Of a stretch of DNA of 64,000 bases, positions 1-64,000 are shown in pieces. A program made the position numbers and the translations under genes. Below the pieces are notes generated by a model. It did no database searches. It was not told the origin of the DNA and saw only the letters and a list, made by a program, of their open reading frames with translations. How positions within the stretch are numbered: position 1 is the first letter of the stretch; each line of letters starts with the position of its first letter. Origin of the DNA: Actinomycetes bacterium (GTDB lineage: Bacteria > Actinomycetota > Thermoleophilia > BMS3ABIN01); contig JAJYXB010000022.1 in the NCBI GenBank assembly GCA_021791195.1, forward strand, positions 4,063-68,062, in the 5' to 3' direction.

Positions 1-1194
1 TGCGGGGTCATCGATCCGCATGGTGATCTTGTAAATGACATCGTTGGAAACCTGGAGGAATTTCAAAGGGTTGTCCTGGTCGAGATGACTGATCCTGAAA
101 ATATTATTGGTTTTAATCCTCTCGAACAGCAGGAAGGCATTGACCCTTACACGCAAGCCTTAGAACTTGTAGAAGTGTTCAGAAAGATTTGGAACCTGTC
201 GGATGATAAAACTCCCAGACTCCTCGAAATTTTGAGAAACGCTGTTTTGACGCTTATTGAAGCCGGTGGAACCATGCTCGATATCGAACCACTTCTAACC
301 AATCAGGATTTCAGGGAAGAGAAACTAAAGTTTGTGACTTATGAATCAGTGGCTTCTTTTTGGCGCAACCGATTTGATCAGTGGGAAGCAAAAGACCGAG
401 TTTCTAATGTGGAATCGACCTTGAATAAGGTTTCTTCCTTTACTTCTGATCCACGTATCCGCCTGATGCTCTCGGCACAGCAATCAACAATTGATTTCAG
501 GCAGATCATGGACGGAGAAAAAACGGTCCTCATTAACTTGGCAAAAGGTGTATTGAGAACCAACAGCTTTCTTTTAGGAGCTTTATTTGTGGCCAAAATC
601 CAAATGGCGGCAATGTCGAGGGTGGACTCACCGCCACCTGAAAGAAAGCCATTTTATTTGTACGTGGATGAATTTCAGAACTATGCGACTTTGAGTTTCG
701 CCGAGATTATGAGTGAGGCCAGGAAGTACGGTCTTTCATTAATTCTTGCTCACCAAAGCCTGGTTCAGCTCAACGCCGAGTTGCGAGATATTATTCTTGG
801 CAATGCCAAGAACTTCATTATTTTCAGATGTGATCGTCAGGACGCGGAACTGATAATCAAATACATTAAAGATTATGACCCCTGGGATTGGAAGTTGAAA
901 ACAGAAAGCTCGATTACCTACTTCTCAAAGGATGAACAATGGGAAGAAGGCATAGGCGAGCTAACTGGCATGCCGACGCAGGTCGCCGTTCTAAAAACAA
1001 AGGGTAAAGAGCCTACGATGTTCAGAACGTTTGACTTAGAAACCGGCTGGCGACTTGAGCAGAATCAAACTACCCTGAGAGAAGCCAACAAAGAGGCCGG
1101 ATATACTCTCAGCATGGAAAAGCTCGACGAAACCATACATTTTCAGGCTATGCCCATTCTTGAAACAGACGAGCCTGATAACTTCCTTATCTAA
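1..1194 (+). CDS. FtsK/HerA/TraG(VirD4)-superfamily P-loop NTPase, C-terminal part (5' end outside window)
   Basis: Frame 1 is open from base 1 (CGVIDPHGDLVND...) into the listed ORF 85..1194. It has a Walker-B-like FYLYVDEFQNY, an LILAHQS motif and a TraD/TraG-like C-terminal tail. Confidence 0.7.
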   Translation, partial: CGVIDPHGDLVNDIVGNLEEFQRVVLVEMTDPENIIGFNPLEQQEGIDPYTQALELVEVFRKIWNLSDDKTPRLLEILRNAVLTLIEAGGTMLDIEPLLTNQDFREEKLKFVTYESVASFWRNRFDQWEAKDRVSNVESTLNKVSSFTSDPRIRLMLSAQQSTIDFRQIMDGEKTVLINLAKGVLRTNSFLLGALFVAKIQMAAMSRVDSPPPERKPFYLYVDEFQNYATLSFAEIMSEARKYGLSLILAHQSLVQLNAELRDIILGNAKNFIIFRCDRQDAELIIKYIKDYDPWDWKLKTESSITYFSKDEQWEEGIGELTGMPTQVAVLKTKGKEPTMFRTFDLETGWRLEQNQTTLREANKEAGYTLSMEKLDETIHFQAMPILETDEPDNFLI

Positions 1195-1230
1195 AAGCGT
1201 AAAGTGGGCCAAGAACGCAACACGGCGTGT

Positions 1231-1779
1231 TTAGTTAGTGACTCTTTTTATCACGTGATGACAACCAGGGCCAGCCGGAATTGAAAAAATGCTAGGATCG
1301 CCTGGTTCTGGCCAATATCTTCCTCTATGTCCGTCATAGACGACCTGCACCTTCACAATCATTCCTTCGTGCTGAGAGCATTCCCCATGTTCCCATTTTG
1401 GCTGTGCGCCTCTATATATCTGACATTCTTCAATACCTTCTTCTATAAGACGGCGGGCAAGGCCGCGGACATACCACGTATTAAATTCCGTTAATGCTAA
1501 ACGCTCTGCTGCTTGACCAATATTCCTTTTTCGCTCTCGCTCAACGCCGCCTCTAACGTAGGTCTCATAAGGTTCCCAGTATTCAGGATTGTTTAGTGCT
1601 TGCATTAAACTGACTTCGTTTCCGCTTTCGATTGCTCGCCTCATTAGATCGGGAAACACGTCTAATCCTAGACTTGTCAGTGCTTTACTTCTGTAAGGAA
1701 TTGCCTGCTCATCAGCTTGAAACTCTTCTAGCATGAATTTACGTGTAGTTTCGTCTAGCTCTTCGTAAATCATTGGCAT
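1231..1779 (-). CDS. hypothetical protein with C-terminal His/Cys cluster
   Basis: 182-aa ATG ORF, 37 nt downstream of and co-oriented with the 207-aa ORF. I recognise no family. WEHGECSQHEG and GPGCHHV suggest a metal site. Confidence 0.55.
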   Translation of the reverse strand: MPMIYEELDETTRKFMLEEFQADEQAIPYRSKALTSLGLDVFPDLMRRAIESGNEVSLMQALNNPEYWEPYETYVRGGVERERKRNIGQAAERLALTEFNTWYVRGLARRLIEEGIEECQIYRGAQPKWEHGECSQHEGMIVKVQVVYDGHRGRYWPEPGDPSIFSIPAGPGCHHVIKRVTN

Positions 1780-1816
1780 ATCATCCGTCTCCCGTGTTTG
1801 ATCTTGAAAATAGTAA

Positions 1817-2440
1817 TTAGAGCGGACCTAAAACGCCACTTGCTTCCTTAATTTTCACATTATCGCGGTCCAATCCCAATTCATCAATTAGGCTATCCGT
1901 TACTTTCTTGACGCTATCAATCGTTACAGCTGTGAACGCTATCAGTTTGTTTCTCTCGTGTAGATAAATGACATTGAGCCAGCGGTAAAGAAGGGGGCCA
2001 AAAATCGGAATAGCGTAAAGCATGCTGCTTTTCTGGTGGAGAGCATAGCTAAGATGTAGATCTTTTCCCACGGTTTCGTAGCTAATAAAGCATGAGTAGA
2101 CAGAGCTATAATTGACTTTGATTGCCGGCTGGCCGTTGCTTCCTAATCCCTCCGTAAAAGTAAATTGAGCTTGCTGAAATGATGAATTCCTATCTGCTAA
2201 TTCGGATTCTACCTGGATAAGAAATTCGCCTCCCGACACCGCTTGCTCTGGCAAAAGAGCGCTCCATCTTTCCAATACTTCCTCCTCACGTGGCCGTCCA
2301 CCGAGCTTGGCTAACTTGATGACGGTGACAATAACCAGCACTACGAAGAAGAATCCGAATATTTGATCCATAACCCACCTTTCAGTAAAGAGGAGCTGAA
2401 ATAAAGATTTCGCTGAGCCAATATCAACCAAACTAGCCAT
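1817..2440 (-). CDS. hypothetical membrane-anchored protein
   Basis: 207-aa ORF with a single N-terminal TM helix (IFGFFFVVLVIVTVIKLA) followed by a soluble domain. I recognise no family. Confidence 0.55.
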   Translation of the reverse strand: MASLVDIGSAKSLFQLLFTERWVMDQIFGFFFVVLVIVTVIKLAKLGGRPREEEVLERWSALLPEQAVSGGEFLIQVESELADRNSSFQQAQFTFTEGLGSNGQPAIKVNYSSVYSCFISYETVGKDLHLSYALHQKSSMLYAIPIFGPLLYRWLNVIYLHERNKLIAFTAVTIDSVKKVTDSLIDELGLDRDNVKIKEASGVLGPL

Positions 2441-2459
2441 ATTGGCTCAATCAGCGAAA

Positions 2460-2488
2460 AAACTATCACTGACTGGATATCTTGTCAA
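2460..2488 (-). promoter_or_regulatory. candidate sigma70-type promoter for the 207-aa/182-aa gene pair
   Basis: The minus strand reads TTGACA-N14-TGA-TAGTTT (extended -10 layout, 17-nt spacer), ending ~20 nt upstream of the ATG at 2440. Confidence 0.35.
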
Positions 2489-2519
2489 AGAAAATAAGCG
2501 TAAGGGCTAGAAGCCAAAA

Positions 2520-3734
2520 TTAGTGAGTACGTTCTCGCTGTTTGACCAGATTAAGGAAGTCAGCGACATTGAGAAGCCATGCTTGCTGCGTGGGGATGTA
2601 TGTATCATGAAGGGGCGCTGGAATAACTAGACTGAGATGGTTCGCCTGCATCTCATCAGTCTGATTTATACTGATGCCTGGCTGAAAAGTTAAAAGGTGT
2701 TTATCTTCAATACGGTTTGCCTCTGCGAGAACCTGCCTCCACCTGTCTTTACAGGTTGTTTTTGCGCCAAGCATTGTCAGGTCTGCGGTTGAAAACGTGG
2801 GGTTTCGATAATCGTCAATACTTGGAAAAATGAAGTCGGGCTTGGAACGATTCTCGGTTTCCTGTCCTCGTGAATATCTTAAACCATTCTGGATTAGAAT
2901 CTGCTCGAAGTGGTTTTCTAACGCATGGCCAGCCCTGGATTTTCTCCGGTTTTGCACTGTTAAAGAAAGCTTCATGAACTCATCCACATCGGTAAAACCG
3001 GTTTGAATATGTTCCATCACGAGATGACGTTCAAGTGTTCGGAATAGTGCATCTTCCTTTTCCATCCAGGCTACAAGAGTAGTATCGGGGTTGTCCAGAG
3101 CATCGACACCACTCACGGCTTCTCGGGCAAACGCTGAGAATTCACGAGTGGTAGGAAAAGCTGCGCCAAATTTGCTTAACATGGTTTCAAGCGAAGCCTG
3201 CTCAGTCTCTTCTTCCTCAATGCCAATCTCTTCAAGAATCAGCTTTGCCGCATACCGAAGGGGAATTTCATCTATTTCTTCAGCTGGCTTGACGGACAAA
3301 GTACCCTCTGAAAGTTCAGGAAGATCAAAGAGCCACCGGACCTGTTGCTCCGCAGTACTCCCAGCTGCAGCAATCAATGAAAGAACTTCGCCATTCTGAA
3401 GTTTTCCCAGTACAAGAACGTCACCTTCCTGGGCAAGTTCGGAAACTGCCGTACTGGGAAAATAGAGTCGACATTCAGAACGTGTCGGGTGATTTTCTCT
3501 GGCGTCGTACCAGGTAATTGGAGCAGCTTCAACGACGGGGTCTTCTGCCGCGTCAGACATATAAAGAAAACGCGCCGGGATCTGTTGTCGTGGTGTACAC
3601 GGTCCGAGAACGGCCTGAATAGCCTGAATCCCGTTGAATTCATGCTGATGAGAACGTTCGGGATGAGCCTCGACAGCACTTAACCTCTTGGCTGCGATTC
3701 CCTCAAAATATTGCGATAAATAACCCTGTCTCAT
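2520..3734 (-). CDS. type II restriction endonuclease, EcoRII family
   Basis: The C-terminal half (VDEF...NRRKSRAGHALENH...KPDFIFPS...GAKTTCKDRWRQVLAEA...LLTFQPGIS) matches the EcoRII catalytic domain as I remember it. The N-terminus has KRLSA...HQHEFNG. The gene overlaps the vsr stop by 4 nt (ATGA) and lies in an operon with dcm. Confidence 0.88.
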   Translation of the reverse strand: MRQGYLSQYFEGIAAKRLSAVEAHPERSHQHEFNGIQAIQAVLGPCTPRQQIPARFLYMSDAAEDPVVEAAPITWYDARENHPTRSECRLYFPSTAVSELAQEGDVLVLGKLQNGEVLSLIAAAGSTAEQQVRWLFDLPELSEGTLSVKPAEEIDEIPLRYAAKLILEEIGIEEEETEQASLETMLSKFGAAFPTTREFSAFAREAVSGVDALDNPDTTLVAWMEKEDALFRTLERHLVMEHIQTGFTDVDEFMKLSLTVQNRRKSRAGHALENHFEQILIQNGLRYSRGQETENRSKPDFIFPSIDDYRNPTFSTADLTMLGAKTTCKDRWRQVLAEANRIEDKHLLTFQPGISINQTDEMQANHLSLVIPAPLHDTYIPTQQAWLLNVADFLNLVKQRERTH

Positions 3735-4189
3735 TTACTTTCCCATTTAATTTCCATTTTTACTGAATCGGAGCGAAGCCACATGGCAGTCTCTTCAACA
3801 ACTGTTTCAATTGGCCTCTTCTTTGGCCCACGAAACGAGCATTCCCATATTGTGAGAACACGCCATCCCAGCTTCGCGACTTCGGTTCTGCATTTCTTGT
3901 CATTCTCTCGGTTCCTGGTAATTTTATCACGCCAGAATTCTGTATTTGATGCAGGCCATTTGAACAGGGGGCAATTATGTCCATGCCAGAAACATCCGTT
4001 TACAAATATTACTGCGTGGTAGCGTGGCAGAACCAGATCCGGCTTGCCAGGAAGGCGGGAATCATGCAGACGGTAACGAAACCCTTTGGCAAATAGTCCC
4101 TTCCTGATAGCAAGTTCCGGCTTGGTATTCTTGCCGCGAATACCAGCCATCATCCGGCTTCGGACTTCAGGAGGAACTATATCAGTCAT
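3731..4189 (-). CDS. vsr: very short patch repair endonuclease
   Basis: Typical Vsr sequence: RSRMMAGIRGKNTKPE, RLPGKPDLVLPRY..VIFVNGCFWHGH.C, FW..KI..N..RD. Confidence 0.95.
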   Translation of the reverse strand: MTDIVPPEVRSRMMAGIRGKNTKPELAIRKGLFAKGFRYRLHDSRLPGKPDLVLPRYHAVIFVNGCFWHGHNCPLFKWPASNTEFWRDKITRNRENDKKCRTEVAKLGWRVLTIWECSFRGPKKRPIETVVEETAMWLRSDSVKMEIKWESK

Positions 4190-4211
4190 TTACGATTCAG
4201 GGCAGGATGAA

Positions 4212-5513
4212 TCAGACATAAGCTGGGGCATCCTCATTAATATAAATACCATCTTTCTCTTTTTGGCTCAATGATTTTTTGCCATTCCGCTTTAGAAGGC
4301 ATCCATTATCCTTTTGATGTAGATGCCAGTTCATTACAGCCACAATTTCTTTTCCAACGGCTTCTATCACAGCCGGAACTACTGCATTTCCAAACTGTCT
4401 GTATGCCTGGGTATCGGAGACTACCTGGGGAAAGCCATTGGTATGTCCAAATAAGCCCGCCCTTTCCTCATCGAAGCCCATCAACCTTGCCGCTTCAAGG
4501 GGGGTCAGGCGACGGGGCCTTTTTCCGTTCTGTCTTATCAGGATCTCTGAGCCGTCCTTGTAATATCTCGCGCTCATTGTACGCGCTATATCATCAGGTC
4601 CAACCAGTCCGTAACCAAAACCATTTCCTTTAGCCTTGTGTCGTTTGGCATATTCTTTAAGGTAGTTCCATAGTTTGCTTGAAAGCATATACTTGCTGTC
4701 TACCCTTTCCTCAAGAATGTTTTTTAAAAGAGGCCGTTCGTTATTCGAGATTTCGGGAAAAGAAAATGGCGGGTTGTCTCCAAAAACATTACGGTCAAAG
4801 CAGACAATCATTACACGTTCGCGATGTTGCGGGACAAAAGCAGCCGCGTCAATAATATTGACAAATACCTTGTAGTTCAGTTCTTCCGTCAGGGTTGAAT
4901 GTATTACATCCCAGGTGCGACCACCGTCATGGGATTTCAGGTTCTTCACATTTTCAAGAAACACTACCGGTGGCCGCTTGACTTCAATAATTTTTGCAAG
5001 TTTGAAAAACAGATTGCCCTGCTTCACATCATCAAAGCCATGGGCATGACCAAGGCTTTTCTTCTTTGAAACTCCCGCGATGGAAAAAGGCTGACATGGA
5101 AATCCGGCAGAAAGAAGGTCATGATCAGGAATTACCCGCGCAATGTCAGCATCTGTCTTTAGTTCGTTAATATCGCCGAAAGGCTTTTCCCCAAACCAGC
5201 GCATGTATGTCTTCTGGCTGTATTTGTCATACTCGCACGACCATAAGCATCGACCACCGGAACGATTAAGGCCGACGCGAAACCCGCCAATACCGGCAAA
5301 TATATCTATGAAAGTGAACGGAAGGGCATTCGGGATGACCACGGGGGAGGGCATCAGTTCGTCAAATAGAGATGGAGAATCTTTCGCAATAGCAGCATCT
5401 TCAAGAATGCCGAGAAGGAATTCCTTCTGCGTCATCCGTTTCCTGTAGCTTTCCTCTTCAATCCATGCCTTTACATTTGCAGGTAGATCGCGGATTAGTA
5501 CCTGTTTTGCCAA
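4212..5513 (-). CDS. dcm: DNA (cytosine-5)-methyltransferase with ribbon-helix-helix-like N-terminal extension
   Basis: C5-MTase motifs are present: I FIDIFAGIGGF, IV GFPCQPFS, VI ENVKNL, X QFGNAVVP. About 60 extra N-terminal residues (KQVLIRDLPANVKAWIEEESYRKRMTQKEFLLGILE) look like an Arc/CopG-type RHH. TTG start with an AGGAGG RBS. Confidence 0.93.
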   Translation of the reverse strand: MAKQVLIRDLPANVKAWIEEESYRKRMTQKEFLLGILEDAAIAKDSPSLFDELMPSPVVIPNALPFTFIDIFAGIGGFRVGLNRSGGRCLWSCEYDKYSQKTYMRWFGEKPFGDINELKTDADIARVIPDHDLLSAGFPCQPFSIAGVSKKKSLGHAHGFDDVKQGNLFFKLAKIIEVKRPPVVFLENVKNLKSHDGGRTWDVIHSTLTEELNYKVFVNIIDAAAFVPQHRERVMIVCFDRNVFGDNPPFSFPEISNNERPLLKNILEERVDSKYMLSSKLWNYLKEYAKRHKAKGNGFGYGLVGPDDIARTMSARYYKDGSEILIRQNGKRPRRLTPLEAARLMGFDEERAGLFGHTNGFPQVVSDTQAYRQFGNAVVPAVIEAVGKEIVAVMNWHLHQKDNGCLLKRNGKKSLSQKEKDGIYINEDAPAYV

Positions 5514-5525
5514 TTCACCCTCCTT

Positions 5526-5564
5526 CAGGGAAATTTTGATAGCAATGATATCATTTTTTCCCTG
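5526..5564 (-). promoter_or_regulatory. inverted repeat (candidate operator or 5'-UTR hairpin) directly upstream of the dcm RBS
   Basis: Perfect 8-bp arms CAGGGAAA (5526-5533) and TTTCCCTG (5557-5564) flank an internal palindrome TGATATCA. The element abuts the RBS of dcm. Confidence 0.45.
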
Positions 5565-6022
5565 TTATGAAATACTCCTTATAAAAGATTACCACTAATA
5601 TAATGATAGTCAACTATTATTGATAATCCGTAAGCCCTTAAATACTATTGTTCGACATTAGTTTAAATGACGCTCAGGACGGAAGAAGTTGATTTCCGTA
5701 AATAACGAAGGAAATATAAAGATAATGATGATGCTTCTTTTGATTGAAGTTGAAGAGATCAGGGAGACACGACAGCAGTACGCTTAAATGAGATAATAGA
5801 TTGCAGTTAGGGCGGTCTTTTTACAAGGGAAACAGTGACAATGGGGGTTCGCAGACTTTCTCACACAGGAAGCTACTTACAATCGTCCTTTGGTTGCATT
5901 GGCTTATCAATCGGATAAATCTATCAAAAAACTATTCTTTTTATCAAATGGCCTGCAAGCTAGGGTTGGCATAACAAAGAAAAGTATATATATCAACCTT
6001 TTCACGATATAATTAAGTAGAA

Positions 6023-8665
6023 TTGGAAACGATGAACAATAATAATAAAACAAACGCAAAAGAATATCTTCGCGAATACCAGGCAAAACAAGGGGTACCT
6101 GCCTGGTTGGGTTTGTTGATTGGCAAAGCTAACGATAACAATGGAAGTCTTTCAGAAGACGAAAAAAATGAAATATTCTCTGACCTTCTAAAAGAAAACG
6201 GTCTTAAAACCGAAGGCCGTGCTTCCAATGAAGAAGACGTGCTATTCGTAGAACCTCAACCTTCTGTTGCTGAATCGCCTGACACGATAACTCTTGAAAA
6301 GATCAAGCATGTAAAAGGAGTAAATGCGCTTATACCTGGCCAATCCATCCAATTCAGTTCGGCTTGCACAATTATTTATGGGATGAATGGTACCGGTAAG
6401 AGTGGCTATTTCAGGATAATCCATGAACTGGCTGGTGGAGAGCAGACAAAAAGTATATTAGACAATATCCATCAAGATACAGATGGCCTAGAGGTCGAAA
6501 TAGAATATTCCTCAGATGGTAAAAAAAAGGATTGTTTCAAATGGCAAGATAAGTCTAGGAGAGGAATACAGCCCTTTGACCTTATACGAGTGTTCGATTC
6601 CGAATACTTACCGATTTTTCTAAATGAACGAGAGAGTTCGGTCAACGTAGAGCCTCTCGGCTTAAATCTCTTTCGGGTAATTGCATCCATCGTTGATGAG
6701 TACAAAGTAAAACTCCAGGAACTTGTTAAGCAGACGGAGCAGCTAGAACCGGATTTGAGTTTTTTAATTGACGCCCTACATTCGGATTCATTGAGAGGAG
6801 TTTTCCAAAAAAAGGTTTTATCAGAAGCAGATAAGAAGATAGTCGAAAGCAATATAAAATTTAAGGACGACAAGACAACCAAACTTGCTGAGTTAAGGCA
6901 ACAACGGCAGAATCTTGAAAAGAATAATACAGAAGACACAAAGAAAGTCCTAAGGCAAGAAAAAGGCGAAATTGATGATCTAAAAAATCATTTAGATGAG
7001 CTTGCGAAAACTCTGCCGCTATTGTCCAAAGATACTGAAGAAACCATATCCAACTATCTTGAAAAAAAGAGAGTTCGGGATGGAAGAGCAACACAATTTG
7101 AAGTACTTAAATCCATACCTGGTAAAGATTCCGAAGAATGGCAAAATTTCATTGAATCTGCAGAAGAATACATAGACATAATGGACCAAAGTGTCTTAGA
7201 TAAAGATAAGAACTGTATTTATTGCCATCAGCCCTTAAACGAAGAAGCAGGCAAACTAGTCCGGGCATATTCTGAGTATTTAAGCGACCAATCACAGGCG
7301 GAATTCAAAGAAGCAATGGAAGAGATTGAAGCTTTGCAGTCACGAATAGATGACATAGACATCGAAATTTCTTTATCTGAGGAAATAAAAGCTACTTTAA
7401 ATGATACTGGAAAAGATGCAGGTGAGGCACTGACGGTTTCGGTAAACAATGTAATCACAGTGGCGAAATCGAAGAAGACCGAGTTGTTGGCTGCATTAAA
7501 ACAAAAAAAGGTAATTAGCGAGGATTTTGTTCTGGACCTGCTTAGCCTGGATCAAAAATTGACAGAGCTATCTACCCAGAAAAAAATTGCCATTGATGAT
7601 TTGGCAAAAACGGGAGAGGAAAAAGCGAAGAAGATTGCAGAAATCGAATCTGCAATAAATGATCTTGAAGATAATGAAATAATCGCAAAATCTAAATCTA
7701 AAATCGAAAGCTATTTTGAATGCTGCAAGACTGCTGATGGGATAAATAAGATCAATAAAACAATAAGTACGCGAGCGATAACAGAATTAGGTGGAAAAGC
7801 TCACGACGAACTTTTAACCGATTCGATTAGAAAAGCTTTCGAGGATGAACTTAAGGTGTTGGGTAATGACGTTGGCGTAAGTCTCAATAAAGCAAGAGCA
7901 GGGAAGGGCAGTGTAAAAACCAGACTCACGATTTCAGGCAAAGATGTTTGTGATATTTTAAGCGATGGCGAGCAAAAGGCGGTTGGTCTAGCACTTTTCC
8001 TTGCCGAAATCGAAAGCCAAGACGATGATTCACCAGTCGTTTTTGATGATCCGGTCACTAGTCTTGACCATCGGGTTGCTGATTCTCTAGCAAAAAGATT
8101 GATTCAAATGTCAGCAACTAAACAAATAATTATTTTTACTCATAATAAGCTTTTTTATGATTCGCTAGTCTACTGGAGCAATAAGCTAAAAGATGCACAG
8201 AACAATAAGACACATCATATTTGTAAAAATTACACGCAGAAAGGCTGCAATGGATCGGGTTGCCATGTAATCACATACACTGTTGATCGCGAAGCGAAAG
8301 ATAGAACAGGCAAAATATTTGAAGCACAAAATGAATCATGTGCTTATTTCATTGAACAAGCTGAATTTGAAATAAAAGGGCAATATACGAAAAGTACTGT
8401 AGCCCAATATCTAAAGTCCGCTATAGAACATTACATAGATGAGAAAGTATTGTTAGGGACCGGTTTATTGAAAGATAGGCGCCAAGGGGCCGGAATACCC
8501 TGGCAAAGTCTAAAAAAAATCGAGTCCAAGAAGGAGATCATAGAAAAATTAGAAGGATTCTGGGCCGACTTGAGCAATCGTGCTTCTCATTCCACATCTG
8601 CCTCTCGGCTTAACCCATTATCAGATGAGGATTTCCGAAATATGATTGCTTTCTTGAAGCAGTAG
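6023..8665 (+). CDS. AAA_13-type ABC ATPase with coiled-coil zinc hook (RloC/PrrC-like, putative anticodon-nuclease-type defence protein)
   Basis: Walker A GMNGTGKSG (6380-6403). About 450 aa of Lys/Glu-rich coiled coil with a central CIYC (7214-7225). ABC signature LSDGEQKAVGLALF and Walker B/D-loop SPVVFDDPVTSLD. A C-terminal ~180-aa domain has HHICKNYTQKGCNGSGCH and NRASHS. The true start may be the ATG at 6032. Confidence 0.8.
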   Translation: METMNNNNKTNAKEYLREYQAKQGVPAWLGLLIGKANDNNGSLSEDEKNEIFSDLLKENGLKTEGRASNEEDVLFVEPQPSVAESPDTITLEKIKHVKGVNALIPGQSIQFSSACTIIYGMNGTGKSGYFRIIHELAGGEQTKSILDNIHQDTDGLEVEIEYSSDGKKKDCFKWQDKSRRGIQPFDLIRVFDSEYLPIFLNERESSVNVEPLGLNLFRVIASIVDEYKVKLQELVKQTEQLEPDLSFLIDALHSDSLRGVFQKKVLSEADKKIVESNIKFKDDKTTKLAELRQQRQNLEKNNTEDTKKVLRQEKGEIDDLKNHLDELAKTLPLLSKDTEETISNYLEKKRVRDGRATQFEVLKSIPGKDSEEWQNFIESAEEYIDIMDQSVLDKDKNCIYCHQPLNEEAGKLVRAYSEYLSDQSQAEFKEAMEEIEALQSRIDDIDIEISLSEEIKATLNDTGKDAGEALTVSVNNVITVAKSKKTELLAALKQKKVISEDFVLDLLSLDQKLTELSTQKKIAIDDLAKTGEEKAKKIAEIESAINDLEDNEIIAKSKSKIESYFECCKTADGINKINKTISTRAITELGGKAHDELLTDSIRKAFEDELKVLGNDVGVSLNKARAGKGSVKTRLTISGKDVCDILSDGEQKAVGLALFLAEIESQDDDSPVVFDDPVTSLDHRVADSLAKRLIQMSATKQIIIFTHNKLFYDSLVYWSNKLKDAQNNKTHHICKNYTQKGCNGSGCHVITYTVDREAKDRTGKIFEAQNESCAYFIEQAEFEIKGQYTKSTVAQYLKSAIEHYIDEKVLLGTGLLKDRRQGAGIPWQSLKKIESKKEIIEKLEGFWADLSNRASHSTSASRLNPLSDEDFRNMIAFLKQ

Positions 8666-8677
8666 CACCATAAAAAA

Positions 8678-8699
8678 GATCGTCAGAAGACGGTCTTAT
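8678..8699 (+). terminator. weak hairpin after the RloC-like gene
   Basis: GATCGTC-AGAA-GACGGTC (one G.U pair) preceded by A6. The T-tract is poor (TTAT). Confidence 0.3.
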
Positions 8700-8815
8700 C
8701 GCGGGGGAACAAGAGACATTGGGGTTACTTCATTATATGAAGTATTCGAGTTTATTCAATCATACGTTGGTTGTATTTGGTTTGACGAAAAGTTGTATTT
8801 TTTTAAGGCACGCTC

Positions 8816-9667
8816 ATGAATGACTTTCAATCTATAAGAGATATATTTACCAACAGGGAAATAGCGGCATTTTTCTGGATCTTCGTAATCCTCATTTGGC
8901 TAATTTTTAGTAGTTCGGTAAGGGGATCACTCCTTGGAGTATTAAAAGCTTTTTGGAACAAATATATTGTCATTTCTATCGTTGCAATGTTGCTATATTC
9001 ATCAGTACTGGTCTTTGTTTTTCATAAGTTCAATCTATGGCACGCTTCTAACATCAAAGATACAATTTATTGGTTTTTCGGCGTAGCATTCGTGATGCTC
9101 GTGAATGTCAGTAAGGCCGATGAAGAAAATTACTTTAAGCGACTTCTATTAAGCAGTCTCAAATTAGCTGTATTCTTGGAATTCTTAATTAAGCTATATG
9201 ATTTTGATTTATGGTTGGAGCTGATCCTAGTTCCATTTATTACTCTAGTGCTGATGCTGATGGTCGTAGCCGGAACTGATGAAAAATATTCTCAATTGCA
9301 TAAAATCTTGGAAAGAATCCAAGTAATATTCGGCTTATCAATCTTGATATATGTTGCATACAAACTTGTCGGTGATTTCAGCGGGTTTGCCACCCTAGAT
9401 CACGTTCAGGAGTTTCTTCTGCCACTAGCCCTAACTGTTGCTTACTTGCCTTTTATTTACGCAGCCGCTCTGTATTCAAAGTATGAAGAAGTATTTGTAC
9501 GGCTTCACATACTTAATGATGACCAAGAGCTCGTCAAATTCACTAAAAGAAAGATTATGCTTAAGTATCATTTCAAACTTGGCGGACTGTCTAAGTGGGC
9601 GAAGAAGAGAGGGGCGTTGAAAGTAAAAACTAGGAGAGATGTTCTAGAATTGGTCAACGACGAATAG
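8816..9667 (+). CDS. hypothetical polytopic membrane protein (about six TM helices)
   Basis: 283-aa ORF with repeated hydrophobic 18-22-aa segments and a basic C-terminal tail. I recognise no family. Confidence 0.6.
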   Translation: MNDFQSIRDIFTNREIAAFFWIFVILIWLIFSSSVRGSLLGVLKAFWNKYIVISIVAMLLYSSVLVFVFHKFNLWHASNIKDTIYWFFGVAFVMLVNVSKADEENYFKRLLLSSLKLAVFLEFLIKLYDFDLWLELILVPFITLVLMLMVVAGTDEKYSQLHKILERIQVIFGLSILIYVAYKLVGDFSGFATLDHVQEFLLPLALTVAYLPFIYAAALYSKYEEVFVRLHILNDDQELVKFTKRKIMLKYHFKLGGLSKWAKKRGALKVKTRRDVLELVNDE

Positions 9668-9686
9668 TACTTTTCGACAACCATTG

Positions 9687-9862
9687 AGGCATAAAGCATT
9701 GACAATCTAGAGGGGTATGAGAAAATGAATGAGGACAAAATGGGGCGGAAAAGAAGTGTTTCAGAGGTTATGCGGAGATCTTCTTCATGTGCCGTTTAAG
9801 GCTATTTAAAAGGAAAATATCGTCCTTGAGAGTGTTTGAATAGCGTAGCAGGTGGTCTACCA
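9687..9862 (+). repeat. direct repeat copy 1 (~176 bp), upstream of the fic module
   Basis: Aligns base for base with 11752-11928. The 145-bp core 9718-9862 versus 11784-11928 shows about 16 mismatches and no indel. It contains TTGACA (9699-9704)-N16-GAAAAT with TG at the extended -10 position. Confidence 0.85.
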
Positions 9863-10065
9863 AGTTATCAACCACTTGATATTATGCCTTCTTGTAGGCA
9901 TAATTTTTGTTTGAATAAATAGACCCCGGACAGGACGCTAAAACATTTAAGCGCGAATCGTAATATTTTCCCCCGCATTCTATCCCTGCATTCTTAGATG
10001 GTTTATCCATATAGTTCTGTTCAAGCTCATCTTTCCACAGAAAAAACTCTTGCAAATGTTTTTTC

Positions 10066-10129
10066 CCGCTATAAAATATTGTATAGTTACCGCTAAGAAT
10101 TATTGAACATTTTCCGCTACAAAATATTG
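10066..10129 (+). promoter_or_regulatory. three phased 16-bp iterons in the fic promoter region
   Basis: CCGCTATAAAATATTG (10066-10081), CCGCTAAGAATTATTG (10090-10105) and CCGCTACAAAATATTG (10114-10129). Spacing is exactly 24 bp, and the array ends 27 nt before the fic ATG. Confidence 0.6.
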
Positions 10130-10155
10130 AATTATATTTACTAAGGAATATTGAA

Positions 10156-11688
10156 ATGACTTTGCAAGAAAAGGCCATGAAATGGTGGGCCGAAAAAACT
10201 AAACAACATAAGTACGTCGTTTCTTCGGGCGAAATCCCAGATCAGAGGCAACGAGATTATCTCAGGAAACGTAGGCTGATCTTCAAAGTGTCCCGAGGTT
10301 GCTGGATTCTCAAACGGCCAGAGGATGAAATCGTCGACGTCTTCCCTCTTTTATACTGGCAGGCCATAGAACTGATCCTCACCAATCACAAATGGTCACT
10401 GCGGGGCGAATCCGCACTTTCAGTATATGTCGGAGACCAGGCAGCCCAGAAACGCCTTACTGTGAAGACTCAGGATAAAACCAACAGAACAATTTCATTG
10501 CCATTGGATTTTGAGATTGAACTCAGGCACGACCCTCATTTCGATGATCGACTGATCAGAAAGCAGGACATCGTTGGCATCCAGATTCCAGTGGCAATCC
10601 CTGAGCTAGTATTTGTTGATATCAATAAAATGCCACTCAAGGAAGTTCGTAGCTTTATTGCCGGTACGGATTTTGACAAGAGAATGCTCGCGGCGATTTA
10701 TGCTACCAGTCCCAAGCCCGTTATTTTCAAGCGCCTTATGGAACTTTCAAAAAATGCCAAAAGACCAGACCTAACTGAGGCCCTAAAGAAAATAATCGAA
10801 GATTACACGCATTACCAGGTCGTCAAGAAACAGAGAGGTGAAGCTAGGCCCGTATTAGAAAAGCCCGCCGCATTGTCTCCTCCCTGGGTTATTAGGCAGG
10901 AGCAACAAGCAAAAGAATTTGAAGATGCCCTAAACAAGCACTTGAAGCCGAAGATTGCCCGGATAAAAAAGCAACCGCTCAGTCAGCTCTTAAAACAAGC
11001 CAGGGAACATAAGAAATACGATACTTACCATTCCACCTCGCTTGAGGGATACAGAATTACTCCGGAAGACGTCGACGTGCTGCTTTCTGGTCGTATTCCC
11101 AAGAAAGAAAGAGGCAATGGTGCCGAGCATCTTGAGCAGCTGAAAAACCGGATGGCGATCATTGGCTATTCGGAAGCCTTTGATTTCATTTTGGCCACGG
11201 CCAAGCAAGCTTTCGAAAAACCCCGTATTACTGAGGATTTTATAAAAGACACTTACTCCAACCTCTTTAAGCCCTCTACCGACGCAGGCATACTTGACTA
11301 CTACAGCCTGACTGCATACCGGAGCATACCCGTATATATCAGGGGAACGCGCTATGCGCCGCCCTCTCACGAAAAGCTGCCGGAATTAATGGCAAGCTAC
11401 GTGAAGCTTGTAAGTGAAGTCAAGAATCCTGTTGTGAGGGCGATCCTGGCGCATTACTTCTTTGTTACCATCCACCCATATCTAGATGGCAATGGCAGGA
11501 CAGGAAGACTGCTCATGAATTATCTCTTGATCTCTGCCGGTTATTCCTGGGTGACCATAAAGACCGAGCAGCGAGGGGAGTACTTCGAAGCTTTGGCAAA
11601 GGCGCAGTTAGACGAGGGGATCCTGCCTTTTGGGGAATTTATCTTGTCGGTGCTGAAAGAGGCGAGCAAGGATAAGAAATCAGGCTAA
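10156..11688 (+). CDS. Fic family protein (class II, with alpha-inh motif) fused to an AbiEi-like N-terminal domain
   Basis: Fic motif HPYLDGNGRTGR (11473-11508). Inhibitory motif STSLEG = [ST]xxxE[GN] (11032-11049). The N-terminus (YLRKRRLIFKVSRGCWIL...ESALSVY) resembles the AbiEi antitoxin wHTH domain. Confidence 0.9.
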   Translation: MTLQEKAMKWWAEKTKQHKYVVSSGEIPDQRQRDYLRKRRLIFKVSRGCWILKRPEDEIVDVFPLLYWQAIELILTNHKWSLRGESALSVYVGDQAAQKRLTVKTQDKTNRTISLPLDFEIELRHDPHFDDRLIRKQDIVGIQIPVAIPELVFVDINKMPLKEVRSFIAGTDFDKRMLAAIYATSPKPVIFKRLMELSKNAKRPDLTEALKKIIEDYTHYQVVKKQRGEARPVLEKPAALSPPWVIRQEQQAKEFEDALNKHLKPKIARIKKQPLSQLLKQAREHKKYDTYHSTSLEGYRITPEDVDVLLSGRIPKKERGNGAEHLEQLKNRMAIIGYSEAFDFILATAKQAFEKPRITEDFIKDTYSNLFKPSTDAGILDYYSLTAYRSIPVYIRGTRYAPPSHEKLPELMASYVKLVSEVKNPVVRAILAHYFFVTIHPYLDGNGRTGRLLMNYLLISAGYSWVTIKTEQRGEYFEALAKAQLDEGILPFGEFILSVLKEASKDKKSG

Positions 11689-11751
11689 CAGCTTTCTAGT
11701 AAAACCTTACTAAATTATAGTTACCTGAAAAATGGTTCGCTCGAACCAATA

Positions 11752-11928
11752 AGGCGCAAAGATATTGACAGTTAATTTTGCTGTGAGAAAATGAATGAGG
11801 ACTAAATGAGGCGGGAATTAACCGTTCCAGAGGCTACGCAGAGACCTTCTTCAAGTGCCGTTTAAGGCTATTTAAAAGTAAAATATCGTCTTTGAGAGTG
11901 TTTGAATAGCGTAGCAGGTGGTCTACCA
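11752..11928 (+). repeat. direct repeat copy 2 (~177 bp), at the island/core junction
   Basis: See copy 1. TTGACA (11765-11770)-N16-GAAAAT is conserved. The repeat lies 130 nt from the stop of the first GC-rich gene. Confidence 0.85.
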
Positions 11929-12060
11929 CTTTCTTTCGGCTCCGCATTCCAGCTTTCCTGCTCAGTGTTTTTGCCTGCGCCATTCCTCTTTTCCCGTGAT
12001 GATCCCCGTAAAGCACACCGCATGTCAAGTTAAGCGAGGTTAAGCTGGCTGACTTGCCCG

Positions 12061-14130
12061 TCAAGGGAACTTCATCCCGCCGATCTCGCTGAAGCTGCTT
12101 TTATAGAGGACCCGCTGGGTGACGATCAGCGGTTGGCCGTTGGTGGAGACGATACGCACGGGGCCGCCCATGGTTTCGGAGTAGGAGACCGGGAGCTGGC
12201 CGCCCGCGGGCACAGCGATATTCTGCTGGGTCGGGGTCGGGCTGTTGGCGATGTAAACGTCCACCGAGGCGTCGCTGGCGCCCCGGTTCATGATCATGAT
12301 CCAGTTGCCGCCCATGCCGTCGGGGACCTTGGAATCATACCAGGTGAACCAGAGATCGGTGCCGGCGTCGCTGGCGGTCAGGCCCTGCATCTCCTTGAAA
12401 CTGTCCTGGTAAATGGTGCGCTCGCTGACGATGAGATGCTTGCCGTTGGTAGAGGTGACCACGACCGGCCCCCCGATTTTTCCCGGGAAGATCGGAGTGA
12501 CGCGGCCTCCTTGCGGCACGGTGAAGAAATCGTTGGCAGGATTGGCTGGGTCGTGCATCTTCTGGTTGCCGATGAAAACATCGACGGTTGCGTCACCGGT
12601 GTCCTGATTGCCGATCAGGATCCAGCTGCCCTTCATGCCGTCCTGTACCGTATTGTCGTACCACGGGAAATAGTACGTGGACGCCAGCGAGCCCGCCGGA
12701 ATTCCCAATGTTTCACTGAAGGAGTTGAGATAGATCACCCGCTGGCTGACGATCAGCGGCTGGCCGTTGGTGCACTGCACCTGCACGGGGCCGCCCATGA
12801 TGCCTGGATAATTCGGCGTGACGCGGTCACCGGGGGCGATGCTGTAATTGTAGGTCGCGTTCGTGCCGTTGGGGCCGGCGCCGTTGATAGAGACGGTCAC
12901 GTTCGCCGTGCTGGAGCCCATGTTGCCGATCAGGATCCAGTCGCCGCCGATGCCATGCGAGGAGTTGGAGTCATACCAGGTGAAATAATACGTGCTCGCC
13001 AGGGCGGTATCGGCTACGGCTGGCGTCTCATTGAAAGAGTTCTGGTAGATCGAGCGCTGGCTGGCGATCAGTGGCTGCGTCGCCTGGACCGTGACCGGAC
13101 CGCCCATCACTCCCGGGAACGCGGGCGTCTGAGCCGGCGCTCCCACGGCGATGTCGCGGTCGGCGTAGGTGTTGGCGCCTACCAGCGCCGAGACGTGAGC
13201 GCTGCCAGCCCCTACGGCCGGGTTGGCCATAAGTACCCAGTCCGAAAGTCCCGGGGTCTGCTGGTCGTACCAGGTGAAGTAATAACGCTTTGCGGGCGTG
13301 AAGTTGTCGACAGTCACCGTGGTTGTACCGGACTGCGTGGTCAGGCCAGCGGTGTCATGCGCGACTGCGTAAAGGGTATGCGTCGAGCCGTTGACCAGCC
13401 CGGTCGTATTCCAGGTATAGGAATAGGGCGCCGCTGTCGGGCTTGCCACCAGCCGGCCGTCGACATAAAGATCTACCTGCATCACCGCCACGTTGTCGGC
13501 GGCGTTCGCGGTGACGTTGACAGTGCCGCTTACCTTTGCGCCACCAGTGGGAGAGGGGACGCTGACGGTGGGGGGCGTATTGTCCACCGAGACGCCGCCG
13601 AAATCCGTGGTCCAGTACCAGTGATAGGTCGAAGCGCCGTTGTAGTGCCTGCTGATGCCGATGGCGTTGTAATTCGGGTCCAGCATGTTGGCGTTGTGCT
13701 CTGGCGAGTTCTTCCAGGCGTCGAATGCCTGCTGGGCGACGAATTCACCATTATTCTGGTTGGAGACGTAACCGGCCACGATATTCTCGCCCAGATAGGT
13801 GTTATACGTATAGCCGGCCCAGCGCATGCGGTCGAAAGGAGAACTTCCGTCTGAGCCGGTATGGCTGAAATAGTTCATGTTCGCCATGTCGGTGGAATGC
13901 CAGTTGGCCGCCGTGGAGAGCCTGGAATCGAGGGTGAGCCGCTGCAGCCCGCTCTGCTGGCGGTAGTTGTTGATCAGTGTCAGGAAATAAAGCTCCTGAC
14001 TGTCATAGGCGTGAGCCGCCGGCGCCGACGCCAGCAGGCCGGCAAAAAGCGCCAGGGTGCACAGCGCCGCCAGCAGAGCCAACCAGAGGCTGTGCTTTCC
14101 TCTTCCGGTGATTTTCCAGTTCGGCCTCAT
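12061..14130 (-). CDS. secreted CAP/SCP-domain protein with Ig-like domain and four ~100-aa tandem repeats
   Basis: Signal peptide ...APAAHA|YD. CAP/SCP-like region (LINNYR...YFSHTGSDGS...GENI...WKNSPEHNANML). Ig-like segment (PPTVSV...TVTVDN). Four repeats of (Y/W)FTWYD...W(I/V)LIGN...GGPV.V....QPLIVSQR.IY.(N/S)SF.E. Confidence 0.85.
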   Translation of the reverse strand: MRPNWKITGRGKHSLWLALLAALCTLALFAGLLASAPAAHAYDSQELYFLTLINNYRQQSGLQRLTLDSRLSTAANWHSTDMANMNYFSHTGSDGSSPFDRMRWAGYTYNTYLGENIVAGYVSNQNNGEFVAQQAFDAWKNSPEHNANMLDPNYNAIGISRHYNGASTYHWYWTTDFGGVSVDNTPPTVSVPSPTGGAKVSGTVNVTANAADNVAVMQVDLYVDGRLVASPTAAPYSYTWNTTGLVNGSTHTLYAVAHDTAGLTTQSGTTTVTVDNFTPAKRYYFTWYDQQTPGLSDWVLMANPAVGAGSAHVSALVGANTYADRDIAVGAPAQTPAFPGVMGGPVTVQATQPLIASQRSIYQNSFNETPAVADTALASTYYFTWYDSNSSHGIGGDWILIGNMGSSTANVTVSINGAGPNGTNATYNYSIAPGDRVTPNYPGIMGGPVQVQCTNGQPLIVSQRVIYLNSFSETLGIPAGSLASTYYFPWYDNTVQDGMKGSWILIGNQDTGDATVDVFIGNQKMHDPANPANDFFTVPQGGRVTPIFPGKIGGPVVVTSTNGKHLIVSERTIYQDSFKEMQGLTASDAGTDLWFTWYDSKVPDGMGGNWIMIMNRGASDASVDVYIANSPTPTQQNIAVPAGGQLPVSYSETMGGPVRIVSTNGQPLIVTQRVLYKSSFSEIGGMKFP
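12064..13284 (-). repeat. four tandem ~100-codon repeats inside the CAP-domain gene
   Basis: Repeat starts are at YYFTWYDQQ, YYFTWYDSN, YYFPWYDNT and LWFTWYDSK. Conservation is at protein level; the DNA copies have diverged. Confidence 0.8.
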
Positions 14131-14248
14131 TCAGGGAGAAAAGCCGAGGGGGCCTGTGAAGGAGGTAATGAATTCCCGCCATGCTTCCCATCTATATTTG
14201 TATCGCCGGGAGCGCGCGGTTGCTTTACGGAGCAATCATGGTGGCGGA

Positions 14249-16507
14249 TTATTCGCCGACGGCCTCGGCGGCCGGAGTGATACGGAAGGCATCGAATACG
14301 GTGTCGATCCCCTTGATGTTGTCCAGCACGGTATCCAGCAGTTTGGCGTCACTTACCTCGACTACGAAGCGGTCGTTGACTAGACGATCGGTGTTGGTGT
14401 TGCAGGCGGCGGAGACGATGTTGACCCCGGATTCGCTGAGCGTGCGCGAAATGTCCTCCAGCAGATGGCTCCGGTCCATCGCTTCCACCATGAACTCGGC
14501 CCGGAAGGCAGTCTCGGAGGTGCCTTTCCAGGCGACGTTGATGAAGCGCTCCTTGCTCTGGCTCTCCAGCGCCCGGGCATTGGGACAGTCCTTGCGATGG
14601 ATGCTGACGCCCTTCCCGAGCGAGATGTAGCCGACGATCTTGTCGCCCGGCAGCGGCTTGCAGCACTTGGCCAGCCGCACACCGACATCGCTGACGCCGT
14701 CGACGCTGATGCCCAGCTCCCGGGGTGAGGCGGTCTTGGCGCGCTCGCGGGCGGACATGCCGCTGGATTTGGTCACCACCGCCGGGATCCCGCCGGCGAT
14801 GTCGAGTTCCTTGGTGATGCGCGTGACCACCTGTTGTGGCGAGGTTTTTCCGGTGCCGAGGCTGACGTAGAGGTCTTCGGCCTTGAGGAAACCCATCGCC
14901 CGGGTCATCTCGGTGAAAGCCTGTGACGCGACGATCTTCTGGCTGGCCAGCCCCTTGCGCCGGAGCGCCTCCTGCAGCATCTCGCGGCCGATATGCTCCG
15001 AATCCTGCCGCCGCTCCTTCTTGAACCACTGGCGGATCTTGTTGCGCGCCCGCGAGGTCTTGACGAAGTTCAGCCAGTCGCGTGACGGCCCCTGGCTCGA
15101 CTTGGAGGTCAGCACCTCGATGAAATCGCCGCTGTGCAGTGCATGCTGCAGCGGTACGATGCGGCCGTTGACCTTGGCGCCGACACAGTGATGCCCGACG
15201 TCGGTGTGGACCGCGTATGCGAAATCCACCGGGGTGGACCCCGAAGCCAGGCTGATGACTTCGCCCTTGGGGGTGAAGACGAACACCTCTTCCTCGAACA
15301 GGTCGATACGCAGGGTCTTCATGAATTCCTTAGGATCCTCGGTCTCGCTCTGCCATTCCATCATCTGCCGCAGCCAGGAGAGCTTGTCGGACGGCTGCCC
15401 CTTGGCCTTGCCGGCCTTGCCCTTCTCCTTGTAGAGCCAGTGGGCGGCGATGCCATACTCCGCGGTTTGATGCATCTTCTGGGTGCGGATCTGGATCTCG
15501 AGCGGCTTGCCCTGGGGCCCGATCACCGTGGTGTGCAGCGAGCGGTACATGTTGAACTTGGGCATGGCGATGTAATCCTTGAAGCGTCCCGGCATCGGCT
15601 TCCAGAGGGAATGGATGATGCCCAGGGTGCCGTAGCAGTCCTTCACCGATTCGACCAGCACACGCATGGCGGTGAGGTCGTAGATCTCGTTGAACTCCTT
15701 GCCGCGTTTGACCATCTTCATGTAAATACTATAGAAGTGCTTGGCCCGGCCTTCGATCTGTGCCTGGATGCCGACCTTTTCCAGCTCGACGCGCAAGTAC
15801 TCGGCGGCCTGGTCCACGTAATCCTCACGGTCGGCGCGCCGCTGCGCCACCATCTGCTGCAGCTCGGAATACTTGCGCGGGTGCAGCGTCGCGAAAGCTA
15901 GGTCCTCCAGCTCCCACTTGATGCTGTAGATGCCCAGGCGATGCGCCAGCGGGGCGTAGATCTCGAGCGTCTCTTTCGATTTCTGGATCTGCTTATGCTT
16001 GTCCAGGTAGCAGATGGTGCGCATGTTGTGGAGGCGGTCGGCCAGCTTGATCAGGATCACCCTGATGTCCTTGGCCATGGCGATGACCATCTTGCGCAGG
16101 TTCTCGGCCTGCTCTTCCTCCTCACCCTTGAGCGACACCTTTTGCAGTTTCGTGAGGCCGTCGACCAGGTCGGCGACCTCGTCCCCGAACATCTCGCGGA
16201 TGGTTCCGATCGTCGCCGGCGTGTCCTCGACGACGTCGTGCAGCAGCGCCGCGGCGATGGTAACACTGTCGAGCTGGAGTTCGGCGCAGATGCGCGCCGT
16301 ACCAAGGGGATGGTAGATGAAGTCCTCGCCGCTCTTGCGCAGCAGGCCATGATGCTGGGAGCGCGAATAGGCGAACGCCCTGGTGATCAGATCCCGGTCA
16401 AAATCGGGATTATATTCTGCGATCGCCCTGAACAGATCTTCCAGGGCAGCCTCTTCGGCCCCTAGATCATCTTCACGTCTGGCGACTTGCTCAAGAATTT
16501 TAGACAC
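14249..16507 (-). CDS. rel: bifunctional (p)ppGpp synthetase/hydrolase (RelA/SpoT family)
   Basis: HD hydrolase region (HPLGTARI...LHDVVEDT), synthetase core (YRSLHTTV), TGS and a C-terminal ACT domain. The listed GTG start overlaps the recJ stop by 46 nt, so the start is uncertain. Confidence 0.95.
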   Translation of the reverse strand: MSKILEQVARREDDLGAEEAALEDLFRAIAEYNPDFDRDLITRAFAYSRSQHHGLLRKSGEDFIYHPLGTARICAELQLDSVTIAAALLHDVVEDTPATIGTIREMFGDEVADLVDGLTKLQKVSLKGEEEEQAENLRKMVIAMAKDIRVILIKLADRLHNMRTICYLDKHKQIQKSKETLEIYAPLAHRLGIYSIKWELEDLAFATLHPRKYSELQQMVAQRRADREDYVDQAAEYLRVELEKVGIQAQIEGRAKHFYSIYMKMVKRGKEFNEIYDLTAMRVLVESVKDCYGTLGIIHSLWKPMPGRFKDYIAMPKFNMYRSLHTTVIGPQGKPLEIQIRTQKMHQTAEYGIAAHWLYKEKGKAGKAKGQPSDKLSWLRQMMEWQSETEDPKEFMKTLRIDLFEEEVFVFTPKGEVISLASGSTPVDFAYAVHTDVGHHCVGAKVNGRIVPLQHALHSGDFIEVLTSKSSQGPSRDWLNFVKTSRARNKIRQWFKKERRQDSEHIGREMLQEALRRKGLASQKIVASQAFTEMTRAMGFLKAEDLYVSLGTGKTSPQQVVTRITKELDIAGGIPAVVTKSSGMSARERAKTASPRELGISVDGVSDVGVRLAKCCKPLPGDKIVGYISLGKGVSIHRKDCPNARALESQSKERFINVAWKGTSETAFRAEFMVEAMDRSHLLEDISRTLSESGVNIVSAACNTNTDRLVNDRFVVEVSDAKLLDTVLDNIKGIDTVFDAFRITPAAEAVGE

Positions 16508-19113
16508 TCCCTGTAAAAGACCTGTATCTCGTGGTAGGTGGGCGAGCTGTCCAGCCCGGTCCGGTCAGCCTCAAGCAGGGTCATTATCGGCTGCCCTGCC
16601 TTTTCCTCAACAGCGGTCAAGGCCAGTTCCGCGAGGATCCGCAGGCACCGGGCCACTGTCTCCGGTTGGCGCAGATACTTGCCCCCGGCCAGCAGAAGCC
16701 TTTCCGTGGTTTCGTCGAGGGGATAGGTCTTTCCCACTTCCAGGTGCTTGTACACTTTCACCAGCGGCTCGCGCAGGTCGTACTCGTGCCGCAACACCTT
16801 CTCGGTAAATTGTACCTCATCGGCGCAGTGTAATAAATGAATGTAGGCGTCTGGAGCGGCCGCCGCCGCGGATTCCAGCACGCCAGCCTTAAACGGCGGG
16901 TCGATGAAGACGATGTGATCAAAGCCGCCTGCAATCTGCGGCATTTCCGCCAGCGTGACGAAGTCGCTGATGGCAAGGGACTGCTGCGTTGCTGGCGGCT
17001 TTGTTTCGAGCCGCTGCTCGAGCTGCTTGCGGCTGCAGCGGGCGCCCGCCAGGAAGACGTACCCGATGCCACTGCCTGCCAGTGGCAGTTGCCCCAGCAG
17101 CTGGCGCCGGCGGCGCGGCAGATCCGCCACCGCCAGCAGCACGTTTTCGCCGGTGAAGAGGAGCCTGGTTATCTGTCCGGGGATGTCGCCGATGCCGCGG
17201 CGGTCAATGAGACGGCCGGTCTCGATCGGCAGCTTGTTGCCCAGGCTGGCCGCGGTGTTCTGCCAGGCCGCGGGCAGCGGGGCGCCGTTGCGGACCAGCT
17301 GCCAGAATTCGCCGCCGGTGATGCGCTCCGGGCAGTCGAAGTCGCAGCGGTGCTGGCAGATGCCGGCTGCCGGTTCCGGGCTGCCGGTAACGGGAAAAAA
17401 CTCGCGCAAGCTGAGCTGCGGGGCGACTGAGCCGTTCCATTCGTGGCGCTCGATGCGGAAGGCGACATCGCAGGCGGCGCCGCGCCGGAGTTTTTCCGCG
17501 GCCGCGCCCAGGCCGAAGCCGATGGCGCTGGAGCGGACTCCGCCGGCGTCTATCTGGCAGCGCAGATGCCGGGCATCGCGGGTGGTGCTGGCGCCGGTGA
17601 CTTTGGCGCCGGCGGCCAGCAGGCTGACGGAGGGATTGCCAAGCCCGAATGGCTCCAGCCGCGCCATCTCATCGGCCAGGTCCAGCGTCAGTTCGTGCCC
17701 CAGGGCCAGCGCGTCGATGTTGAAGCTCGGCTCCAGGTCCTTGTCGGTCAGCTGCGCGTCAGCCAGCGCCGCGAACTGGCGCTGGAAATCCGGGATCTGC
17801 TCCAGGCCGATCGTCAGGCCGCAGGCGGCCCGGTGCCCGCCGAAGGCCTCGAGCATGTGACTGAGCTGAAGCAGGGAGCCATGCAGGTCGTAGCTGGCGA
17901 TGCTGCGGCCCGAGCCCTTGCCATGCTCGCCGTTCTCGCTGATCATGATGACCGGCCGGCGCAGTCTTTCCACCATCCGCGAGGCGACGATGCCGATGAC
18001 GCCTTCGTGCCAGCCAGGCGCGCTGAACACCTGGCCGCGCTGCATCTGCCGTTCTTCCGGCAGGGCGTCGAACATGGTGGTAGCTTCGCGGACCATCTTT
18101 TCCTCGATCGCCTGCCGCTCGCGATTGAGGCCGTCCAGGTGGCCGGCCAGCCCTCCGGCTTCCTGCTCGTCATCGGTCAGCAGCAGCCTCAGCGCCGGTT
18201 CCGGATCGTCGAGGCGGCCGGCGGCGTTGATCCGCGGCGCCAGGCGGAAGGCCACCAGGCCGGCGTTGAGCCTCGACTGCTCGACCTTGCCGATCCGCAT
18301 CAGTGCCTGCAGGCCGGCGCGGTGCGTGCGCGCCAGCTGCACCAGACCCCGCTTGACCAGGTTGCGGTTCTCGTCCAGCAGTGGCACCACGTCGGCGATT
18401 GTCCCCAGCGCGACCAGATCGAGCTGGCGCTGCAGGAGGGAGGGGAGGACGTCGCTTTTTTGAGTGAAGGGGTTCGCCGCCGCGGCCTCGCCGGCCAGCA
18501 GCCCCTGCGCCACTTTGAACGCCAGGCCGACGCCGGCCAGCTCCTTGAAGGGATAGTCACAAAGCAGCGGTGAGATGATCATGGCGCCCGGCAGCCTGCC
18601 CTCAGCGGGACGGTGATGGTCGATGACGATGGTCTCCATGCCGAGGGCGGCTGCGCGCTCTATGGCTTCGCGCGCGGCGATGCCGCAGTCCACGGTCACC
18701 AGCAGCCTGCTGCCGCCGGCGGCGATCTGCTCGATCGAGGCGGCGGCGACGCCGTATCCATCGCGGAATCGGTTGGGCAGGCGCCAGTCGACGACGGCGC
18801 CCAGTTCGCGCAGAACGTCGACCAGCAACGCCGTTGACGTAATGCCATCTACGTCATAGTCTCCGTGGACGCAGATCTTCTCCCTGGCGGCGATCGCCTG
18901 CTTGAGGCGGCTGCAGACTGCCGCCATCTCCGGGAACAGGAAAGGGTCGTAAAGCTCGCCGGCGCCGCTCAGGAAGCGGCCGGCGGCCTCGGGAGCCTCG
19001 AAGCCGCGCCGTGCCAGCACCGAGGCCATCACCTCGCTGACGCCGAGGCTGCTTGCCAGATTCCGGACAGTCGCATAGCGGAGCGGGGAGGTGTGCCAGC
19101 GGGACTTGCTCAT
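16462..19113 (-). CDS. recJ: single-stranded-DNA-specific exonuclease RecJ (long form with ~300-aa C-terminal extension)
   Basis: DHH motifs VHGDYDVDGITS, VDCGI and IVIDHH. DHHA1 motif FGGHRAACG. Confidence 0.92.
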   Translation of the reverse strand: MSKSRWHTSPLRYATVRNLASSLGVSEVMASVLARRGFEAPEAAGRFLSGAGELYDPFLFPEMAAVCSRLKQAIAAREKICVHGDYDVDGITSTALLVDVLRELGAVVDWRLPNRFRDGYGVAAASIEQIAAGGSRLLVTVDCGIAAREAIERAAALGMETIVIDHHRPAEGRLPGAMIISPLLCDYPFKELAGVGLAFKVAQGLLAGEAAAANPFTQKSDVLPSLLQRQLDLVALGTIADVVPLLDENRNLVKRGLVQLARTHRAGLQALMRIGKVEQSRLNAGLVAFRLAPRINAAGRLDDPEPALRLLLTDDEQEAGGLAGHLDGLNRERQAIEEKMVREATTMFDALPEERQMQRGQVFSAPGWHEGVIGIVASRMVERLRRPVIMISENGEHGKGSGRSIASYDLHGSLLQLSHMLEAFGGHRAACGLTIGLEQIPDFQRQFAALADAQLTDKDLEPSFNIDALALGHELTLDLADEMARLEPFGLGNPSVSLLAAGAKVTGASTTRDARHLRCQIDAGGVRSSAIGFGLGAAAEKLRRGAACDVAFRIERHEWNGSVAPQLSLREFFPVTGSPEPAAGICQHRCDFDCPERITGGEFWQLVRNGAPLPAAWQNTAASLGNKLPIETGRLIDRRGIGDIPGQITRLLFTGENVLLAVADLPRRRRQLLGQLPLAGSGIGYVFLAGARCSRKQLEQRLETKPPATQQSLAISDFVTLAEMPQIAGGFDHIVFIDPPFKAGVLESAAAAAPDAYIHLLHCADEVQFTEKVLRHEYDLREPLVKVYKHLEVGKTYPLDETTERLLLAGGKYLRQPETVARCLRILAELALTAVEEKAGQPIMTLLEADRTGLDSSPTYHEIQVFYRECLKFLSKSPDVKMI

Positions 19114-19242
19114 GCCCGAATCCTAACAACGGGCGCGGACGGAAACAATCGTGACTTTCTTGAGATTCCCTATCTACGGGTGTTTCTGGCATAATGAAAT
19201 CGAGCCGTCATGTCAGGCTCGTACAGGAGGAGGTGAACGGGA

Positions 19243-19470
19243 ATGTTGTCACGCGAAAAGGTTGAAGAATCTTTGGAGAGGATCAGGCCCGCCCTGCAGG
19301 CAGACGGCGGCGACCTTGAATTGATAGATGTAACCGAGGACGGGAAAGTCACGCTCAGGCTGACCGGCGCCTGCGGCAGCTGTCCGATGTCCCAGATGAC
19401 GCTGAAGATGGGCATCGAGCAGCGGCTGAAGGAAGATGTTCCGGAGGTCGAGCTCGTGGAGGCGGTCTAA
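19243..19470 (+). CDS. NifU-like Fe-S cluster assembly domain protein
   Basis: 75 aa with ...[36 protein letters not shown], typical of the NifU C-terminal domain. GGAGG RBS. Confidence 0.88.
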
Positions 19471-19484
19471 ACCCCCGAGCTTTT

Positions 19485-21545
19485 TTACCGCTCCTGCTCG
19501 ATAACTTTCTGCGACAGGTGCGCCGGCACTTCTTCGTAGCGGAGAAATTCCATCGTATAGTCGCCGCGGCCACCGGTCATCGAGCGCAGGTCGGGAGCGT
19601 AGCTGAGCATCTCGGCCAGCGGCGCCTCTACATTGACCTGGTTCATCTTGCCTTTGGGCTCCATTCCCAGCACCTTGCCCCGGCGCGAGTTCATGTCGCC
19701 GATGATGTCGCCGACGTTCTCCTCCGGAATGGTCACGTGCACGCTCATGATCGGCTCCAGCAGCACCGGGTCGGCATTCTCGATCGCTTTCTTCAGGCCC
19801 ATGGAGGCGGCGATTTTGAACGCCATCTCCGATGAATCCACCGGATGATGCGAGCCGTCGTAGACCGTCACCCTCATGTCAACGATCGGATGGCCGGAGA
19901 GCTCACCCTCTTTCATCGCCTCGACTACACCTTTCTCCACCGCGGGGATAAAGCCGCGGGGGATGACGCCGCCGACAACCTGATCGACGAACTCGAAGCC
20001 TTCGCCGCGCGACCTGGGCTCGACTCTCAGCCAGGCGTCGCCGTACTGACCGCGGCCACCGGTCTGCTTCTTGTACTTGCCCTGCGCCTCCGCCTTCTTG
20101 CGGATCGTCTCGAGGTAGGGCACCCGCGGCGGTTTCAGGTTGACCTCAGCGCCGAAGCGCCGTTTAATGCGGTCCATCACCACTTCGACATGCATCTGGC
20201 TTAAGCCCGATACGACCAGTTCGTTCGTCTGCGGATCGCGCTGGACCACGAGCGTCGGGTCTTCCTCCTGCAGGCGTTTGAGCCCGGTGCCGATCTTCTC
20301 ATCGTCGCCCTTGCTCTTGGGCTCCACCGCGAACGACATCACCGGATTGGGAAACACCAGCGGCGAGAACGTCACCTGCCGGCTGTCGGCGCAGAGCGAA
20401 TCGCCGGTCCTGGTGCCCTTCAGTTTGGCGATGGCGCCGATGTCGCCGGGGCCGAGCGCGTCCACCGGGCTGTTGTCCTTCCCCTGCAGCCTGAGCAGCT
20501 GACCGATGCGCTCCCTGGCCCTGTTGACCGGGTTGACGACGTTGCTGTCGCTCTTCAGCTCGCCGGAAAAGACGCGCATTACGTTGATGCGGCCGCTGAA
20601 CTGGTCTGCCATGGTCTTGAAGACGAAGGCCGCCACCGGCTCGCCGCTGTCACATTGGACCTTGACCTCCTCGCCGCCGCCGGCGTCAAGAGCCGTGACC
20701 GCCGGCCGCCGCGCCGGTGACGGGATGGCATCCACGATCAGGTCGAGCATGTGGTCGATGCCGGTGTTCCGGGTGGCGCAGCCGACTCCCACGGGAAAGA
20801 CCGTGCCCGCGACGACGCCGGCCTTCAGCGCGTGGTAAAGCTCTTCGTCGCTCAGTTCCTGGCCCTCCAGATATTTCTCCATCACGGCGTCATCGTTCTC
20901 CGCCACGGCGTCCATCAGCTTCTCGCGGTACTCATCCACCTGCGCGGCCATGTCGTCGGGAACGGGACCCTCGGTCTCTTTCCCGCCATCGTAAAGAAAG
21001 GCCTTCATCGTCAGCAGGTCGACCATGCCCCTGAAATCTTCTTCCTTGCCGATCGGCAGCTGCGCCGCCACGGCGCCCTGGCCGAACGCCTCCTGCATCT
21101 GCTCCAGGGCGGCGTAGAAATCAGCGCGCTCCCGGTCCATCATATTGACATAGATGACCCGGCTGACGCCGTTCTCCTCGCATTGCTTCCACAGCCGCTC
21201 ATGCTGCACCTCCAGCCCCATCGGCGCGCCCACCACGACCAGCGCGCCTTCGACCACGCGCAGGGAAGCGATGGTGTCGGCGTGGAAACTGGGGTCGCCG
21301 GGGGTGTCGATGATGTTGATATTACGGTTGCGCCATGTTGTATGGCAGACGGAGGCGGAGATGGAGAGCTGGCGCTTCTTCTCGTCCTCGTCGTAGTCAG
21401 CCACCGTAGTCCCCTGTTCGATGGTGCCCTGCCGGTTCACCGCTCCGGAAGTGAAAAGGATGGCTTCGGTGAGGCAGGTCTTGCCGGTTCCCCGGTGGCC
21501 GATCACAGCGACATTGCGAATCTTGGCAGGGTCTACAGCGGGCAT
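19485..21545 (-). CDS. elongation factor G paralog (EF-G2/FusA2-like)
   Basis: G1 GHRGTGKT and G3 DTPG are present, and the EF-G domains II-V are conserved. The G4 motif reads NMMD instead of NKxD (21135-21146). Confidence 0.88.
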   Translation of the reverse strand: MPAVDPAKIRNVAVIGHRGTGKTCLTEAILFTSGAVNRQGTIEQGTTVADYDEDEKKRQLSISASVCHTTWRNRNINIIDTPGDPSFHADTIASLRVVEGALVVVGAPMGLEVQHERLWKQCEENGVSRVIYVNMMDRERADFYAALEQMQEAFGQGAVAAQLPIGKEEDFRGMVDLLTMKAFLYDGGKETEGPVPDDMAAQVDEYREKLMDAVAENDDAVMEKYLEGQELSDEELYHALKAGVVAGTVFPVGVGCATRNTGIDHMLDLIVDAIPSPARRPAVTALDAGGGEEVKVQCDSGEPVAAFVFKTMADQFSGRINVMRVFSGELKSDSNVVNPVNRARERIGQLLRLQGKDNSPVDALGPGDIGAIAKLKGTRTGDSLCADSRQVTFSPLVFPNPVMSFAVEPKSKGDDEKIGTGLKRLQEEDPTLVVQRDPQTNELVVSGLSQMHVEVVMDRIKRRFGAEVNLKPPRVPYLETIRKKAEAQGKYKKQTGGRGQYGDAWLRVEPRSRGEGFEFVDQVVGGVIPRGFIPAVEKGVVEAMKEGELSGHPIVDMRVTVYDGSHHPVDSSEMAFKIAASMGLKKAIENADPVLLEPIMSVHVTIPEENVGDIIGDMNSRRGKVLGMEPKGKMNQVNVEAPLAEMLSYAPDLRSMTGGRGDYTMEFLRYEEVPAHLSQKVIEQER

Positions 21546-21697
21546 GCTAACCAGCTCCTTTGGTAAAGGATTGCTCGGATGTCATCCCGGCCGCTGCCGG
21601 CTCGGGATGTATGCATCTTCCCGCAGGAGCCCCCGTCTTACGGAAAGGCGCGCCAAGGTTGGATTTTATCCCTTTGCCAGCAGGATTTAAAGATTGC

Positions 21698-22498
21698 CTA
21701 CACCTGGCAGTGGGGGCACCAGAAGGTCTTGCGGCCCTTCTTCACCATCTCAATCTCGTGGCCGTCGCGGGGACAGGGCTGGCCGGCGCGGCGGTGGACC
21801 TTTTCCTGGTAGCGGCCGCGCCGCCCCAGCGCGTCGCGGAACTCTTCCTCGCCGCCCGACTTGATACTTTCTCTCAGAGTTGCCTTAATCTGGCGGGCGA
21901 GCTCCTCCATCTCCTCACCGGAGAGCTCTGCTGTCTTGCGGAAGGGGCTTAAGCGGGCGTTCCATAGGATCTCGTCGGAGTAGTTGTTGCCGATGCCCCC
22001 CAGCACCTCCTGGTCCATGAGCGCGGCCTTGAGCTGCTTGCCGGCCGGCAGCAGTCCGGCGAGTTTTATTGCGGTCAGTCCGCGCGACAGCGGATCGAAG
22101 CCGTCTTTCAGAACGGAGAGCCGGGCCAGCTCCGCTTCCGGCGCCAGATGGAACTCGCTCAGCTGCATGTCCGTGAACTCGAGCGCGGAGCCGTCGCGGA
22201 AATTCCAGGCGACGCCGGCAGTCTCCTGCAACGCTTCCCGGCGGCATGCCGCGAGCGCCCCCAGCTTGTAATGGAAGACAACAGCGGCGCCGCCGCTGAG
22301 CCGGAACAGCAGCGCCTTGCCGCGGCGTTCGACACTCTGGATCGTGCGGCCTTCGAGACCCGCGGCAAAACCAGGTCCGTCTTCCCGCGGCGTGCGGATC
22401 GCGCGCTCGCGCCCAACCAGCACGCCGGCGATGATCTTGCCGGCAACGCACGGCTTGAGCGTTTTTACCGCGACTTCCAGTTCGGGGAGTTCCGGCAT
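21698..22498 (-). CDS. mutM: formamidopyrimidine-DNA glycosylase (Fpg/Nei family)
   Basis: N-terminal MPELPELE, an H2TH region and a C-terminal zinc finger CPRDGH...FWCPHCQ. Confidence 0.9.
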   Translation of the reverse strand: MPELPELEVAVKTLKPCVAGKIIAGVLVGRERAIRTPREDGPGFAAGLEGRTIQSVERRGKALLFRLSGGAAVVFHYKLGALAACRREALQETAGVAWNFRDGSALEFTDMQLSEFHLAPEAELARLSVLKDGFDPLSRGLTAIKLAGLLPAGKQLKAALMDQEVLGGIGNNYSDEILWNARLSPFRKTAELSGEEMEELARQIKATLRESIKSGGEEEFRDALGRRGRYQEKVHRRAGQPCPRDGHEIEMVKKGRKTFWCPHCQV

Positions 22499-22513
22499 TC
22501 TTCCGTACCCTGC

Positions 22514-23572
22514 CTATTCCACTCTCTTCAAACCTCTGGCCTTGACGCCGATGTGCCTGACGGTCTGCACGGTATTGCCACCGGCCACATCGATGACATA
22601 AAGCGTGCTGTCGGCGCCCGGCGGGGTTGCGTCCGTGAACAGGTATCTGCCGTCGGCGCTGAAAGCGGCGCCATAGTATTCGGCGTCCGGTTCCGGAGCC
22701 GGGGTCAGCGCTCCCGCTACCGCCCGGGCCGCCGCATCGATCTTGACGATCTTTCCCCGGCCCATGACATAGACAAACCGGCCGTCGGGCGCGGCCACGG
22801 CTTCATTCACCGCTGCGGCCGGCAGGTTGATGAGTGCCAGCTGCCGGGCCGAGGGCCAGGCGGCGACTACCAGCGCGGCGCCGGCGCCTTTCCGCTTGCC
22901 GCTGACATAAACCGTGCCGCCGTCCGGCGACCAGGCGATGCCGCTGGCGCTTGCCAGCTGCGGGAAGCTGAGCGGCGCGCCGCTGATGCTGTCGCTGGCG
23001 GGATCGATCCGGTAAAACAGACCCGGTCCTCCCCGGGCGGCGCTCCCCGCCGGCGCCGCGGTGTCGGCGGCAGCAGCGTATAGCATGCCGTCCGGGCCGC
23101 GAACCAGCGCCGACAGGCTCTGCGCGGGCGTATCGATCTTCGGTCCGTCCAGCCAGTTGTTGCCATCCCAGTGAAAATGCTCGATTCGCCCGTTGTCGCC
23201 ACTGGCCACGAACATCGAACCGCCGTCGGGGGTCACGCACACGTCCGCCGGGGCCGCCGCCAGTGTCTGCTCCACACTTTTTTCCACGAAGCCGCTGACG
23301 TTGTCATATATCCTGACGCTGCCCCAGTCAGGATCGGGGCCGTTCTGGTCGGCCACGTACAGCAGCGCCCCATGCCAGTCTGCCGTGCGATTGACGACGG
23401 TCCGCTCTGGCGCCGAAGTGTCCGGCGATGAAGAGCAGGCGCTGATGAAAGCGCAGGCCAGCAGCAGCGGCAGCGCGCCGGCTATCAGCGCAGTCAATTT
23501 TTTCCGTGCGGCAGACATTGTTGTCAGTGGCACCCGATCGATGGCATTCCTTGGAACCGGTGCAACGGACAT
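22514..23572 (-). CDS. lipoprotein with beta-propeller-type repeats
   Basis: Lipobox LLLACAFISAC|SS. Repeated ~40-aa units of the form PDG..(L/V)Y(V/A) resemble YVTN/YncE-like blades. Confidence 0.7.
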   Translation of the reverse strand: MSVAPVPRNAIDRVPLTTMSAARKKLTALIAGALPLLLACAFISACSSSPDTSAPERTVVNRTADWHGALLYVADQNGPDPDWGSVRIYDNVSGFVEKSVEQTLAAAPADVCVTPDGGSMFVASGDNGRIEHFHWDGNNWLDGPKIDTPAQSLSALVRGPDGMLYAAAADTAAPAGSAARGGPGLFYRIDPASDSISGAPLSFPQLASASGIAWSPDGGTVYVSGKRKGAGAALVVAAWPSARQLALINLPAAAVNEAVAAPDGRFVYVMGRGKIVKIDAAARAVAGALTPAPEPDAEYYGAAFSADGRYLFTDATPPGADSTLYVIDVAGGNTVQTVRHIGVKARGLKRVE

Positions 23573-23779
23573 TCTATGCCGGTTTTGCTCACTTTGCTTC
23601 TTTTTCTGTTTGGTGGCCTCCGGGCGGGGAATACTGCTATTGTTAAATCATGTTGCGGGCAGCCGCGCGGACTCGCGTGTAGCGAAAGACAGCCCGTCCG
23701 GGAAGAACCGGCCAGGCATACCCGCCTGACCGGTCGCGGCGCCTGCAATCATCCAGCCGCGATATGAAGGAGTAGAACC

Positions 23780-24013
23780 ATGGCGGCCAAGTGTCCAGGC
23801 AGCGACATCGAGATTACCATCAAAACATGCCCCAAATGCGGGGGGGAGGTAGAGCTTTTTTCCGGGGAATCCCGGGCTAAATGCCCCGAGTGCGGTCATG
23901 TGGTCTGGCGGGAAGTCGCTTCCTGCATCGAATGGTGTCCCGGCGCCCGCCAGTGTTTCCGGCATGTTTTTGAAGCAGAAAAAAAGGGTGGAGACGAGGG
24001 CCCGCAAAAGTAG
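23780..24013 (+). CDS. small zinc-ribbon protein
   Basis: 77 aa with CPKCGG...CPECGH plus the further Cys residues CIEWCPGARQC. RBS GAAGGAG. Confidence 0.6.
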   Translation: MAAKCPGSDIEITIKTCPKCGGEVELFSGESRAKCPECGHVVWREVASCIEWCPGARQCFRHVFEAEKKGGDEGPQK

Positions 24014-24047
24014 CGCCGCATCGTTTTACCGCCCTTGCTAACCTGAT

Positions 24048-24076
24048 TTGACAAAATCTTAGCGCCGGATTATCAT
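24048..24076 (+). promoter_or_regulatory. sigma70-type promoter of groES-groEL
   Basis: TTGACA (24048-24053), a 17-nt spacer, then TATCAT (24071-24076). Confidence 0.65.
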
Positions 24077-24090
24077 ATGTCGGCATCGGC

Positions 24091-24115
24091 TGGCACTCTC
24101 CTTGTCAGAGTGCCA
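24091..24115 (+). promoter_or_regulatory. CIRCE-like HrcA operator
   Basis: TGGCACTC-N9-GAGTGCCA, compared with the CIRCE consensus TTAGCACTC-N9-GAGTGCTAA. It lies between the promoter and the groES RBS. Confidence 0.75.
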
Positions 24116-24167
24116 ATTATTTCTGGAATTTCCTTATGTAAAAGGACAAACGAAGGAGGGTTGTTTT

Positions 24168-24461
24168 ATGAATCTGAAGCCTCTCGAGGATCGGGTCATC
24201 GTCAAGACCGTCGAATCGGAGGACGTCACCGCCAGCGGCATCGTGCTGCCCGATTCAGCTCAGGAGAAGCCCCAGCGCGGCAAGATCATCGCCGTCGGCG
24301 AGGGCAGGCTGGATGAGAGCGGCAAGCGCGTGCCCATGGACGTCAAGAAAGGTGACGAGGTCATCTACAGCAAGTATGGAGGCACCGAGGTTAAGATCGA
24401 CGGCGAAGATCTGCTGATCATGAAGGTCAGCGACATCCTCGCCAAGGTCGTCAAGAAATAA
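24168..24461 (+). CDS. groES: co-chaperonin GroES
   Basis: [13 protein letters not shown]...GKIIAVGEG. The ATG at 24168 follows an AAGGAGG RBS. The listed ORF start at 24102 is an upstream extension running through the CIRCE element. Confidence 0.95.
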
Positions 24462-24478
24462 CAGCAGGAAAGGAGTGA

Positions 24479-26095
<1,617 letters not shown>

Positions 26096-26122
26096 ATAAG
26101 GCGGATCATCTGCCTGTAAGCA

Positions 26123-26150
26123 GGGCGGCCCTGACGGGCCGCCCTTTTGT
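26123..26150 (+). terminator. rho-independent terminator of groESL
   Basis: GGGCGGCCC-TGAC-GGGCCGCCC followed by TTTTGTT. Confidence 0.8.
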
Positions 26151-26163
26151 TAGCCCACAAAGC

Positions 26164-26191
26164 GAAAGACCCTCAAAAATGAGGGTCTTTC
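26164..26191. terminator. second hairpin between convergent groEL and the moeA-like gene
   Basis: GAAAGACCCTC-AAAAAT-GAGGGTCTTTC, an 11-bp perfect stem. Confidence 0.4.
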
Positions 26192-26289
26192 GCCGGGTAT
26201 AAGGGATGAAGGGGGTGAAACAGGCACACGCCCTTCGGCGATAATTTTCAACGTCTGGCAATATAATCCTTTTTTTGGCTGTCTTCCTT

Positions 26290-27330
26290 TTATTTGGCTG
26301 GATTTGGGGGAGTTTCAGCCTGCGCGCCCGTTCCGCGGCGATACAGGGACTGGATGACCGGGTCGACCAGTAGCCGGTAGATATCGATTGCGCGCTCTTG
26401 CTGCCCCGGCAATCCGATTACCGGCACCCCGCCGACCAGCGCCGCGGTTGAGCGCTTACGCCGCGCCGGCTGGCGTTCCGACCGGCCTGGTTGTGTGGCC
26501 GGCATCCCCGGCGCGGGCGGATCCGCCAGGCCCGCGACGACTGCCGCGGTCAGATCGGCTTCGCCTGCCGAACTGCCGCCGCTGACCAGTATCAGCTGGC
26601 AGCAGCCGGATGCCGCCGACAGCCTCGCGGCAATCGCCGTTTTGTCGTCAGGGCAGATTCCAAGCGGGACGGGTACGGCGCCGGAATGGCGCACCAGTCC
26701 GGCCAGCGCGAAATAATTGCTGTCCCGGATCTGTCCGGATGACGGCTCTGCACCGGCGTCCACAAGCTCGTCTCCAGTTGAGAGAATTCCTATATGTAGA
26801 GGAACAAGAACCTCGACCGTGAGGATTCCGGAGGCCGCCAGCGCCCCCAGGCCGGCGGCATCGAGTCGTTTGCCGGCGGCCAGCAGGGTCGAGCCTGCCC
26901 GCGCCTGCTCACCGGCGGCAACCACGTTTTCGCCGCGGGTCAAAGCCTCAAATAGCGTTACCGCATCTGCTCCTGCCGGTGCGGTAGATTCCGACATGAT
27001 CACCGCATCGGCGCCGCGTGGCAGCATCCCCCCGGTGGGGATCGCCGCCGCTTCGCCTGGCCCGACTGCGACGGTTGGTGCGGTCCCCATGAACACGCGC
27101 CCGCATAGCTTCAGATGAACCAGCCCGGCCGGCGAAGCTCCGCGGGTGTCGGCTGCCCGCACCGCGAAACCATCGACGCGCGAGTGGGTAAACGGGGGCA
27201 GATCGCCAGGGGCGGCGATGTCGCGGGCCAGATACCGGCCAAACGCCTCCTCCAGCCCGCGGCTTTCGGCCCTGAGCGGGGACAGGGGAGCTTGGGCGAG
27301 CATGGTTTCTACCGTCTTCAGGGTAACCAT
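26290..27330 (-). CDS. moeA: MoeA-like molybdopterin molybdotransferase, short/divergent form
   Basis: The MoeA N-domain (PPFTHSRVDGFAVRA...IPTGGMLP.GADAV) and the MoCF-binding domain (ILSTGDELV...QIRDSN...SGGSSAGEADL) are clear. Downstream the usual KPGKP / GLPGNPVS motifs are degenerate (QPGRS / GLPGQQER), and the C-terminal domain is missing. Confidence 0.7.
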   Translation of the reverse strand: MVTLKTVETMLAQAPLSPLRAESRGLEEAFGRYLARDIAAPGDLPPFTHSRVDGFAVRAADTRGASPAGLVHLKLCGRVFMGTAPTVAVGPGEAAAIPTGGMLPRGADAVIMSESTAPAGADAVTLFEALTRGENVVAAGEQARAGSTLLAAGKRLDAAGLGALAASGILTVEVLVPLHIGILSTGDELVDAGAEPSSGQIRDSNYFALAGLVRHSGAVPVPLGICPDDKTAIAARLSAASGCCQLILVSGGSSAGEADLTAAVVAGLADPPAPGMPATQPGRSERQPARRKRSTAALVGGVPVIGLPGQQERAIDIYRLLVDPVIQSLYRRGTGAQAETPPNPAK

Positions 27331-27385
27331 TGCCTTTTTCTCTCCTTCCCGCCGGAGGACGCCCGCCAGCCGCCCGGGCTATCCG

Positions 27386-28570
27386 TCAAATATCCGTGTT
27401 TGACGCGCCGGTATCTTCACCGGCCATCGCCTGGGTGCGGCTGACCGCCTCCCTGAACGCCGCGGTGATATCACCGCTGGCTTCATAGGCGCGGATCTGC
27501 CGCAGGGCCCCGTTCCCGTTCTTGAGGAGATTTTCCACCTGTGCCATATGGCGTCCCAGACCCAGCTGTTCCTGCGCCCCGGTGCTGTAATCGATTATTT
27601 CGCGGATAGCGTCCCCGGCCGGGAGTTCGCGGCGGGTGTTGAAGTCCACCAGCCTGCCGTCCAGGCCATGACGGATGGCGCGCCAGAAATTCTCTTCCAC
27701 CTCGTGCGTGGTCAGGACCGGCAGGCGCCGCCCCTCATCGTAATCTGCCGCCAGCTGTGCCACCATCGCCAGCGTCAGCGCCGCGACCGCCATGGTGTCA
27801 CGGACGTCGCCCTGGCAGTCGCAGATGCGCACCTCGAGCGTGCCCATCAGGGGATGCGGTCTGATGCTCCACCAGATCTCGGTAGGCTCGCTGATGCAAT
27901 TGGTGGCAAACAGCGTTTCCACCAGCCCGGCATACTCATCCCAGCCGTGGAACGGACCCGGAATGCCACAGCGGGGGAAGAACTTGGTAAACAGCTGCGA
28001 TCTGGCAGAGTGCAGAAAAGTGTAGCGGCCCTCGGAAAACGGGGAGTTGGCCGACAGCGCCAGCAGGTGCGGCAGATATCCGCGCATGGCGTTGAAGACC
28101 GCGATCATCCGTTCCCGGCCGCGGATGCCGACATGCGTGTGCATGCCGAATGTGACATTGCGCCAGGCGCAGTAGCGGAGCTCCCGGTCGATGAGGCGGT
28201 AGTGGGGGGTATCGATGATGCGCTGATCCTGCCAGTCCGCAAACGGGTGCGTACCGGTGGCCCCCAGCGTGAGCTCAAGCTCGGCCGCGGAGGCGAACAG
28301 CTGCCGGCGCTTGTCCAGCAGGTCGGCTTCGGCCTCGGCGGCCGAATTGCTGATGCCAGTACAGATCTCGATTTCAGAGGCTATCAGTTCGCCGCGGACG
28401 GAGTTTCCCAGGCGCGCCTGCGCTTTCTGCTGCAGCTCCTCGAAACGCGGCGTCAGCTCCAGCGTCGCCGGATCCAGCAGCTGGAATTCTTCCTCGATGC
28501 CCAGGGTGAAGTCCTCTGTGCCATCAAAGCGGGCCGCTACCTGCTCCATGCTGTAGCGCTCCGGTGTCAC
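27386..28570 (-). CDS. ybdK: carboxylate-amine ligase, YbdK/GCS2 family
   Basis: FTLGIEEEFQLLD..., ...GTHPF..., HTHVGI are typical of glutamate-cysteine ligase family 2. Confidence 0.85.
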   Translation of the reverse strand: MTPERYSMEQVAARFDGTEDFTLGIEEEFQLLDPATLELTPRFEELQQKAQARLGNSVRGELIASEIEICTGISNSAAEAEADLLDKRRQLFASAAELELTLGATGTHPFADWQDQRIIDTPHYRLIDRELRYCAWRNVTFGMHTHVGIRGRERMIAVFNAMRGYLPHLLALSANSPFSEGRYTFLHSARSQLFTKFFPRCGIPGPFHGWDEYAGLVETLFATNCISEPTEIWWSIRPHPLMGTLEVRICDCQGDVRDTMAVAALTLAMVAQLAADYDEGRRLPVLTTHEVEENFWRAIRHGLDGRLVDFNTRRELPAGDAIREIIDYSTGAQEQLGLGRHMAQVENLLKNGNGALRQIRAYEASGDITAAFREAVSRTQAMAGEDTGASNTDI

Positions 28571-28573
28571 GGG

Positions 28574-29893
28574 CTACTGTGAGCGCTCGTTAAGCCGGAT
28601 CAGGTCTTCGTATGTCTCCCGCCTGATGACCACGCGCGCATTTCCGTCGCGGACAAAAACCACGGCCGGCCTCGGCTGGCCGTTGTAGTTGCTGGCCATC
28701 GAATAGCCGTAGGCGCCGGTTGCCGGTGTCACGAGGATGTCGCCAGGCGCCGGGTCTGGCAGCGGCGCGTCCTTAACCAGGATATCTCCCGATTCACAGT
28801 GCTTGCCCGCAATGGTGACCGTCTCCGTCGGGGCGGCCTCGGGCCGGCTGGCGATCAGGGCGGTGTAGGCGGCGCCGTAAAGCGCCGGCCGCAGATTGTC
28901 CGACATGCCTCCGTTGACGGCGGCATACTTTCTCACGCCGGGGATGCTCTTGATGGTTTCGATTTCGTACGCGGTCAGTCCGGCGTTGGCGACGATCGAG
29001 CGGCCCGGCTCCACCGCGATCCGCGGCAGCTCGAGCCCGGCCCGCCTTGTCTCGGCGGCGACTGCGCTGGTGACCGCTTCGGCGTAATCGGCCACAGATG
29101 GCGGCTGGTCATCCGCGGTATAGGCGATGCCCAGGCCGCCGCCCATGTCCAGCAAACGGCACTCAAAGCCGAGCTGCTCACGGCACTGGGCCATGAAGTC
29201 CGCTATCACCGCGGCAGTTTTGCGGTAAGGCTCCATGGAGAAGATCTGGGAGCCGATGTGGCAGTGAAGCCCCATGAGCTCGAGGTGGGCGGCTGCCATG
29301 GCGGCTTTGACTGCCGCCAGCGCCGCGTCTTCGCTCAAGGTGAATCCGAACTTCGAATCCTGCTTGCCGGTCTGGATGTAATCGTGAGTGTGCGCCTCGA
29401 TGCCGGGCGTGACCCTGAGCAGCACCGGCTGGATGCGGCCGGCCTGGGCGGCGACTTCATCGAGAACGCCAAGCTCATCCAGCGAGTCGAGCACGACATG
29501 GCCGACCTCGTTGCGGACGGCCTGGTGAAGCTCGTCCCGGGTGTTGGCATTACCGTGCAGGAAGATTTCCTCCGGCGGGAACCACGCTGACAGCGCTGTG
29601 AACAGCTCGCCTCCGGAGGCGACATCCAGCGACAGGCCCTCCTCGGCCATCAGCTGAAAGAGCGCCAGGCAGGCAAAGGCCTTGCTGGCGTAGATTATGC
29701 GCGCGCCCTCGGCCCGGCTCTCGAACGCCCGGCGATATTCGCGGCAGCGGCTCCTGATCTCCTGCTCGTCATAGATGAACAGTGGCGTACCGAACTCACC
29801 GGCAAGCCCGGCGACGTCGCAGCCGCCGACCTCGAGATGACCGCCGGCGTTAACCCGCGTGGACCGCGGCAGTGGTGGGATGATGATGCTCAT
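28574..29893 (-). CDS. lysA: diaminopimelate decarboxylase
   Basis: PLP-dependent Orn/DAP/Arg decarboxylase motifs: YASKAF, HCHIGSQ, GGGLGIAY, EPGRSIVA and CESGD. Confidence 0.93.
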   Translation of the reverse strand: MSIIIPPLPRSTRVNAGGHLEVGGCDVAGLAGEFGTPLFIYDEQEIRSRCREYRRAFESRAEGARIIYASKAFACLALFQLMAEEGLSLDVASGGELFTALSAWFPPEEIFLHGNANTRDELHQAVRNEVGHVVLDSLDELGVLDEVAAQAGRIQPVLLRVTPGIEAHTHDYIQTGKQDSKFGFTLSEDAALAAVKAAMAAAHLELMGLHCHIGSQIFSMEPYRKTAAVIADFMAQCREQLGFECRLLDMGGGLGIAYTADDQPPSVADYAEAVTSAVAAETRRAGLELPRIAVEPGRSIVANAGLTAYEIETIKSIPGVRKYAAVNGGMSDNLRPALYGAAYTALIASRPEAAPTETVTIAGKHCESGDILVKDAPLPDPAPGDILVTPATGAYGYSMASNYNGQPRPAVVFVRDGNARVVIRRETYEDLIRLNERSQ

Positions 29894-30093
29894 TGGAACC
29901 AGAAAATTAACACAGCGCCGCGCGGTCGGTCAAACATCCCGCGGCGTACGCAGCCCGCCGGACGGCGCATGCGGGGCTTCTGAGAGCCGGCCGTCAGCCG
30001 GAGTACACCCGGGCGGACATGAAGATGCCGCTCACTTTCGGCGCCCAGATGCGGCCGGGCGGCGCGCGGAACTCCCCATAGTGGCTTGAGCCC

Positions 30094-30504
30094 GTGATTC
30101 CGCCTCTGATATCATCCTTGTGGATGACGGCGGCCAAATTCAATTTCACGTCTTACATGGGGGACACGCCTCCGCAATTTGCCAACCGCAGCGAGGAGGA
30201 ATGCGCCCGCATCCTCGACTATTACCGGATCCCCTGGATGTACGAGCCGCGCACCTTCGTTCTCGAGCGTGACGTTCAGGGAAGCGTCATCGAAGCCTTC
30301 ACGCCTGACTTCTACCTGCCCGAACAGGATCTGTTCGTCGAACTGACCACGATGAAGCAGGCGCACGTCACCAAGAAGAACATGAAGATCCGCAAGGTGC
30401 GGGAGCGGTTCCCCGAAATCAACATCAAGCTCTTCTACAAGAAGGACTTCCTCAAGCTGGCGCAGAAATTTGACATCGCGGCCGAGGAAGAGCACGGCCG
30501 CTGA
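30094..30504 (+). CDS. hypothetical protein, possible PD-(D/E)XK-like fold
   Basis: 136-aa ORF (GTG; alternative ATGs at 30124 and 30157) with FTPDFYLPEQDLFVELTTMK. It lies upstream of hpt. Confidence 0.5.
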   Translation: MIPPLISSLWMTAAKFNFTSYMGDTPPQFANRSEEECARILDYYRIPWMYEPRTFVLERDVQGSVIEAFTPDFYLPEQDLFVELTTMKQAHVTKKNMKIRKVRERFPEINIKLFYKKDFLKLAQKFDIAAEEEHGR

Positions 30505-30556
30505 CCGATGCCGTCTGGCGCAACGCCGGACCGGAAAACGCGATGGGGGAAGGCGA

Positions 30557-31105
30557 TTGGCGCAGACGGGTGACATCCGGCAGCTGATAGGAGAAACATA
30601 TCTGGACGAGGACGCCATCGCGGCCAAGGTGGCGGAGCTGGGGCGCCGGATCTCCGCGGACTATCAGGGGCGGGAGCTCCTGCTCATCTCCATCCTCAAG
30701 GGAGCGGTGATATTCCTGGCCGACCTGGCCCGCGAGATCACGGTGCCGGTGGCGCTGGACTTCATCGCCATCTCCAGCTACCGCCGCGACCGGCGCGAAA
30801 ATGAGAGCTACACGGTGCGGTTCCTCAAGGACCTGGACCAGGACATCGAAGGTCGCGACGTACTCATTGTCGAGGATGTGATCGACACCGGCCTGACGCT
30901 TAATTACATCACCCGCAACCTGCGCCTGCGCCAGCCGGCGTCGCTGGAGATCGCCACCCTGCTGGACCGGCCCTATCGCCGGCTGGTCGACCTGCCGGTC
31001 AAGTACCAGGGATTCCAGGTGCCTGACGAGTTCTTTGTCGGCTACGGCTTCGACCATCAGCAGCGGCTGCGCAATCTGCCGCGGATCGCGCGCCTGAACA
31101 TCTAG
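30557..31105 (+). CDS. hpt: hypoxanthine phosphoribosyltransferase
   Basis: LLISILKGAVIFLADL and the PRPP motif VLIVEDVIDTGLTL. The listed ORF starts at 30470, but an in-frame TTG at 30557 behind GGGGGAAGG gives the usual ~182-aa length. Confidence 0.88.
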   Translation: MAQTGDIRQLIGETYLDEDAIAAKVAELGRRISADYQGRELLLISILKGAVIFLADLAREITVPVALDFIAISSYRRDRRENESYTVRFLKDLDQDIEGRDVLIVEDVIDTGLTLNYITRNLRLRQPASLEIATLLDRPYRRLVDLPVKYQGFQVPDEFFVGYGFDHQQRLRNLPRIARLNI

Positions 31106-31132
31106 CGCCGCCGGCAGGCCGCCGCGTGGGGG

Positions 31133-31702
31133 CTAATTCAGAATGCCGCTGAGTTTCTGCTCGAATTCACTCTGGGACATCGGGCCGATGTAGAAAGAGA
31201 CGATATCGCCCTTTGCGTCGATGAAGAAGGTCGTGGGGATGCCGCTATAGGGCACGATGGCCGCCTGCTGGTAGTTATAGAGGTTGTCCCCTTTGGGGTC
31301 CAGGCCGATCGTGTACGCCAGCCCGTATTTCTGGGCGAAGGCCCGCTGGTCGTCAGGCTTGTCCCTCACCGCCATCCCCACGAAGGTGACGCGGTCCTTG
31401 TACCTGTTGTACATCGCCGCGAGCATGGGGGCCTCCTCGTTACAGGGTCCGCACCACGAAGCGCCGAAGTTAAGCACGATGGGCTTGCCTTTGACGTCGC
31501 CGGAGGTGAGGTGCGAGCCCAGGATCGTCTGCACGGAAAAATCCGGTGCTTTCCTGGCGCCCGTTGACGAAGTACCAGCTCCGGCGCCGCCGCAGCCGGC
31601 AAAAAGCGGCGCGATGAAGAGCAGTGCCAGCAGCGGCAGGAGCAGCGGCAGGAATAGCCGCAGGAAAAGTCGAATGCGAAACGCCTTGAAGGGATTATTC
31701 AT
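31133..31702 (-). CDS. TlpA/ResA-type thiol-disulfide oxidoreductase (membrane-anchored or secreted)
   Basis: N-terminal hydrophobic anchor, a thioredoxin fold and the WCGPC active site. Confidence 0.85.
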   Translation of the reverse strand: MNNPFKAFRIRLFLRLFLPLLLPLLALLFIAPLFAGCGGAGAGTSSTGARKAPDFSVQTILGSHLTSGDVKGKPIVLNFGASWCGPCNEEAPMLAAMYNRYKDRVTFVGMAVRDKPDDQRAFAQKYGLAYTIGLDPKGDNLYNYQQAAIVPYSGIPTTFFIDAKGDIVSFYIGPMSQSEFEQKLSGILN

Positions 31703-31753
31703 TGGTAGAACTGGTTCTATTGCCTTTCCGGCCCCCGGCCGGAATCAGATGCC

Positions 31754-31966
31754 TCAGCTGCCGCCAAACCCGACCGAGACCTCGTCGCCTTTGACGATGA
31801 CCGGCACCGAGGCCATGCCGGCCCGGGCGATCGCTTCTTCCCTGATGGCGGGATCGGAGGTCACATCCATCTCCCTGAAGGGGACTCCGCGGCTGGCGAG
31901 GTCTTCTTTCGCCGCCTTGCAGTACGGACAACCGGGTTTGGTATAGATGACGACCTCGTCGGTCAT
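31754..31966 (-). CDS. glutaredoxin/NrdH-like small redoxin
   Basis: 70 aa, VVIYTKPGCPYCKAAKEDL. Confidence 0.85.
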   Translation of the reverse strand: MTDEVVIYTKPGCPYCKAAKEDLASRGVPFREMDVTSDPAIREEAIARAGMASVPVIVKGDEVSVGFGGS

Positions 31967-32133
31967 TCGATGTCTCCTTCCTGATGACGGTGCAGTTATT
32001 CTAGCACAGACAGCCGCGAGGTTGCTTTTTGGATATCCCTTATAAATAATGGATGCCGCCCGGCTCCGGCCTTGCCAGTCCCGGGTCTGGAAAGCACCAT
32101 AGCAGCCAAAAAAACTCTGCGCGGGAGGAAAAA

Positions 32134-32892
32134 ATGAGCGGCCGCATACCGGTGATCGCCGGCAACTGGAAGATGTTCAAGACCAACTCCGAGGCGGGCG
32201 CCTATGTCGCCGAGCTGCTGCCGCTGGTGGCTGACGCGGATAGCGTGGAGATTATTATCTGTCCGCCCTTTACCAGCCTGGCGGAGGTCCGGCGGGAGAC
32301 AGAGGGCAGCCGTGTGCGGGTGGCGGCGCAGAACGTGCATTTCGAGCCCGAAGGCGCCTTTACCGGTGAGATTTCTTTGGGGATGCTCCGGGAGATCGGC
32401 ATCAGCGATGTCATCCTGGGCCACTCCGAGCGGCGTCAGTACTTCTGCGAGAACGACGCGGACCTGGCGCGCAAGGTGAGCGCCGCGCTGGGAGCGGGCA
32501 TCCGGCCGATCCTCTGCGTGGGCGAGTCGGACCAGGAGCGCGAATCCGGCCGTACCGGGGAGAAGCTCGGCTCACAGCTGCGCGGCGGGCTCGCCTCCAT
32601 CGATGGCGGCCAGCTTGCCGGCATGATCGTCGCTTACGAGCCCATCTGGGCGATCGGCACCGGCAAGACGGCGACGCCGCAGATCGCGCAGGAGACGATC
32701 AGTTTCATCCGCGGGACGCTCGCGCAGCAGTTCGGCGCTGAAGCTGCCGCCAGCGTCAGGATCCTCTACGGGGGCAGCGTCAAACCGGGCAATATCAGCG
32801 AGCTGATGACCGAGCCGGATATCGACGGGGCTCTGGTCGGGGGCGCCTGCCTGAGCGCCACCGATTTCGCGCAGATAGTAAAATTCGGTTAA
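32134..32892 (+). CDS. tpiA: triosephosphate isomerase
   Basis: IAGNWKM, GHSERR and AYEPIWAIGTG. The ATG at 32134 follows a GGGAGGA RBS; the listed start at 32053 is an upstream extension. Confidence 0.95.
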   Translation: MSGRIPVIAGNWKMFKTNSEAGAYVAELLPLVADADSVEIIICPPFTSLAEVRRETEGSRVRVAAQNVHFEPEGAFTGEISLGMLREIGISDVILGHSERRQYFCENDADLARKVSAALGAGIRPILCVGESDQERESGRTGEKLGSQLRGGLASIDGGQLAGMIVAYEPIWAIGTGKTATPQIAQETISFIRGTLAQQFGAEAAASVRILYGGSVKPGNISELMTEPDIDGALVGGACLSATDFAQIVKFG

Positions 32893-32903
32893 GAGGCTAC
32901 GTT

Positions 32904-34439
32904 TTGTGCCATGATCCGTCTTATGTCTGTCTGATGGTGCTGGACGGCTGGGGCATCGCCCCGTCCGGCCCCGGCAACGCCGTGGAGCTGGCCAGAACGC
33001 CGAACCTGGATGCGCTTTTCGCCCGCTTCCCCCACACGCAGCTGCTGGCTTCCGGCGAGGCGGTGGGGCTGCCGCCGGGCCAGATGGGCAATTCCGAGGT
33101 CGGGCATCTCAACCTGGGCGCCGGCCGGACAGTCTACCAGGATCTCACCCGCATCAACCTGGCCATCAGCGATGGCTCGTTCTTTCAAAACCGGGAACTG
33201 CTCAAGGCCTTCGACCGGTCGGTCGAAAGCGGCGGTGCCGTGCATCTGCTCGGCCTGCTGTCCGACGGCGGCGTTCACAGTGACATCGGCCACCTGAAAG
33301 CGCTGGTCCGGATGGCCCGCCAGCGCCAGTGCAGCCGGCTCTACCTGCATCTTTTTCTTGACGGCCGCGATGTGCCGCCCAAGAGCGGCGCCGCCTACGT
33401 GCGCGAGATCGCCGCGTTCCTCGGGGAGGAAGGCACAGGCACCATCGCCACGATCGCCGGCCGTTACTACGCCATGGACCGCGATAACCGCTGGGACCGC
33501 GTCCGGCTTGCTTACGAGGCGCTCGTGCGTGGCACGGGACCGCATAGCCCGGACCCGGTCGCCCTGGTGGAGCAATCCTGCCGTGACGGGATCACGGACG
33601 AATTCGTCATCCCCACGGTGGTCGATGCCGACCCCGGATCGCGCGTCAGCACCGGGGACAGCGTCATCTTCTTCAATTTCCGTCCGGACCGCGCGCGTGA
33701 GTTGACCAGAGCGTTGATTTTTGATGATTTCTCCGAATTCGACCGCGGGCCGCAGCCACCGTGGCCTTACTTCGTCGGCATGACCGAATACGACGCCACG
33801 TTCGGCAATCCCGTGGCTTTCCCGCCGGAAGAGCTGCGCAACGTGCTGGCGGCGGTGCTGGCCGCGGCTGGCAAGACCCAGCTGCATATCGCCGAAACCG
33901 AGAAATACGCCCATGTGACCTTCTTTTTCAACGGCGGCGCGGAGGCGCTCAATCTAGGCGAGACCAGGAAGCTGATTCCCTCGCCGGCGGATGTCGCCAC
34001 CTACGATCAGAAACCGGCGATGAGCGCCCGTGAAGTCACCGCCGAGCTGCTGAAATTGCTGGACGGCCATCACTTTGATTTCATCGTACTCAACTTCGCC
34101 AACTGCGACATGGTTGGCCACACGGGCAAGCTCGATGCGGCCATCGCCGCGGTCGAGACCGTGGACGAGTGTGTCGGTGAGGTCTGCCGCAAGATCGAAG
34201 CGCAGGGAGGCGTCTGCCTGATCACATCCGATCACGGCAATGCCGAGCGGATGCTCGATGCTGGCGGTGGTCCCGATACGGCTCATACCTCCGACCTGGT
34301 GCCGCTGATAGTCACCTGCGAGGGCATCCAGCTGGACCGGGGACGGGCGCTGGGGGACCTGGCGCCCACCGTGCTTCAGCTGCTCAAGCTGCCGGTTCCG
34401 GCCGAAATGACTGGCCGGCCGCTGATTTCCGCCGGATAG
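32904..34439 (+). CDS. gpmI: 2,3-bisphosphoglycerate-independent phosphoglycerate mutase
   Basis: LMVLDGWG, GQMGNSEVGHLN.GAGR, SDGGVHS and TSDHGNAE. Confidence 0.95.
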   Translation: MCHDPSYVCLMVLDGWGIAPSGPGNAVELARTPNLDALFARFPHTQLLASGEAVGLPPGQMGNSEVGHLNLGAGRTVYQDLTRINLAISDGSFFQNRELLKAFDRSVESGGAVHLLGLLSDGGVHSDIGHLKALVRMARQRQCSRLYLHLFLDGRDVPPKSGAAYVREIAAFLGEEGTGTIATIAGRYYAMDRDNRWDRVRLAYEALVRGTGPHSPDPVALVEQSCRDGITDEFVIPTVVDADPGSRVSTGDSVIFFNFRPDRARELTRALIFDDFSEFDRGPQPPWPYFVGMTEYDATFGNPVAFPPEELRNVLAAVLAAAGKTQLHIAETEKYAHVTFFFNGGAEALNLGETRKLIPSPADVATYDQKPAMSAREVTAELLKLLDGHHFDFIVLNFANCDMVGHTGKLDAAIAAVETVDECVGEVCRKIEAQGGVCLITSDHGNAERMLDAGGGPDTAHTSDLVPLIVTCEGIQLDRGRALGDLAPTVLQLLKLPVPAEMTGRPLISAG

Positions 34440-34519
34440 TTACTACCGGCGGAACTTGCGCTGGTGGCCTGATTGCAGCTATCATCTTGGTTGTCCACAT
34501 TCAACAGGACTGAAAAATT

Positions 34520-34750
34520 ATGCTATATCTCGTGCTTGCCATACATTCTGTTCTCTCCGTCGCCCTAGTGGTGCTGATCCTGCTGCACTCCGGCAAGGGC
34601 GGCGTCTCCGGCATTTTCGGCGGTGGCATGAGCGAGACGTTCAGCGGCACCAGCGTCATCGAGAAGAACCTGACCCGGGCAACGGTGGTCATCGCCACCG
34701 CTTTCTTCATCACCACGGGCCTGCTTGTCTTCGTGCTGACTTCATCCTAG
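34520..34750 (+). CDS. secG: preprotein translocase subunit SecG
   Basis: 76 aa with two TM helices and LLHSGKGGG-type and FGGG motifs. Confidence 0.88.
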   Translation: MLYLVLAIHSVLSVALVVLILLHSGKGGVSGIFGGGMSETFSGTSVIEKNLTRATVVIATAFFITTGLLVFVLTSS

Positions 34751-34938
34751 GCACGAGCCTTTTCGCGGACCGGCCTTCTCCCGCCGCTTTCGCGGCTTCC
34801 TTTTCATCCCCTCAGACTGTTTTTTTGCAGGCATCGCCAGCACCTGAGTGAAATACTTATGGTGCCCGGCAGGGATCCGGCTTGCCGCCGATGATATTTT
34901 CTGCCGGCGGGGTCGTCATCGCCGGCAATTGACCGATT

Positions 34939-35817
34939 ATGGATCATGACAGTGGGAGGAGAGCTTTGGAGATCAACGGAGAAACCAGGCTGATCGGGAT
35001 TTTAGGCGACCCGGTGTCGCATTCGCTGTCGCCCAGGATGCAGAACGCCGCTTTCGACGCCATGGGCCTCAACATCACCTATGTGCCGCTGCCGGTGGCG
35101 CCGGCTCAGCTGGAGGCCGCCGTCGCGGGCCTGCGGGCGATGCGGTTCATCGGCGCCAATGTGACCATCCCCCATAAGGTGCCCGTGTCCGGGCTGTTGG
35201 ACCGGCTCGACGTCTCCGCGAGGCGCGCTGCGGCGGTCAACACGATCGTCAATGACGATGGTGTCCTTACCGGGCACAATACCGACGGAGCCGGATTTAT
35301 CCGTGCCCTCACCGAAACAGCCGTGGTCGATTTCCGTCAGGCTGCCACTGTCATCTTCGGCGCCGGCGGCGCCGCGCGCTCAGTTGCCATGGCCCTTGCG
35401 GGAGCCGGCGTTCCCGAAATCGCGCTGGTTAACCGGACGCTGGCAAAGGCGGACGAGTTGAAGGCGCTGATAGAGGCGGAATTCCCCGCAGTGACCGTGG
35501 TCGCTTCGGTGCCGGATGCCGCGGCCGCGCGCCTGCTTTCCGCCAGTAAAATAGTGATCAATGCCACTTCTCTCGGTATGGTCGGCGACCTAAAGAGTGT
35601 CCCCTTCGACGTCGATAAATTATCGGAAGGGCATGTCGTCTGCGACCTGGTCTACACAAGATCAACGGCAACTCCTCTGTCGGTCGCGGCGAAAAAAAAG
35701 GGGGCGACCTTTATGGGCGGTCTGCAAATGCTTCTGATGCAAGGAGCTGCATCCACCCAGATATGGACCGGCAAGGAACCCCCCATTGATGTAATGAGGA
35801 AGGCACTTGAACCCTAG
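34939..35817 (+). CDS. aroE: shikimate dehydrogenase
   Basis: GILGDPVSHSLSPRMQNAAF, NVTIPHK, NTDG and GAGGAAR. An alternative TTG start at 34966 follows GGGAGGAG. Confidence 0.92.
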   Translation: MDHDSGRRALEINGETRLIGILGDPVSHSLSPRMQNAAFDAMGLNITYVPLPVAPAQLEAAVAGLRAMRFIGANVTIPHKVPVSGLLDRLDVSARRAAAVNTIVNDDGVLTGHNTDGAGFIRALTETAVVDFRQAATVIFGAGGAARSVAMALAGAGVPEIALVNRTLAKADELKALIEAEFPAVTVVASVPDAAAARLLSASKIVINATSLGMVGDLKSVPFDVDKLSEGHVVCDLVYTRSTATPLSVAAKKKGATFMGGLQMLLMQGAASTQIWTGKEPPIDVMRKALEP

Positions 35818-37519
35818 CGAACTCTCAGCCCGCAAGACGCGGAAGCTTCAACCTATCGGCGAGATCCTGGTAGGCAAGGGGCTGATCACCCGCGATCAGC
35901 TGAACGCGGTTCTGGAGAAGCAGAAGGATACGCCCAAGCGGCTGGGCGAGATCCTGGTCGAAGACGGCATCCTGTCGCAGGACCAGCTTAACCATGCACT
36001 GGCGGAGCGCCTGGGCGTCGAGCACATCGGGCTGACCGAGCATGATGTCGACTCGCTGGCCGCCAACATGATCCCCGAGAAGCTTGCCCGGCGCTACGGC
36101 GCCATACCTGTCAGGTTCCTGGACGAGAATACGCTGCTGATGGCGATGGTCGATCCGACCAACGTATTCGCCATCGACGATCTGCGGATGATGACCGGCT
36201 ACGACATCAAGCCGGCTATCGCTTCCGCAGAGGACGTGTTCGGCCAGATCTCGAAGATTCACCGGCTGGGCGACTCGGTCGACGAGGAAGTCAGCGCCGA
36301 AGAAGAGGAGCTTATCGCCGACACGCCCGTGTCGGCTGACATCCGCGAGGCGGCGTCCGAGGCTCCGATCGTCAAACTGGTCAACAGCATCATCAGCCAG
36401 GGCGTCGATGACGGCGCCAGCGACCTTCATTTCGAGCCCCAGGAAAAGGAACTTGTCATCCGCTTCCGGATCGATGGCGTTCTGCACGAGATCATGTCCA
36501 TCCCCAAGCGCATGCAGTCAGGGGTGCTCTCGCGCATCAAGGTGATGTCGGATCTGGATATCGCCGAACGGCGCATCCCTCAGGATGGCCGCATCGGCCT
36601 CACCGTCGGCGGCAAGCCCATCGATGTGCGCGTCGCTTCGATGCCTACCGTTTACGGCGAGAAGATTGTCATGCGCCTGCTGGACAAGAGCAGCGTGATG
36701 CTCAACCTGACCGACCTCGGCTTTTCCCAGAAGGCGTTGAGCCGCTACGAGACAGCTTTTCGCAAACCTTACGGAGCCCTGCTGGTGACCGGACCGACCG
36801 GCAGCGGCAAATCCACAACGCTTTACGCGACGCTCAACGTGCTTAATTCCAGGGAGAAGAACATCATCACCGTCGAGGATCCGGTGGAATACCGGCTGGG
36901 AGGCATCAACCAGACCCAGATCAACACCAAGGCCGGGCTGACGTTCGCCTCAGGCCTGAGGGCGATCCTCAGGTCCGACCCCGATATCGTCATGGTCGGC
37001 GAGGTCCGCGACAAGGAGACGGCGCAGATCGCCATCGAATCGGCGCTTACCGGCCACCTGGTCCTGAGCACGCTCCATACCAACGATGCTCCCGGAGCGC
37101 TGAGCCGGCTCTCCGAGATGGGGATCGAACCCTTCCTGACGGCTTCGGCGATCGAGTGCGTGCTGGCGCAGAGGCTGGCGCGAAAGCTCTGTACTCACTG
37201 CAAGGAGCCCTTCCAGCCTTCCGATGAGGCGCTCCGGCAGGGCGGGTTTCCCCAGGAAGTGATGGGACGCGGCATCACTCTTTACCGGGCCAAAGGCTGT
37301 CCGCGCTGCAACAATACCGGTTACAAGGGTCGTCTTGGCATCTATGAAGTCATGCTGGTCAGCGAAGCCATCGAGCGCCTTACGGTTGAGCGCAAAAGTG
37401 CCGATGAGATTTCAAGAGTGGCTCAGGCTGAAGGCATGGTCACACTCAAAGAGGACGGGATACAAAAAGTCCTCAAGGGAGAGACTTCGGTGGAAGAGAT
37501 CGCCAGGGTCATTGTCTAG
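35807..37519 (+). CDS. pilB: type IV pilus assembly ATPase PilB (GspE family) with MshEN-type N-terminus
   Basis: T2SSE N-domain, Walker A GPTGSGKSTTLYA and the tetracysteine CTHC...CPRC. It overlaps the aroE end by 11 nt. Confidence 0.93.
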   Translation: MNPSELSARKTRKLQPIGEILVGKGLITRDQLNAVLEKQKDTPKRLGEILVEDGILSQDQLNHALAERLGVEHIGLTEHDVDSLAANMIPEKLARRYGAIPVRFLDENTLLMAMVDPTNVFAIDDLRMMTGYDIKPAIASAEDVFGQISKIHRLGDSVDEEVSAEEEELIADTPVSADIREAASEAPIVKLVNSIISQGVDDGASDLHFEPQEKELVIRFRIDGVLHEIMSIPKRMQSGVLSRIKVMSDLDIAERRIPQDGRIGLTVGGKPIDVRVASMPTVYGEKIVMRLLDKSSVMLNLTDLGFSQKALSRYETAFRKPYGALLVTGPTGSGKSTTLYATLNVLNSREKNIITVEDPVEYRLGGINQTQINTKAGLTFASGLRAILRSDPDIVMVGEVRDKETAQIAIESALTGHLVLSTLHTNDAPGALSRLSEMGIEPFLTASAIECVLAQRLARKLCTHCKEPFQPSDEALRQGGFPQEVMGRGITLYRAKGCPRCNNTGYKGRLGIYEVMLVSEAIERLTVERKSADEISRVAQAEGMVTLKEDGIQKVLKGETSVEEIARVIV

Positions 37520-37558
37520 CAACTGTAAACCAAGGCAGGAAGAGGGGGAGACCTCAAA

Positions 37559-38623
<1,065 letters not shown>

Positions 38624-38650
38624 TGAAAGCAAACGGCAAGGGATAGGAAG

Positions 38651-39868
38651 ATGTCAACTTTTGTCTACAAGGTCAGAGACATGCATGGGGTCTCCTCCAG
38701 GGGCGAACTGGAGGCGAACTCGCGCGCCGAAGTGGCCAGCAACCTGCGCAACCGGGGGCTGACTGTCGTTGAGGTCAGCGAGAAGAAAGCGGGTATGTCG
38801 CTCAGCCAGATGATGAGCGACATGCAGCGGATCAAGTCGAAGCACATCACCGTATTCTCCCGCCAGTTCGCCACGATGATCAGTTCGGGCCTGGCGCTGC
38901 TCAGGGCTCTCTACGTGCTTGAGAACCAGACCGAGAACCAGAAGCTCAAAACCGTCATCGGCGCCCTGCGCGCGGACGTGGAAGCAGGTCAGGCGCTGTC
39001 TGATTCGATGGAGAAGCACCCGCGGGTGTTCAACCGCCTTTACGTGAGCATGGTCAGAGCTGGAGAGGCTGGTGGTATCCTGGATGAAACCCTAAACCGG
39101 GTGGCTTCGCAGCTGGAATCCGAGGACAGCCTCCGGCGCCAGGTGCGTTCGGCGATGGTCTACCCGCTCCTGATCGCCTCGTTTGCAATTGTCATCATGA
39201 CCGCCATGATCATCTTCATCATCCCTGTTTTCTCCGGCATCTACGCCAGCATGGGCGGCCAGCTGCCGATGCTGACACAGGTGATGGTAGGCATCAGCAA
39301 CACCCTGACCAGTATCTATGGCGTCTTTGTGGTAGCCGCCATCGTCGGCTCGATCTACGGACTGATGAGGCTGAAGCGGACGCCGCAGGGAAGCGCCGCC
39401 TGGGACCGCATCAAGCTGCGGATCCCGATGGGCATCGGTCAGATCATCCGCAAGCTGGCGATGGCCAGGTTCTCCCGTACGCTGTCTACGCTCATCTCCA
39501 GCGGCGTGCCGATCCTGCACGCGATCGAGATCACCGGCGATACCGCCGGCAACGTTGTGGTGGCAGAGGCAATGGCCAGCGTCAGGGCCGGCATCAAGGA
39601 AGGCCGGCCGATGTCGGAACCGCTGTCACATGCCGACATCTTCCCGCCGATGGTGACGCAGATGATCGCCGTGGGTGAGGAAACCGGCGCCGTGGACACG
39701 ATGCTGTCAAAGATCGCCGATTTCTATGAGGACGAGGTCGATGCCGCGATCAAATCGCTGACTTCGATCCTGGAACCGATCATGATGATGGGTGTCGGCG
39801 CCCTGGTCGGTGTCATCGTCATCTCGCTCTATCTGCCGATATTCAACCTGATGAATCAGGTGCATTGA
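38651..39868 (+). CDS. pilC: type IV pilus platform protein PilC (GspF family)
   Basis: Two T2SSF repeats, three TM segments, 405 aa. Confidence 0.92.
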   Translation: MSTFVYKVRDMHGVSSRGELEANSRAEVASNLRNRGLTVVEVSEKKAGMSLSQMMSDMQRIKSKHITVFSRQFATMISSGLALLRALYVLENQTENQKLKTVIGALRADVEAGQALSDSMEKHPRVFNRLYVSMVRAGEAGGILDETLNRVASQLESEDSLRRQVRSAMVYPLLIASFAIVIMTAMIIFIIPVFSGIYASMGGQLPMLTQVMVGISNTLTSIYGVFVVAAIVGSIYGLMRLKRTPQGSAAWDRIKLRIPMGIGQIIRKLAMARFSRTLSTLISSGVPILHAIEITGDTAGNVVVAEAMASVRAGIKEGRPMSEPLSHADIFPPMVTQMIAVGEETGAVDTMLSKIADFYEDEVDAAIKSLTSILEPIMMMGVGALVGVIVISLYLPIFNLMNQVH

Positions 39869-39949
39869 TGCCGGCGGAACCGCGACTGGAGGCTTCATTA
39901 CCCATGGCGCCTGCCGACGTAAATTACGAGGGATTGATTTGAGCCGGCC

Positions 39950-40798
39950 GTGAGTGTGGCTGCAAAGAAAAAAGAATGTGCCGCTGCCGGGGATGAGCAC
40001 GGCGCCGTCCATGGTGGCGCCGAGGTCGTCGAGTTTCCCCGCGCCGGCGGCGTGGAGCGGCGTAACAAGGAAATGGTTGCCGCTTACCAGGAAAGCCGGG
40101 ATCCGGCGCTGCTGAGTGCGATCGTCGAGCGCAACCAGGGCCTGCTGCACGCGGTGCTGAAGCGTTTCACCTACTTCCCTGATCCCTATGAGGATCTTCT
40201 CCAGGTTGCCAACCTGGGATTGATCAAGGCGGTGCAGCGGTTTGACTGCGGCCGCGGCATCGAGTTCTCCAGTTACGCGACGGCGATTGTCGATGGCGAG
40301 GTGCGGCATCACCTGCGCGATAACATGCTGATGCGCCAGCCGCGCTGGCTGAAGAAACTCGAGAAGCTGATCGAGGAAGCTTCCGTGGAGCTCAACAGGA
40401 CTTTGAAGCGGCCGCCCTCGGTGGCTGAGATCGCCGAGAAGACCAACGTCTCCGAGGAAGGCGTCCTCGAAGTGCTGAAAGCCCATTCGGCTGTGAGTCT
40501 GCACCAGGTCGATGATCCTCCCGGCCGGGAGGCGGCCGGGGCGCAGCCCGATTCCAGCCGCATCCGCTCGCTGCATTACGAGTCCTTCTCGCTGCCGGTC
40601 GAAGATCGCATTCTCCTGGAAGAGGCGCTCGACGCGCTCAGCATCTTCCAGCGCAAGATTGTATACCTGCTGTTCTTTCGCGATCTGACCCAGTCGGAAG
40701 TGGCGGATGAGATGGGTCTGTCGCAGCGCAAGGTCTCGCGCGAATCCGCCAAGGCGCTGAGCCGGATGAAGGCGATCCTGAACACGAAGATTTTTTAA
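39950..40798 (+). CDS. RNA polymerase sigma factor, SigB/SigF/SigG-like (group 3)
   Basis: Region 2 DLLQVANLGLIKAVQRFD...FSSYATAIVDGEVRHHLRD, and region 4.2 LTQSEVADEMGLSQRKVSR. The start is either the listed GTG at 39950 or the ATG at 40073. Confidence 0.88.
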   Translation: MSVAAKKKECAAAGDEHGAVHGGAEVVEFPRAGGVERRNKEMVAAYQESRDPALLSAIVERNQGLLHAVLKRFTYFPDPYEDLLQVANLGLIKAVQRFDCGRGIEFSSYATAIVDGEVRHHLRDNMLMRQPRWLKKLEKLIEEASVELNRTLKRPPSVAEIAEKTNVSEEGVLEVLKAHSAVSLHQVDDPPGREAAGAQPDSSRIRSLHYESFSLPVEDRILLEEALDALSIFQRKIVYLLFFRDLTQSEVADEMGLSQRKVSRESAKALSRMKAILNTKIF

Positions 40799-40904
40799 GG
40801 TCAACGCTCAAGTTTACAACTGCTTCTGCCGAAGAATGGCACGGACTGAACCTCATCCTGCAGCAGGTAGTGTCTAAAAAAAAGGCAGTTGGGTAGCATA
40901 GGGA

Positions 40905-41006
40905 TGAAGGTGAAAAGGGCAAACCACTCGCGAGGGTGGGACGCAAAGCCTCAGGACCGGACTGCTTGTATTTGGTAATAATGTCTGGTTGGCTGGGCTG
41001 CCACCA
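40905..41006 (+). promoter_or_regulatory. c-di-GMP-I (GEMM-I) riboswitch aptamer
   Basis: GGGCAAACC (40917-40925), a CCACUC-GCGA-GGGUGG hairpin with a GNRA loop, GACGCAAAGCC (40940-40950), and a second helix GACCGGAC/GUCUGGUU. This is near-identical to the conserved core of the V. cholerae Vc2 aptamer as I remember it. Confidence 0.72.
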
Positions 41007-41023
41007 GAGATTCTGAAGTGACA

Positions 41024-41062
41024 GGGATCTGTGGTTTGCCAAAGACCGCAGGTCCCTTTTTT
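41024..41062 (+). terminator. intrinsic terminator (riboswitch expression platform) in the pilin leader
   Basis: GGGATCTGTGGT-TTGCCAAAG-ACCGCAGGTCCC (12 bp, two G.U pairs) followed by T6. It lies 40 nt upstream of the pilin ATG. Confidence 0.7.
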
Positions 41063-41101
41063 ACTGCGGTAAAAAGTGTAATAGGGGAGGAGGTGACATC
41101 C

Positions 41102-41500
41102 ATGATAAACAGGATCAGAAAAAGGACGCAGGTGGGTGGTGGTGAAGGTGGTTTCACGCTGATTGAACTGTTGGTGGTGATTATCATCATCGGCATCCTG
41201 GCGGCAATCGCGATTCCGATGTATCTCAGTCAGCGTCAGAAGGGCTGGAACGCTGCCTCTCAGAGTGACCTGCGCAACGCAGCCGTGGCCCAGGAGAGCT
41301 ACTATACGTCGGCGGGTTCTTATACGAGCAACGTGGGCGACCTGAAGAGCAACGGTTACAACGAGTCGCCTGCCGTAGTCCTGACGGCGACCGGTGATGC
41401 CAACAGCTACTGCATGTCTGCTCATGATACCAGCGGCGGCGACACGTGGTATCTGACCAATACAAATGGCGGCGGCGCACCGACGACAGCTCCATGCTAG
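41102..41500 (+). CDS. pilA: major type IV pilin (prepilin with class III signal peptide)
   Basis: MINRIRKRTQVGGGEGG|FTLIELLVVIIIIGILAAIAIP, with Glu5 and two C-terminal Cys. The ATG at 41102 follows a GGGGAGGAGG RBS; the listed start at 41018 runs through the terminator. Confidence 0.92.
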   Translation: MINRIRKRTQVGGGEGGFTLIELLVVIIIIGILAAIAIPMYLSQRQKGWNAASQSDLRNAAVAQESYYTSAGSYTSNVGDLKSNGYNESPAVVLTATGDANSYCMSAHDTSGGDTWYLTNTNGGGAPTTAPC

Positions 41501-41523
41501 CACCGACGACAGCTCCATGCTAG
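41478..41523 (+). repeat. perfect 23-bp tandem duplication spanning the pilin stop codon
   Basis: CACCGACGACAGCTCCATGCTAG occurs at 41478-41500 and again at 41501-41523. Confidence 0.95.
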
Positions 41524-41568
41524 TGATCTGAGTTGCGGCTTAAGCCGGGAACGAACCATCGCTATCTT

Positions 41569-41604
41569 AGGAAACGGCGGACCTCAGGTCCGCCGTTTCC
41601 TTTG
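41569..41604 (+). terminator. rho-independent terminator of the pilin gene
   Basis: AGGAAACGGCGGACC-TCA-GGTCCGCCGTTTCCT (15-bp stem) followed by TTG. Confidence 0.8.
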
Positions 41605-41750
41605 CCTCAAACCTTTCAAATACACCAAAAAAACCTAACTTTTTTTGTCGGTTTTTCCGATAAGAAGTTAGTAATTCGAAGCTGCGGGATAGTGGCTGGT
41701 TTTTTGCGGCTGCCGCCGGCAACGCGGCGCCTGCGGCTGCGGAGGTTCGA

Positions 41751-42266
41751 TTGAGGCACGCAATGAAAAATATCCTGCGCCGCCAGGACGAGGGATTCTC
41801 CCTCGTGGAGCTTCTGATCGCGATGACGCTGCTGCTGGTGGCGCTCATTCCCATGGCCGCGCTGCTGATCTCCGGCCTCAGGGCTTCGGCGAATGTCGAC
41901 GTGCGCATGAGCGCACGGCAACTGGCGGCAAGCGAGATCAGCAAAGTCAAGGACATGGATTTCAAATACGTTGGCATGTCCGGGGTTGCGCTGACCTTTA
42001 GCGCCGCTGCCAACGGCAACCAGATCGGGCCGGATGCCGGCAGCGGCCTGCAGGCGACCTCTACCGCAGCCGGACCCCTGAACATCACTTTTACAATCAC
42101 CCGCAACGTGACCAAGCTGGTCAAGTCGCTGCCGGGCAATCCGGCAACCAAACTTGTCACCATTACCGTATCGTGGTCCTCTGCCAATCCCGGCGGCAGC
42201 GGAACGGTTTCAGGCGGATCTGAGCCTGAATCGACCGAGATCGGGCCGAGTGGCATGGCTCCGTAA
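41751..42266 (+). CDS. prepilin-type N-terminal cleavage/methylation domain protein (minor pilin)
   Basis: ...RRQDEG|FSLVELLIAMTLLLVAL. TTG start at 41751 with GGAGG 5 nt upstream; an alternative ATG is at 41763. Confidence 0.85.
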   Translation: MRHAMKNILRRQDEGFSLVELLIAMTLLLVALIPMAALLISGLRASANVDVRMSARQLAASEISKVKDMDFKYVGMSGVALTFSAAANGNQIGPDAGSGLQATSTAAGPLNITFTITRNVTKLVKSLPGNPATKLVTITVSWSSANPGGSGTVSGGSEPESTEIGPSGMAP

Positions 42267-42269
42267 ACC

Positions 42270-42953
42270 ATGCAGGGCAAGAAAATGAACACACGAACTT
42301 TTTCCATGAAAATATTTAGAGACGAATCCGGCATCAGCCTCATCGAGCTGCTGGTTGTGATGTCCCTGCTGGCGATAGTCATGGCGGCGGTCACCGGGAT
42401 GATGGTCTCAGGCATGACCACACAGGCCAAGATTGACGCTCGGCTGCGGGCGCAGCTCGATGCACGGCAAGTGATCTATGACATGGAAAAGACCATGTCC
42501 GAAGCCAATCGCCAGGATGCGAGCGGCAATCGTCCGGTTTTCGGAGATGACATGGTGACTTTTCCGTCGCAGGGCGGAACCAAGTGGTTCACGTACATAT
42601 ACACCACTCCGCCCGGAGCCAATAGCCCGACGATCGTCAGGAAGATCACCACCGGCGAACCGGCGCTGCCGGTTTCTGTGACCTCTTCCGATAAACAGAT
42701 GATCGGTCTTGGCGGCGACGGTCTTACTGCCACGGTTGACCGCGCCAGCGGCGGTCCGATTTTCACGTACTACGGCGCCGACGGCAACCAGATCGCTACC
42801 GATGCGACGACACATGTCATCACCGATATCACCACGGTCAGGTCGATCAAGGTCAGCTTCGAGACCACAGTTTCCGAGGGGCATGCACAGCATCAGCCAG
42901 TGCCGGTATCGACCCAGATAGACCTGCGCAATTTTAACGTCCAGAGTCCGTGA
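42270..42953 (+). CDS. prepilin-type N-terminal domain protein (minor pilin)
   Basis: ...FRDESG|ISLIELLVVMSLLAIVMA, with Glu5 present. Confidence 0.82.
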   Translation: MQGKKMNTRTFSMKIFRDESGISLIELLVVMSLLAIVMAAVTGMMVSGMTTQAKIDARLRAQLDARQVIYDMEKTMSEANRQDASGNRPVFGDDMVTFPSQGGTKWFTYIYTTPPGANSPTIVRKITTGEPALPVSVTSSDKQMIGLGGDGLTATVDRASGGPIFTYYGADGNQIATDATTHVITDITTVRSIKVSFETTVSEGHAQHQPVPVSTQIDLRNFNVQSP

Positions 42954-43043
42954 GGATATCGATGCCCGGCTAAGACCGCAGCGCGGATAATCAGGCTTAT
43001 CAATTTTAACGAAAGCGTTGTCTTACCGAAAGAGGTGCCTGCC

Positions 43044-44591
43044 ATGAAGAAGATAGGTGATTTGTTAAAGAGGGAAGACGGGATCGCGCTGATCCTGGCC
43101 ATCGGGACCATCCTGATAATGATCATCATCGGAACCGTGATCCTGATGAACGTCCGCAATTCCAGCTCGACCGTCTTCCATGACCGGGAGCAGACCCAGG
43201 CGGTCAACGTGGCCGACGCCGGCATCGACAACGCCATCGCCACGATGATTGCCAATTACGGCTATTATTTTCCCGGAGGCGTAGTACCGTCTCCGCCAAC
43301 CAACTCGCCTGACGGCAAACCGGTCTATGACTCCGATCAGCAGATCACCGATCAGAACGGTAACGTGACGGGCACCTATCAGGCCTGGTACAAGCAGGAT
43401 CCGAACATCAACGGGGATCCGAACCTCAACGGCAACGTGCTCATCACTGCTCAGGGGACCGTAAATCTGAACAATAATCAGTTCAAAACGAAAGTGCGCG
43501 TCTCGGTCAAATACACCGCTGGCGCATTCGATTACGCCTTCCTGGCCGGCAGCCAGACGAACAACAATGCGACGACGACGTTCACGGCTACTTCCGGTGG
43601 CGATGATGACAGTTCGGTCGGCGCCAACATGGTGTTCACCGGCAAGTTCAATGTCAACGGAAACCTGATGCTGAGTTCGCCGGCCAATGGGCAAGATGAC
43701 GATGATTCAGCGCCGCGCGGCACCATCGATTTCCAGACTCGCCCCGGATTCACAAACCCGCGGGATCCAGTCACGGTCACTGGCACCTATACTCCGAACA
43801 CGAAGCCGTCGGGGACTCAGCCGGCTCATGCCACTTCGTACGTGCAGTTTCCCGCGGTCGACTTCGCCAAGTTCACCTCGCTTGGCAGCAGCAAAGTCAT
43901 CACCGTGAACCTGGATACGAATACCTGCGGGACCGGCGGCTGGACACGCAACGGCAACACCTTCTCTATCAATGCCGACACCTTTCAGCAGACGTACGGC
44001 AGCTACCAGGTGGTCAGGTTCACGGCGGCGCAAAGCAACACGATAGTGCAGATCGTCGGTGGCTGCGGTTCCTACATCATCACGCCCACCCTGATGATGG
44101 ACGAGGGGACATCCGGCAATGTCAACACCGCGCCCAGCGAGCTGGACATAATCGGACCGGGAATCAGCCTGGAACCGACCAACGGCGTCGCCATCCTGTC
44201 GAATTACGGCGCGGTGAAGCTGGAGGCTGATGTCACCATCGGCAGCAGCACCGCTGGCGCCCTGGTCTATCTCGGCGGCCAGTACGGCGCCAACTCGCTG
44301 ACCGCAACCGGCAACCTCGCCATGTGGGGCTCGCTGGCGGTCAACGGACCGGTTACTTTCACCTCGATTGGCAAGGGCGAGGAAGATGACAGCGACGACA
44401 ACCACGGCGAACATACAAAATACTGCGGCGGCGGCAACGACGATCAGCATGCAGACGCGGGTCACACTACCAACATGGCGGTGACCTATGGCAGTGAATA
44501 CCTGACAAATACCAATCTGCCCGACGGCTGGTGGACGTGGACGGGTGGGAGCGGCATCACGGCGTTGAAATACAACTACCAGCGGGGATAA
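43044..44591 (+). CDS. PilX-N-like pilus-associated protein (large, Asn/Gly/Thr-rich)
   Basis: MKKIGDLLKREDGIALILAIGTILIMIIIG...TQAVNVADAGIDNAIA. It has a hydrophobic N-terminus without Glu5. The ATG at 43044 follows GAAAGAGG; the listed GTG is at 43035. Confidence 0.75.
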   Translation: MKKIGDLLKREDGIALILAIGTILIMIIIGTVILMNVRNSSSTVFHDREQTQAVNVADAGIDNAIATMIANYGYYFPGGVVPSPPTNSPDGKPVYDSDQQITDQNGNVTGTYQAWYKQDPNINGDPNLNGNVLITAQGTVNLNNNQFKTKVRVSVKYTAGAFDYAFLAGSQTNNNATTTFTATSGGDDDSSVGANMVFTGKFNVNGNLMLSSPANGQDDDDSAPRGTIDFQTRPGFTNPRDPVTVTGTYTPNTKPSGTQPAHATSYVQFPAVDFAKFTSLGSSKVITVNLDTNTCGTGGWTRNGNTFSINADTFQQTYGSYQVVRFTAAQSNTIVQIVGGCGSYIITPTLMMDEGTSGNVNTAPSELDIIGPGISLEPTNGVAILSNYGAVKLEADVTIGSSTAGALVYLGGQYGANSLTATGNLAMWGSLAVNGPVTFTSIGKGEEDDSDDNHGEHTKYCGGGNDDQHADAGHTTNMAVTYGSEYLTNTNLPDGWWTWTGGSGITALKYNYQRG

Positions 44592-44625
44592 CGCTGTCAG
44601 CTGTAATCAGCCGGAATCAAAAATG

Positions 44626-44655
44626 AAAAGGGCCCTCCCGCGAGGGCCCTTTTTG
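44626..44655 (+). terminator. rho-independent terminator
   Basis: AAAAGGGCCCTC-CCGC-GAGGGCCCTTTTT. Confidence 0.8.
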
Positions 44656-44721
44656 TCCCCGGGAAATTAACCTCAACCACACGCTGCGTGGGCCGATATC
44701 TATTAAGAGGGGCTGGTAGGC

Positions 44722-45282
44722 GTGTTGCATGCATGTCAATCTTGCGTTCGTGTTTGGCTGGGTAAGATAAAATTCACCGGGTATAATCCGCTCCATCAAG
44801 ATTGCTCCCCAGGCACGAATTGCGCTGCCCGCAACCAGGGTTTCACCGCGATCGAGATCATCATCACGCTGTCGCTTCTCGGCGTCCTGATGGCGATGTC
44901 GGTGAGCGGACTATCCTACTACCAGGCGGGCCGCTCGATGGACGTAGCCCAGCGGGACCTGATCACCCAGATCAGGGAAGCCCAGTCCATGGCGGTGGCT
45001 ACAGGCAACACGTACCGGATCGACTTCAGTGACCCCTCCAGGCAGACCTATCAGCTGCAATACCGCTCCGGCTCCGGCTGGGTGAACGTGCGTGCACCGG
45101 AAAGCCTGCCTGCCGGAGTTCAGTTCAGCTCTGCATCAACCCCCTCCTTTGGCGGCGACGCCTATCTCGAATTTTATGCGCGGGGGACTTGTGAGAGCGG
45201 GCAACTGAGCCTGACGGGCAAGTATGACATGAGCAATTCCATCCAGGTGGATGGCGAGACGGCAAACATACGGACTTTTTAA
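44722..45282 (+). CDS. prepilin-type protein (GspH/FimT-like minor pilin)
   Basis: ...ARNQG|FTAIEIIITLSLLGVLMAM. The only in-frame start is the GTG at 44722, which gives an unusually long ~42-aa leader, so the start is uncertain. Confidence 0.7.
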   Translation: MLHACQSCVRVWLGKIKFTGYNPLHQDCSPGTNCAARNQGFTAIEIIITLSLLGVLMAMSVSGLSYYQAGRSMDVAQRDLITQIREAQSMAVATGNTYRIDFSDPSRQTYQLQYRSGSGWVNVRAPESLPAGVQFSSASTPSFGGDAYLEFYARGTCESGQLSLTGKYDMSNSIQVDGETANIRTF

Positions 45283-45295
45283 GATTGGGGATCAA

Positions 45296-46984
45296 GTGAC
45301 ATTATCGGCATCTGCTGGCAGGACCGGACTTCACCAGCGGGTCAACGAGGCTGGCATGACGCTGATCGAGGTCCTCGTGGCGATGTCCATCTTTCTGATC
45401 GTGGCTGCCGGAGTGGCCGGCTCCATGATCGTTGGCCTGCGGGCGACCGCGCATTCACGGCAGGCGACGCAGGGCGAAGCCGTGGCGCAGGCGCAGTTCG
45501 AGGAGATGAAGGCACGGCCCTATTACGTGCCTTACAGCAGCAACCCGGCCGTGGGCACCACCGCCGCCGTGGATCTGCTGGCGCGCTATTATCCGGGACT
45601 AAATACCAGCAGGACCACGGACTCCCAGGGATGGACCGGCTGGTATACCGGCGCGAACGGCGACGCTTATTACACCATTGCGTCGCCGGTCAACAGCCAG
45701 GGGATTGCGCTTACGGTAGTAACACGATTTGTCGACAACACCGGCAGCATCGTCACGCCGCCCGCATCGTACAACTCCACCGTGGCCGGGGCGGACGTGC
45801 CGCCGAGCAACCTGGTGAAGGTGACCATCACCGCCACCTCCGCCCAGAACCCGTCAAACAATTATGTTTTCGATTCGATGATCTCGGCCACCACCAGCGA
45901 GAGCTGCGCCCATTCGTCCAACAGTCACGTGGACATCTTCGGCGCCGTCCTCAAAGTTTCCACCGGCGCTTCCGAACCATACATGGACTACCTCGACGCC
46001 TCTCTCGGGGAGGCTCACGCCACCACCGGTTTCGGCTGCACGCCGAGTCCGCAGGCCAGCGCTATCGGCGGCAAACTTTCCCTCTTCGCCGGTCCTACCG
46101 CCTCGGGCGCCTCGGTTGCGATCAGCGGTCCGCCGGACGCGCAGCAGCTTGCCGGCCCGCTTGACGTCACCACCAGCAGCTGGCCGATCCCGTCTTTCCT
46201 GGCAAGCCAGGCGCAGGCCCATGTCGAAAGTGATGGCTCCCATGAGGTGGAGGCTGACGGGCAGACGACGGTCGGCACCCAGTCGCTGCGACTGCAGCAG
46301 GTCGACGGCAGCTACGACGATGGCGGCGATGGCATGCGCTGGGACTTTGTCAACCCGACAGTGACAGCTACCAGCGGCACCGTCTCCAATAATGACCAGA
46401 TCAAGGCTGAGCTTGAGCAGGACGACGGCCGCACCAGCGGGCAGGGGCAGGTCTCATACCAGCAGGTCAATATCCTGCCGCTGCAAGCAGTCTCGGCCAA
46501 CACGCCTTCGGCGCGGCAGGGGCTGGTCTTTGTCCGCACTTTCAGTGCCAGCGCCAGCAGCGATGCCGATGGCAAGCCGGGAGACATCAACAACAGCGTG
46601 ACCTACTCGGCCACGGTGGGCGTGTTCAACCCCGACAAACCGGCAGACTGCACGGGGGATGACTGTTACGACATCTACACCAGCGTCGGACCGCAGAACC
46701 CGCTGCAGACGGCGGTCGATCTGAGCCAGGCGAAGTACGGCCTGCAGAGCACGCTGCTGAGCGAGTGGTACAGCTCCTCGGCTTCTGATCTTGCCAGCGC
46801 CATGGCGGCCTCCTCCGACGGCACGACATCGTCGATCAACGTCGACGCCCTGATGAAACTCTCCGGCGCCTTCGGCAGCGAGGTCCGGTTGGGCAGCGAC
46901 GGCGCGGTCACGCTGGTGAATCCTCAGGGGTACCAGCAGGTCTGGTTGGGTTCCGTTGATATCTCCATCCTCCAAAATAAATAA
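45296..46984 (+). CDS. large prepilin-type protein (pilin N-terminus plus ~520-aa Ser/Thr/Ala-rich domain)
   Basis: ...RVNEAG|MTLIEVLVAMSIFLIVAAG. The GTG at 45296 follows GGGGA; the listed start at 45251 overlaps the previous gene. Confidence 0.78.
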   Translation: MTLSASAGRTGLHQRVNEAGMTLIEVLVAMSIFLIVAAGVAGSMIVGLRATAHSRQATQGEAVAQAQFEEMKARPYYVPYSSNPAVGTTAAVDLLARYYPGLNTSRTTDSQGWTGWYTGANGDAYYTIASPVNSQGIALTVVTRFVDNTGSIVTPPASYNSTVAGADVPPSNLVKVTITATSAQNPSNNYVFDSMISATTSESCAHSSNSHVDIFGAVLKVSTGASEPYMDYLDASLGEAHATTGFGCTPSPQASAIGGKLSLFAGPTASGASVAISGPPDAQQLAGPLDVTTSSWPIPSFLASQAQAHVESDGSHEVEADGQTTVGTQSLRLQQVDGSYDDGGDGMRWDFVNPTVTATSGTVSNNDQIKAELEQDDGRTSGQGQVSYQQVNILPLQAVSANTPSARQGLVFVRTFSASASSDADGKPGDINNSVTYSATVGVFNPDKPADCTGDDCYDIYTSVGPQNPLQTAVDLSQAKYGLQSTLLSEWYSSSASDLASAMAASSDGTTSSINVDALMKLSGAFGSEVRLGSDGAVTLVNPQGYQQVWLGSVDISILQNK

Positions 46985-46988
46985 GTTG

Positions 46989-47615
46989 ATGCTACGTATC
47001 AAGGAAGATATCAACGCCAGCGACGTGCCCGGCAGCGGTTGCGGGAGCCGGTGTCAGGAAAGTGGCTTTACCCTGATCGAGATCCTGGTGACGCTGATGG
47101 TGTTCACCGTCGTGATGACCGGGATGTTCGGATTTCTCTGGGGCGTCACCCATAACTGGCGCACAGGCAAGGACTCGGCCGATGTCACGGAAAACGCCCG
47201 GCAGGGGCTTAACCGGATGACACGGGAGCTGATGCAGGCGTCGCAGGTCACCGAGGCGGACCCGACCAGGGTGAGCTTCGCTGTCAATTTCGGCGATGGC
47301 TGGCAGACGATCACCTACGCGTTTCAGCCCTCCGCGGACGGCAGCCCTGGCACCATCTGGCGCAGCTCCTCGACCGCGCCCGGGCAGTCGACGCTGATCA
47401 ATGGCGTCGATCACGTGCAGTTTGCTTACTACGGCAACGATTTCCGTTGCGACGCGAACGGAGACGGCGTCATCGACTATTCGGAGATCCTTGGCTGCGG
47501 TGGCAGCGTGGCGATGATCGCCCGGGTGGACATCCAGCTGACGCTGAGCGCGGGCAACAGCGCGCCGCAGTCATTCGTCCAGCAATCATGGTTGAGAAAT
47601 CGTCCTAACTCCTAA
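46989..47615 (+). CDS. prepilin-type N-terminal domain protein (minor pilin)
   Basis: MLRIKEDIN...CQESG|FTLIEILVTLMVFTVVM. The ATG at 46989 is 5 nt after the previous stop. Confidence 0.82.
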   Translation: MLRIKEDINASDVPGSGCGSRCQESGFTLIEILVTLMVFTVVMTGMFGFLWGVTHNWRTGKDSADVTENARQGLNRMTRELMQASQVTEADPTRVSFAVNFGDGWQTITYAFQPSADGSPGTIWRSSSTAPGQSTLINGVDHVQFAYYGNDFRCDANGDGVIDYSEILGCGGSVAMIARVDIQLTLSAGNSAPQSFVQQSWLRNRPNS

Positions 47616-47628
47616 CTAAGGCTTCGAG

Positions 47629-48963
47629 ATGAGACAATTGCTGAAAATTATCAGGAGCAGGGTGTCTGCCGGGAGCGAGCGCGGCGTGGCGATGGTGTCG
47701 GTTGTGCTGACGTCCTCGGTATTGCTGATAATCGGTACGGGGATGTACTATGTCGCCAGCCGCGAAGGCACGATGTCGCAGGCGAACTATTCCGGCGGCC
47801 AGGCATTTTACTATGCCGAAGGCGGCCTGGAGAATGTCATGGACATCCTCAACTATGCCGCGACCGAATGGCAGCTGACGCAGCCGCGGGCTGACCAGAG
47901 CCCGGACGGCGTCGGCTATCTGATGGATCCCAATCCGGACTTGCGGCAGAACCCCACCAATCCCGTTCAGATGAAAATAGGCCGCCAGACCTACACCGTT
48001 TACGTGGATGAGGTAGACCAGTATGGCAACCACTGTGTCAATTGTGGCCTTGATCTTTCGGGCACCGCCCCTGCGTATCTGCAGATCACAGCCAAGGGGC
48101 AGTCCTCCGAAGGTTACCGCAAGCTGCAGCAGATGGTGAAGGTCCAGGGCACCGGATTTCCGCTTACCTTCTATGTCGACGGCGACGCCAATCTGAACGG
48201 CAACGTGGCCCTGACGAATGAGAGCATCTTTGTGCGCGGGAATTTTTATGGTCGTGACAAGCTCACCCTCACCGGCAACGATATGCAATACGGCGGGGCT
48301 GCCGGCGTCTTTGCCACCGGCTCCATCTACGCCAAGCAGAACGGCGGCAGCTCGCAGATCTATACTTCGGCAGGCGCTCCCAGCCGTTACTGGTCGAGCA
48401 ACGATGTCAATGACCGCGACAGCCGCGGTCCGGCCGGCAACAAGTTCTCTGTGACGCAGATGCAGAATTATTTCAACTATGCTGGGGGCCTGACCACGAA
48501 CCAGCTGGATATCCTCAAGAGTCAGGCGCAGACTTCCGGATATTACAACGGCAATCCCGGCAGCAAGGTCACCATCCAGCAGGATGACCTGCCCAACCGC
48601 AGCGGCGATGTCGTCGTCTATGTCGAGTTTCCTTCCGGCAATCCGATGAACAACAGCGTCGATCTCAAGTTCCAGTGGCCGATCAGCGGTGGCAGCGGCA
48701 AGGCGCTGATTGTCGTCAAGAACGGCAGCGTTACGCTGGAAGGCAGCTCTATCGGCAATCTGAACGGCGATATCTACTGTCCCGATGGCAGCGTTACGGC
48801 CAATGGCAGCGGCAACGGCGTCTTCACCGGGGCCATCTGGGGCAAGGGTTTGACCGACATCGGGAATTTCAACTTTGCCCTAAGCCAGCAATTCATGCAG
48901 GATCCGCCCTTCTATGCCTGGCAGGTAACCCGCCTGAGCAACTGGACCCAAGTGGATCAGTAG
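47629..48963 (+). CDS. PilX-N-like pilus-associated protein
   Basis: ...SERGVAMVSVVLTSSVLLIIGTGMYYVASRE...GQAFYYAEGGLENVMD. It has a hydrophobic N-terminus without Glu5. Confidence 0.72.
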   Translation: MRQLLKIIRSRVSAGSERGVAMVSVVLTSSVLLIIGTGMYYVASREGTMSQANYSGGQAFYYAEGGLENVMDILNYAATEWQLTQPRADQSPDGVGYLMDPNPDLRQNPTNPVQMKIGRQTYTVYVDEVDQYGNHCVNCGLDLSGTAPAYLQITAKGQSSEGYRKLQQMVKVQGTGFPLTFYVDGDANLNGNVALTNESIFVRGNFYGRDKLTLTGNDMQYGGAAGVFATGSIYAKQNGGSSQIYTSAGAPSRYWSSNDVNDRDSRGPAGNKFSVTQMQNYFNYAGGLTTNQLDILKSQAQTSGYYNGNPGSKVTIQQDDLPNRSGDVVVYVEFPSGNPMNNSVDLKFQWPISGGSGKALIVVKNGSVTLEGSSIGNLNGDIYCPDGSVTANGSGNGVFTGAIWGKGLTDIGNFNFALSQQFMQDPPFYAWQVTRLSNWTQVDQ

Positions 48964-48986
48964 CGGCTTCAGAAACGCGGGCTTGC

Positions 48987-49017
48987 GGGGCGGCGGCCGG
49001 AAAGCGCCGCCCCGTTT
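48987..49017 (+). terminator. candidate terminator after the pilus genes
   Basis: GGGGCGGCG-GCCGGAAAG-CGCCGCCCC followed by GTTTG. The T-tract is short. Confidence 0.5.
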
Positions 49018-49058
49018 GCGAAAAGAGGTTAACGGGCACTTGCGGCAAAAAAGATATC

Positions 49059-49700
49059 GTGACCAGACAGAAAATCTACGATATCTCGGTTCCCATCTTC
49101 GAGGGCATGCCTGTCTTTCCCGGGGATTCTGGCGTGCAGATAAAGCCGTTCCACCAGATCTCACAAGGTGATACGGCCAACCTGTCAGAGCTCAGGCTGG
49201 GCTCGCATGCCGGCACGCATGTCGATGCCCCCCTGCATTTCGTCGAGGGGGGAAAGAGTGTCGACCAGCTGCCGCTGGAAGTCCTGATAGGCGAGGCCAG
49301 GGTGCTCGACCTCACCGGGGTGGAGGGTCAGGTCGCGCCGGAGGATCTGAAGGCTGCTGGCATCGGTGCTGTCACCCGGGTGCTGCTCAAGACGGATAAT
49401 TCACAGCGGTTATGGCGGCAGCCTGGATTTTGCAAGGAATATGTATCGCTGTCAAATGACGCGGCGGATTTTCTGGTCGCGAGCGGAGTCCGGCTGATCG
49501 GGGTCGACTCCCTGTCGGTCGAGCGCTTTCATCCTGACGTCCACCATGTTCACGAGGTGCTGCTGGGCGCATCGGTAGTCGTGCTTGAAGGCGTCGATCT
49601 GGGCGGGGTGCCTGCCGGAGATTACCAGCTGGCCTGCCTGCCCCTCAAGATCAGAGGCGGCGACGGCGCGCCGGCCCGGGCGGTGCTGATCGAGCCCTGA
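49059..49700 (+). CDS. putative cyclase / kynurenine formamidase family protein
   Basis: IYDISVPI..GMPVFPGD...GSHAGTHVDAPLHF. An in-frame GTG at 49059 gives ~213 aa. The listed ORF start at 48675 lies inside the preceding pilus gene. Confidence 0.82.
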   Translation: MTRQKIYDISVPIFEGMPVFPGDSGVQIKPFHQISQGDTANLSELRLGSHAGTHVDAPLHFVEGGKSVDQLPLEVLIGEARVLDLTGVEGQVAPEDLKAAGIGAVTRVLLKTDNSQRLWRQPGFCKEYVSLSNDAADFLVASGVRLIGVDSLSVERFHPDVHHVHEVLLGASVVVLEGVDLGGVPAGDYQLACLPLKIRGGDGAPARAVLIEP

Positions 49701-49799
49701 CACCCGGCAGGCAATACCGGTAGAAATCCGGAGGTGGAAGCCTGAGCGGCAGAAGCCTGGCTGCGCCAGGTGGGCCCGGCACATAAGCCTGGCCCTGGC

Positions 49800-52025
49800 T
49801 TACGCGGTGACGATCGTCCGGACCCGCCCCGTCTTCTGCGTGACCACGAATGAAGTGACACCGCCGTCGCGGCGGAACTTGAGCGACAGCTTTTCCTTGC
49901 CGACGCGCAGATCCCTGATGTCAGCTTCCTTCAGCCAGGAGGGCAGCGAGGGCGAGTTGACGTACACGGTATTGGTGGGCGCGTCGGCTTCGATGCCAAG
50001 CATGGCCTGGAGGATCATGAAGATGGAGCCGGCTGCCCAGGCCTGAGGGCTGCAGGCGACCGGATAGTTGACCGGACGGCTGATCGAGCGCTTGGTGAAG
50101 CCGCAGAACAGTTCCGGCAGGCGGTAGTAATCATGGTGGAGCGCGGCCTCGAAGAGACCGGAGCTGACAGCGTTGGCTTCCCGGTCATACCCGTACTTTT
50201 TCAGGCCGCGGATGATGATGGCGTTATCATGCGGCCAGACGCTGCCATTGTGATAACTCATCGGATTGTAATTGATGGACGACTTGCTCAGTGTGCGGAT
50301 GCCCCAGCCGGAGAACATGTCAGGCAGCATTAGCCGCTCAACCATCTGCGCCGCCTTGTCTTCGTCGATGATCCGCGCCCAGAGGCCGTGCGCCGGGTTT
50401 GAAGTGACCGTTTTTACCGGCTTCTTGTCGCGGTCCAGCGCCATGGCAAAGTAGCCCTCGCGCGGCAGCCAGAAGACCTCGTTAAATCGCGCTTTCAGGG
50501 CCAGGGCCTGTTTGTCGAGGGCAGCCGCCCGTTCCGGGTCGCCCAGCAGCCCGAACAGCTGCGCCATCCGCCGCTTGGCATAGTAAACATATGCCTGCAC
50601 TTCTGACAAGGCGATCGGCGGCTGGGCCAGAGCGCCGTCGGTATGCACCACCGAGTTCCCGGAATCCTTCCAGCCCTGGTTGACAAGTCCGCGCCGGGAC
50701 CGGGTCTCATACTCGATGAAACCGTCGCCGTCGGCATCGCCATACTCATCGATCCACTCCAGCGCCTGATCGATGGCCCCGGTCATCGAGCGCGCGAACT
50801 CCAGGTCTCCCGTCCACTTGACGATATCGGAGATCATGATCAGGTAAAGAGCGGTGGAGTCGGCGCTGCCGAAGTATGGCGTATGGGGGATCGCCCTGAT
50901 ATTGGCCAGCTCGCCGCGCCTGACCTCATGGAAGATCTTGCCTGGTTCCTCATCCCGCCAGGGATCGACCGATTTGCCCTGCAGCTGCGTGAACACCTTG
51001 GCTGTTTCCATCGCGGGCTGCGCGTCCAGCATCATGGTCTGGAGGCAGGTGATGATCGTGTCGCGACCAAACGGGGTCACGAACCAGGGTACGCCGGCGC
51101 TTAAAAAGAAACCGAACTCGGTCTGCGTCGCCAGCATGCGGATGTCGCGCTGGCTGCTCCGCAGCACAGCGGTAAACAACTCGTTGTCAGTATCGATCTG
51201 GGCCGTGGACGCAAACCATTGCTCGTAACTCTTGCGCACCGTGCCGATCGCCTTGCTGAAATCCTCGCCGTTGGACGCTGGCGTGGTCGGCAGGAGGGGC
51301 TGCACTTCGAACCTGATCACGCGCCGCTCCAGCGGCTTTAGCTGGAAGCGGTAGATCGCCGTGGTGCCTTCGATTTTCGTCGGCGGCGTTTCCAGGCGGA
51401 TGTCAGTCTTGCGGAGGATGGCATCCAGGCCGTGGTATGCCAGCAGGATCGAATCCCCCGTCACCTTGGCTGCCAGCCGCGTGCCGTACTTGGTGCGCTT
51501 GGTGCCGCGCACTTCGAACATGTCGGCGAAGTCGGCGTCGAACTCGATCTCCACGGAGACATCGACCGGAAAGAGATTGTAGTTCTTGATCCGGATCAGC
51601 TCATAGAGCTTGCTGTTGATGACGCGGATGCGCCTGATGTTGATCGTTTCCTGGGGAACGACCATACCTTCGGGTGTCATGAAATCGGTGTTTGTGAGCT
51701 CGATCTGGCTCATGAAACCCCGGTCGGCGGTAGAGGACAGCAGCACCGGGCGCGAGCCGAACAGGCTCAGGTTAAACGCGCTCAGGAAACGGGTGTCCTG
51801 GTAATAGAGCCCCAGGCCCGAGGTGTCCTCGCGGGCGACATTGCCCTCGATGTCGCTGTAGAGGAAGAGTTCGCCTTCCTTGACGACCAGCTTCTCCTTC
51901 TTGACGTCAATGATGACGAACGGCTCGCCGCGCTCCAGTACGCGGCCGGAATCATCGCCGAGCACCTGGAAGTACTCGCCGCCGATCCTGATCTCGCGTT
52001 CGCCGTTGTTTTTAGAACCGGGCAT
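49800..52025 (-). CDS. amylo-alpha-1,6-glucosidase / glycogen-debranching-enzyme-like (GDE_N_bis plus GDE_C) protein
   Basis: GVPWFVTPFGRDTIIT... and a C-terminal (alpha/alpha)6 region ...HNGSVWPHDNA. Confidence 0.85.
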   Translation of the reverse strand: MPGSKNNGEREIRIGGEYFQVLGDDSGRVLERGEPFVIIDVKKEKLVVKEGELFLYSDIEGNVAREDTSGLGLYYQDTRFLSAFNLSLFGSRPVLLSSTADRGFMSQIELTNTDFMTPEGMVVPQETINIRRIRVINSKLYELIRIKNYNLFPVDVSVEIEFDADFADMFEVRGTKRTKYGTRLAAKVTGDSILLAYHGLDAILRKTDIRLETPPTKIEGTTAIYRFQLKPLERRVIRFEVQPLLPTTPASNGEDFSKAIGTVRKSYEQWFASTAQIDTDNELFTAVLRSSQRDIRMLATQTEFGFFLSAGVPWFVTPFGRDTIITCLQTMMLDAQPAMETAKVFTQLQGKSVDPWRDEEPGKIFHEVRRGELANIRAIPHTPYFGSADSTALYLIMISDIVKWTGDLEFARSMTGAIDQALEWIDEYGDADGDGFIEYETRSRRGLVNQGWKDSGNSVVHTDGALAQPPIALSEVQAYVYYAKRRMAQLFGLLGDPERAAALDKQALALKARFNEVFWLPREGYFAMALDRDKKPVKTVTSNPAHGLWARIIDEDKAAQMVERLMLPDMFSGWGIRTLSKSSINYNPMSYHNGSVWPHDNAIIIRGLKKYGYDREANAVSSGLFEAALHHDYYRLPELFCGFTKRSISRPVNYPVACSPQAWAAGSIFMILQAMLGIEADAPTNTVYVNSPSLPSWLKEADIRDLRVGKEKLSLKFRRDGGVTSFVVTQKTGRVRTIVTA

Positions 52026-52243
52026 GGTAATACGCTAGCACAATTTATCCGTTTTGCTTTTTTAAGACTTTTGATAGGATTAAAACATATTTTCCCCATA
52101 TTGGCCGGAAACAGAGGCGTCTCAGTTTCTTCAGTCGGTCTTGGAATATGTTTCAGGTAGCAGGGCATGCGGGTATCCGATAGGGCAACGCGTGCGGAAT
52201 GCAGGCCGTCACTGTTTCCAATGACAGTTTGAAAGGAGCCGAC

Positions 52244-53713
52244 GTGGATCTCAATCTAGTCTTAAAGGGCAAGGAAGTTTTCAGCCGCGCCAAGCACGAA
52301 GCGGCCGAGCGGGTTCTTAGCCAGTCTTTGAAGGTGCTGGCGAATTCCTCGGACAAGAATTACCAGCGGCTGGCGCAGGCTTTCGGCAAGCTTGCCGAAA
52401 GCAAGCAGCAACAGATGGTCGCCGACTGGATGCAGGGCTATCTGGCTCCAGGCAGCCCGGGCGTGGAATATTTCAACCGCCTGCTGGGCTCGGTCAATCC
52501 CAACGTCCGCAAGAACTACATCGCCAAGACCATCGTCAGCCTCTTTTTCCGCGATCCCAAGGTTTCAGCCAGGCTGATGGCCGAGGCGGGCATCAGTTCG
52601 CCGAATCTGATCGTCATCTCTCCCAGCATGCGCTGCAACATCAGCTGTGTGGGATGCTACGCGGGCAACTACACCAAGGCCGACGACCTGGATCCGGAGA
52701 TCGCCGACCGCGTCATCACCGAGGCCAAGGAGCTCGGCATCCGCTTCTTCGTCATCACCGGCGGCGAGCCGTTCTTTTACAAGCCGCTGCTGGGATTGAT
52801 CGAAAAGCACAGCGATGTTTCCTTCCAGGTGTATACGAACGGTACGCTCATCGACGAGGAGATGGCCGACCGCATCGTCGAGCTGGGCAACGTCGCTCCC
52901 GCCATCAGCATCGAGGGTTTTCAGAAAGAGACGGATGAGCGGCGCGGGCCGGGCACCTTCGACAAGGTCATGCGGGCGATGGACAACCTGCGCGAGCGGG
53001 GAGCGGTGTTCGCATTCAGCACGACGGCGTCGCGCAAGAACATCGATACGATCACCAGCGACGAGTTCGCGCAGATGATGATCGACAAGGGCTGCGCCTA
53101 CGGCTGGTATTTCTCATATATCCCGATTGGAAAATCGCCGGATCTGGCATACATGCCTTCGCCGAAGGAGCGCAACAGGCTGCGCGAGGGCGTCAACCGC
53201 ATCCGCAGGGAGCTGCCGATCCTGGTGGCGGATTTCTGGAATGACGGCACGCTGACAGGCGGCTGCCTGGCGGCGGGCCGCAAGTATCTGCACATCAACA
53301 ACCGCGGCGACGTGGAGCCCTGCGTTTTCTGCCATTTCGCGACAGACAATATCAAGGAAGTCACGTTGCTGGAGGCGATCAGGTCGCCGTTCTTCCAGTC
53401 GATCCGCAAAAAGCAGCCGTTCGGGCACAACCTCTTGCGGCCGTGTCCGATCATCGATCATCCCGCGGTCCTGCGCGAGGCCGTGGAGAAGCACGGCGCT
53501 TACGCCACGCATGAAGGCGCCGAGAGCGTCATCGGCGAGCTGCGCGAAGGTCTGGATGACTATGCCAGGAGTCTGGAAGCCGTCACTGACAAGGTCTGGA
53601 AGCAAGACTACAAGTGGGCTGAGGACTGGCTCGACAAGGACCAGAAAGAAGCGGCGGACAGGGCGGAAAAGCTGTGCAGCCGCGGGCTGGCGTCCGAGCG
53701 GACGCCGGCGTAA
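52244..53713 (+). CDS. radical SAM protein
   Basis: CNISCVGCYAGNY (CX3CX2C), GGEPF and a C-terminal Cys cluster GGCLA...EPCVFCHF...RPCPI. The GTG at 52244 follows AAAGGAG; the listed ATG is at 52199. Confidence 0.85.
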   Translation: MDLNLVLKGKEVFSRAKHEAAERVLSQSLKVLANSSDKNYQRLAQAFGKLAESKQQQMVADWMQGYLAPGSPGVEYFNRLLGSVNPNVRKNYIAKTIVSLFFRDPKVSARLMAEAGISSPNLIVISPSMRCNISCVGCYAGNYTKADDLDPEIADRVITEAKELGIRFFVITGGEPFFYKPLLGLIEKHSDVSFQVYTNGTLIDEEMADRIVELGNVAPAISIEGFQKETDERRGPGTFDKVMRAMDNLRERGAVFAFSTTASRKNIDTITSDEFAQMMIDKGCAYGWYFSYIPIGKSPDLAYMPSPKERNRLREGVNRIRRELPILVADFWNDGTLTGGCLAAGRKYLHINNRGDVEPCVFCHFATDNIKEVTLLEAIRSPFFQSIRKKQPFGHNLLRPCPIIDHPAVLREAVEKHGAYATHEGAESVIGELREGLDDYARSLEAVTDKVWKQDYKWAEDWLDKDQKEAADRAEKLCSRGLASERTPA

Positions 53714-53768
53714 ATCCACGGCGATAACTGTATAATCGGGCGGGACCGCGAGGTTCCGCCCTTTTTGC

Positions 53769-55502
53769 ATGGATAAAAAAAGCCTTCACAGCCAGGAAAT
53801 GAGATGGGGACCGGAGATCGACGCCCTCCGGATCGGTTGCGGCTGGGCGCCGGAGGATCTGGGCAAACCGTGGCTGCTGGTGGAAAGCACCGCCGGTGAC
53901 TCCCATCCCGGCAGCGTGCATCTGGCCGGGCTGGCCGGCGAGGCCGCGGTGGGCGCGCGAGCCGCCGGGCTGGCCGCGGGCCGCTATTATTGCACCGACA
54001 TGTGCGACGGCATCGCCCAGGGGACGGAAGCGATGTCTCTTTCGCTGGCTTCCCGGGAGCTGATTGCGATGGCCGTCGAGCTGCACATGGCATCAGGGCA
54101 TTTCGACGGCTGGGTGGCTGTATCTGGCTGCGACAAGGCGGTCCCGGCGCACCTGCTGGCTGCGGCCCGCCTCGGCAGGCCGGCGGTATTCATGCCCGGC
54201 GGCGTCATGCGCACCGGTGGCGGCGATGTCACTGTGGACCGTCTGGCGGAGCTCTACGCGCGCCTGAAGCGGGGACAGATCAGCGAGGCAGAATACCGTT
54301 CGCGCGCCTTGACCGCGGTTCCCTGCGCCGGCGCCTGCAATTTTCTGGGAACTGCCGTGACCATGCAGATCATGGCTGAGGCGCTGGGGATGGCGCCGCC
54401 CGGATCGGCGTGCTGCCCGACCGAATCTCCTGAGCACCCCGGCTTTGCCCGCCGGTCGGGAGAGCTGGCGGCGGCGCTGATCGCCGGCGATGTCACCCCG
54501 GCGCAGATCGTCACGCCGGCGGCGCTGCGCAACGCTCTGGTAGTACATGCGGCCATCGGCGGCTCCACGAACGCCATGCTGCATCTGCCAGCGCTGGCGG
54601 CCGAGCTGGGGCTGGAGTTCGACTGGGATGACGTCAGACGGATCAACGCCTCGGTGCCCTGGATCCTCAACCTGAGGCCGTCCGGAGAGTATACGGCTGA
54701 CCTGTTCTGGCACGCGGGAGGTGTGCCGGCGCTGATGGACGGCATCCGGAGCTATCTTGACCTGGGCGTGCTCACGGTCACCGGCCGGACCCTGGGCGAG
54801 AATCTGGAGCTCTGGCGGCGCCAGACCGGCCCGGTAGCGGGAGCCAGGCATCTGGAGTCCTTCGGGCTGAAGGCGGACGACATCATCCGTCCGGTGGACC
54901 GTCCGATGAGCCGGTGTGGGGCGCTGTCGGTGCTTGCGGGCAATCTCGCCCCGGGGATGGCGGTGGCCAAGCGCTCGGCCGTGGCGCCGGCGATGCTGAG
55001 CTTCGAAGGCCGGGCGCGGGTTTTCGACGGCCAGCAGGCGGCGCTGGCGGCGGCGCTCTCCGGTTCGGTGAAGCCGGGCGACGCCCTGGTGGTGCGCTAT
55101 GAAGGCCCCCGCGCCAGCGGCATGCCGGAGATGTTTTATCTGACCGCGGCTCTGGCCGCCGACGAGGAACTGAACCGAAGCGTCGCCCTGGTCACCGACG
55201 GGCGCTTCTCGGGCGCCACCAGGGGGCCCTGCGTTGGCCACGTCAGTCCCGAGGCGGCCGTCGGTGGTCCGATCGCCGCAGTGCGGGACGGCGATCTGAT
55301 CAGGATCAACATGGAAGAAGGCGCCATCGATCTGGTGGGGGCCGCGGGCAAGAGGTTGCCGCCCCAGGAAATCCCGAAACTCATCGATGAGCGCCTGTCC
55401 GGGGTCAGCTCCCCGTGGCAGCCGCCGCCGCGTCAGGGCCTGCTGGCGCTTTATACCCGCTTCGCCGGCCCGGCCGAGCGCGGCGCCCGGATCGAGCTTT
55501 AG
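53769..55502 (+). CDS. IlvD/Edd family dehydratase
   Basis: CTDMCDGIAQG, SGCDKAVPA and C-terminal ...TDGRFSGAT.GPCVGHVSPEA. The substrate cannot be assigned from sequence. Confidence 0.85.
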   Translation: MDKKSLHSQEMRWGPEIDALRIGCGWAPEDLGKPWLLVESTAGDSHPGSVHLAGLAGEAAVGARAAGLAAGRYYCTDMCDGIAQGTEAMSLSLASRELIAMAVELHMASGHFDGWVAVSGCDKAVPAHLLAAARLGRPAVFMPGGVMRTGGGDVTVDRLAELYARLKRGQISEAEYRSRALTAVPCAGACNFLGTAVTMQIMAEALGMAPPGSACCPTESPEHPGFARRSGELAAALIAGDVTPAQIVTPAALRNALVVHAAIGGSTNAMLHLPALAAELGLEFDWDDVRRINASVPWILNLRPSGEYTADLFWHAGGVPALMDGIRSYLDLGVLTVTGRTLGENLELWRRQTGPVAGARHLESFGLKADDIIRPVDRPMSRCGALSVLAGNLAPGMAVAKRSAVAPAMLSFEGRARVFDGQQAALAAALSGSVKPGDALVVRYEGPRASGMPEMFYLTAALAADEELNRSVALVTDGRFSGATRGPCVGHVSPEAAVGGPIAAVRDGDLIRINMEEGAIDLVGAAGKRLPPQEIPKLIDERLSGVSSPWQPPPRQGLLALYTRFAGPAERGARIEL

Positions 55503-55645
55503 GGCCGCCAGCTCGTTTCATCCCAGCCTGGCAGCGATGCCTTCGCCGTGGCTGGGCACATGTCTTCGCCGCTACCCGATTCAGCCGACGCCCGGTACTT
55601 GCCGAAGCTTTAATTAGCATGATCTATTGAATCCGGGCATTTGAG

Positions 55646-58201
55646 ATGAATACGCACCAGCTGCTTACGTGGAAACGCCACTTTCATTTATATCGGGCGG
55701 CAACCGGTTCACCGGGTGACGAAGGTTACGGGTCGCCGGGCGCTGCTCCCGATGCCGGGAAAAAGTGGAGATTAAGGATAGGCCGCGGCCGGAAGGCCAA
55801 GCGCGCCGCAATCGGCGTCGGCCATCATGTCGACTTCAAGGAACAGACGCGTCAGAAAAGCATCAGGTTGATGTGGGACTTGATTGTGGTCTTCCTCGTT
55901 TTTGCCGTCGCTCTGATATTCGCCTCCGTTTTCGACCTGCACGGGATGTTCGAGGCCGCCTCCGTACAGTTAAAAAGCAGTCCCATCCAGTACGACGAAA
56001 TCATTGTCGCGCTCGGTTTCATGGCAGCGGCGCTCAGCGCGTTCGCCGTACGCCGCTGGCGCGAGCTGGAGGTCGAGATCGACGGGCGCCTGGATGTCGA
56101 GGACGCGCTGAAGGAAAGTGAAGTGCGCTACCGGACGCTGGCGGAGGCAGCGCAGGATTTCATCTTCATCCTCGGACGCGACGGACGCATCCGGTACGTC
56201 AACAGCTTCGCCGCCTCCCAGCTGGGTATGCCCGCCGACCGGCTGGTTGACAAAAAAGTCGGCGAGGTGTTCCCCACCGATGTTTCCGGGCTGGACGAGG
56301 CCGATCTGAGGCAGGTGTTTGAAAACCATCATCCATTGCGGCTGGAGGCGCCGGTTGTCCTTTCCGGGAAGGAAACATGGCAGAGCATGTCGCTGGTTCC
56401 CATCTTCGACGAGGCTGGCCGCGTGGACACGATCCTGGGGATCTCCCGCGACGTCACCGAGCGCCGGCAGGCCGAGACGGAGTTGAAACAGGCTCATGAC
56501 GGCCTGGAGGTGACCGTAGCGGAGCGCACCGCCGAACTCGAGAGCCTGAACCAAAAGCTGGAGACCGAACTGGATGAGCGCCGCCTCGCCGAAGACAGCC
56601 TGCATGCTGTCAACCGGGCATTGCGGACGGCCATGGCTTCGAATCATGCCCTGGTCAGCGCCAGCGCCGAACCGGAGCTGCTGAGGCAGATCTGCCGGGC
56701 GGTGGTGGAGGCCGGCGGGTATCAGTTCGCCTGGGTCGGATTCGCCGTCGATGACCCGGAGAAGACGATCAGGCCGGTGGCAACCGCCGGCTACGAGAAA
56801 GGTTATCTGGAAGCCACCCGCAGCACCTGGGATGACAGCGCTCTCGGCCGCGGGCCGAGCGGCAAGGCGATCAGGAGCGGGCTGCCGAGTGTGGTCCGGG
56901 ATGTGGACAGCGACTCTGACTTCCGTCCCTGGCGGCAGGCTTCGACTGCCCGGGGATTCGCGTCGGTGGTGGCCCTGCCGCTGGGCCTCGCTGAGCACAA
57001 ATATGGCGTTCTGAACATCTATTCATCCGACCATGATGCTTTTGATGATGGAGAAGTGGCGTTGTTGAGTGAGCTGGCGGGCGATCTTTCCTACGGCCTG
57101 GAGGCGCTCAGGACCAGGGGAGAGCGTGATCAGCAGGCGTTGACGCTCAGAAGGACGGGGGAGCAGCTTTCGCTGCTGGTCGAGTCGCTGCCGATCATTT
57201 TTTATACCAGCGAAGCAGAGGGCGATTTCGGGATCACCTATGTGAGCAACAACGTCCGCGAGCTGGCGGGCTACAGGCCGGCGCAGATCACCGGTGACCC
57301 GGTCTTCTGGGTCGACCGCATCCATCCCGATGACGCGCCGCGGATCTTTGAGGAATCGCACAGGGTATTCGACCAGCATCTGCATGAATATGAATACCGC
57401 TGGCGGACGGCGGGAGGGACTTACAAATGGTTTCTGGATGTCCACCGACTGGTCAAATCCCCCGATGGCTCCGGAGACACATATATCGTAGGCATGTGGC
57501 TGGATATTTCCGCCCGCAAGAGCGGCGAGGAAGCGCTCCTGAAGGTCAAGGAGGGTCTGGAGCTGGACGTGGCCACCCGCGAAGAGCAGCTGCATCAGGC
57601 CGAGGCGACGCTGGCCGAGCGGGAGCGTGAGCTCGGTCAGGCCAGGACAAATACCCGCCTGCTGGCCGGCATGGAGGAAATGCTGCAAAGCTGCCTGGCG
57701 GTTCCGGAAGCGTTTGGCGTTTTCTCACATTACGCGTCGGAGCTCATGCCGGCCAGTTCGGGAGCCGTTTACATGCTCGACCCTGACAGCGGCCGGTTCA
57801 ATGTCGGTGGCGAGTGGGGGGAAAATCCTCCCAAGTCGCGCACGTTCGCGTCCGACGATTGCTGGTCCCTCAGGCAGCAGCGGCCACACGTGGTCATGGA
57901 AAAAACGGGGGGGACGCGCTGCCGGCACGCGGATTCTGAGAATGCATACGCCTGCATCCCGATGAAAGCAGGCGGCCGGCGGATCGGCCTGATCAGCATG
58001 ACCGTGGACGCAGCCGCGCGGTCGGAGGAGGAAGTGCAGAGCCGGATGCAGCTGGCTCAGGAGGCGGCGGAGCATCTGGGCGCGACGCTCTACAATCTGA
58101 AACTGCGCGAAATGCTGCTTAGCTCCGCGGCCGGAGACCCGTTCGAATGCTCGCGCCCGCAGCCGGGATCTTTGGAAAAGGGTTTTCGGGCCGCGGGTTG
58201 A
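55646..58201 (+). CDS. membrane-anchored PAS-GAF-PAS-GAF sensor protein without recognisable output domain
   Basis: Two TM segments. PAS domains (FIFILGRDGRIRYVN...DVTERRQAE and IIFYTSEAEGDFGITYVS...WLDISARK). A GAF domain (YQFAWVGF...VLNIYSS). A second GAF-like C-terminal domain. The start is uncertain. Confidence 0.78.
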   Translation: MNTHQLLTWKRHFHLYRAATGSPGDEGYGSPGAAPDAGKKWRLRIGRGRKAKRAAIGVGHHVDFKEQTRQKSIRLMWDLIVVFLVFAVALIFASVFDLHGMFEAASVQLKSSPIQYDEIIVALGFMAAALSAFAVRRWRELEVEIDGRLDVEDALKESEVRYRTLAEAAQDFIFILGRDGRIRYVNSFAASQLGMPADRLVDKKVGEVFPTDVSGLDEADLRQVFENHHPLRLEAPVVLSGKETWQSMSLVPIFDEAGRVDTILGISRDVTERRQAETELKQAHDGLEVTVAERTAELESLNQKLETELDERRLAEDSLHAVNRALRTAMASNHALVSASAEPELLRQICRAVVEAGGYQFAWVGFAVDDPEKTIRPVATAGYEKGYLEATRSTWDDSALGRGPSGKAIRSGLPSVVRDVDSDSDFRPWRQASTARGFASVVALPLGLAEHKYGVLNIYSSDHDAFDDGEVALLSELAGDLSYGLEALRTRGERDQQALTLRRTGEQLSLLVESLPIIFYTSEAEGDFGITYVSNNVRELAGYRPAQITGDPVFWVDRIHPDDAPRIFEESHRVFDQHLHEYEYRWRTAGGTYKWFLDVHRLVKSPDGSGDTYIVGMWLDISARKSGEEALLKVKEGLELDVATREEQLHQAEATLAERERELGQARTNTRLLAGMEEMLQSCLAVPEAFGVFSHYASELMPASSGAVYMLDPDSGRFNVGGEWGENPPKSRTFASDDCWSLRQQRPHVVMEKTGGTRCRHADSENAYACIPMKAGGRRIGLISMTVDAAARSEEEVQSRMQLAQEAAEHLGATLYNLKLREMLLSSAAGDPFECSRPQPGSLEKGFRAAG

Positions 58202-58310
58202 AAATGAAGCTCGAAGCATCGGTACGGGCTCACATCTGCGGCTTGCGGGCAGCCATGTTGCTGCCTGGCAGGGCGGAGTCGCAGTCGTGGGGAGGCAGGG
58301 CAGGGATTTG

Positions 58311-58340
58311 GGGCAGGGCCTCAGGTCCCCGCCCTTTTTA
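58311..58340 (+). terminator. terminator between convergent sensor and thr-operon genes
   Basis: GGGCAGGG-CCTCAGGT-CCCCGCCC (one A.C mismatch) followed by TTTTTA. Confidence 0.5.
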
Positions 58341-58366
58341 ATCGCCAGGGTTCAGACGATCCGGAT

Positions 58367-59566
58367 TCAGACGAGTTCCGGATCGCCGCTTATGAATTTT
58401 TGCATCAGTTCCCAGCCGCGCTCCATCCTGAAACCCCAGCGAGCCGCGCTTTCCTCGTCGAACGTCTGTCCGGGGGTTTCCGGCAGGCCCGGCCGGTATA
58501 TCAGGAACGGGACCGGCTCGCCGGTATGGGTTCTGATCTCGACCGGCGTGGCATGGTCGGGCAGCACCATTATCCGGTAATCCGGGCCGGCTGGCATCTC
58601 GTTTAGCAGTGTACCCACCAGATCCTGGTCGAACCGCTCGATTGCCCTGACCTTCTCTTCGGCGCTGCCCATATGCGCCGCCTCATCAGGGGCTTCCACA
58701 TGTACGTAGACGAAATCCTTGCGCTCCAGCGCCACCAGCGCATGCAGGGCTTTGGCGCGGTAATCGGTGTCGAGATAGCCGGTGGCGCCGGGCACGTCGA
58801 CAACTTCGAGGCCGGCGTAGATGCCCAGCCCCTTCACCAGGTCGACCGCCGAGATCACAGAGCCCGTCAGCCCGAAACGGGACTGGAAGTCGGGCATCCG
58901 CGGTGCCGTTCCCTGGCCCCAAAGCCAGATCATGTTGGCGGGCGCCTTGCCCTGGCCGAGGCGCTCCCGGTTGACCGGATGGTCCGCGAGGATCGCCGTG
59001 GAGGCTTCCATCAGGCCGCGCAGCCAGTCGCTTTCGTCGCCGCGGGGAAGGTGCCCGGCGACCGGCTGGCCGCTGATGTCGTGTGGCGGCGTGCACTCGG
59101 CCTTCAGCCCTCTTCCTTTCGTCACCATGATGTGCCGGTAGCTGAGACCGGGAAAGAACCCGGCGCCGGCGCCGCGCAGCCCATCGTTAAGCGCGCCGAT
59201 CAGCTCTCTGGCCTGCCCGGTGCCGATATGTCCGGCGGAAAAATCGCGCATGACGCCGTCTTCGACGTGGACCAGATTGCAGCGGAAGGCAACGTCCTCA
59301 GCAGCGAGCTTAATACCGAGGCTGGCCGCTTCCAGCGGCGCCCGGCCCGTGTAATAAAGGTGAGGATCGTAGCCGAGCACGCAGAGGTTGGCCACGTCGC
59401 TGCCGGGCGGGAATCCTTCGGGCACGGTGCGCACCAGCCCGACTTTGCCAAAGCGGGCCAGGCGGTCCAGGTTGGGGGTGGAGGCCGCCTGCAGCGCGGT
59501 CTTGCCGCCCAGATCTCCGCGGGTGTGGTCGGCGCTGCCGTCCGGGATAAGGACCAAAAATTTCAT
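58367..59566 (-). CDS. ApgM-family cofactor-independent phosphoglycerate-mutase-like protein (proposed homoserine kinase type)
   Basis: MKFLVLIPDG.AD...TPNLD.LA..G..G...TVPEG..PGSDVANL.VLGYDP, ~399 aa. It is the last gene of the hom-thrC operon, 4 nt after thrC. Confidence 0.85.
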   Translation of the reverse strand: MKFLVLIPDGSADHTRGDLGGKTALQAASTPNLDRLARFGKVGLVRTVPEGFPPGSDVANLCVLGYDPHLYYTGRAPLEAASLGIKLAAEDVAFRCNLVHVEDGVMRDFSAGHIGTGQARELIGALNDGLRGAGAGFFPGLSYRHIMVTKGRGLKAECTPPHDISGQPVAGHLPRGDESDWLRGLMEASTAILADHPVNRERLGQGKAPANMIWLWGQGTAPRMPDFQSRFGLTGSVISAVDLVKGLGIYAGLEVVDVPGATGYLDTDYRAKALHALVALERKDFVYVHVEAPDEAAHMGSAEEKVRAIERFDQDLVGTLLNEMPAGPDYRIMVLPDHATPVEIRTHTGEPVPFLIYRPGLPETPGQTFDEESAARWGFRMERGWELMQKFISGDPELV

Positions 59567-59569
59567 ATT

Positions 59570-60634
59570 TCAGGCTTTCAGGCCCAGCGCCTTGACCACG
59601 CTGGCCAGGTCGGCCTCCACACGCGTCATCTCGCGGCCGGTGGAGATGGCCGTGTCCGGATCCTTGAGGCCGTGGCCGGTGAGCACGCAGACGACTCTGG
59701 CGCCGTCTTCCAGCCGGCCCGCATGGCGGGATTTGATGACGCCGGCCAGGCTGGCGGCTGAAGCAGGCTCGCAGAAGGTGCCCTCGGCGCTGGCGACCAG
59801 ATGGTAGGCGTCAATGATCTCCTGATCGGTGACGGAGTCGATGAAGCCGCCCGATCTGTCGGCGGCGGCCAGGGCCTCGCTGCCGCGGGCAGGCTTGCCG
59901 ATCCGGATGGCGGTGGCGACGGTCTCCGGATTCTCGACCGGATGCCCCACTACCAGCGGCGCCGCTCCCTCGGCCTGGAAGCCGATCATGCGGGGCAGCC
60001 TGGCATTGTTGCCGGCTTGCCGGTATTCGTTGAAGCCCTTCCAGTAAGCAGTGATGTTGCCGGCGTTGCCGACCGGGATGGCGAGATAGTCCGGCGCTTC
60101 TCCCAGGCTGTCAACGACCTCGAAGGCGCCGGTCTTCTGTCCCTCGAGCCGGTAAGGGTTGATCGAGTTGACCAGCTGCACCGGGAATCTGGCCACGATT
60201 TCGCGGACGATGTTAAGCGCCTGGTCGAAGTTGCCCGCCACGGACAGCACTTCGGCGCCGTGCGTGACCGCCTGCGCCAGTTTGCCGGCGGCGATCTTGC
60301 CCTCGGGGATGATGACGATGCAGCGGATGCCGGCGCGGCCGGCGTAGGCCGCCGCCGCGGCGGAGGTGTTGCCGGTCGAGGCGCAGATGACCGCGGTGGC
60401 GCCTTCCTCCAGTCCCTTGGAAACAGCCATCGTCATGCCGCGGTCCTTGAAGCTGCCGGTAGGGTTCAGCCCTTCAAGCTTCAGATGGATGTCAAGCCCC
60501 AGCTGCGCGCTCAGGCGCGGCGCCGGGATCAGAGGCGTACTGCCCTCCGCCAGGCTCACCACCGGCGTGGCGCCGCTGACAGGCAGAAAGCGCTCATATC
60601 TTTTGATCAATGGCAGATCCCTGTTATTCATCAT
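59570..60634 (-). CDS. thrC: threonine synthase
   Basis: GSTPLI...[17 protein letters not shown] (PLP lysine) and [11 protein letters not shown]. Confidence 0.94.
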
Positions 60635-61928
60635 CTTTTCCTTCGACCCGGATCGGCCTGGGCGCAGACCTCACCACTTTCAGGCCTCCGATCTGCTCGA
60701 TGGCGGCGGCGAAGCTGGCCTCGCGCACCGGATGAAAGACCATCACCAGTTCGGCGCGGGCGCCGCGTCCCTTCTGGAGCACGCTCTGGATGCTGACCTC
60801 GTGCTCACCGAACACTCGGGCGATGGCCCCTAGCACACCCGGTTCATCTTCCACCTCAAGCCGCAGGTAGAAGGACGAGACGACATCATCGTCGGGGTAG
60901 AAGTCGCGATCGCTGTAGGCGACCGGGTATTCGAGAAATCCAGGCGCGCCGCGCCGGGCCACCACGGAAATGATGTCGCTTACTACCGCTGAAGCCGTTT
61001 CCCGGCCGCCCGCGCCCGGACCGGAGAGCATGATCTCGTCGATGGCGGTGCCCTTCAGGAAGACGGCGTTGTAGGCGCCGCTCACCGAGGCCAGCGGGTG
61101 ATCCATTTTAAGCAGCGCCGGATAGACGCGCACGTTGATCTTGTCCTGATAGAGTTTCGCCACGCCCAGCAGCTTCACCGTAAAGCCGAGCTCGCGCGCA
61201 TAAGCAATGTCCAGCGAGCTGACGTCTTCGATTCCGGTGCAGGTGACGTCGTCCAGTCCGACGCCGGTGTGGAAGGCGATCGACGCCAGGATGGCCATCT
61301 TGGCGGCGGCATCCTTGCCGCTGATGTCAGCGGTGGGATCGGCTTCGGCGTAGCCCCATTCCTGAGCCCGCGCCAGCGCGTCGGCGTACCTGGCGCCGGT
61401 GCGGTTCATCTCGGTGAGGATGTAGTTGGTGGTGCCGTTGACGATGCCGTAGACGCTCTTCAGGTCGGCGGCCACCATCGATTCGCGCAATACCTTGATT
61501 ACGGGAATGGCGCCGGCGACGCTGGCTTCGAATCTGATCTGTGATTTTTTCTGGCGGGCGAGCTGGAAGAGGTAAAAGCCCTGCTGGGACAGGAGCTGCT
61601 TGTTGGCGGTGACGACGGCCTTGCCGTTTTCCAGCGCGGCGGTGACGTAATCGAAAGCGGGCTCGGTGCCGCCGATCAGCTCGACGACGATCGAGATCCC
61701 GGGGTCGCCCAGGATGTCTTCGAAATTATCGGTGAACTTGTCTGGGGAGGCTCCCGCCCGGGGGACGGACGGCTCGCGCACCAGGATCTTCTTGATGGAG
61801 ATGGCGGCGCCGGTGGCCTTCTCGATCTCGTCCGCCTGCTGCTCCAGCAGGGAGTGTACGTTAGAGCCCACAGTGCCGTAGCCAAGCAGGCCGATGTGAA
61901 TTTTTTCCGGACCGGATGAAGCCGCCAA
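60624..61928 (-). CDS. hom: homoserine dehydrogenase
   Basis: [13 protein letters not shown], ...[11 protein letters not shown]..., a C-terminal ACT domain and a TTG start. It overlaps thrC by 11 nt. Confidence 0.93.
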
Positions 61929-62071
61929 AGCGCTCCTGACCTTAAATCATGCGGTTTATCAATTGAGTTGGCGCCGTCCGGCTGCGCAGAGGACAGCCGC
62001 GGTGAAGCCGACGCTAAATCTTATCAGGTGAGCGGAGCGGTGGGAAGCAGCAGGACTGGTAATTGCCCCGG

Positions 62072-63280
62072 CTAGAGGCGGCAGGCGCCGGCGTAGTTGC
62101 CGCCGGTGCCGAAGCTGGTGATGGAGACCACCATCCCCGGCTGCGGCGCGTGGATCATGCGGCCGCCACCGATATAGATGCCCACGTGGCTGATCGGCTG
62201 GTTGAAGAAGACCAGGTCGCCCGGTTGCAGCTCCGAAGCGCTGATCGGCGTCCCGGAATAATATTGCGCCGCCGCGGAGTGCGGCAGGTAGATGCCGAGC
62301 TGCGCGTAGACGTACTGTACCAGGCCGGAGCAGTCAAAACCGCTGGGGTCGGCGCCGGCCCAAACATAGGGAACGCCGAGATACTTTTCCGCGATGGCGA
62401 CGGCGCCGCCGGTCGGTGGCGGCAGCGGAGCGGGAGCCGGCCCGGGGCTGGGAGCCGGCCCCGGTTGGGGCGCTGGTGCGGGCACAACTGGCGCCGGCGA
62501 TGGCGGTGGCGCCGGATCAGTCTGCGGCGAAGCCGGCGTGCTGTCCGGGGCGGCTGCAGCTGCAGGCGCCTGCCATTGCTGCTGTTCCTGCTGCGCCACC
62601 ATCTGCGCGATATCGCCCTGGACGCCGGCGAGCACCGCCTGGCGCTGGCTCAGCTGCGACTCGATCTGCGCCTTCTGGGAAGCGACGTCATCAAGCAGTT
62701 TTTCCTGCCTTTGTCTTGTCTGGTCCAGGTCAGTCCGGGCGTCTTGAACCCGAGCCTTATATTTGCTGACTGCTTCCAGGTCGGAGCGGTCCTGGTCGCC
62801 GATCTTTCCCAGCAGGTCGACCCGGGTGATCAGGTCGTTGAAACTGCCGGTGCTGAGCATGACGTCCAGGAGGCTGAGTCTGCCGTCGCGGTAGATGTTG
62901 CTCAGCCTCATGTCCAGGCGGTCCTGAGCCTGCTTGAGCTGGGCGGTGGCGTCGGCGAGCGCCTTCTCGTTCTCGCTGATGCGCTGTCTGGTGCTGCCGA
63001 GCTCGTCATTGGCCTGATTGTATTTTTCAATCGCCTGCTCGGCGTTCTGGTTTATCGATGCGATCTGGGCCTCGATGCTGGCTGCCTGGGCCTGCTTGGA
63101 AACCAGGTCGCCGGACTCGGCCAGCGCCGGCGCGATCGACAAGGCGGTGACAAGGATCAGCAACGTCACGGCAAGAGCCGCAGCCATCCCGGCGGCGGCC
63201 ACGCGGCGCAGGTTCCCGCCCAGCTTATTGCCCTTTATATTGCCCGTCTTCCCGCCCGTCCTTCTGCTGGTATATCTCAA
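62072..63280 (-). CDS. secreted NlpC/P60 (C40) peptidoglycan hydrolase with N-terminal coiled coil and Pro/Ala-rich linker
   Basis: The C-terminus has YVWAGADPSGFDCSGLVQYVY...HVGIYIGGGRMIHAP. The coiled coil resembles RipA/CwlO-type proteins. TTG start behind AGGGA. Confidence 0.9.
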   Translation of the reverse strand: MRYTSRRTGGKTGNIKGNKLGGNLRRVAAAGMAAALAVTLLILVTALSIAPALAESGDLVSKQAQAASIEAQIASINQNAEQAIEKYNQANDELGSTRQRISENEKALADATAQLKQAQDRLDMRLSNIYRDGRLSLLDVMLSTGSFNDLITRVDLLGKIGDQDRSDLEAVSKYKARVQDARTDLDQTRQRQEKLLDDVASQKAQIESQLSQRQAVLAGVQGDIAQMVAQQEQQQWQAPAAAAAPDSTPASPQTDPAPPPSPAPVVPAPAPQPGPAPSPGPAPAPLPPPTGGAVAIAEKYLGVPYVWAGADPSGFDCSGLVQYVYAQLGIYLPHSAAAQYYSGTPISASELQPGDLVFFNQPISHVGIYIGGGRMIHAPQPGMVVSITSFGTGGNYAGACRL

Positions 63281-63514
63281 CGATAATTCCCTGGAACCGG
63301 TTGTTTGTGCCCGCGGACCGGGCTTCTGCCTTGCCTGTCGGCCGCCGGCTGTCCCGGCAATAAACTGCTTCCACCCGGAGCATCAAACCCCTTTAAATTA
63401 AACCCGGGACCATCGCCGCCATGCCCGCCCACAAAAAAGAGCGTCCGCAGCTCAAGCTATTTGTCTGAAAACCGATGAAACCCCTGGAATTCCAAACACC
63501 TTTCAGGGGCAGTC

Positions 63515-64000
63515 ATGGTAGCTTTCCTGGCACGAAACAGAGCTATGCGTTACGGGATCATCGGTGCCTTCTTCGGCTTTGGCTACGCTTTCTTCGCGGT
63601 GACGCTGGATAGTGCGCTAGGCACCGGCTTTGAATCCCTCCACTTGCTGCTGGCGCCGGTCCTTCTGGGGACGCTGGCGCTTATCATCGGCCGCGAGGAA
63701 GACCGGATCCGCAGCCAGGCGAAGCTGCTGGACGATGCGCGCGAGCGCTTTTCCATGCTGACCCATGCCGCGATCACCGAGCGCGACTGGACCGTGAGCT
63801 TCCATGATCCTGCCATCCCCACCTGCTGGGAAGTCAAGCATTGCCAGCAGTCTGACTGCCCTTCGTACGGCAAGCAGCATGTGCGTTGTTGGCTGATTGC
63901 CGGGACGTTCTGCCGGGGCGATGTCCAGGGCCGTTTCGCACAGAAGCTGGGCAACTGCGCCAAATGCGACGTGTATCAGGAGGCCGTCAAACGCGATCCG
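63515..64000 (+). CDS. membrane-anchored Cys-rich (CW...C...CP...CW...C...CxxC) sensor protein, N-terminal part (3' end outside window)
   Basis: This ORF is not in the ORF track because it lacks a stop. The ATG at 63515 opens a frame to base 64000: MVAFLARNRAMRYGIIGAFFGFGYAFFAV...PTCWEVKHCQQSDCPSYGKQHVRCWLIAGTFCRGDVQGRFAQKLGNCAKCDVYQ. Confidence 0.65.
   Translation, partial: MVAFLARNRAMRYGIIGAFFGFGYAFFAVTLDSALGTGFESLHLLLAPVLLGTLALIIGREEDRIRSQAKLLDDARERFSMLTHAAITERDWTVSFHDPAIPTCWEVKHCQQSDCPSYGKQHVRCWLIAGTFCRGDVQGRFAQKLGNCAKCDVYQEAVKRDP

Follow-up and report, generated by a model that had tools for sequence, protein, structure and literature searches.

We found that the gene at 6032..8665 (+) of the window, by which we mean the whole 64,000-nucleotide stretch of DNA analysed here, encodes an ABC ATPase of the AAA_13 type that carries a coiled coil like that of Rad50 and a predicted zinc hook, CxxC, and that, by profile matching, it is a member of the catalogued RloC-like candidate phage-defence family PDC-S06. 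On balance we favour the reading that its product is a second-line (abortive-infection) defence protein of the RloC type that consists of a single polypeptide, carries a HEPN-like RNase tail and stands behind an EcoRII restriction-modification (R-M) system. PADLOC already lists the family, under the name PDC-S06, and a 2013 paper reported its R-M/Fic neighbourhood, so the find will not surprise a specialist. It is worth attention because the candidate subfamily is very large and because its tail does not follow the canonical HEPN motif. The features of the gene are given below in the numbering of the 877-aa protein; residue numbers in the first-pass annotation of this DNA are higher by 3.

6032..8665, + strand: whole gene, 877-aa RloC-like / PDC-S06 ATPase, stop TAG at 8663-8665
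6053..6202, + strand: N-terminal helical module, aa 8-57 (...YL..Y....P.WL.LLI...), from clade-wide conservation
6203..6295, + strand: variable low-complexity linker, aa 58-88, from alignments A1 and A7
6296..6676, + strand, boundaries approximate: ABC ATPase head N-lobe, aa ~89-215, with Walker A GMNGTGKS at 6380-6403
6677..7201, + strand, boundaries approximate: coiled-coil arm 1, aa ~216-390, from composition and periodicity
7214..7225, + strand: CIYC predicted zinc-hook motif, aa 395-398, in the middle of the insert, from conservation
7247..7831, + strand, boundaries approximate: coiled-coil arm 2, aa ~406-600, from composition
7832..8320, + strand: ABC head C-lobe, aa ~601-763, with the signature at 7958-7975, Walker B/D-loop at 8036-8068 and H-loop at 8135-8143
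8216-8269, + strand: Cys-rich strand region HICKNYTQKGCNGSGCHV within the head C-lobe, poorly conserved
8321..8662, + strand: C-terminal helical HEPN-like domain, aa 764-877, the presumed effector, from conservation, hhalign and an AF2 model
8414-8428, + strand: Lys795-x3-Glu799, conserved C-domain pattern
8573-8590, + strand: Ser848...Arg850-x2-His853, C-domain key residues
within 8321..8662, + strand: other C-domain key residues, Asp803-Glu804 and Arg816/817

The open reading frame spans 6023..8665 (+) and gives 880 aa when counted from its first mechanical start, TTG 6023. In the database copy of the protein (P0001), translation begins at ATG 6032 and yields 877 aa. We prefer ATG 6032 because the N-termini of homologues, which read MNxxxKxHAKDYL, match it; a weak GGA is present 5 nt upstream. 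ATG 6032 is thus likely to be the start of the gene, and TTG 6023 merely the first start that a mechanical count meets. The 877-aa protein has 108 homologues, many at E = 0, so the reading frame and its motifs are not chance, and every motif listed in the first-pass annotation proved to be real. Between 5400 and 10200, promoter-like sites do not rise above shuffle expectation, and terminator-like sites occur at about twice expectation.

The ABC head is split, as had been claimed: Walker A (GMNGTGKS, aa 117-124) is followed only after an insert of ~385 aa by the signature (LSDGEQ, aa 643-648), the Walker B/D-loop (VVFDDPVTSLD, aa 669-679) and the H-loop with its switch His (FTH, aa 702-704). 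Across 37 homologues neither the ABC motif residues nor the two hook cysteines vary; the invariant positions of the homologue alignment include G117, N119, G122, K123 and S124 of Walker A. Pfam AAA_13 matches at 6.4e-25 and covers residues 116-736 only. The insert, which we read as an antiparallel coiled coil, is K/E-rich (24-25%) and nearly Pro-free with heptad-like periodicity, and segments of ~175 and ~195 aa lie on either side of the central CIYC. Arm 1 contains 25% K+E, 38% charged residues and 3 Pro, also with heptad-like periodicity; arm 2 contains 24% K+E and is free of Pro. Both C395 and C398 are conserved in 37/37 homologues, in agreement with the earlier proposal of a Rad50-style coiled coil with a central CxxC, and distant relatives read C[ILV][LY]C[HRQM]Q at the hook position.

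The protein shares its head motifs, coiled coil and CxxC hook with Rad50/SbcC, and a PDB sequence profile search with the whole protein returned Rad50 and SMC heads, as would be expected of a Rad50/SbcC-type DNA repair protein. We regard a repair function of this kind as extremely improbable. The PDB matches cover generic ABC-head motifs only, the N- and C-terminal domains are absent from Rad50, the distribution of the family is patchy, and the window gene sits inside a low-GC island of defence-type genes, with no Mre11/SbcD-like gene within 10 kb of it or in loci L001-L006.

Outside the ATPase, the first-pass annotation had described a ~110-aa N-terminal extension that it could not assign. 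The extension matches no Pfam or PDB sequence profile, but it is better described as a clade-conserved module of ~50 aa followed by a variable linker. Y12, L13, W25, L29 and I30 are invariant in alignment A1, and Trp25 hardly varies among 26 diverse sequences. The linker columns (aa 58-88) are unconserved and variable in length in alignments A1 and A7. The same annotation had placed a Cys cluster in the C-terminal effector, an assignment that we do not retain: of 37 homologues, 28 retain C731, 19 retain C739 and 11 retain C744, one subfamily lacks the cluster altogether, and the strands at aa 729-765, modelled at low confidence (pLDDT 53-66), come ahead of the helical tail. H729 is invariant. 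As modelled, the Cys-rich strand region probably belongs to the ATPase head.

Membership of an RloC-like defence family, which had been proposed from the architecture, is borne out by PADLOC. The PDC-S06 model PDLC04892 matches over the full length of the protein (E 2.4e-206, 686 bits, residues 9-879 against profile positions 2-837 of 843), and matches at 1e-93 to 6e-107 were obtained with another three PDC-S06 models. PDC-S06 is a PADLOC single-gene candidate catalogued by guilt-by-embedding in defence systems, and in a published table B. cereus proteins that PADLOC calls PDC-S06 are called RloC by DefenseFinder. The PADLOC PrrC model (PDLC02360) matches only the Walker B region, residues 666-727 against profile positions 168-226 of 372 (E 1.8e-8). 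P0103 is a natural hook-less short form in which the PrrC model also matches the Walker B region only; we considered P0103 as a PrrC and rejected this, as it is still PDC-S06. Membership of MADS was likewise rejected, the matches to mad3 and mad8 being weak and confined to ATPase domains.

We found that the C-terminal domain, which had been called atypical, is not peculiar to this gene; it is a family-wide module of ~115 aa present in about 2,900 clusters. A C-domain profile finds 2,917 clusters (at 50% identity), all of PDC-S06 architecture, and never recovers PrrC-type proteins. Shorter hits of 364-512 aa were C-terminal fragments of PDC-S06 proteins in 10/10 cases checked. Across 39 diverse sequences His853 is invariant and Glu799 is present in at least 90%; the residue four positions ahead of Glu799 is basic, Lys795 here and Arg in most relatives. 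Ser848 is conserved along with His853, but the Arg of NRASH is not, and in the Arg850 column family members variously have R, K, G or E. In profile alignments the C-domains are homologous across the clade (hhalign to the C-domains of distant relatives: 97% probability, E 8.8e-11), and many distant C-domains have a canonical Rx4H at the aligned place, for example CCRYMEGH and LSRYIEGH. The earlier statement that the spacing is non-canonical for HEPN (Rx4-6H) is therefore correct for the window protein, which reads R850-x2-H853, but it does not extend to the distant homologues and it rests on an Arg that is not conserved.

To what fold does this domain belong? Pfam AAA_13 and the PrrC model both end before the C-terminus and no HEPN or other Pfam model matches the tail. 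When we scanned 29 C-domains of the window subfamily and 10 mainly distant ones against Pfam at E <= 10, we obtained scattered weak chance hits, none of which passed a Pfam cutoff, and no HEPN-clan family, and the C-terminal part of the AAA_13 profile did not align to these isolated domains. A PDB profile search with the C-domain gave noise and no HEPN match. The AF2 model of the C-domain has pLDDT 87 and pTM 0.83, and its top Foldseek match is 2q00 of the HEPN-T family (prob 0.97, E 0.23, TM 0.54), which is non-significant. About 12 HEPN entries, among them 2q00, 1wwp, 6m6w, 3o10, 8xeh, 1wty, 9bj7 and 7ae2, are found in the top 50, mixed with generic helical bundles and none at E <= 1e-3; HEPN is the sole recurring functional class among the fold matches, at E >= 0.2. 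Foldseek against viral structures returned nothing informative. The HEPN core is a four-helix up-and-down fold, and four-helix bundles match promiscuously in Foldseek. According to the HEPN survey, the HEPN family of 2q00 lacks the R and conserves the H, and some accepted HEPN families are without the Arg.

RloC, studied in Geobacillus kaustophilus and Acinetobacter baylyi, is a zinc-responsive anticodon nuclease that excises the wobble nucleotide and is inhibited by zinc. Catalytic triads have been validated by mutation in RloC (R692/E696/H737, G. kaustophilus) and in PrrC (R320/E324/H356), and on comparison with these published positions the small helical domain at the C-terminus of the window protein repeats the pattern basic-x3-Glu...His, a putative counterpart of the triad. 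Like RloC, the window protein is one polypeptide whose ABC head is interrupted by a coiled coil with a CxxC hook. It differs from RloC in its extra ~90 aa of N-terminal module and linker, in having Lys at the place of the first triad residue, in a Glu-to-His distance of 54 aa as compared to 41 aa, in the Rx2H spacing, and in that Pfam AAA_13 ends before the C-domain. PrrC, the EcoprrI-linked tRNA-Lys anticodon nuclease of E. coli, likewise combines an ABC ATPase with a C-terminal Arg-x3-Glu...His pattern; in contrast to the 877-aa window protein, it is ~400 aa long and has no coiled coil or zinc hook.

A different effector chemistry is possible, but from conservation and the model we lean towards a degenerate HEPN-type RNase. 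The first-pass annotation had gone as far as suggesting that the chemistry may differ from that of RloC and PrrC, and this suggestion can be kept only in part, as the basic-x3-Glu...His pattern is retained, distant homologues have Rx4H, and the top folds, though non-significant, are HEPN. One could go further and take the C-domain to be an enzyme of another kind (DNase, nucleotide-degrading or protein-modifying) that resembles a helical bundle, with the family being an RloC sister with a new effector. Three observations are consistent with such an enzyme: sequence searches connect the domain neither with a HEPN family nor with PrrC, its spacing is Rx2H with Lys replacing Arg, and its fold matches are non-significant. 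We nevertheless think it quite unlikely, given that both the pattern and its architectural position mirror RloC and PrrC, that homologous domains in relatives have the canonical Rx4H, and that no functional class other than HEPN recurs among the fold matches.

The genes around the window gene that bear on its function are as follows.

2520..5513, - strand: divergent type IIE R-M operon, presumed first-line partner
4212-5513, - strand: Dcm methyltransferase (Pfam DNA_methylase 1.8e-75; PADLOC)
3731-4189, - strand: Vsr (Pfam Vsr 1.5e-30; PADLOC)
2520-3734, - strand: EcoRII-C endonuclease (Pfam EcoRII-C 1.1e-68; PADLOC)
10156..11688, + strand: Fic/Doc-family protein, SoFic-like, 1.5 kb downstream (Pfam Fic 1.3e-17; PADLOC SoFic 9e-29)

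The EcoRII-type operon of Dcm, Vsr and EcoRII-C had been placed about 510 bp away, and we measured the gap as 509 bp to TTG and 518 bp to ATG. The operon is divergent and not co-transcribed with the gene, and any functional link between the two is putative. A guard role behind R-M is that of PrrC and is presumed here. Some relatives (L037, L040, L047) have the order hsdM-hsdS-gene-hsdR, exactly as prrC does; the window gene, in contrast, has no type I hsdMSR embedding, and its type II neighbour is divergent and does not surround it. Linkage to R-M loci, which is occasional to frequent for RloC, is also a real and recurrent property of this family, as previously suspected, with R-M genes flanking or embedding the gene at several loci. 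In a Legionella relative the order is hsdS-hsdR-gene with a 6-bp gap, and other relatives adjoin HpaII, AlwI, EcoRI-MTase/GmrSD-HNH and HNH genes. By a tally over loci, about 70% of relatives lack an R-M gene at a distance of up to two genes. The Fic gene is a recurrent neighbour as well: Fic genes adjoin homologues in L013, L014, L029, L042, L079 and L094, with a putative functional link. The order in the window is EcoRII R-M, ABC ATPase with helical tail, and Fic, and this trio or pairs from it recur in L013, L014, L029 and L042. Anantharaman et al. (2013) describe neighbourhoods of R-M, RloC-like ABC-HEPN and Doc/Fic genes as multi-level (three-level) defence; the likeness to these is one of gene arrangement.

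The neighbouring proteins are diverse. When clustered, 212/288 were singletons, for which reason we replaced clustering by per-protein Pfam counts; HNH/GmrSD, PDDEXK, YhcG and Fic genes are often among the neighbours. A 283-aa membrane ORF and two ORFs without assignment were rejected as partners of the window gene, having no homologue in other loci. The frequent presence of nucleases and Fic is relevant to the idea that the protein is a sensor-only ATPase, which would detect DNA ends or phage proteins as do its analogues Lamassu LmuB, Gabija GajA and PARIS AriA, with a non-catalytic, regulatory or partner-binding C-domain, and would leave the killing to a nearby nuclease or toxin (REase, HNH, PD-(D/E)xK or Fic). 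The unconserved HEPN Arg fits this idea, as the HEPN survey predicts that motif-less domains are non-catalytic binders, and so do weak PADLOC matches of the head to LmuB, AriA and PtuA. On the other hand, the singletons leave no conserved single partner, PADLOC lists the family as a single-gene candidate, and an invariant His with a near-invariant Glu across ~2,900 clusters looks catalytic, not structural. Stand-alone copies are found on Staphylococcus plasmids, from which we argue that the gene works alone. We consider a sensor-only role unlikely.

Our favoured reading of a self-contained second-line defence protein suggests the following course of events. In the resting state the ATPase and hook would hold the C-domain silent. 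A phage-caused disturbance, with DNA ends or breaks or lost activity of the co-resident R-M system as candidate triggers, would alter the nucleotide or oligomeric state of the head. Two C-domains could then pair to form an active RNase site that needs no metal; Glu799 and His853 would lie at its centre, joined by Lys795 and perhaps by Arg850 or Arg816. The substrate would be tRNA, with the anticodon loop as the probable point of cleavage, or some other essential RNA, so that translation would halt and the infection abort.

The R-M types found alongside relatives include I, IIP, IIE, IIG and HNH/GmrSD-type. As these are very different from each other, a shared physical partner in the manner of EcoprrI could not serve all of them, which raises the question of how an RloC-like guard senses restriction failure or DNA damage generically. 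A more specific proposal, which we put forward tentatively and rate well below our favoured reading, is that the clade defined by the N-terminal W-module, zinc hook and C-domain (~850-aa proteins, at least 2,900 clusters at 50% identity) forms a sister group distinct from RloC, in which catalysis would rely on a non-canonical set of residues (basic-x3-Glu and His, no obligatory Arg). Such proteins might cut a target other than the tRNA-Lys anticodon, and the N-module might sense the state of the embedding R-M system. If so, the clade would be a general guard against anti-restriction.

Relatives are present on 191 plasmids, 82 of them conjugative, and the island that contains the window gene also carries a TraG-D_C / coupling-protein-like ATPase. 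Both observations are compatible with housekeeping of a mobile element, that is, with an AAA_13 ATPase for plasmid/ICE transfer or maintenance that is carried alongside the TraG-like gene. However, most loci have no relaxase or T4SS linkage, R-M and other defence genes predominate in the flanks, and the family itself was catalogued through its embedding in defence systems; we hold a housekeeping role to be very unlikely. The clade reaches Patescibacteria, and relatives are found on clinical Klebsiella, Pseudomonas and Staphylococcus plasmids, where effects on phage sensitivity would be of some relevance to phage work.

An ORF call on the window confirmed the frame at 6023–8665 (+), in which the first-pass annotation had recognised a RloC/PrrC-like ATPase. 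TTG 6023 is merely the first mechanical start codon of this ORF; the true start is likely ATG 6032, because the homologues begin with MNxxxKxHAKDYL and the identical 877-aa protein in public data (P0001, on 23 contigs) begins there. In the 877-aa numbering, we found the following motifs:

aa 117–124, Walker A, GMNGTGKS
aa 395–398, hook, CIYC
aa 643–648, signature, LSDGEQ
aa 669–679, Walker B/D-loop, VVFDDPVTSLD
aa 702–704, H-loop, FTH

The ABC motifs and CxxC were thus read correctly, and each is invariant in a 37-sequence alignment with identity down to 29%; both hook cysteines are kept in 37 of 37 homologues. The segments separating the head lobes are 24–25% Lys+Glu, nearly free of Pro and heptad-like in periodicity, in agreement with the proposed coiled coil.

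The Pfam AAA_13 match is limited to residues 116–736 (E 6.4e-25), the PADLOC PDC-S06 model PDLC04892 matches the full length (residues 9–879, E 2.4e-206) and the PADLOC PrrC model aligns only at the Walker B region. PDC systems come from a guilt-by-embedding study, which lists them as "untested phage defence candidates". PDC-S06 is the PADLOC name for the broad RloC family, since a survey of the Bacillus cereus group gives the same proteins, in a supplementary table, as RloC (DefenseFinder) and PDC-S06 (PADLOC). A literature search found no published experiment on PDC-S06 or on this subfamily, and the gene is a further member of a catalogued, computationally described family of candidates.

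The ~180-aa C-terminal region previously taken as the effector falls into two parts. Residues 764–877 (the C-domain) are modelled as a separate helical domain (pLDDT 87, pTM 0.83), and residues ~712–763 are predicted with low confidence as short strands (pLDDT 53–66), which we read as the probable terminal strands of the ABC head. This strand region holds the Cys cluster ascribed to the effector; because the cysteines are kept in 28, 19 and 11 of 37 homologues and the cluster is absent in one subfamily, it is, judged by conservation, not a conserved metal site.

Across 39 C-domain sequences, including relatives at 24–27% overall identity, His853 is invariant, Glu799 is kept in at least 90%, and the residue four positions before Glu799 is basic (Lys in the ATPase and close relatives, Arg in most others). 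This basic-x3-Glu...His arrangement repeats the triads validated by mutation in RloC (R692/E696/H737) and PrrC (R320/E324/H356). The terminal NRASH had been singled out as a motif that does not fit canonical HEPN spacing; its His is the invariant His853 and its Arg is not conserved in the same 39 sequences. In distant relatives, however, the aligned position carries a canonical Rx4H (e.g. CCRYMEGH, LSRYIEGH). When the C-domain set of the ATPase was compared with that of the distant relatives, profile to profile, they matched at 97% probability (E 8.8e-11). The degenerate HEPN-like motif is a family trait, not a peculiarity of this locus. The C-domain was recognised by no Pfam or PDB sequence profile, and Foldseek with its model gave no significant match; HEPN proteins are at the top of the non-significant matches (2q00, prob 0.97, TM 0.54) and recur among them (1wwp, HepT 6m6w, sacsin HEPN domain 3o10, 8xeh, 1wty, AbiV 9bj7, 7ae2). 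A passage on the HEPN family of 2q00 describes it as lacking the Arg with the His kept. A C-domain profile search returned 2,917 clusters at 50% identity; in the best 150 matches the domain is always C-terminal, in proteins of ~850–900 aa or shorter products, and ten of ten shorter carriers checked were gene fragments (none PrrC). By these matches, the C-domain is a large, self-contained family, and a putative HEPN-type RNase is its best-supported reading.

The N-terminal extension contains a helical module (residues ~8–57) with a nearly invariant Trp, followed by a variable linker. The module is common to the whole clade, including the relatives at 24–27% overall identity, and the suggested Pfam search, like a PDB sequence search, gave no match; a role in sensing or partner binding is a guess. 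A natural short form (P0103; L094 7001–8566; 521 aa, 38 member sequences) keeps this module, the ABC head and the C-domain without the coiled coil or CxxC hook. Its gene comes directly after the one for a 1,523-aa ATPase_2 protein, and a Fic gene lies upstream.

The divergent EcoRII-type operon was found as described (Dcm methyltransferase, Vsr and EcoRII-C endonuclease), 518 bp from ATG 6032. In several loci of close relatives, R-M genes lie directly upstream on the same strand: hsdS-hsdR in Legionella (6-bp gap), a HpaII system with Vsr in L011, AlwI in L019, an EcoRI-like methyltransferase with a GmrSD_N/HNH enzyme in L009 and L014 (a pair that recurs in L039 and L045), and an HNH gene in L017 (2-bp gap). 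We surveyed 78 genome loci from many phyla, scanning two genes per side singly against Pfam. The commonest upstream families include Methylase_S (7), N6_Mtase (6), HsdM_N (4), HsdR-type domains, GmrSD/HNH (3), EcoRI_methylase (2), RE_AlwI (2) and RE_HpaII (1); downstream they are HSDR_N (5) and other HsdR domains. Among labelled references, HsdR is immediately downstream in L037, L040, L047 and L066 and HsdS/HsdM upstream in L037, L040 and L047, so that these last three have the prrC layout, hsdM-hsdS-gene-hsdR. By our count, an R-M gene lies no more than two genes away in at least 20 of ~75 distinct loci. The proposed R-M link therefore recurs in relatives, far above expectation from the small genome share of R-M genes, though not in all of them. 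The window and six other loci (L013, L014, L029, L042, L079, L094) have Fic genes in the vicinity; a passage of a 2013 paper describes an R-M, RloC-like ABC-HEPN and Doc/Fic neighbourhood as three-level defence.

Relatives occur on 191 plasmid records, and none was found in phage records. A copy on one Staphylococcus plasmid stands by itself, in keeping with a one-gene system that is self-sufficient. The chief alternative, a sensor-only ATPase partnered with a neighbouring nuclease, is disfavoured because no partner is conserved and because the C-domain has an invariant His and near-invariant Glu. A RloC-type second-line defence protein best accounts for the observed architecture, conservation, family membership and genomic context; its RNase activity, substrate and trigger are inferred. 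The Rad50-like head and hook would sense a phage-caused disturbance and then free or assemble the RNase at the C-terminus, so that translation would stop. Candidate triggers are DNA breaks, which have been shown to act on A. baylyi RloC, or restriction failure, as in the case of PrrC.

A DUF2130 gene adjoins the ATPase gene in three unrelated genomes (Pfam-confirmed; L007 7402–8811, L021 3854–5119, L023 6717–7985) and, by BLAST clustering only, in a fourth (L077 918–2177). On K. pneumoniae plasmid pKA9-4 (L097 2918–5608), ~1.2 kb separates the tmexCD1 efflux genes from the gene of an 896-aa relative that shares the N-module and has a CVLC hook and an LRGTVE...H tail. This match (24.8% identity, query residues 364–712) is repeated in all listed rows for Klebsiella and Pseudomonas plasmids; plasmid matches number 39 and 40, respectively.

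The ATPase gene lies within the window's first ~12 kb, where G+C is 38–48% as compared to ~56–69% (typically ~62%) in the rest, and this region is therefore, on composition, a horizontally acquired island. G+C rises sharply (~46% to ~61%) at ~11900–12100, the right edge; the other edge is beyond the window, near a contig end in GCA_023379285.1. No tRNA gene was found anywhere in the 64-kb window. Other features are:

85–1194 (+), first ORF, C-terminal part of a 455-aa TraG-D_C/HerA-like ATPase
1231–1779 and 1817–2440 (–), ORFs of 182 and 207 aa, flanked by the TraG-like and EcoRII endonuclease genes
8816–9667 (+), 283-aa protein, several hydrophobic helices; encoded between the ATPase and Fic genes
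10156–11688 (+), 510-aa Fic-domain protein; PADLOC SoFic, 9e-29, over the C-terminal half
40909–41006 (+), c-di-GMP-I-GGC riboswitch aptamer, 59.9 bits, just over the gathering score of 59

On the full contig (L002 1322–5163), PLDc_2 (391 aa) and PIN_4 (432 aa) genes precede the TraG-D_C gene; there is a weak PADLOC mad8 match, and the three genes may form a module of their own for defence or mobility. The 182- and 207-aa ORFs matched no Pfam, PADLOC or NCBIfam family and no homologue in the other fetched loci; the 283-aa protein had no family match and was not found beside ATPase homologues elsewhere. The long N-terminal region of the Fic-domain protein has no assigned family. The Dcm methyltransferase (4212–5513, –) has an N-terminal extension of ~60 aa, MAKQVLIRDLPANVKAWIEEESYRKRMTQKEFLLGILEDAA, ahead of the Pfam domain, which by eye looks like a ribbon-helix-helix DNA-binding segment; related loci have a separate HTH controller gene in its place.

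Follow-up and report, generated by a model that had tools for sequence, protein, structure and literature searches.

Class I c-di-GMP riboswitches and c-di-GMP control of type IV pili have each been described in several systems against which the locus analysed here can be set. It lies in a 64 kb stretch of actinobacterial DNA, referred to below as the window. Cd1, upstream of flgB in Clostridioides difficile, is an OFF switch made up of a class I aptamer and a separate intrinsic terminator. The two can form side by side, and in the ligand-free state an antiterminator opens up part of the binding pocket; in the ON switch of pilM, by contrast, aptamer and terminator folds exclude each other (PMC9262584). 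The RNA in the window has the same combination of a class I aptamer with a separate, coexisting terminator, an antiterminator that is predicted to unfold part of the binding pocket in the ligand-free state, and, as in Cd1, a surface-appendage or motility gene as its target. The two differ in that Cd1 belongs to a flagellar operon of the Firmicutes and the present RNA to a type IV pilin of the Actinomycetota, and in that here two aptamer segments are predicted to clamp the terminator arm and an additional conserved hairpin (R3:R4) is present. Cd1 has also been validated experimentally, whereas the window RNA is predicted from sequence.

The structural reference for the class, Vc2 of Vibrio cholerae (PDB 3IRW), matches the window RNA in the core blocks GGCAAACC and GGGACGCAAAGCC, in the GNRA-capped P1a, in the G20, A47 and C92 contacts and in the G21-C46 and C22-G45 pairs. 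It differs from it in P1, which has only 4 bp here, in the sequence and length of P1b, and in the expression platform, which here is a terminator. The 3',3'-cGAMP riboswitch of pilM in the deltaproteobacterium Geobacter metallireducens (GEMM-Ib) likewise places a GEMM-I fold with a terminator-based platform before a type IV pilus gene, but it responds to cGAMP, is an ON switch with mutually exclusive folds, and controls pilM and not a pilin. In a Gram-positive bacterium, C. difficile, the type IV pilin gene pilA1 has a c-di-GMP riboswitch in its leader (Bordeleau et al. 2015, cited in PMC6916266); its aptamer is of class II, with an unrelated fold, and it is an ON switch, whereas OFF is predicted here.

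A further point of comparison is a protein switch, the (RsiG)2-(c-di-GMP)2-WhiG complex of Rubrobacter, through which c-di-GMP governs type IV pilus expression in early-branching actinobacteria (PMC8325347). WhiG/sigma-28-type motifs also occur inside the pil cluster of the window, one of them directly upstream of the leader, and silencing of pili at high c-di-GMP would match the polarity predicted here. RsiG-WhiG differs, however, in being an anti-sigma switch that acts at initiation, and neither partner is found in the window: six-frame translation of the stretch gave no strict match to the RsiG motif E-x3-S-x2-R-x3-Q-x3-D, with one loose match in an antisense ORF, and none of its 64 kb encodes WhiG. 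The RsiG-WhiG type IV pilus literature that we examined (PMC8325347, PMC12871210) makes no mention of riboswitches. Both the c-di-GMP-I riboswitch and the regulation of type IV pili through c-di-GMP are firmly established, and the RNA described below adds a member to a familiar type of switch rather than a new type. Its interest is that of a clean, conserved instance in uncultured Thermoleophilia-like Actinomycetota; in the searchable literature, the RsiG-WhiG protein switch is the only known route by which c-di-GMP controls pili in early-branching actinobacteria.

The pilin gene and its aptamer

By gene coordinates, the stop of a sigma-factor gene at 40798 and a pilin ATG at 41102 enclose an intergenic gap of 303 nt, in line with the approximately 300 nt given in the preliminary description, all of whose elements were found in the sequence where it had placed them. 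The gene that follows (41102-41500, + strand, 132 aa) had been taken for the major type IV pilin. That it encodes a prepilin-type type IV pilin was confirmed by its prepilin leader, MINRIRKRTQVGGGEGG followed by FTLIELLVV, with the N_methyl motif and a processing site between G and FTLIELLVV, by its place in a pil cluster, and by profile matches to Pfam N_methyl and ComP_DUS and to NCBIfam IV_pilin_GFxxxE; Pfam N_methyl (28.9 bits) and TIGR02532 (31 bits) each exceed their cut-offs. Around the processing site, GG before FTLIELLVVIIIIGILAAIAIP, the protein has G-1, F+1, E+5 and a hydrophobic alpha1-N segment, and independent gene calls on public contigs return the same CDS. The order of the cluster is pilB-pilT-pilC-sigma-pilin-minor-pilin, with the PilB, PilT and PilC genes upstream of the pilin and six prepilin-like genes downstream. 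The word 'major' is a weaker matter, which we infer from the position of the gene, its own promoters, its strong RBS (GGAGGUGA at 41089-96, + strand, upstream of the CDS) and its own terminator.

A whole-window cmscan against Rfam at gathering thresholds returned a single match in the 64 kb, to the c-di-GMP-I clan (CL00126), at 40909-41006 on the + strand, with 59.9 bits, E = 1.3e-11 and coverage of the full model. Together with a fold of 15 sequences, this match defines a c-di-GMP-I (GEMM-I) aptamer at 40909..41006 (+ strand, as are its parts), composed of P1 (GGUG 40909-12 with CACC 41002-05, 4 bp), two core G-C pairs (40919-20 with 40943-44), P1a (40924-39, with the GNRA loop GCGA at 40930-33) and P1b (40947-40999, which includes GACCGGAC/GUCUGGUU). 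P1a is the GNRA-capped hairpin noted in the preliminary description, and P1b includes the second helix noted there. The region 40900-41070 folds with z = -3.3 compared to shuffles. The Rfam alignment and the leader alignment place the equivalents of the Vc2 ligand contacts G20, A47 and C92 (PMC4744006) at G40918, A40945 and C41001.

The leaders used for comparison (n = 15) are orthologues from Thermoleophilia-like Actinomycetota MAGs and metagenome contigs, four of them new distinct leaders contributed by a metagenome scan. Aptamer, terminator, RBS and pilin are kept in all 15. Across the set, 98.9% of the cells in the aptamer and terminator helices are paired, with eight compensatory pairs (two in P1a, three in P1b and three in the terminator), compared to only 29-45% in slid controls. 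Neither P1 nor either of the two core G-C pairs varies. The equivalents of G20, A47 and C92 are unchanged in 15 of 15 leaders, the loop of P1a is a GNRA loop in every one (GCGA, GCAA, GUAA or GUGA), and in the alignment, where docking of this loop into P1b and an interhelical C44-G83 pair would be expected of the class, the equivalent of C44 (C40942) and a bulged GG at 40991-92 are invariant at the sequence level. A strain variant, L029, carries 12 substitutions in the 303-nt spacer. Of these, 10 fall upstream of P1 and two in the P1b apical loop; core, tail, terminator and RBS are free of changes, a pattern that shows purifying selection over the whole stretch from aptamer to RBS.

The contacts being the canonical G, A and C, this is an ordinary c-di-GMP-I aptamer, and the class I assignment made in the preliminary description is upheld by the clan match above the gathering score, the paired three-helix GEMM-I fold and the ligand contacts alike. 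We infer that the RNA binds its ligand, and consider it very highly probable that the pilin gene is controlled by a c-di-GMP-I riboswitch acting on transcription.

Terminator, proposed antiterminator and probable polarity of the switch

The terminator scan and MFE folding both identify an intrinsic terminator at 41023..41062 (+ strand), with a 15-bp stem (41023-37 with 41043-57) in which 7 of the 15 pairs are G-C, a 5-nt loop, GCCAA, and a U6 tract at 41057-62 that ends 40 nt upstream of the ATG. Its helix is 98.4% paired over the 15 leaders and holds the three compensatory pairs counted above; the rho-independent terminator of the preliminary description is real and covaries, and its stem is 15 bp long when computed.

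Two upstream segments can pair with the 5' arm of this terminator. The first, at 41003..41013 (+ strand), is made up of the 3' strand of P1 and the conserved linker ACCAGAGAUUC and has 41025-41035 as its partner. This pairing is present in the nascent-transcript MFE fold of most of the 15 leaders. Across the alignment it is 96% paired with one-sided (G-U) changes only, and the linker is conserved while the next 12 nt are hypervariable. The alternative pairing of CCAC(C)AGA with UCUGUGG that had been pointed out earlier exists as well and belongs to a larger antiterminator. The exact register of the tail/5'-arm helix is ambiguous, L010 being better paired in that earlier register, as CCAC(C)GGA/UCCGUGG, and L023 in the other. 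The second segment, at 40918..40927 (+ strand), consists of the aptamer core, GGCAAACCAC, which is complementary to 41031-41040 (GUGGUUUGCC) at every position; most orthologues use only GGCAA/UUGCC of it, as a closing helix that is seen in MFE folds and in which 93% of the cells are paired. UUUGCC is kept in 14 of the 15 leaders, the exception being UUUGAC in L019 with the loss of one GGC/GCC pair, even though it stands in the apical loop or upper stem of the terminator, opposite a terminator partner that is variable. GUGG-UUUGCC, the part of the terminator 5' arm next to the loop, is complementary to the C92/P1 strand and to the GGCAAA core. No compensatory double changes occur in the antiterminator helices among the 15 leaders, because the aptamer strands that serve as partners are invariant.

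For transcripts that end before the 3' arm, the MFE fold sequesters the 5' arm of the terminator in 15 of 15 leaders and lies 4-12 kcal/mol below the aptamer-constrained fold, in a nearest-neighbour calculation that leaves out tertiary structure and kinetics. Among GEMM-I RNAs, Vc2 is reported to bind its ligand with a Kd in the picomolar to nanomolar range, and with affinities of this order the binding energy could offset such a difference.

The switch that these pairings suggest would work as follows. Transcription would begin at one or both of the promoter-like elements described below, the proximal start lying a few nt before P1. Without ligand, GUGG-UUUGCC (41031-41040) would be captured by 41003-41013 and by the GGCAAA core at 40918-40923, the captured 5' arm would keep the terminator from nucleating, and RNA polymerase would read into the pilin gene. 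With c-di-GMP bound, P1, C92 and the G21-C46 and C22-G45 pairs would be locked in the aptamer and GUGGUUUGCC left free, in which case the 15-bp terminator would form and transcription would end at U6, such that high c-di-GMP would turn the pilin gene off. The aptamer ends at 41005 and the terminator starts at 41023, so that they do not overlap and could coexist. A separate aptamer and terminator with a sequestered 5' arm is the OFF architecture of Cd1, and c-di-GMP most likely causes termination for this reason; the clamping of the terminator nucleation site by two aptamer segments makes the platform readable and the OFF prediction clear. The choice between terminator and antiterminator that the preliminary description thought plausible is supported and extended by these results, and the polarity, which it had left undecided, can now be argued to be OFF. 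We put the probability that this is a canonical class I riboswitch of the G20/A47/C92 type, acting on a terminator in a type IV pilin leader, at about 85%; taken by itself, the OFF polarity is likely.

An ON switch, in which c-di-GMP binding prevents termination and induces the pilin as in C. difficile pilA1 or the Geobacter pilM GEMM-Ib RNA, appears unlikely. One consideration in its favour comes from the assembly machinery. In V. cholerae, c-di-GMP binding by MshE supports pilus extension. The neighbouring PilB contains tandem MshEN c-di-GMP-binding motifs (described in PMC5013675), which would fit with c-di-GMP promoting piliation, and such a positive role would fit an OFF switch awkwardly. 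Another comes from the aptamer-constrained fold, where the linker AGAGAUUCU still pairs with AGGGAUCU at the base of the terminator 5' arm, so a partial antiterminator would be compatible with a bound aptamer. This linker hairpin is weak, however, and leaves GUGGUUU free, and the 15-bp stem would displace it. The overlap of terminator and aptamer that defines the pilM ON design is missing here; with the whole terminator lying outside the aptamer, a bound ligand has no terminator strand that it could sequester. The strands complementary to the terminator nucleation site lie instead within the aptamer, and ligand would release and not engage them, as the OFF switch would have it.

The terminator 3' arm has a further possible partner. 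ACCGCAG (41045-51), from its upper part, pairs with CUGCGGU (41064-70) in the post-terminator hairpin R3:R4 (41045..41070, + strand), which holds the U-tract in its loop, is predicted in 15 of 15 leaders at -12 to -23 kcal/mol, and has three pairs with compensatory changes. A gating of the SD by R3:R4 or by the state of the terminator was considered and rejected, as predicted SD accessibility does not change consistently in the 15 leaders.

Assignment within the GEMM-I clan

The top-scoring model for the window is RF03167 (c-di-GMP-I-GGC), with 59.9 bits and a gathering score of 59, under a scheme in which only the best clan member is listed per locus and RF01051 has a cut-off of 35 bits. One further, lower-scoring clan match of the window at or above its own cut-off is masked by clan competition. 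In each scan the masked matches equal the RF03167-top matches in number, which identifies the masked ones as RF01051 matches of at least 35 bits, and the RF01051 score of the window should by this reasoning lie between 35 and 59.9 bits. The RF01051 match above the gathering threshold that had been anticipated is in this sense borne out as a clan match, with RF01051 deduced to reach at least 35 bits, but the best model is RF03167 instead. The 15 distinct leaders and the strain variant score 58.9-64 bits by cmscan on one model or the other; RF03167 is best for the window and for 10 of its 15 scanned relatives (14 orthologous loci and the strain variant; 59.8-64 bits for the ten), and RF01051 for 5 of the 16 scanned leaders (58.9-64 bits, against its cut-off of 35).

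It might be argued from the leading position of RF03167 in the window and in those 10 relatives, just over the gathering score, that the RNA is a specificity variant for another ligand, that of the GGC class or 3',3'-cGAMP as in GEMM-Ib. We regard this as very improbable. We take 'GGC' to denote a G20/G47/C92 signature with A47-to-G as the defining change, which agrees with the printed consensus of the model, ACGC-G-AAGCC; the window has ACGC-A-AAGCC, scored as a mismatch. The defining G47 is absent from the window and all 15 leaders, which carry A in this place (ACGCAAAGCC or GCGCAAAGC). Kellenberger and Nelson are both said to have found, in 2015, that cGAMP-selective GEMM-Ib RNAs have A at position 20; this hallmark is absent as well, position 20 being G in 15 of 15 leaders. 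The high RF01051 scores of the five leaders for which that model is best also speak against a variant ligand. What the window RNA does share with RF03167 is peripheral, namely an A-rich J1 segment, a short P1b and GCUGCC. Filing it under RF03167 would be a threshold artefact, given marginal scores that are at odds with the defining nucleotide, and Rfam thresholds would tag a whole lineage as the 'GGC' variant in spite of its canonical A, a pitfall for annotation. To our knowledge the ligand of the c-di-GMP-I-GGC variant class has not been established. The NAR 2017 '224 RNAs' paper holds no description of the GGC or UAU variants.

Promoter-like elements and other possible c-di-GMP inputs

The stretch from the sigma gene to the aptamer contains two promoter-like elements. 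The distal one, of the sigma-28/WhiG type (40808..40835, + strand; TCAA-N16-GCCGAAGA; predicted TSS ~40842), is an exact match to the WhiG query T(A/C)AA-N16-GCCGA (PMC12871210) and its sole regex match on the + strand of the 64 kb. The motif recurs ~110 nt upstream of the aptamer core in 12 of the 15 leaders and ~137 nt upstream of it in a thirteenth, L008. The proximal one, of the SigB/SigF type (40870..40896, + strand; GTGTCT-N15-GGGTAG), has a predicted TSS at ~40903-40906, a few nt before P1, and is similar to the SigB-family consensus GTTTAA-N12-14-GGG(A/T)A(A/T) as well as to examples from Streptomyces, GTGxxx-N14-GGGTAG (PMC8346170). In 15 of 15 leaders the two boxes and the distance between them are unchanged or almost unchanged, and L029 alters the spacer only. 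From these matches and their conservation, the WhiG-type element may function as a promoter, and the SigB/SigF-type element may do so as well. A different role was considered for the GGCAGUUGGG block upstream of P1, that of an RNA 'anti-aptamer' to AGCUGCC, to which it is complementary. The changes in L001, L002 and L005 are uncompensated, and the promoter reading of the block was therefore kept. The adjacent sigma factor was also considered as WhiG and rejected, since its nearest NCBIfam family is SigB/F/G at 175.9 bits (curated cut-off 234), with FliA/WhiG at 85.6 bits.

In L001 and L002 a reverse-strand gene has come to lie between the sigma gene and the leader, and the unit of promoter, aptamer and terminator stays with the pilin. 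The idea that the hairpin and U6 are a terminator of the sigma gene or a constitutive attenuator, with the aptamer acting on translation or mRNA stability or being vestigial, can draw on the stem-loop being self-sufficient and present in the full-length MFE fold whatever the aptamer does, but it is very improbable in view of this unit, which travels with the pilin and not the sigma gene, of the two promoter-like elements between sigma stop and aptamer, of the conserved complementarity of loop and 5' arm to aptamer segments, of the lack of a consistently predicted SD-sequestering structure, and of the purifying selection from aptamer to RBS in L029.

Taken jointly, the OFF riboswitch, the promoter-like elements and PilB allow the tentative suggestion, which we would not press, that the pilin mRNA integrates c-di-GMP at two or three levels. 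At initiation, the WhiG/sigma-28-type promoter would be of the type that is silenced by RsiG-c-di-GMP in Rubrobacter; at elongation, the OFF-type class I riboswitch would act on the same leader; and pilus assembly via MshEN-PilB might form a third level. The SigB/F-type promoter, which the sigma factor of the pil cluster might recognise, would start the transcript at the aptamer, and R3:R4 would extend the expression platform to four segments, a kind not described for GEMM-I. If this holds true, a c-di-GMP riboswitch would, as far as the searchable literature shows, be connected for the first time with the actinobacterial c-di-GMP/type IV pilus circuit. As the WhiG-type motif and the riboswitch are found on one leader, a layered (feed-forward) c-di-GMP circuit is directly testable.

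Regex searches of window ORFs of at least 120 aa returned no GGDEF motif; matches to EAL, HD-GYP and PilZ patterns were obtained in the same ORFs, with patterns too loose for interpretation. Beyond the pilin stop, a hairpin at 41569..41601 (+ strand) with 15 bp followed by UUUGCC has a fold of -32.8 kcal/mol and z = -5.9, and according to this fold is likely to mark the 3' end of a monocistronic pilin transcript.

The pilin leader

The sigma-70-family gene (39950-40798) and the prepilin-type (pilin) gene (41102-41500) are separated by 303 nt, measured from the sigma stop to the pilin ATG. When all 64 kb were compared with Rfam 15 by cmscan at gathering thresholds, a single match was returned for the whole window, at 40909-41006 on the + strand; it belongs to the c-di-GMP-I clan (CL00126; 59.9 bits, E = 1.3e-11), spans the complete model and was recovered when only 311 nt were rescanned. 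The clan match lies above the gathering score and so bears out the c-di-GMP-I aptamer that the preliminary description had placed ahead of the pilin, and every block named there is found in the sequence: GGGCAAACC, the GCGA-capped hairpin, GGGACGCAAAGCC and the helix GACCGGAC/GUCUGGUU. The rho-independent terminator proposed alongside it was found by a terminator scan as a stem at 41023-41057 of 15 pairs (7 G-C) with a 5-nt loop, and U6 at 41057-41062 has its 3' end 40 nt ahead of the pilin ATG. Folding of 40900-41070 gives z = -3.3 against dinucleotide shuffles, none of which was equally stable.

Conservation in related loci

The sigma protein, used as query against species-representative genomes, recovered 12 orthologous loci; of these, 10 reach far enough downstream, and a metagenome scan contributed a further four distinct leaders. 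The orthologous loci are all from MAGs labelled Thermoleophilia, Gaiellales, Actinomycetota or Actinomycetes, with a sigma identity of 57-69%, and the window's own sigma protein is present on 15 public metagenome contigs, indicating that the organism is uncultured. Aptamer, terminator, the GGAGGUGA RBS and pilin occur in every locus long enough to show them. In two of these (L001 and L002) a reverse-strand gene of 404 aa lies between the sigma gene and the leader, and the leader unit is still attached to the pilin gene; because the promoter, riboswitch and terminator keep with the pilin here, they form the leader of the pilin and not the tail of the sigma gene. By eye, the product of the inserted gene (L001 3863-5077; equivalent in L002) has a membrane segment at its N-terminus and a trypsin-like serine protease at its C-terminus.

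In an alignment of 15 sequences (A1), the GEMM-I fold in the Rfam register together with the terminator is 98.9% paired, with compensatory changes in 8 pairs (two in P1a, three in P1b, three in the terminator). None of 500 shuffles matches any observed pairing measure, and slid controls are 29-45% paired. Alignment columns 47/93 run through a C-G / U-A / U-G series, which lends support to the Rfam register of P1b over the one chosen by RNAfold. The 303-nt spacer of a strain variant (L029) differs by 12 substitutions, 10 upstream of P1 and two in the P1b apical loop; the aptamer core, the tail, the terminator and the RBS are free of changes. The riboswitch is well supported.

Assignment of the aptamer

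The top-scoring model is RF03167 (c-di-GMP-I-GGC; 59.9 bits against a gathering score of 59), not RF01051, and one further, lower-scoring clan match at or above its own gathering score overlaps the aptamer. In every set of related loci such hidden matches equal in number the loci topped by RF03167 (6 of 10 and 4 of 5), and loci topped by RF01051 score 58.9-64 bits (cut-off 35); from the equal counts we infer that the hidden match in the window is RF01051, at a score that is not itself printed and lies between 35 and 59.9 bits. What stands of the preliminary assignment to RF01051 is therefore a clan match above its gathering score, with RF01051 at 35 bits or more by this count, but the best model is another one.

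The c-di-GMP-contacting nucleotides of Vc2, G20, A47 and C92 (PMC4744006), have their equivalents at G40918, A40945 and C41001, and these are invariant in 15 of 15 related leaders, so that the RNA carries the canonical G/A/C signature. The GGC variant, which has the higher score in its favour, would need G at position 47; its consensus places G between the two ligand bases (ACGC-G-AAgCc) where the window has A (ACGC-A-AAGCC), a mismatch in the alignment, and it is rejected despite the score. GEMM-Ib, the cGAMP type, has A at position 20 and is rejected because G is found there. Judged from its sequence, the aptamer has the testable defining features of c-di-GMP-I. The window and L003, L005, L006, L008-L010, L019, L021, L022 and L029 score 0.8-5 bits above the RF03167 threshold of 59; Rfam thresholds, and automatic annotation with them, would thus misfile the whole lineage under the GGC specificity variant, while its aptamers have the canonical A47.

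Direction of the switch

With the aptamer ending at 41005 and the terminator not beginning until 41023, the two do not overlap and both folds can coexist. Landgraf et al. reported that the aptamer and terminator of Cd1, the C. difficile flgB-leader riboswitch, coexist and compete with an antiterminator to give an OFF switch, whereas those of pilM are mutually exclusive and give an ON switch (PMC9262584). The arrangement here resembles Cd1, with a class I aptamer and a terminator acting as a predicted OFF switch, in our case from sequence and folding. Riboswitches that control type IV pilus genes have precedents in C. difficile pilA1 (class II, ON) and Geobacter pilM (GEMM-Ib, sensing cGAMP, ON), and the interest of the present system lies mainly in its actinobacterial setting, possible layered c-di-GMP control, clear expression-platform logic and the Rfam labelling pitfall.

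The terminator 5' arm and loop read AGGGAUCU-GUGG-UUUGCC. GUGGUUUGCC (41031-40) and the aptamer core GGCAAACCAC (40918-27) are perfectly reverse complementary, and GGAUCU.UGGU (41025-35) is complementary to ACCA.AGAUUC (41003-13), the P1 3' strand and linker; the alternative pairing CCAC(C)AGA/UCUGUGG suggested earlier is contained in the latter, in a slightly shifted register. When nascent transcripts were folded with their ends placed just past UUUGCC, the 3' arm not yet made, the 5' arm was sequestered in the MFE of all 15. In ten leaders (L003-L009, L021-L023) the MFE has a GGCAA/UUGCC helix closing around P1a, P1b and a hairpin of tail and 5' arm; in the window and in L001, L002 and L010 the full 10-bp GGCAAACCAC/GUGGUUUGCC helix takes its place, and L019 has the tail/5'-arm hairpin only, without the closing helix. 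L019 (1281-1286) carries UUUGAC for the otherwise invariant UUUGCC, a change that costs the proposed GGCAA/UUGCC antiterminator helix one pair and could reflect natural variation or a mistake in assembly.

The best aptamer-constrained fold is less stable than the arm-sequestering one by 4-12 kcal/mol, a gap that could be paid by high-affinity c-di-GMP binding and tertiary contacts; the affinity of Vc2 for c-di-GMP is picomolar to nanomolar. In the aptamer-constrained fold the linker is still paired to the base of the 5' arm and GUGGUUUGCC, the loop-proximal nucleation site of the terminator, is free, which makes this site the predicted ligand-sensitive element. UUUGCC is kept in 14 of 15 leaders, in the terminator apical loop or upper stem, while its 3' partner varies freely, and this speaks for a second pairing partner. 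Across the alignment the antiterminator helices show 93-96% pairing and one-sided changes only, because their aptamer partner strands cannot vary, and their register is ambiguous (L010 vs L023). In the proposed mechanism, c-di-GMP would favour termination and so reduce pilin; we put the probability of this OFF polarity, as modelled, at roughly two in three.

In every leader a segment right past the U-tract (CUGCGGU in the window; mostly GUGG(Y)YUGG elsewhere) pairs with the upper terminator 3' arm, so that the U-tract falls within the loop. The resulting hairpin (R3:R4; 41045-41070) is predicted in 15 of 15 leaders at -12 to -23 kcal/mol, with compensatory changes in 3 pairs. It is transcribed too late to affect termination and has no consistent effect on predicted SD accessibility across the 15 leaders; possible roles are to hold read-through transcripts in the antiterminated fold or to make the mRNA more stable. 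The aptamer strands, the 5' arm and R3:R4 are predicted to make up a four-segment chain of alternative pairings.

Promoter-like elements and the pilus cluster

The cluster runs pilB (35807-37519), pilT (37559-38623), pilC (38651-39868), sigma gene, leader, pilin gene and six more prepilin-like or associated ORFs to 47615, flanked by aroE at one end and by unrelated genes at the other. A promoter-like element at 40870-96 (+; GTGTCT-N15-GGGTAG), found with fixed spacing in 15 of 15 leaders, resembles SigB-family promoters (PMC8346170) and would place the transcript start 3-6 nt ahead of P1. The sigma factor of the cluster is nearest the SigB/F/G family (175.9 bits) and is rejected as WhiG (85.6 bits); as a candidate only, it might drive the pilin promoter.

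Further upstream, a second promoter-like element, TCAA-N16-GCCGAAGA (40808-35, +), is an exact match to the published WhiG/sigma-28 query (PMC12871210) and the sole one on the + strand of the window; the element has the same offset in 12 of 15 leaders and lies ~27 nt further upstream in a thirteenth (L008). Other WhiG-type motifs stand at 37380-37407 (+), inside the pilB 3' end ~150 nt ahead of pilT, in nearly all loci, and at 41636-41663 (+; TAAC-N16-TCCGATAA), ahead of the minor-pilin genes in the window. Motifs of this kind (T[AC]AA-N16-GCCGA-like) are on the + strand only in the window, with one minus-strand match across all 15 loci. The pattern parallels Rubrobacter, where the pil cluster is transcribed from WhiG-type promoters and RsiG-(c-di-GMP) keeps WhiG sequestered (PMC8325347); a riboswitch is mentioned neither in that account nor in its 2026 follow-up (PMC12871210), and the window holds no whiG or rsiG gene.

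An OFF riboswitch would share its direction with the Rubrobacter protein switch. Weighing against such a common direction, PilB begins with tandem 24-residue c-di-GMP motifs of the MshEN type (35807-36010; PIGEILVGKGLITRDQLNAVLEKQ-KDTPK-RLGEILVEDGILSQDQLNHALAER, with a 5-residue spacer), as defined in PMC5013675. Its N-terminus matches NCBIfam NF053729 at 67.8 bits (cut-off 38), and c-di-GMP probably acts on this assembly ATPase too. In V. cholerae MshE the MshEN domain reportedly supports pilus extension, so the net sign of c-di-GMP on piliation could be either.

A very stable 15-bp hairpin at 41569-41601 (-32.8 kcal/mol, z = -5.9), 70 nt downstream of the pilin stop, suggests that the pilin and the minor pilins are transcribed separately, the pilin as a short unit of its own. 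Across the pilin stop codon lies a perfect 23-bp tandem duplication (GCACCGACGACAGCTCCATGCTA, two copies; 41477-41523), which leaves the protein the same, as the stop is already in the first copy; L029 has a single copy, and the duplication is thus polymorphic in the population.
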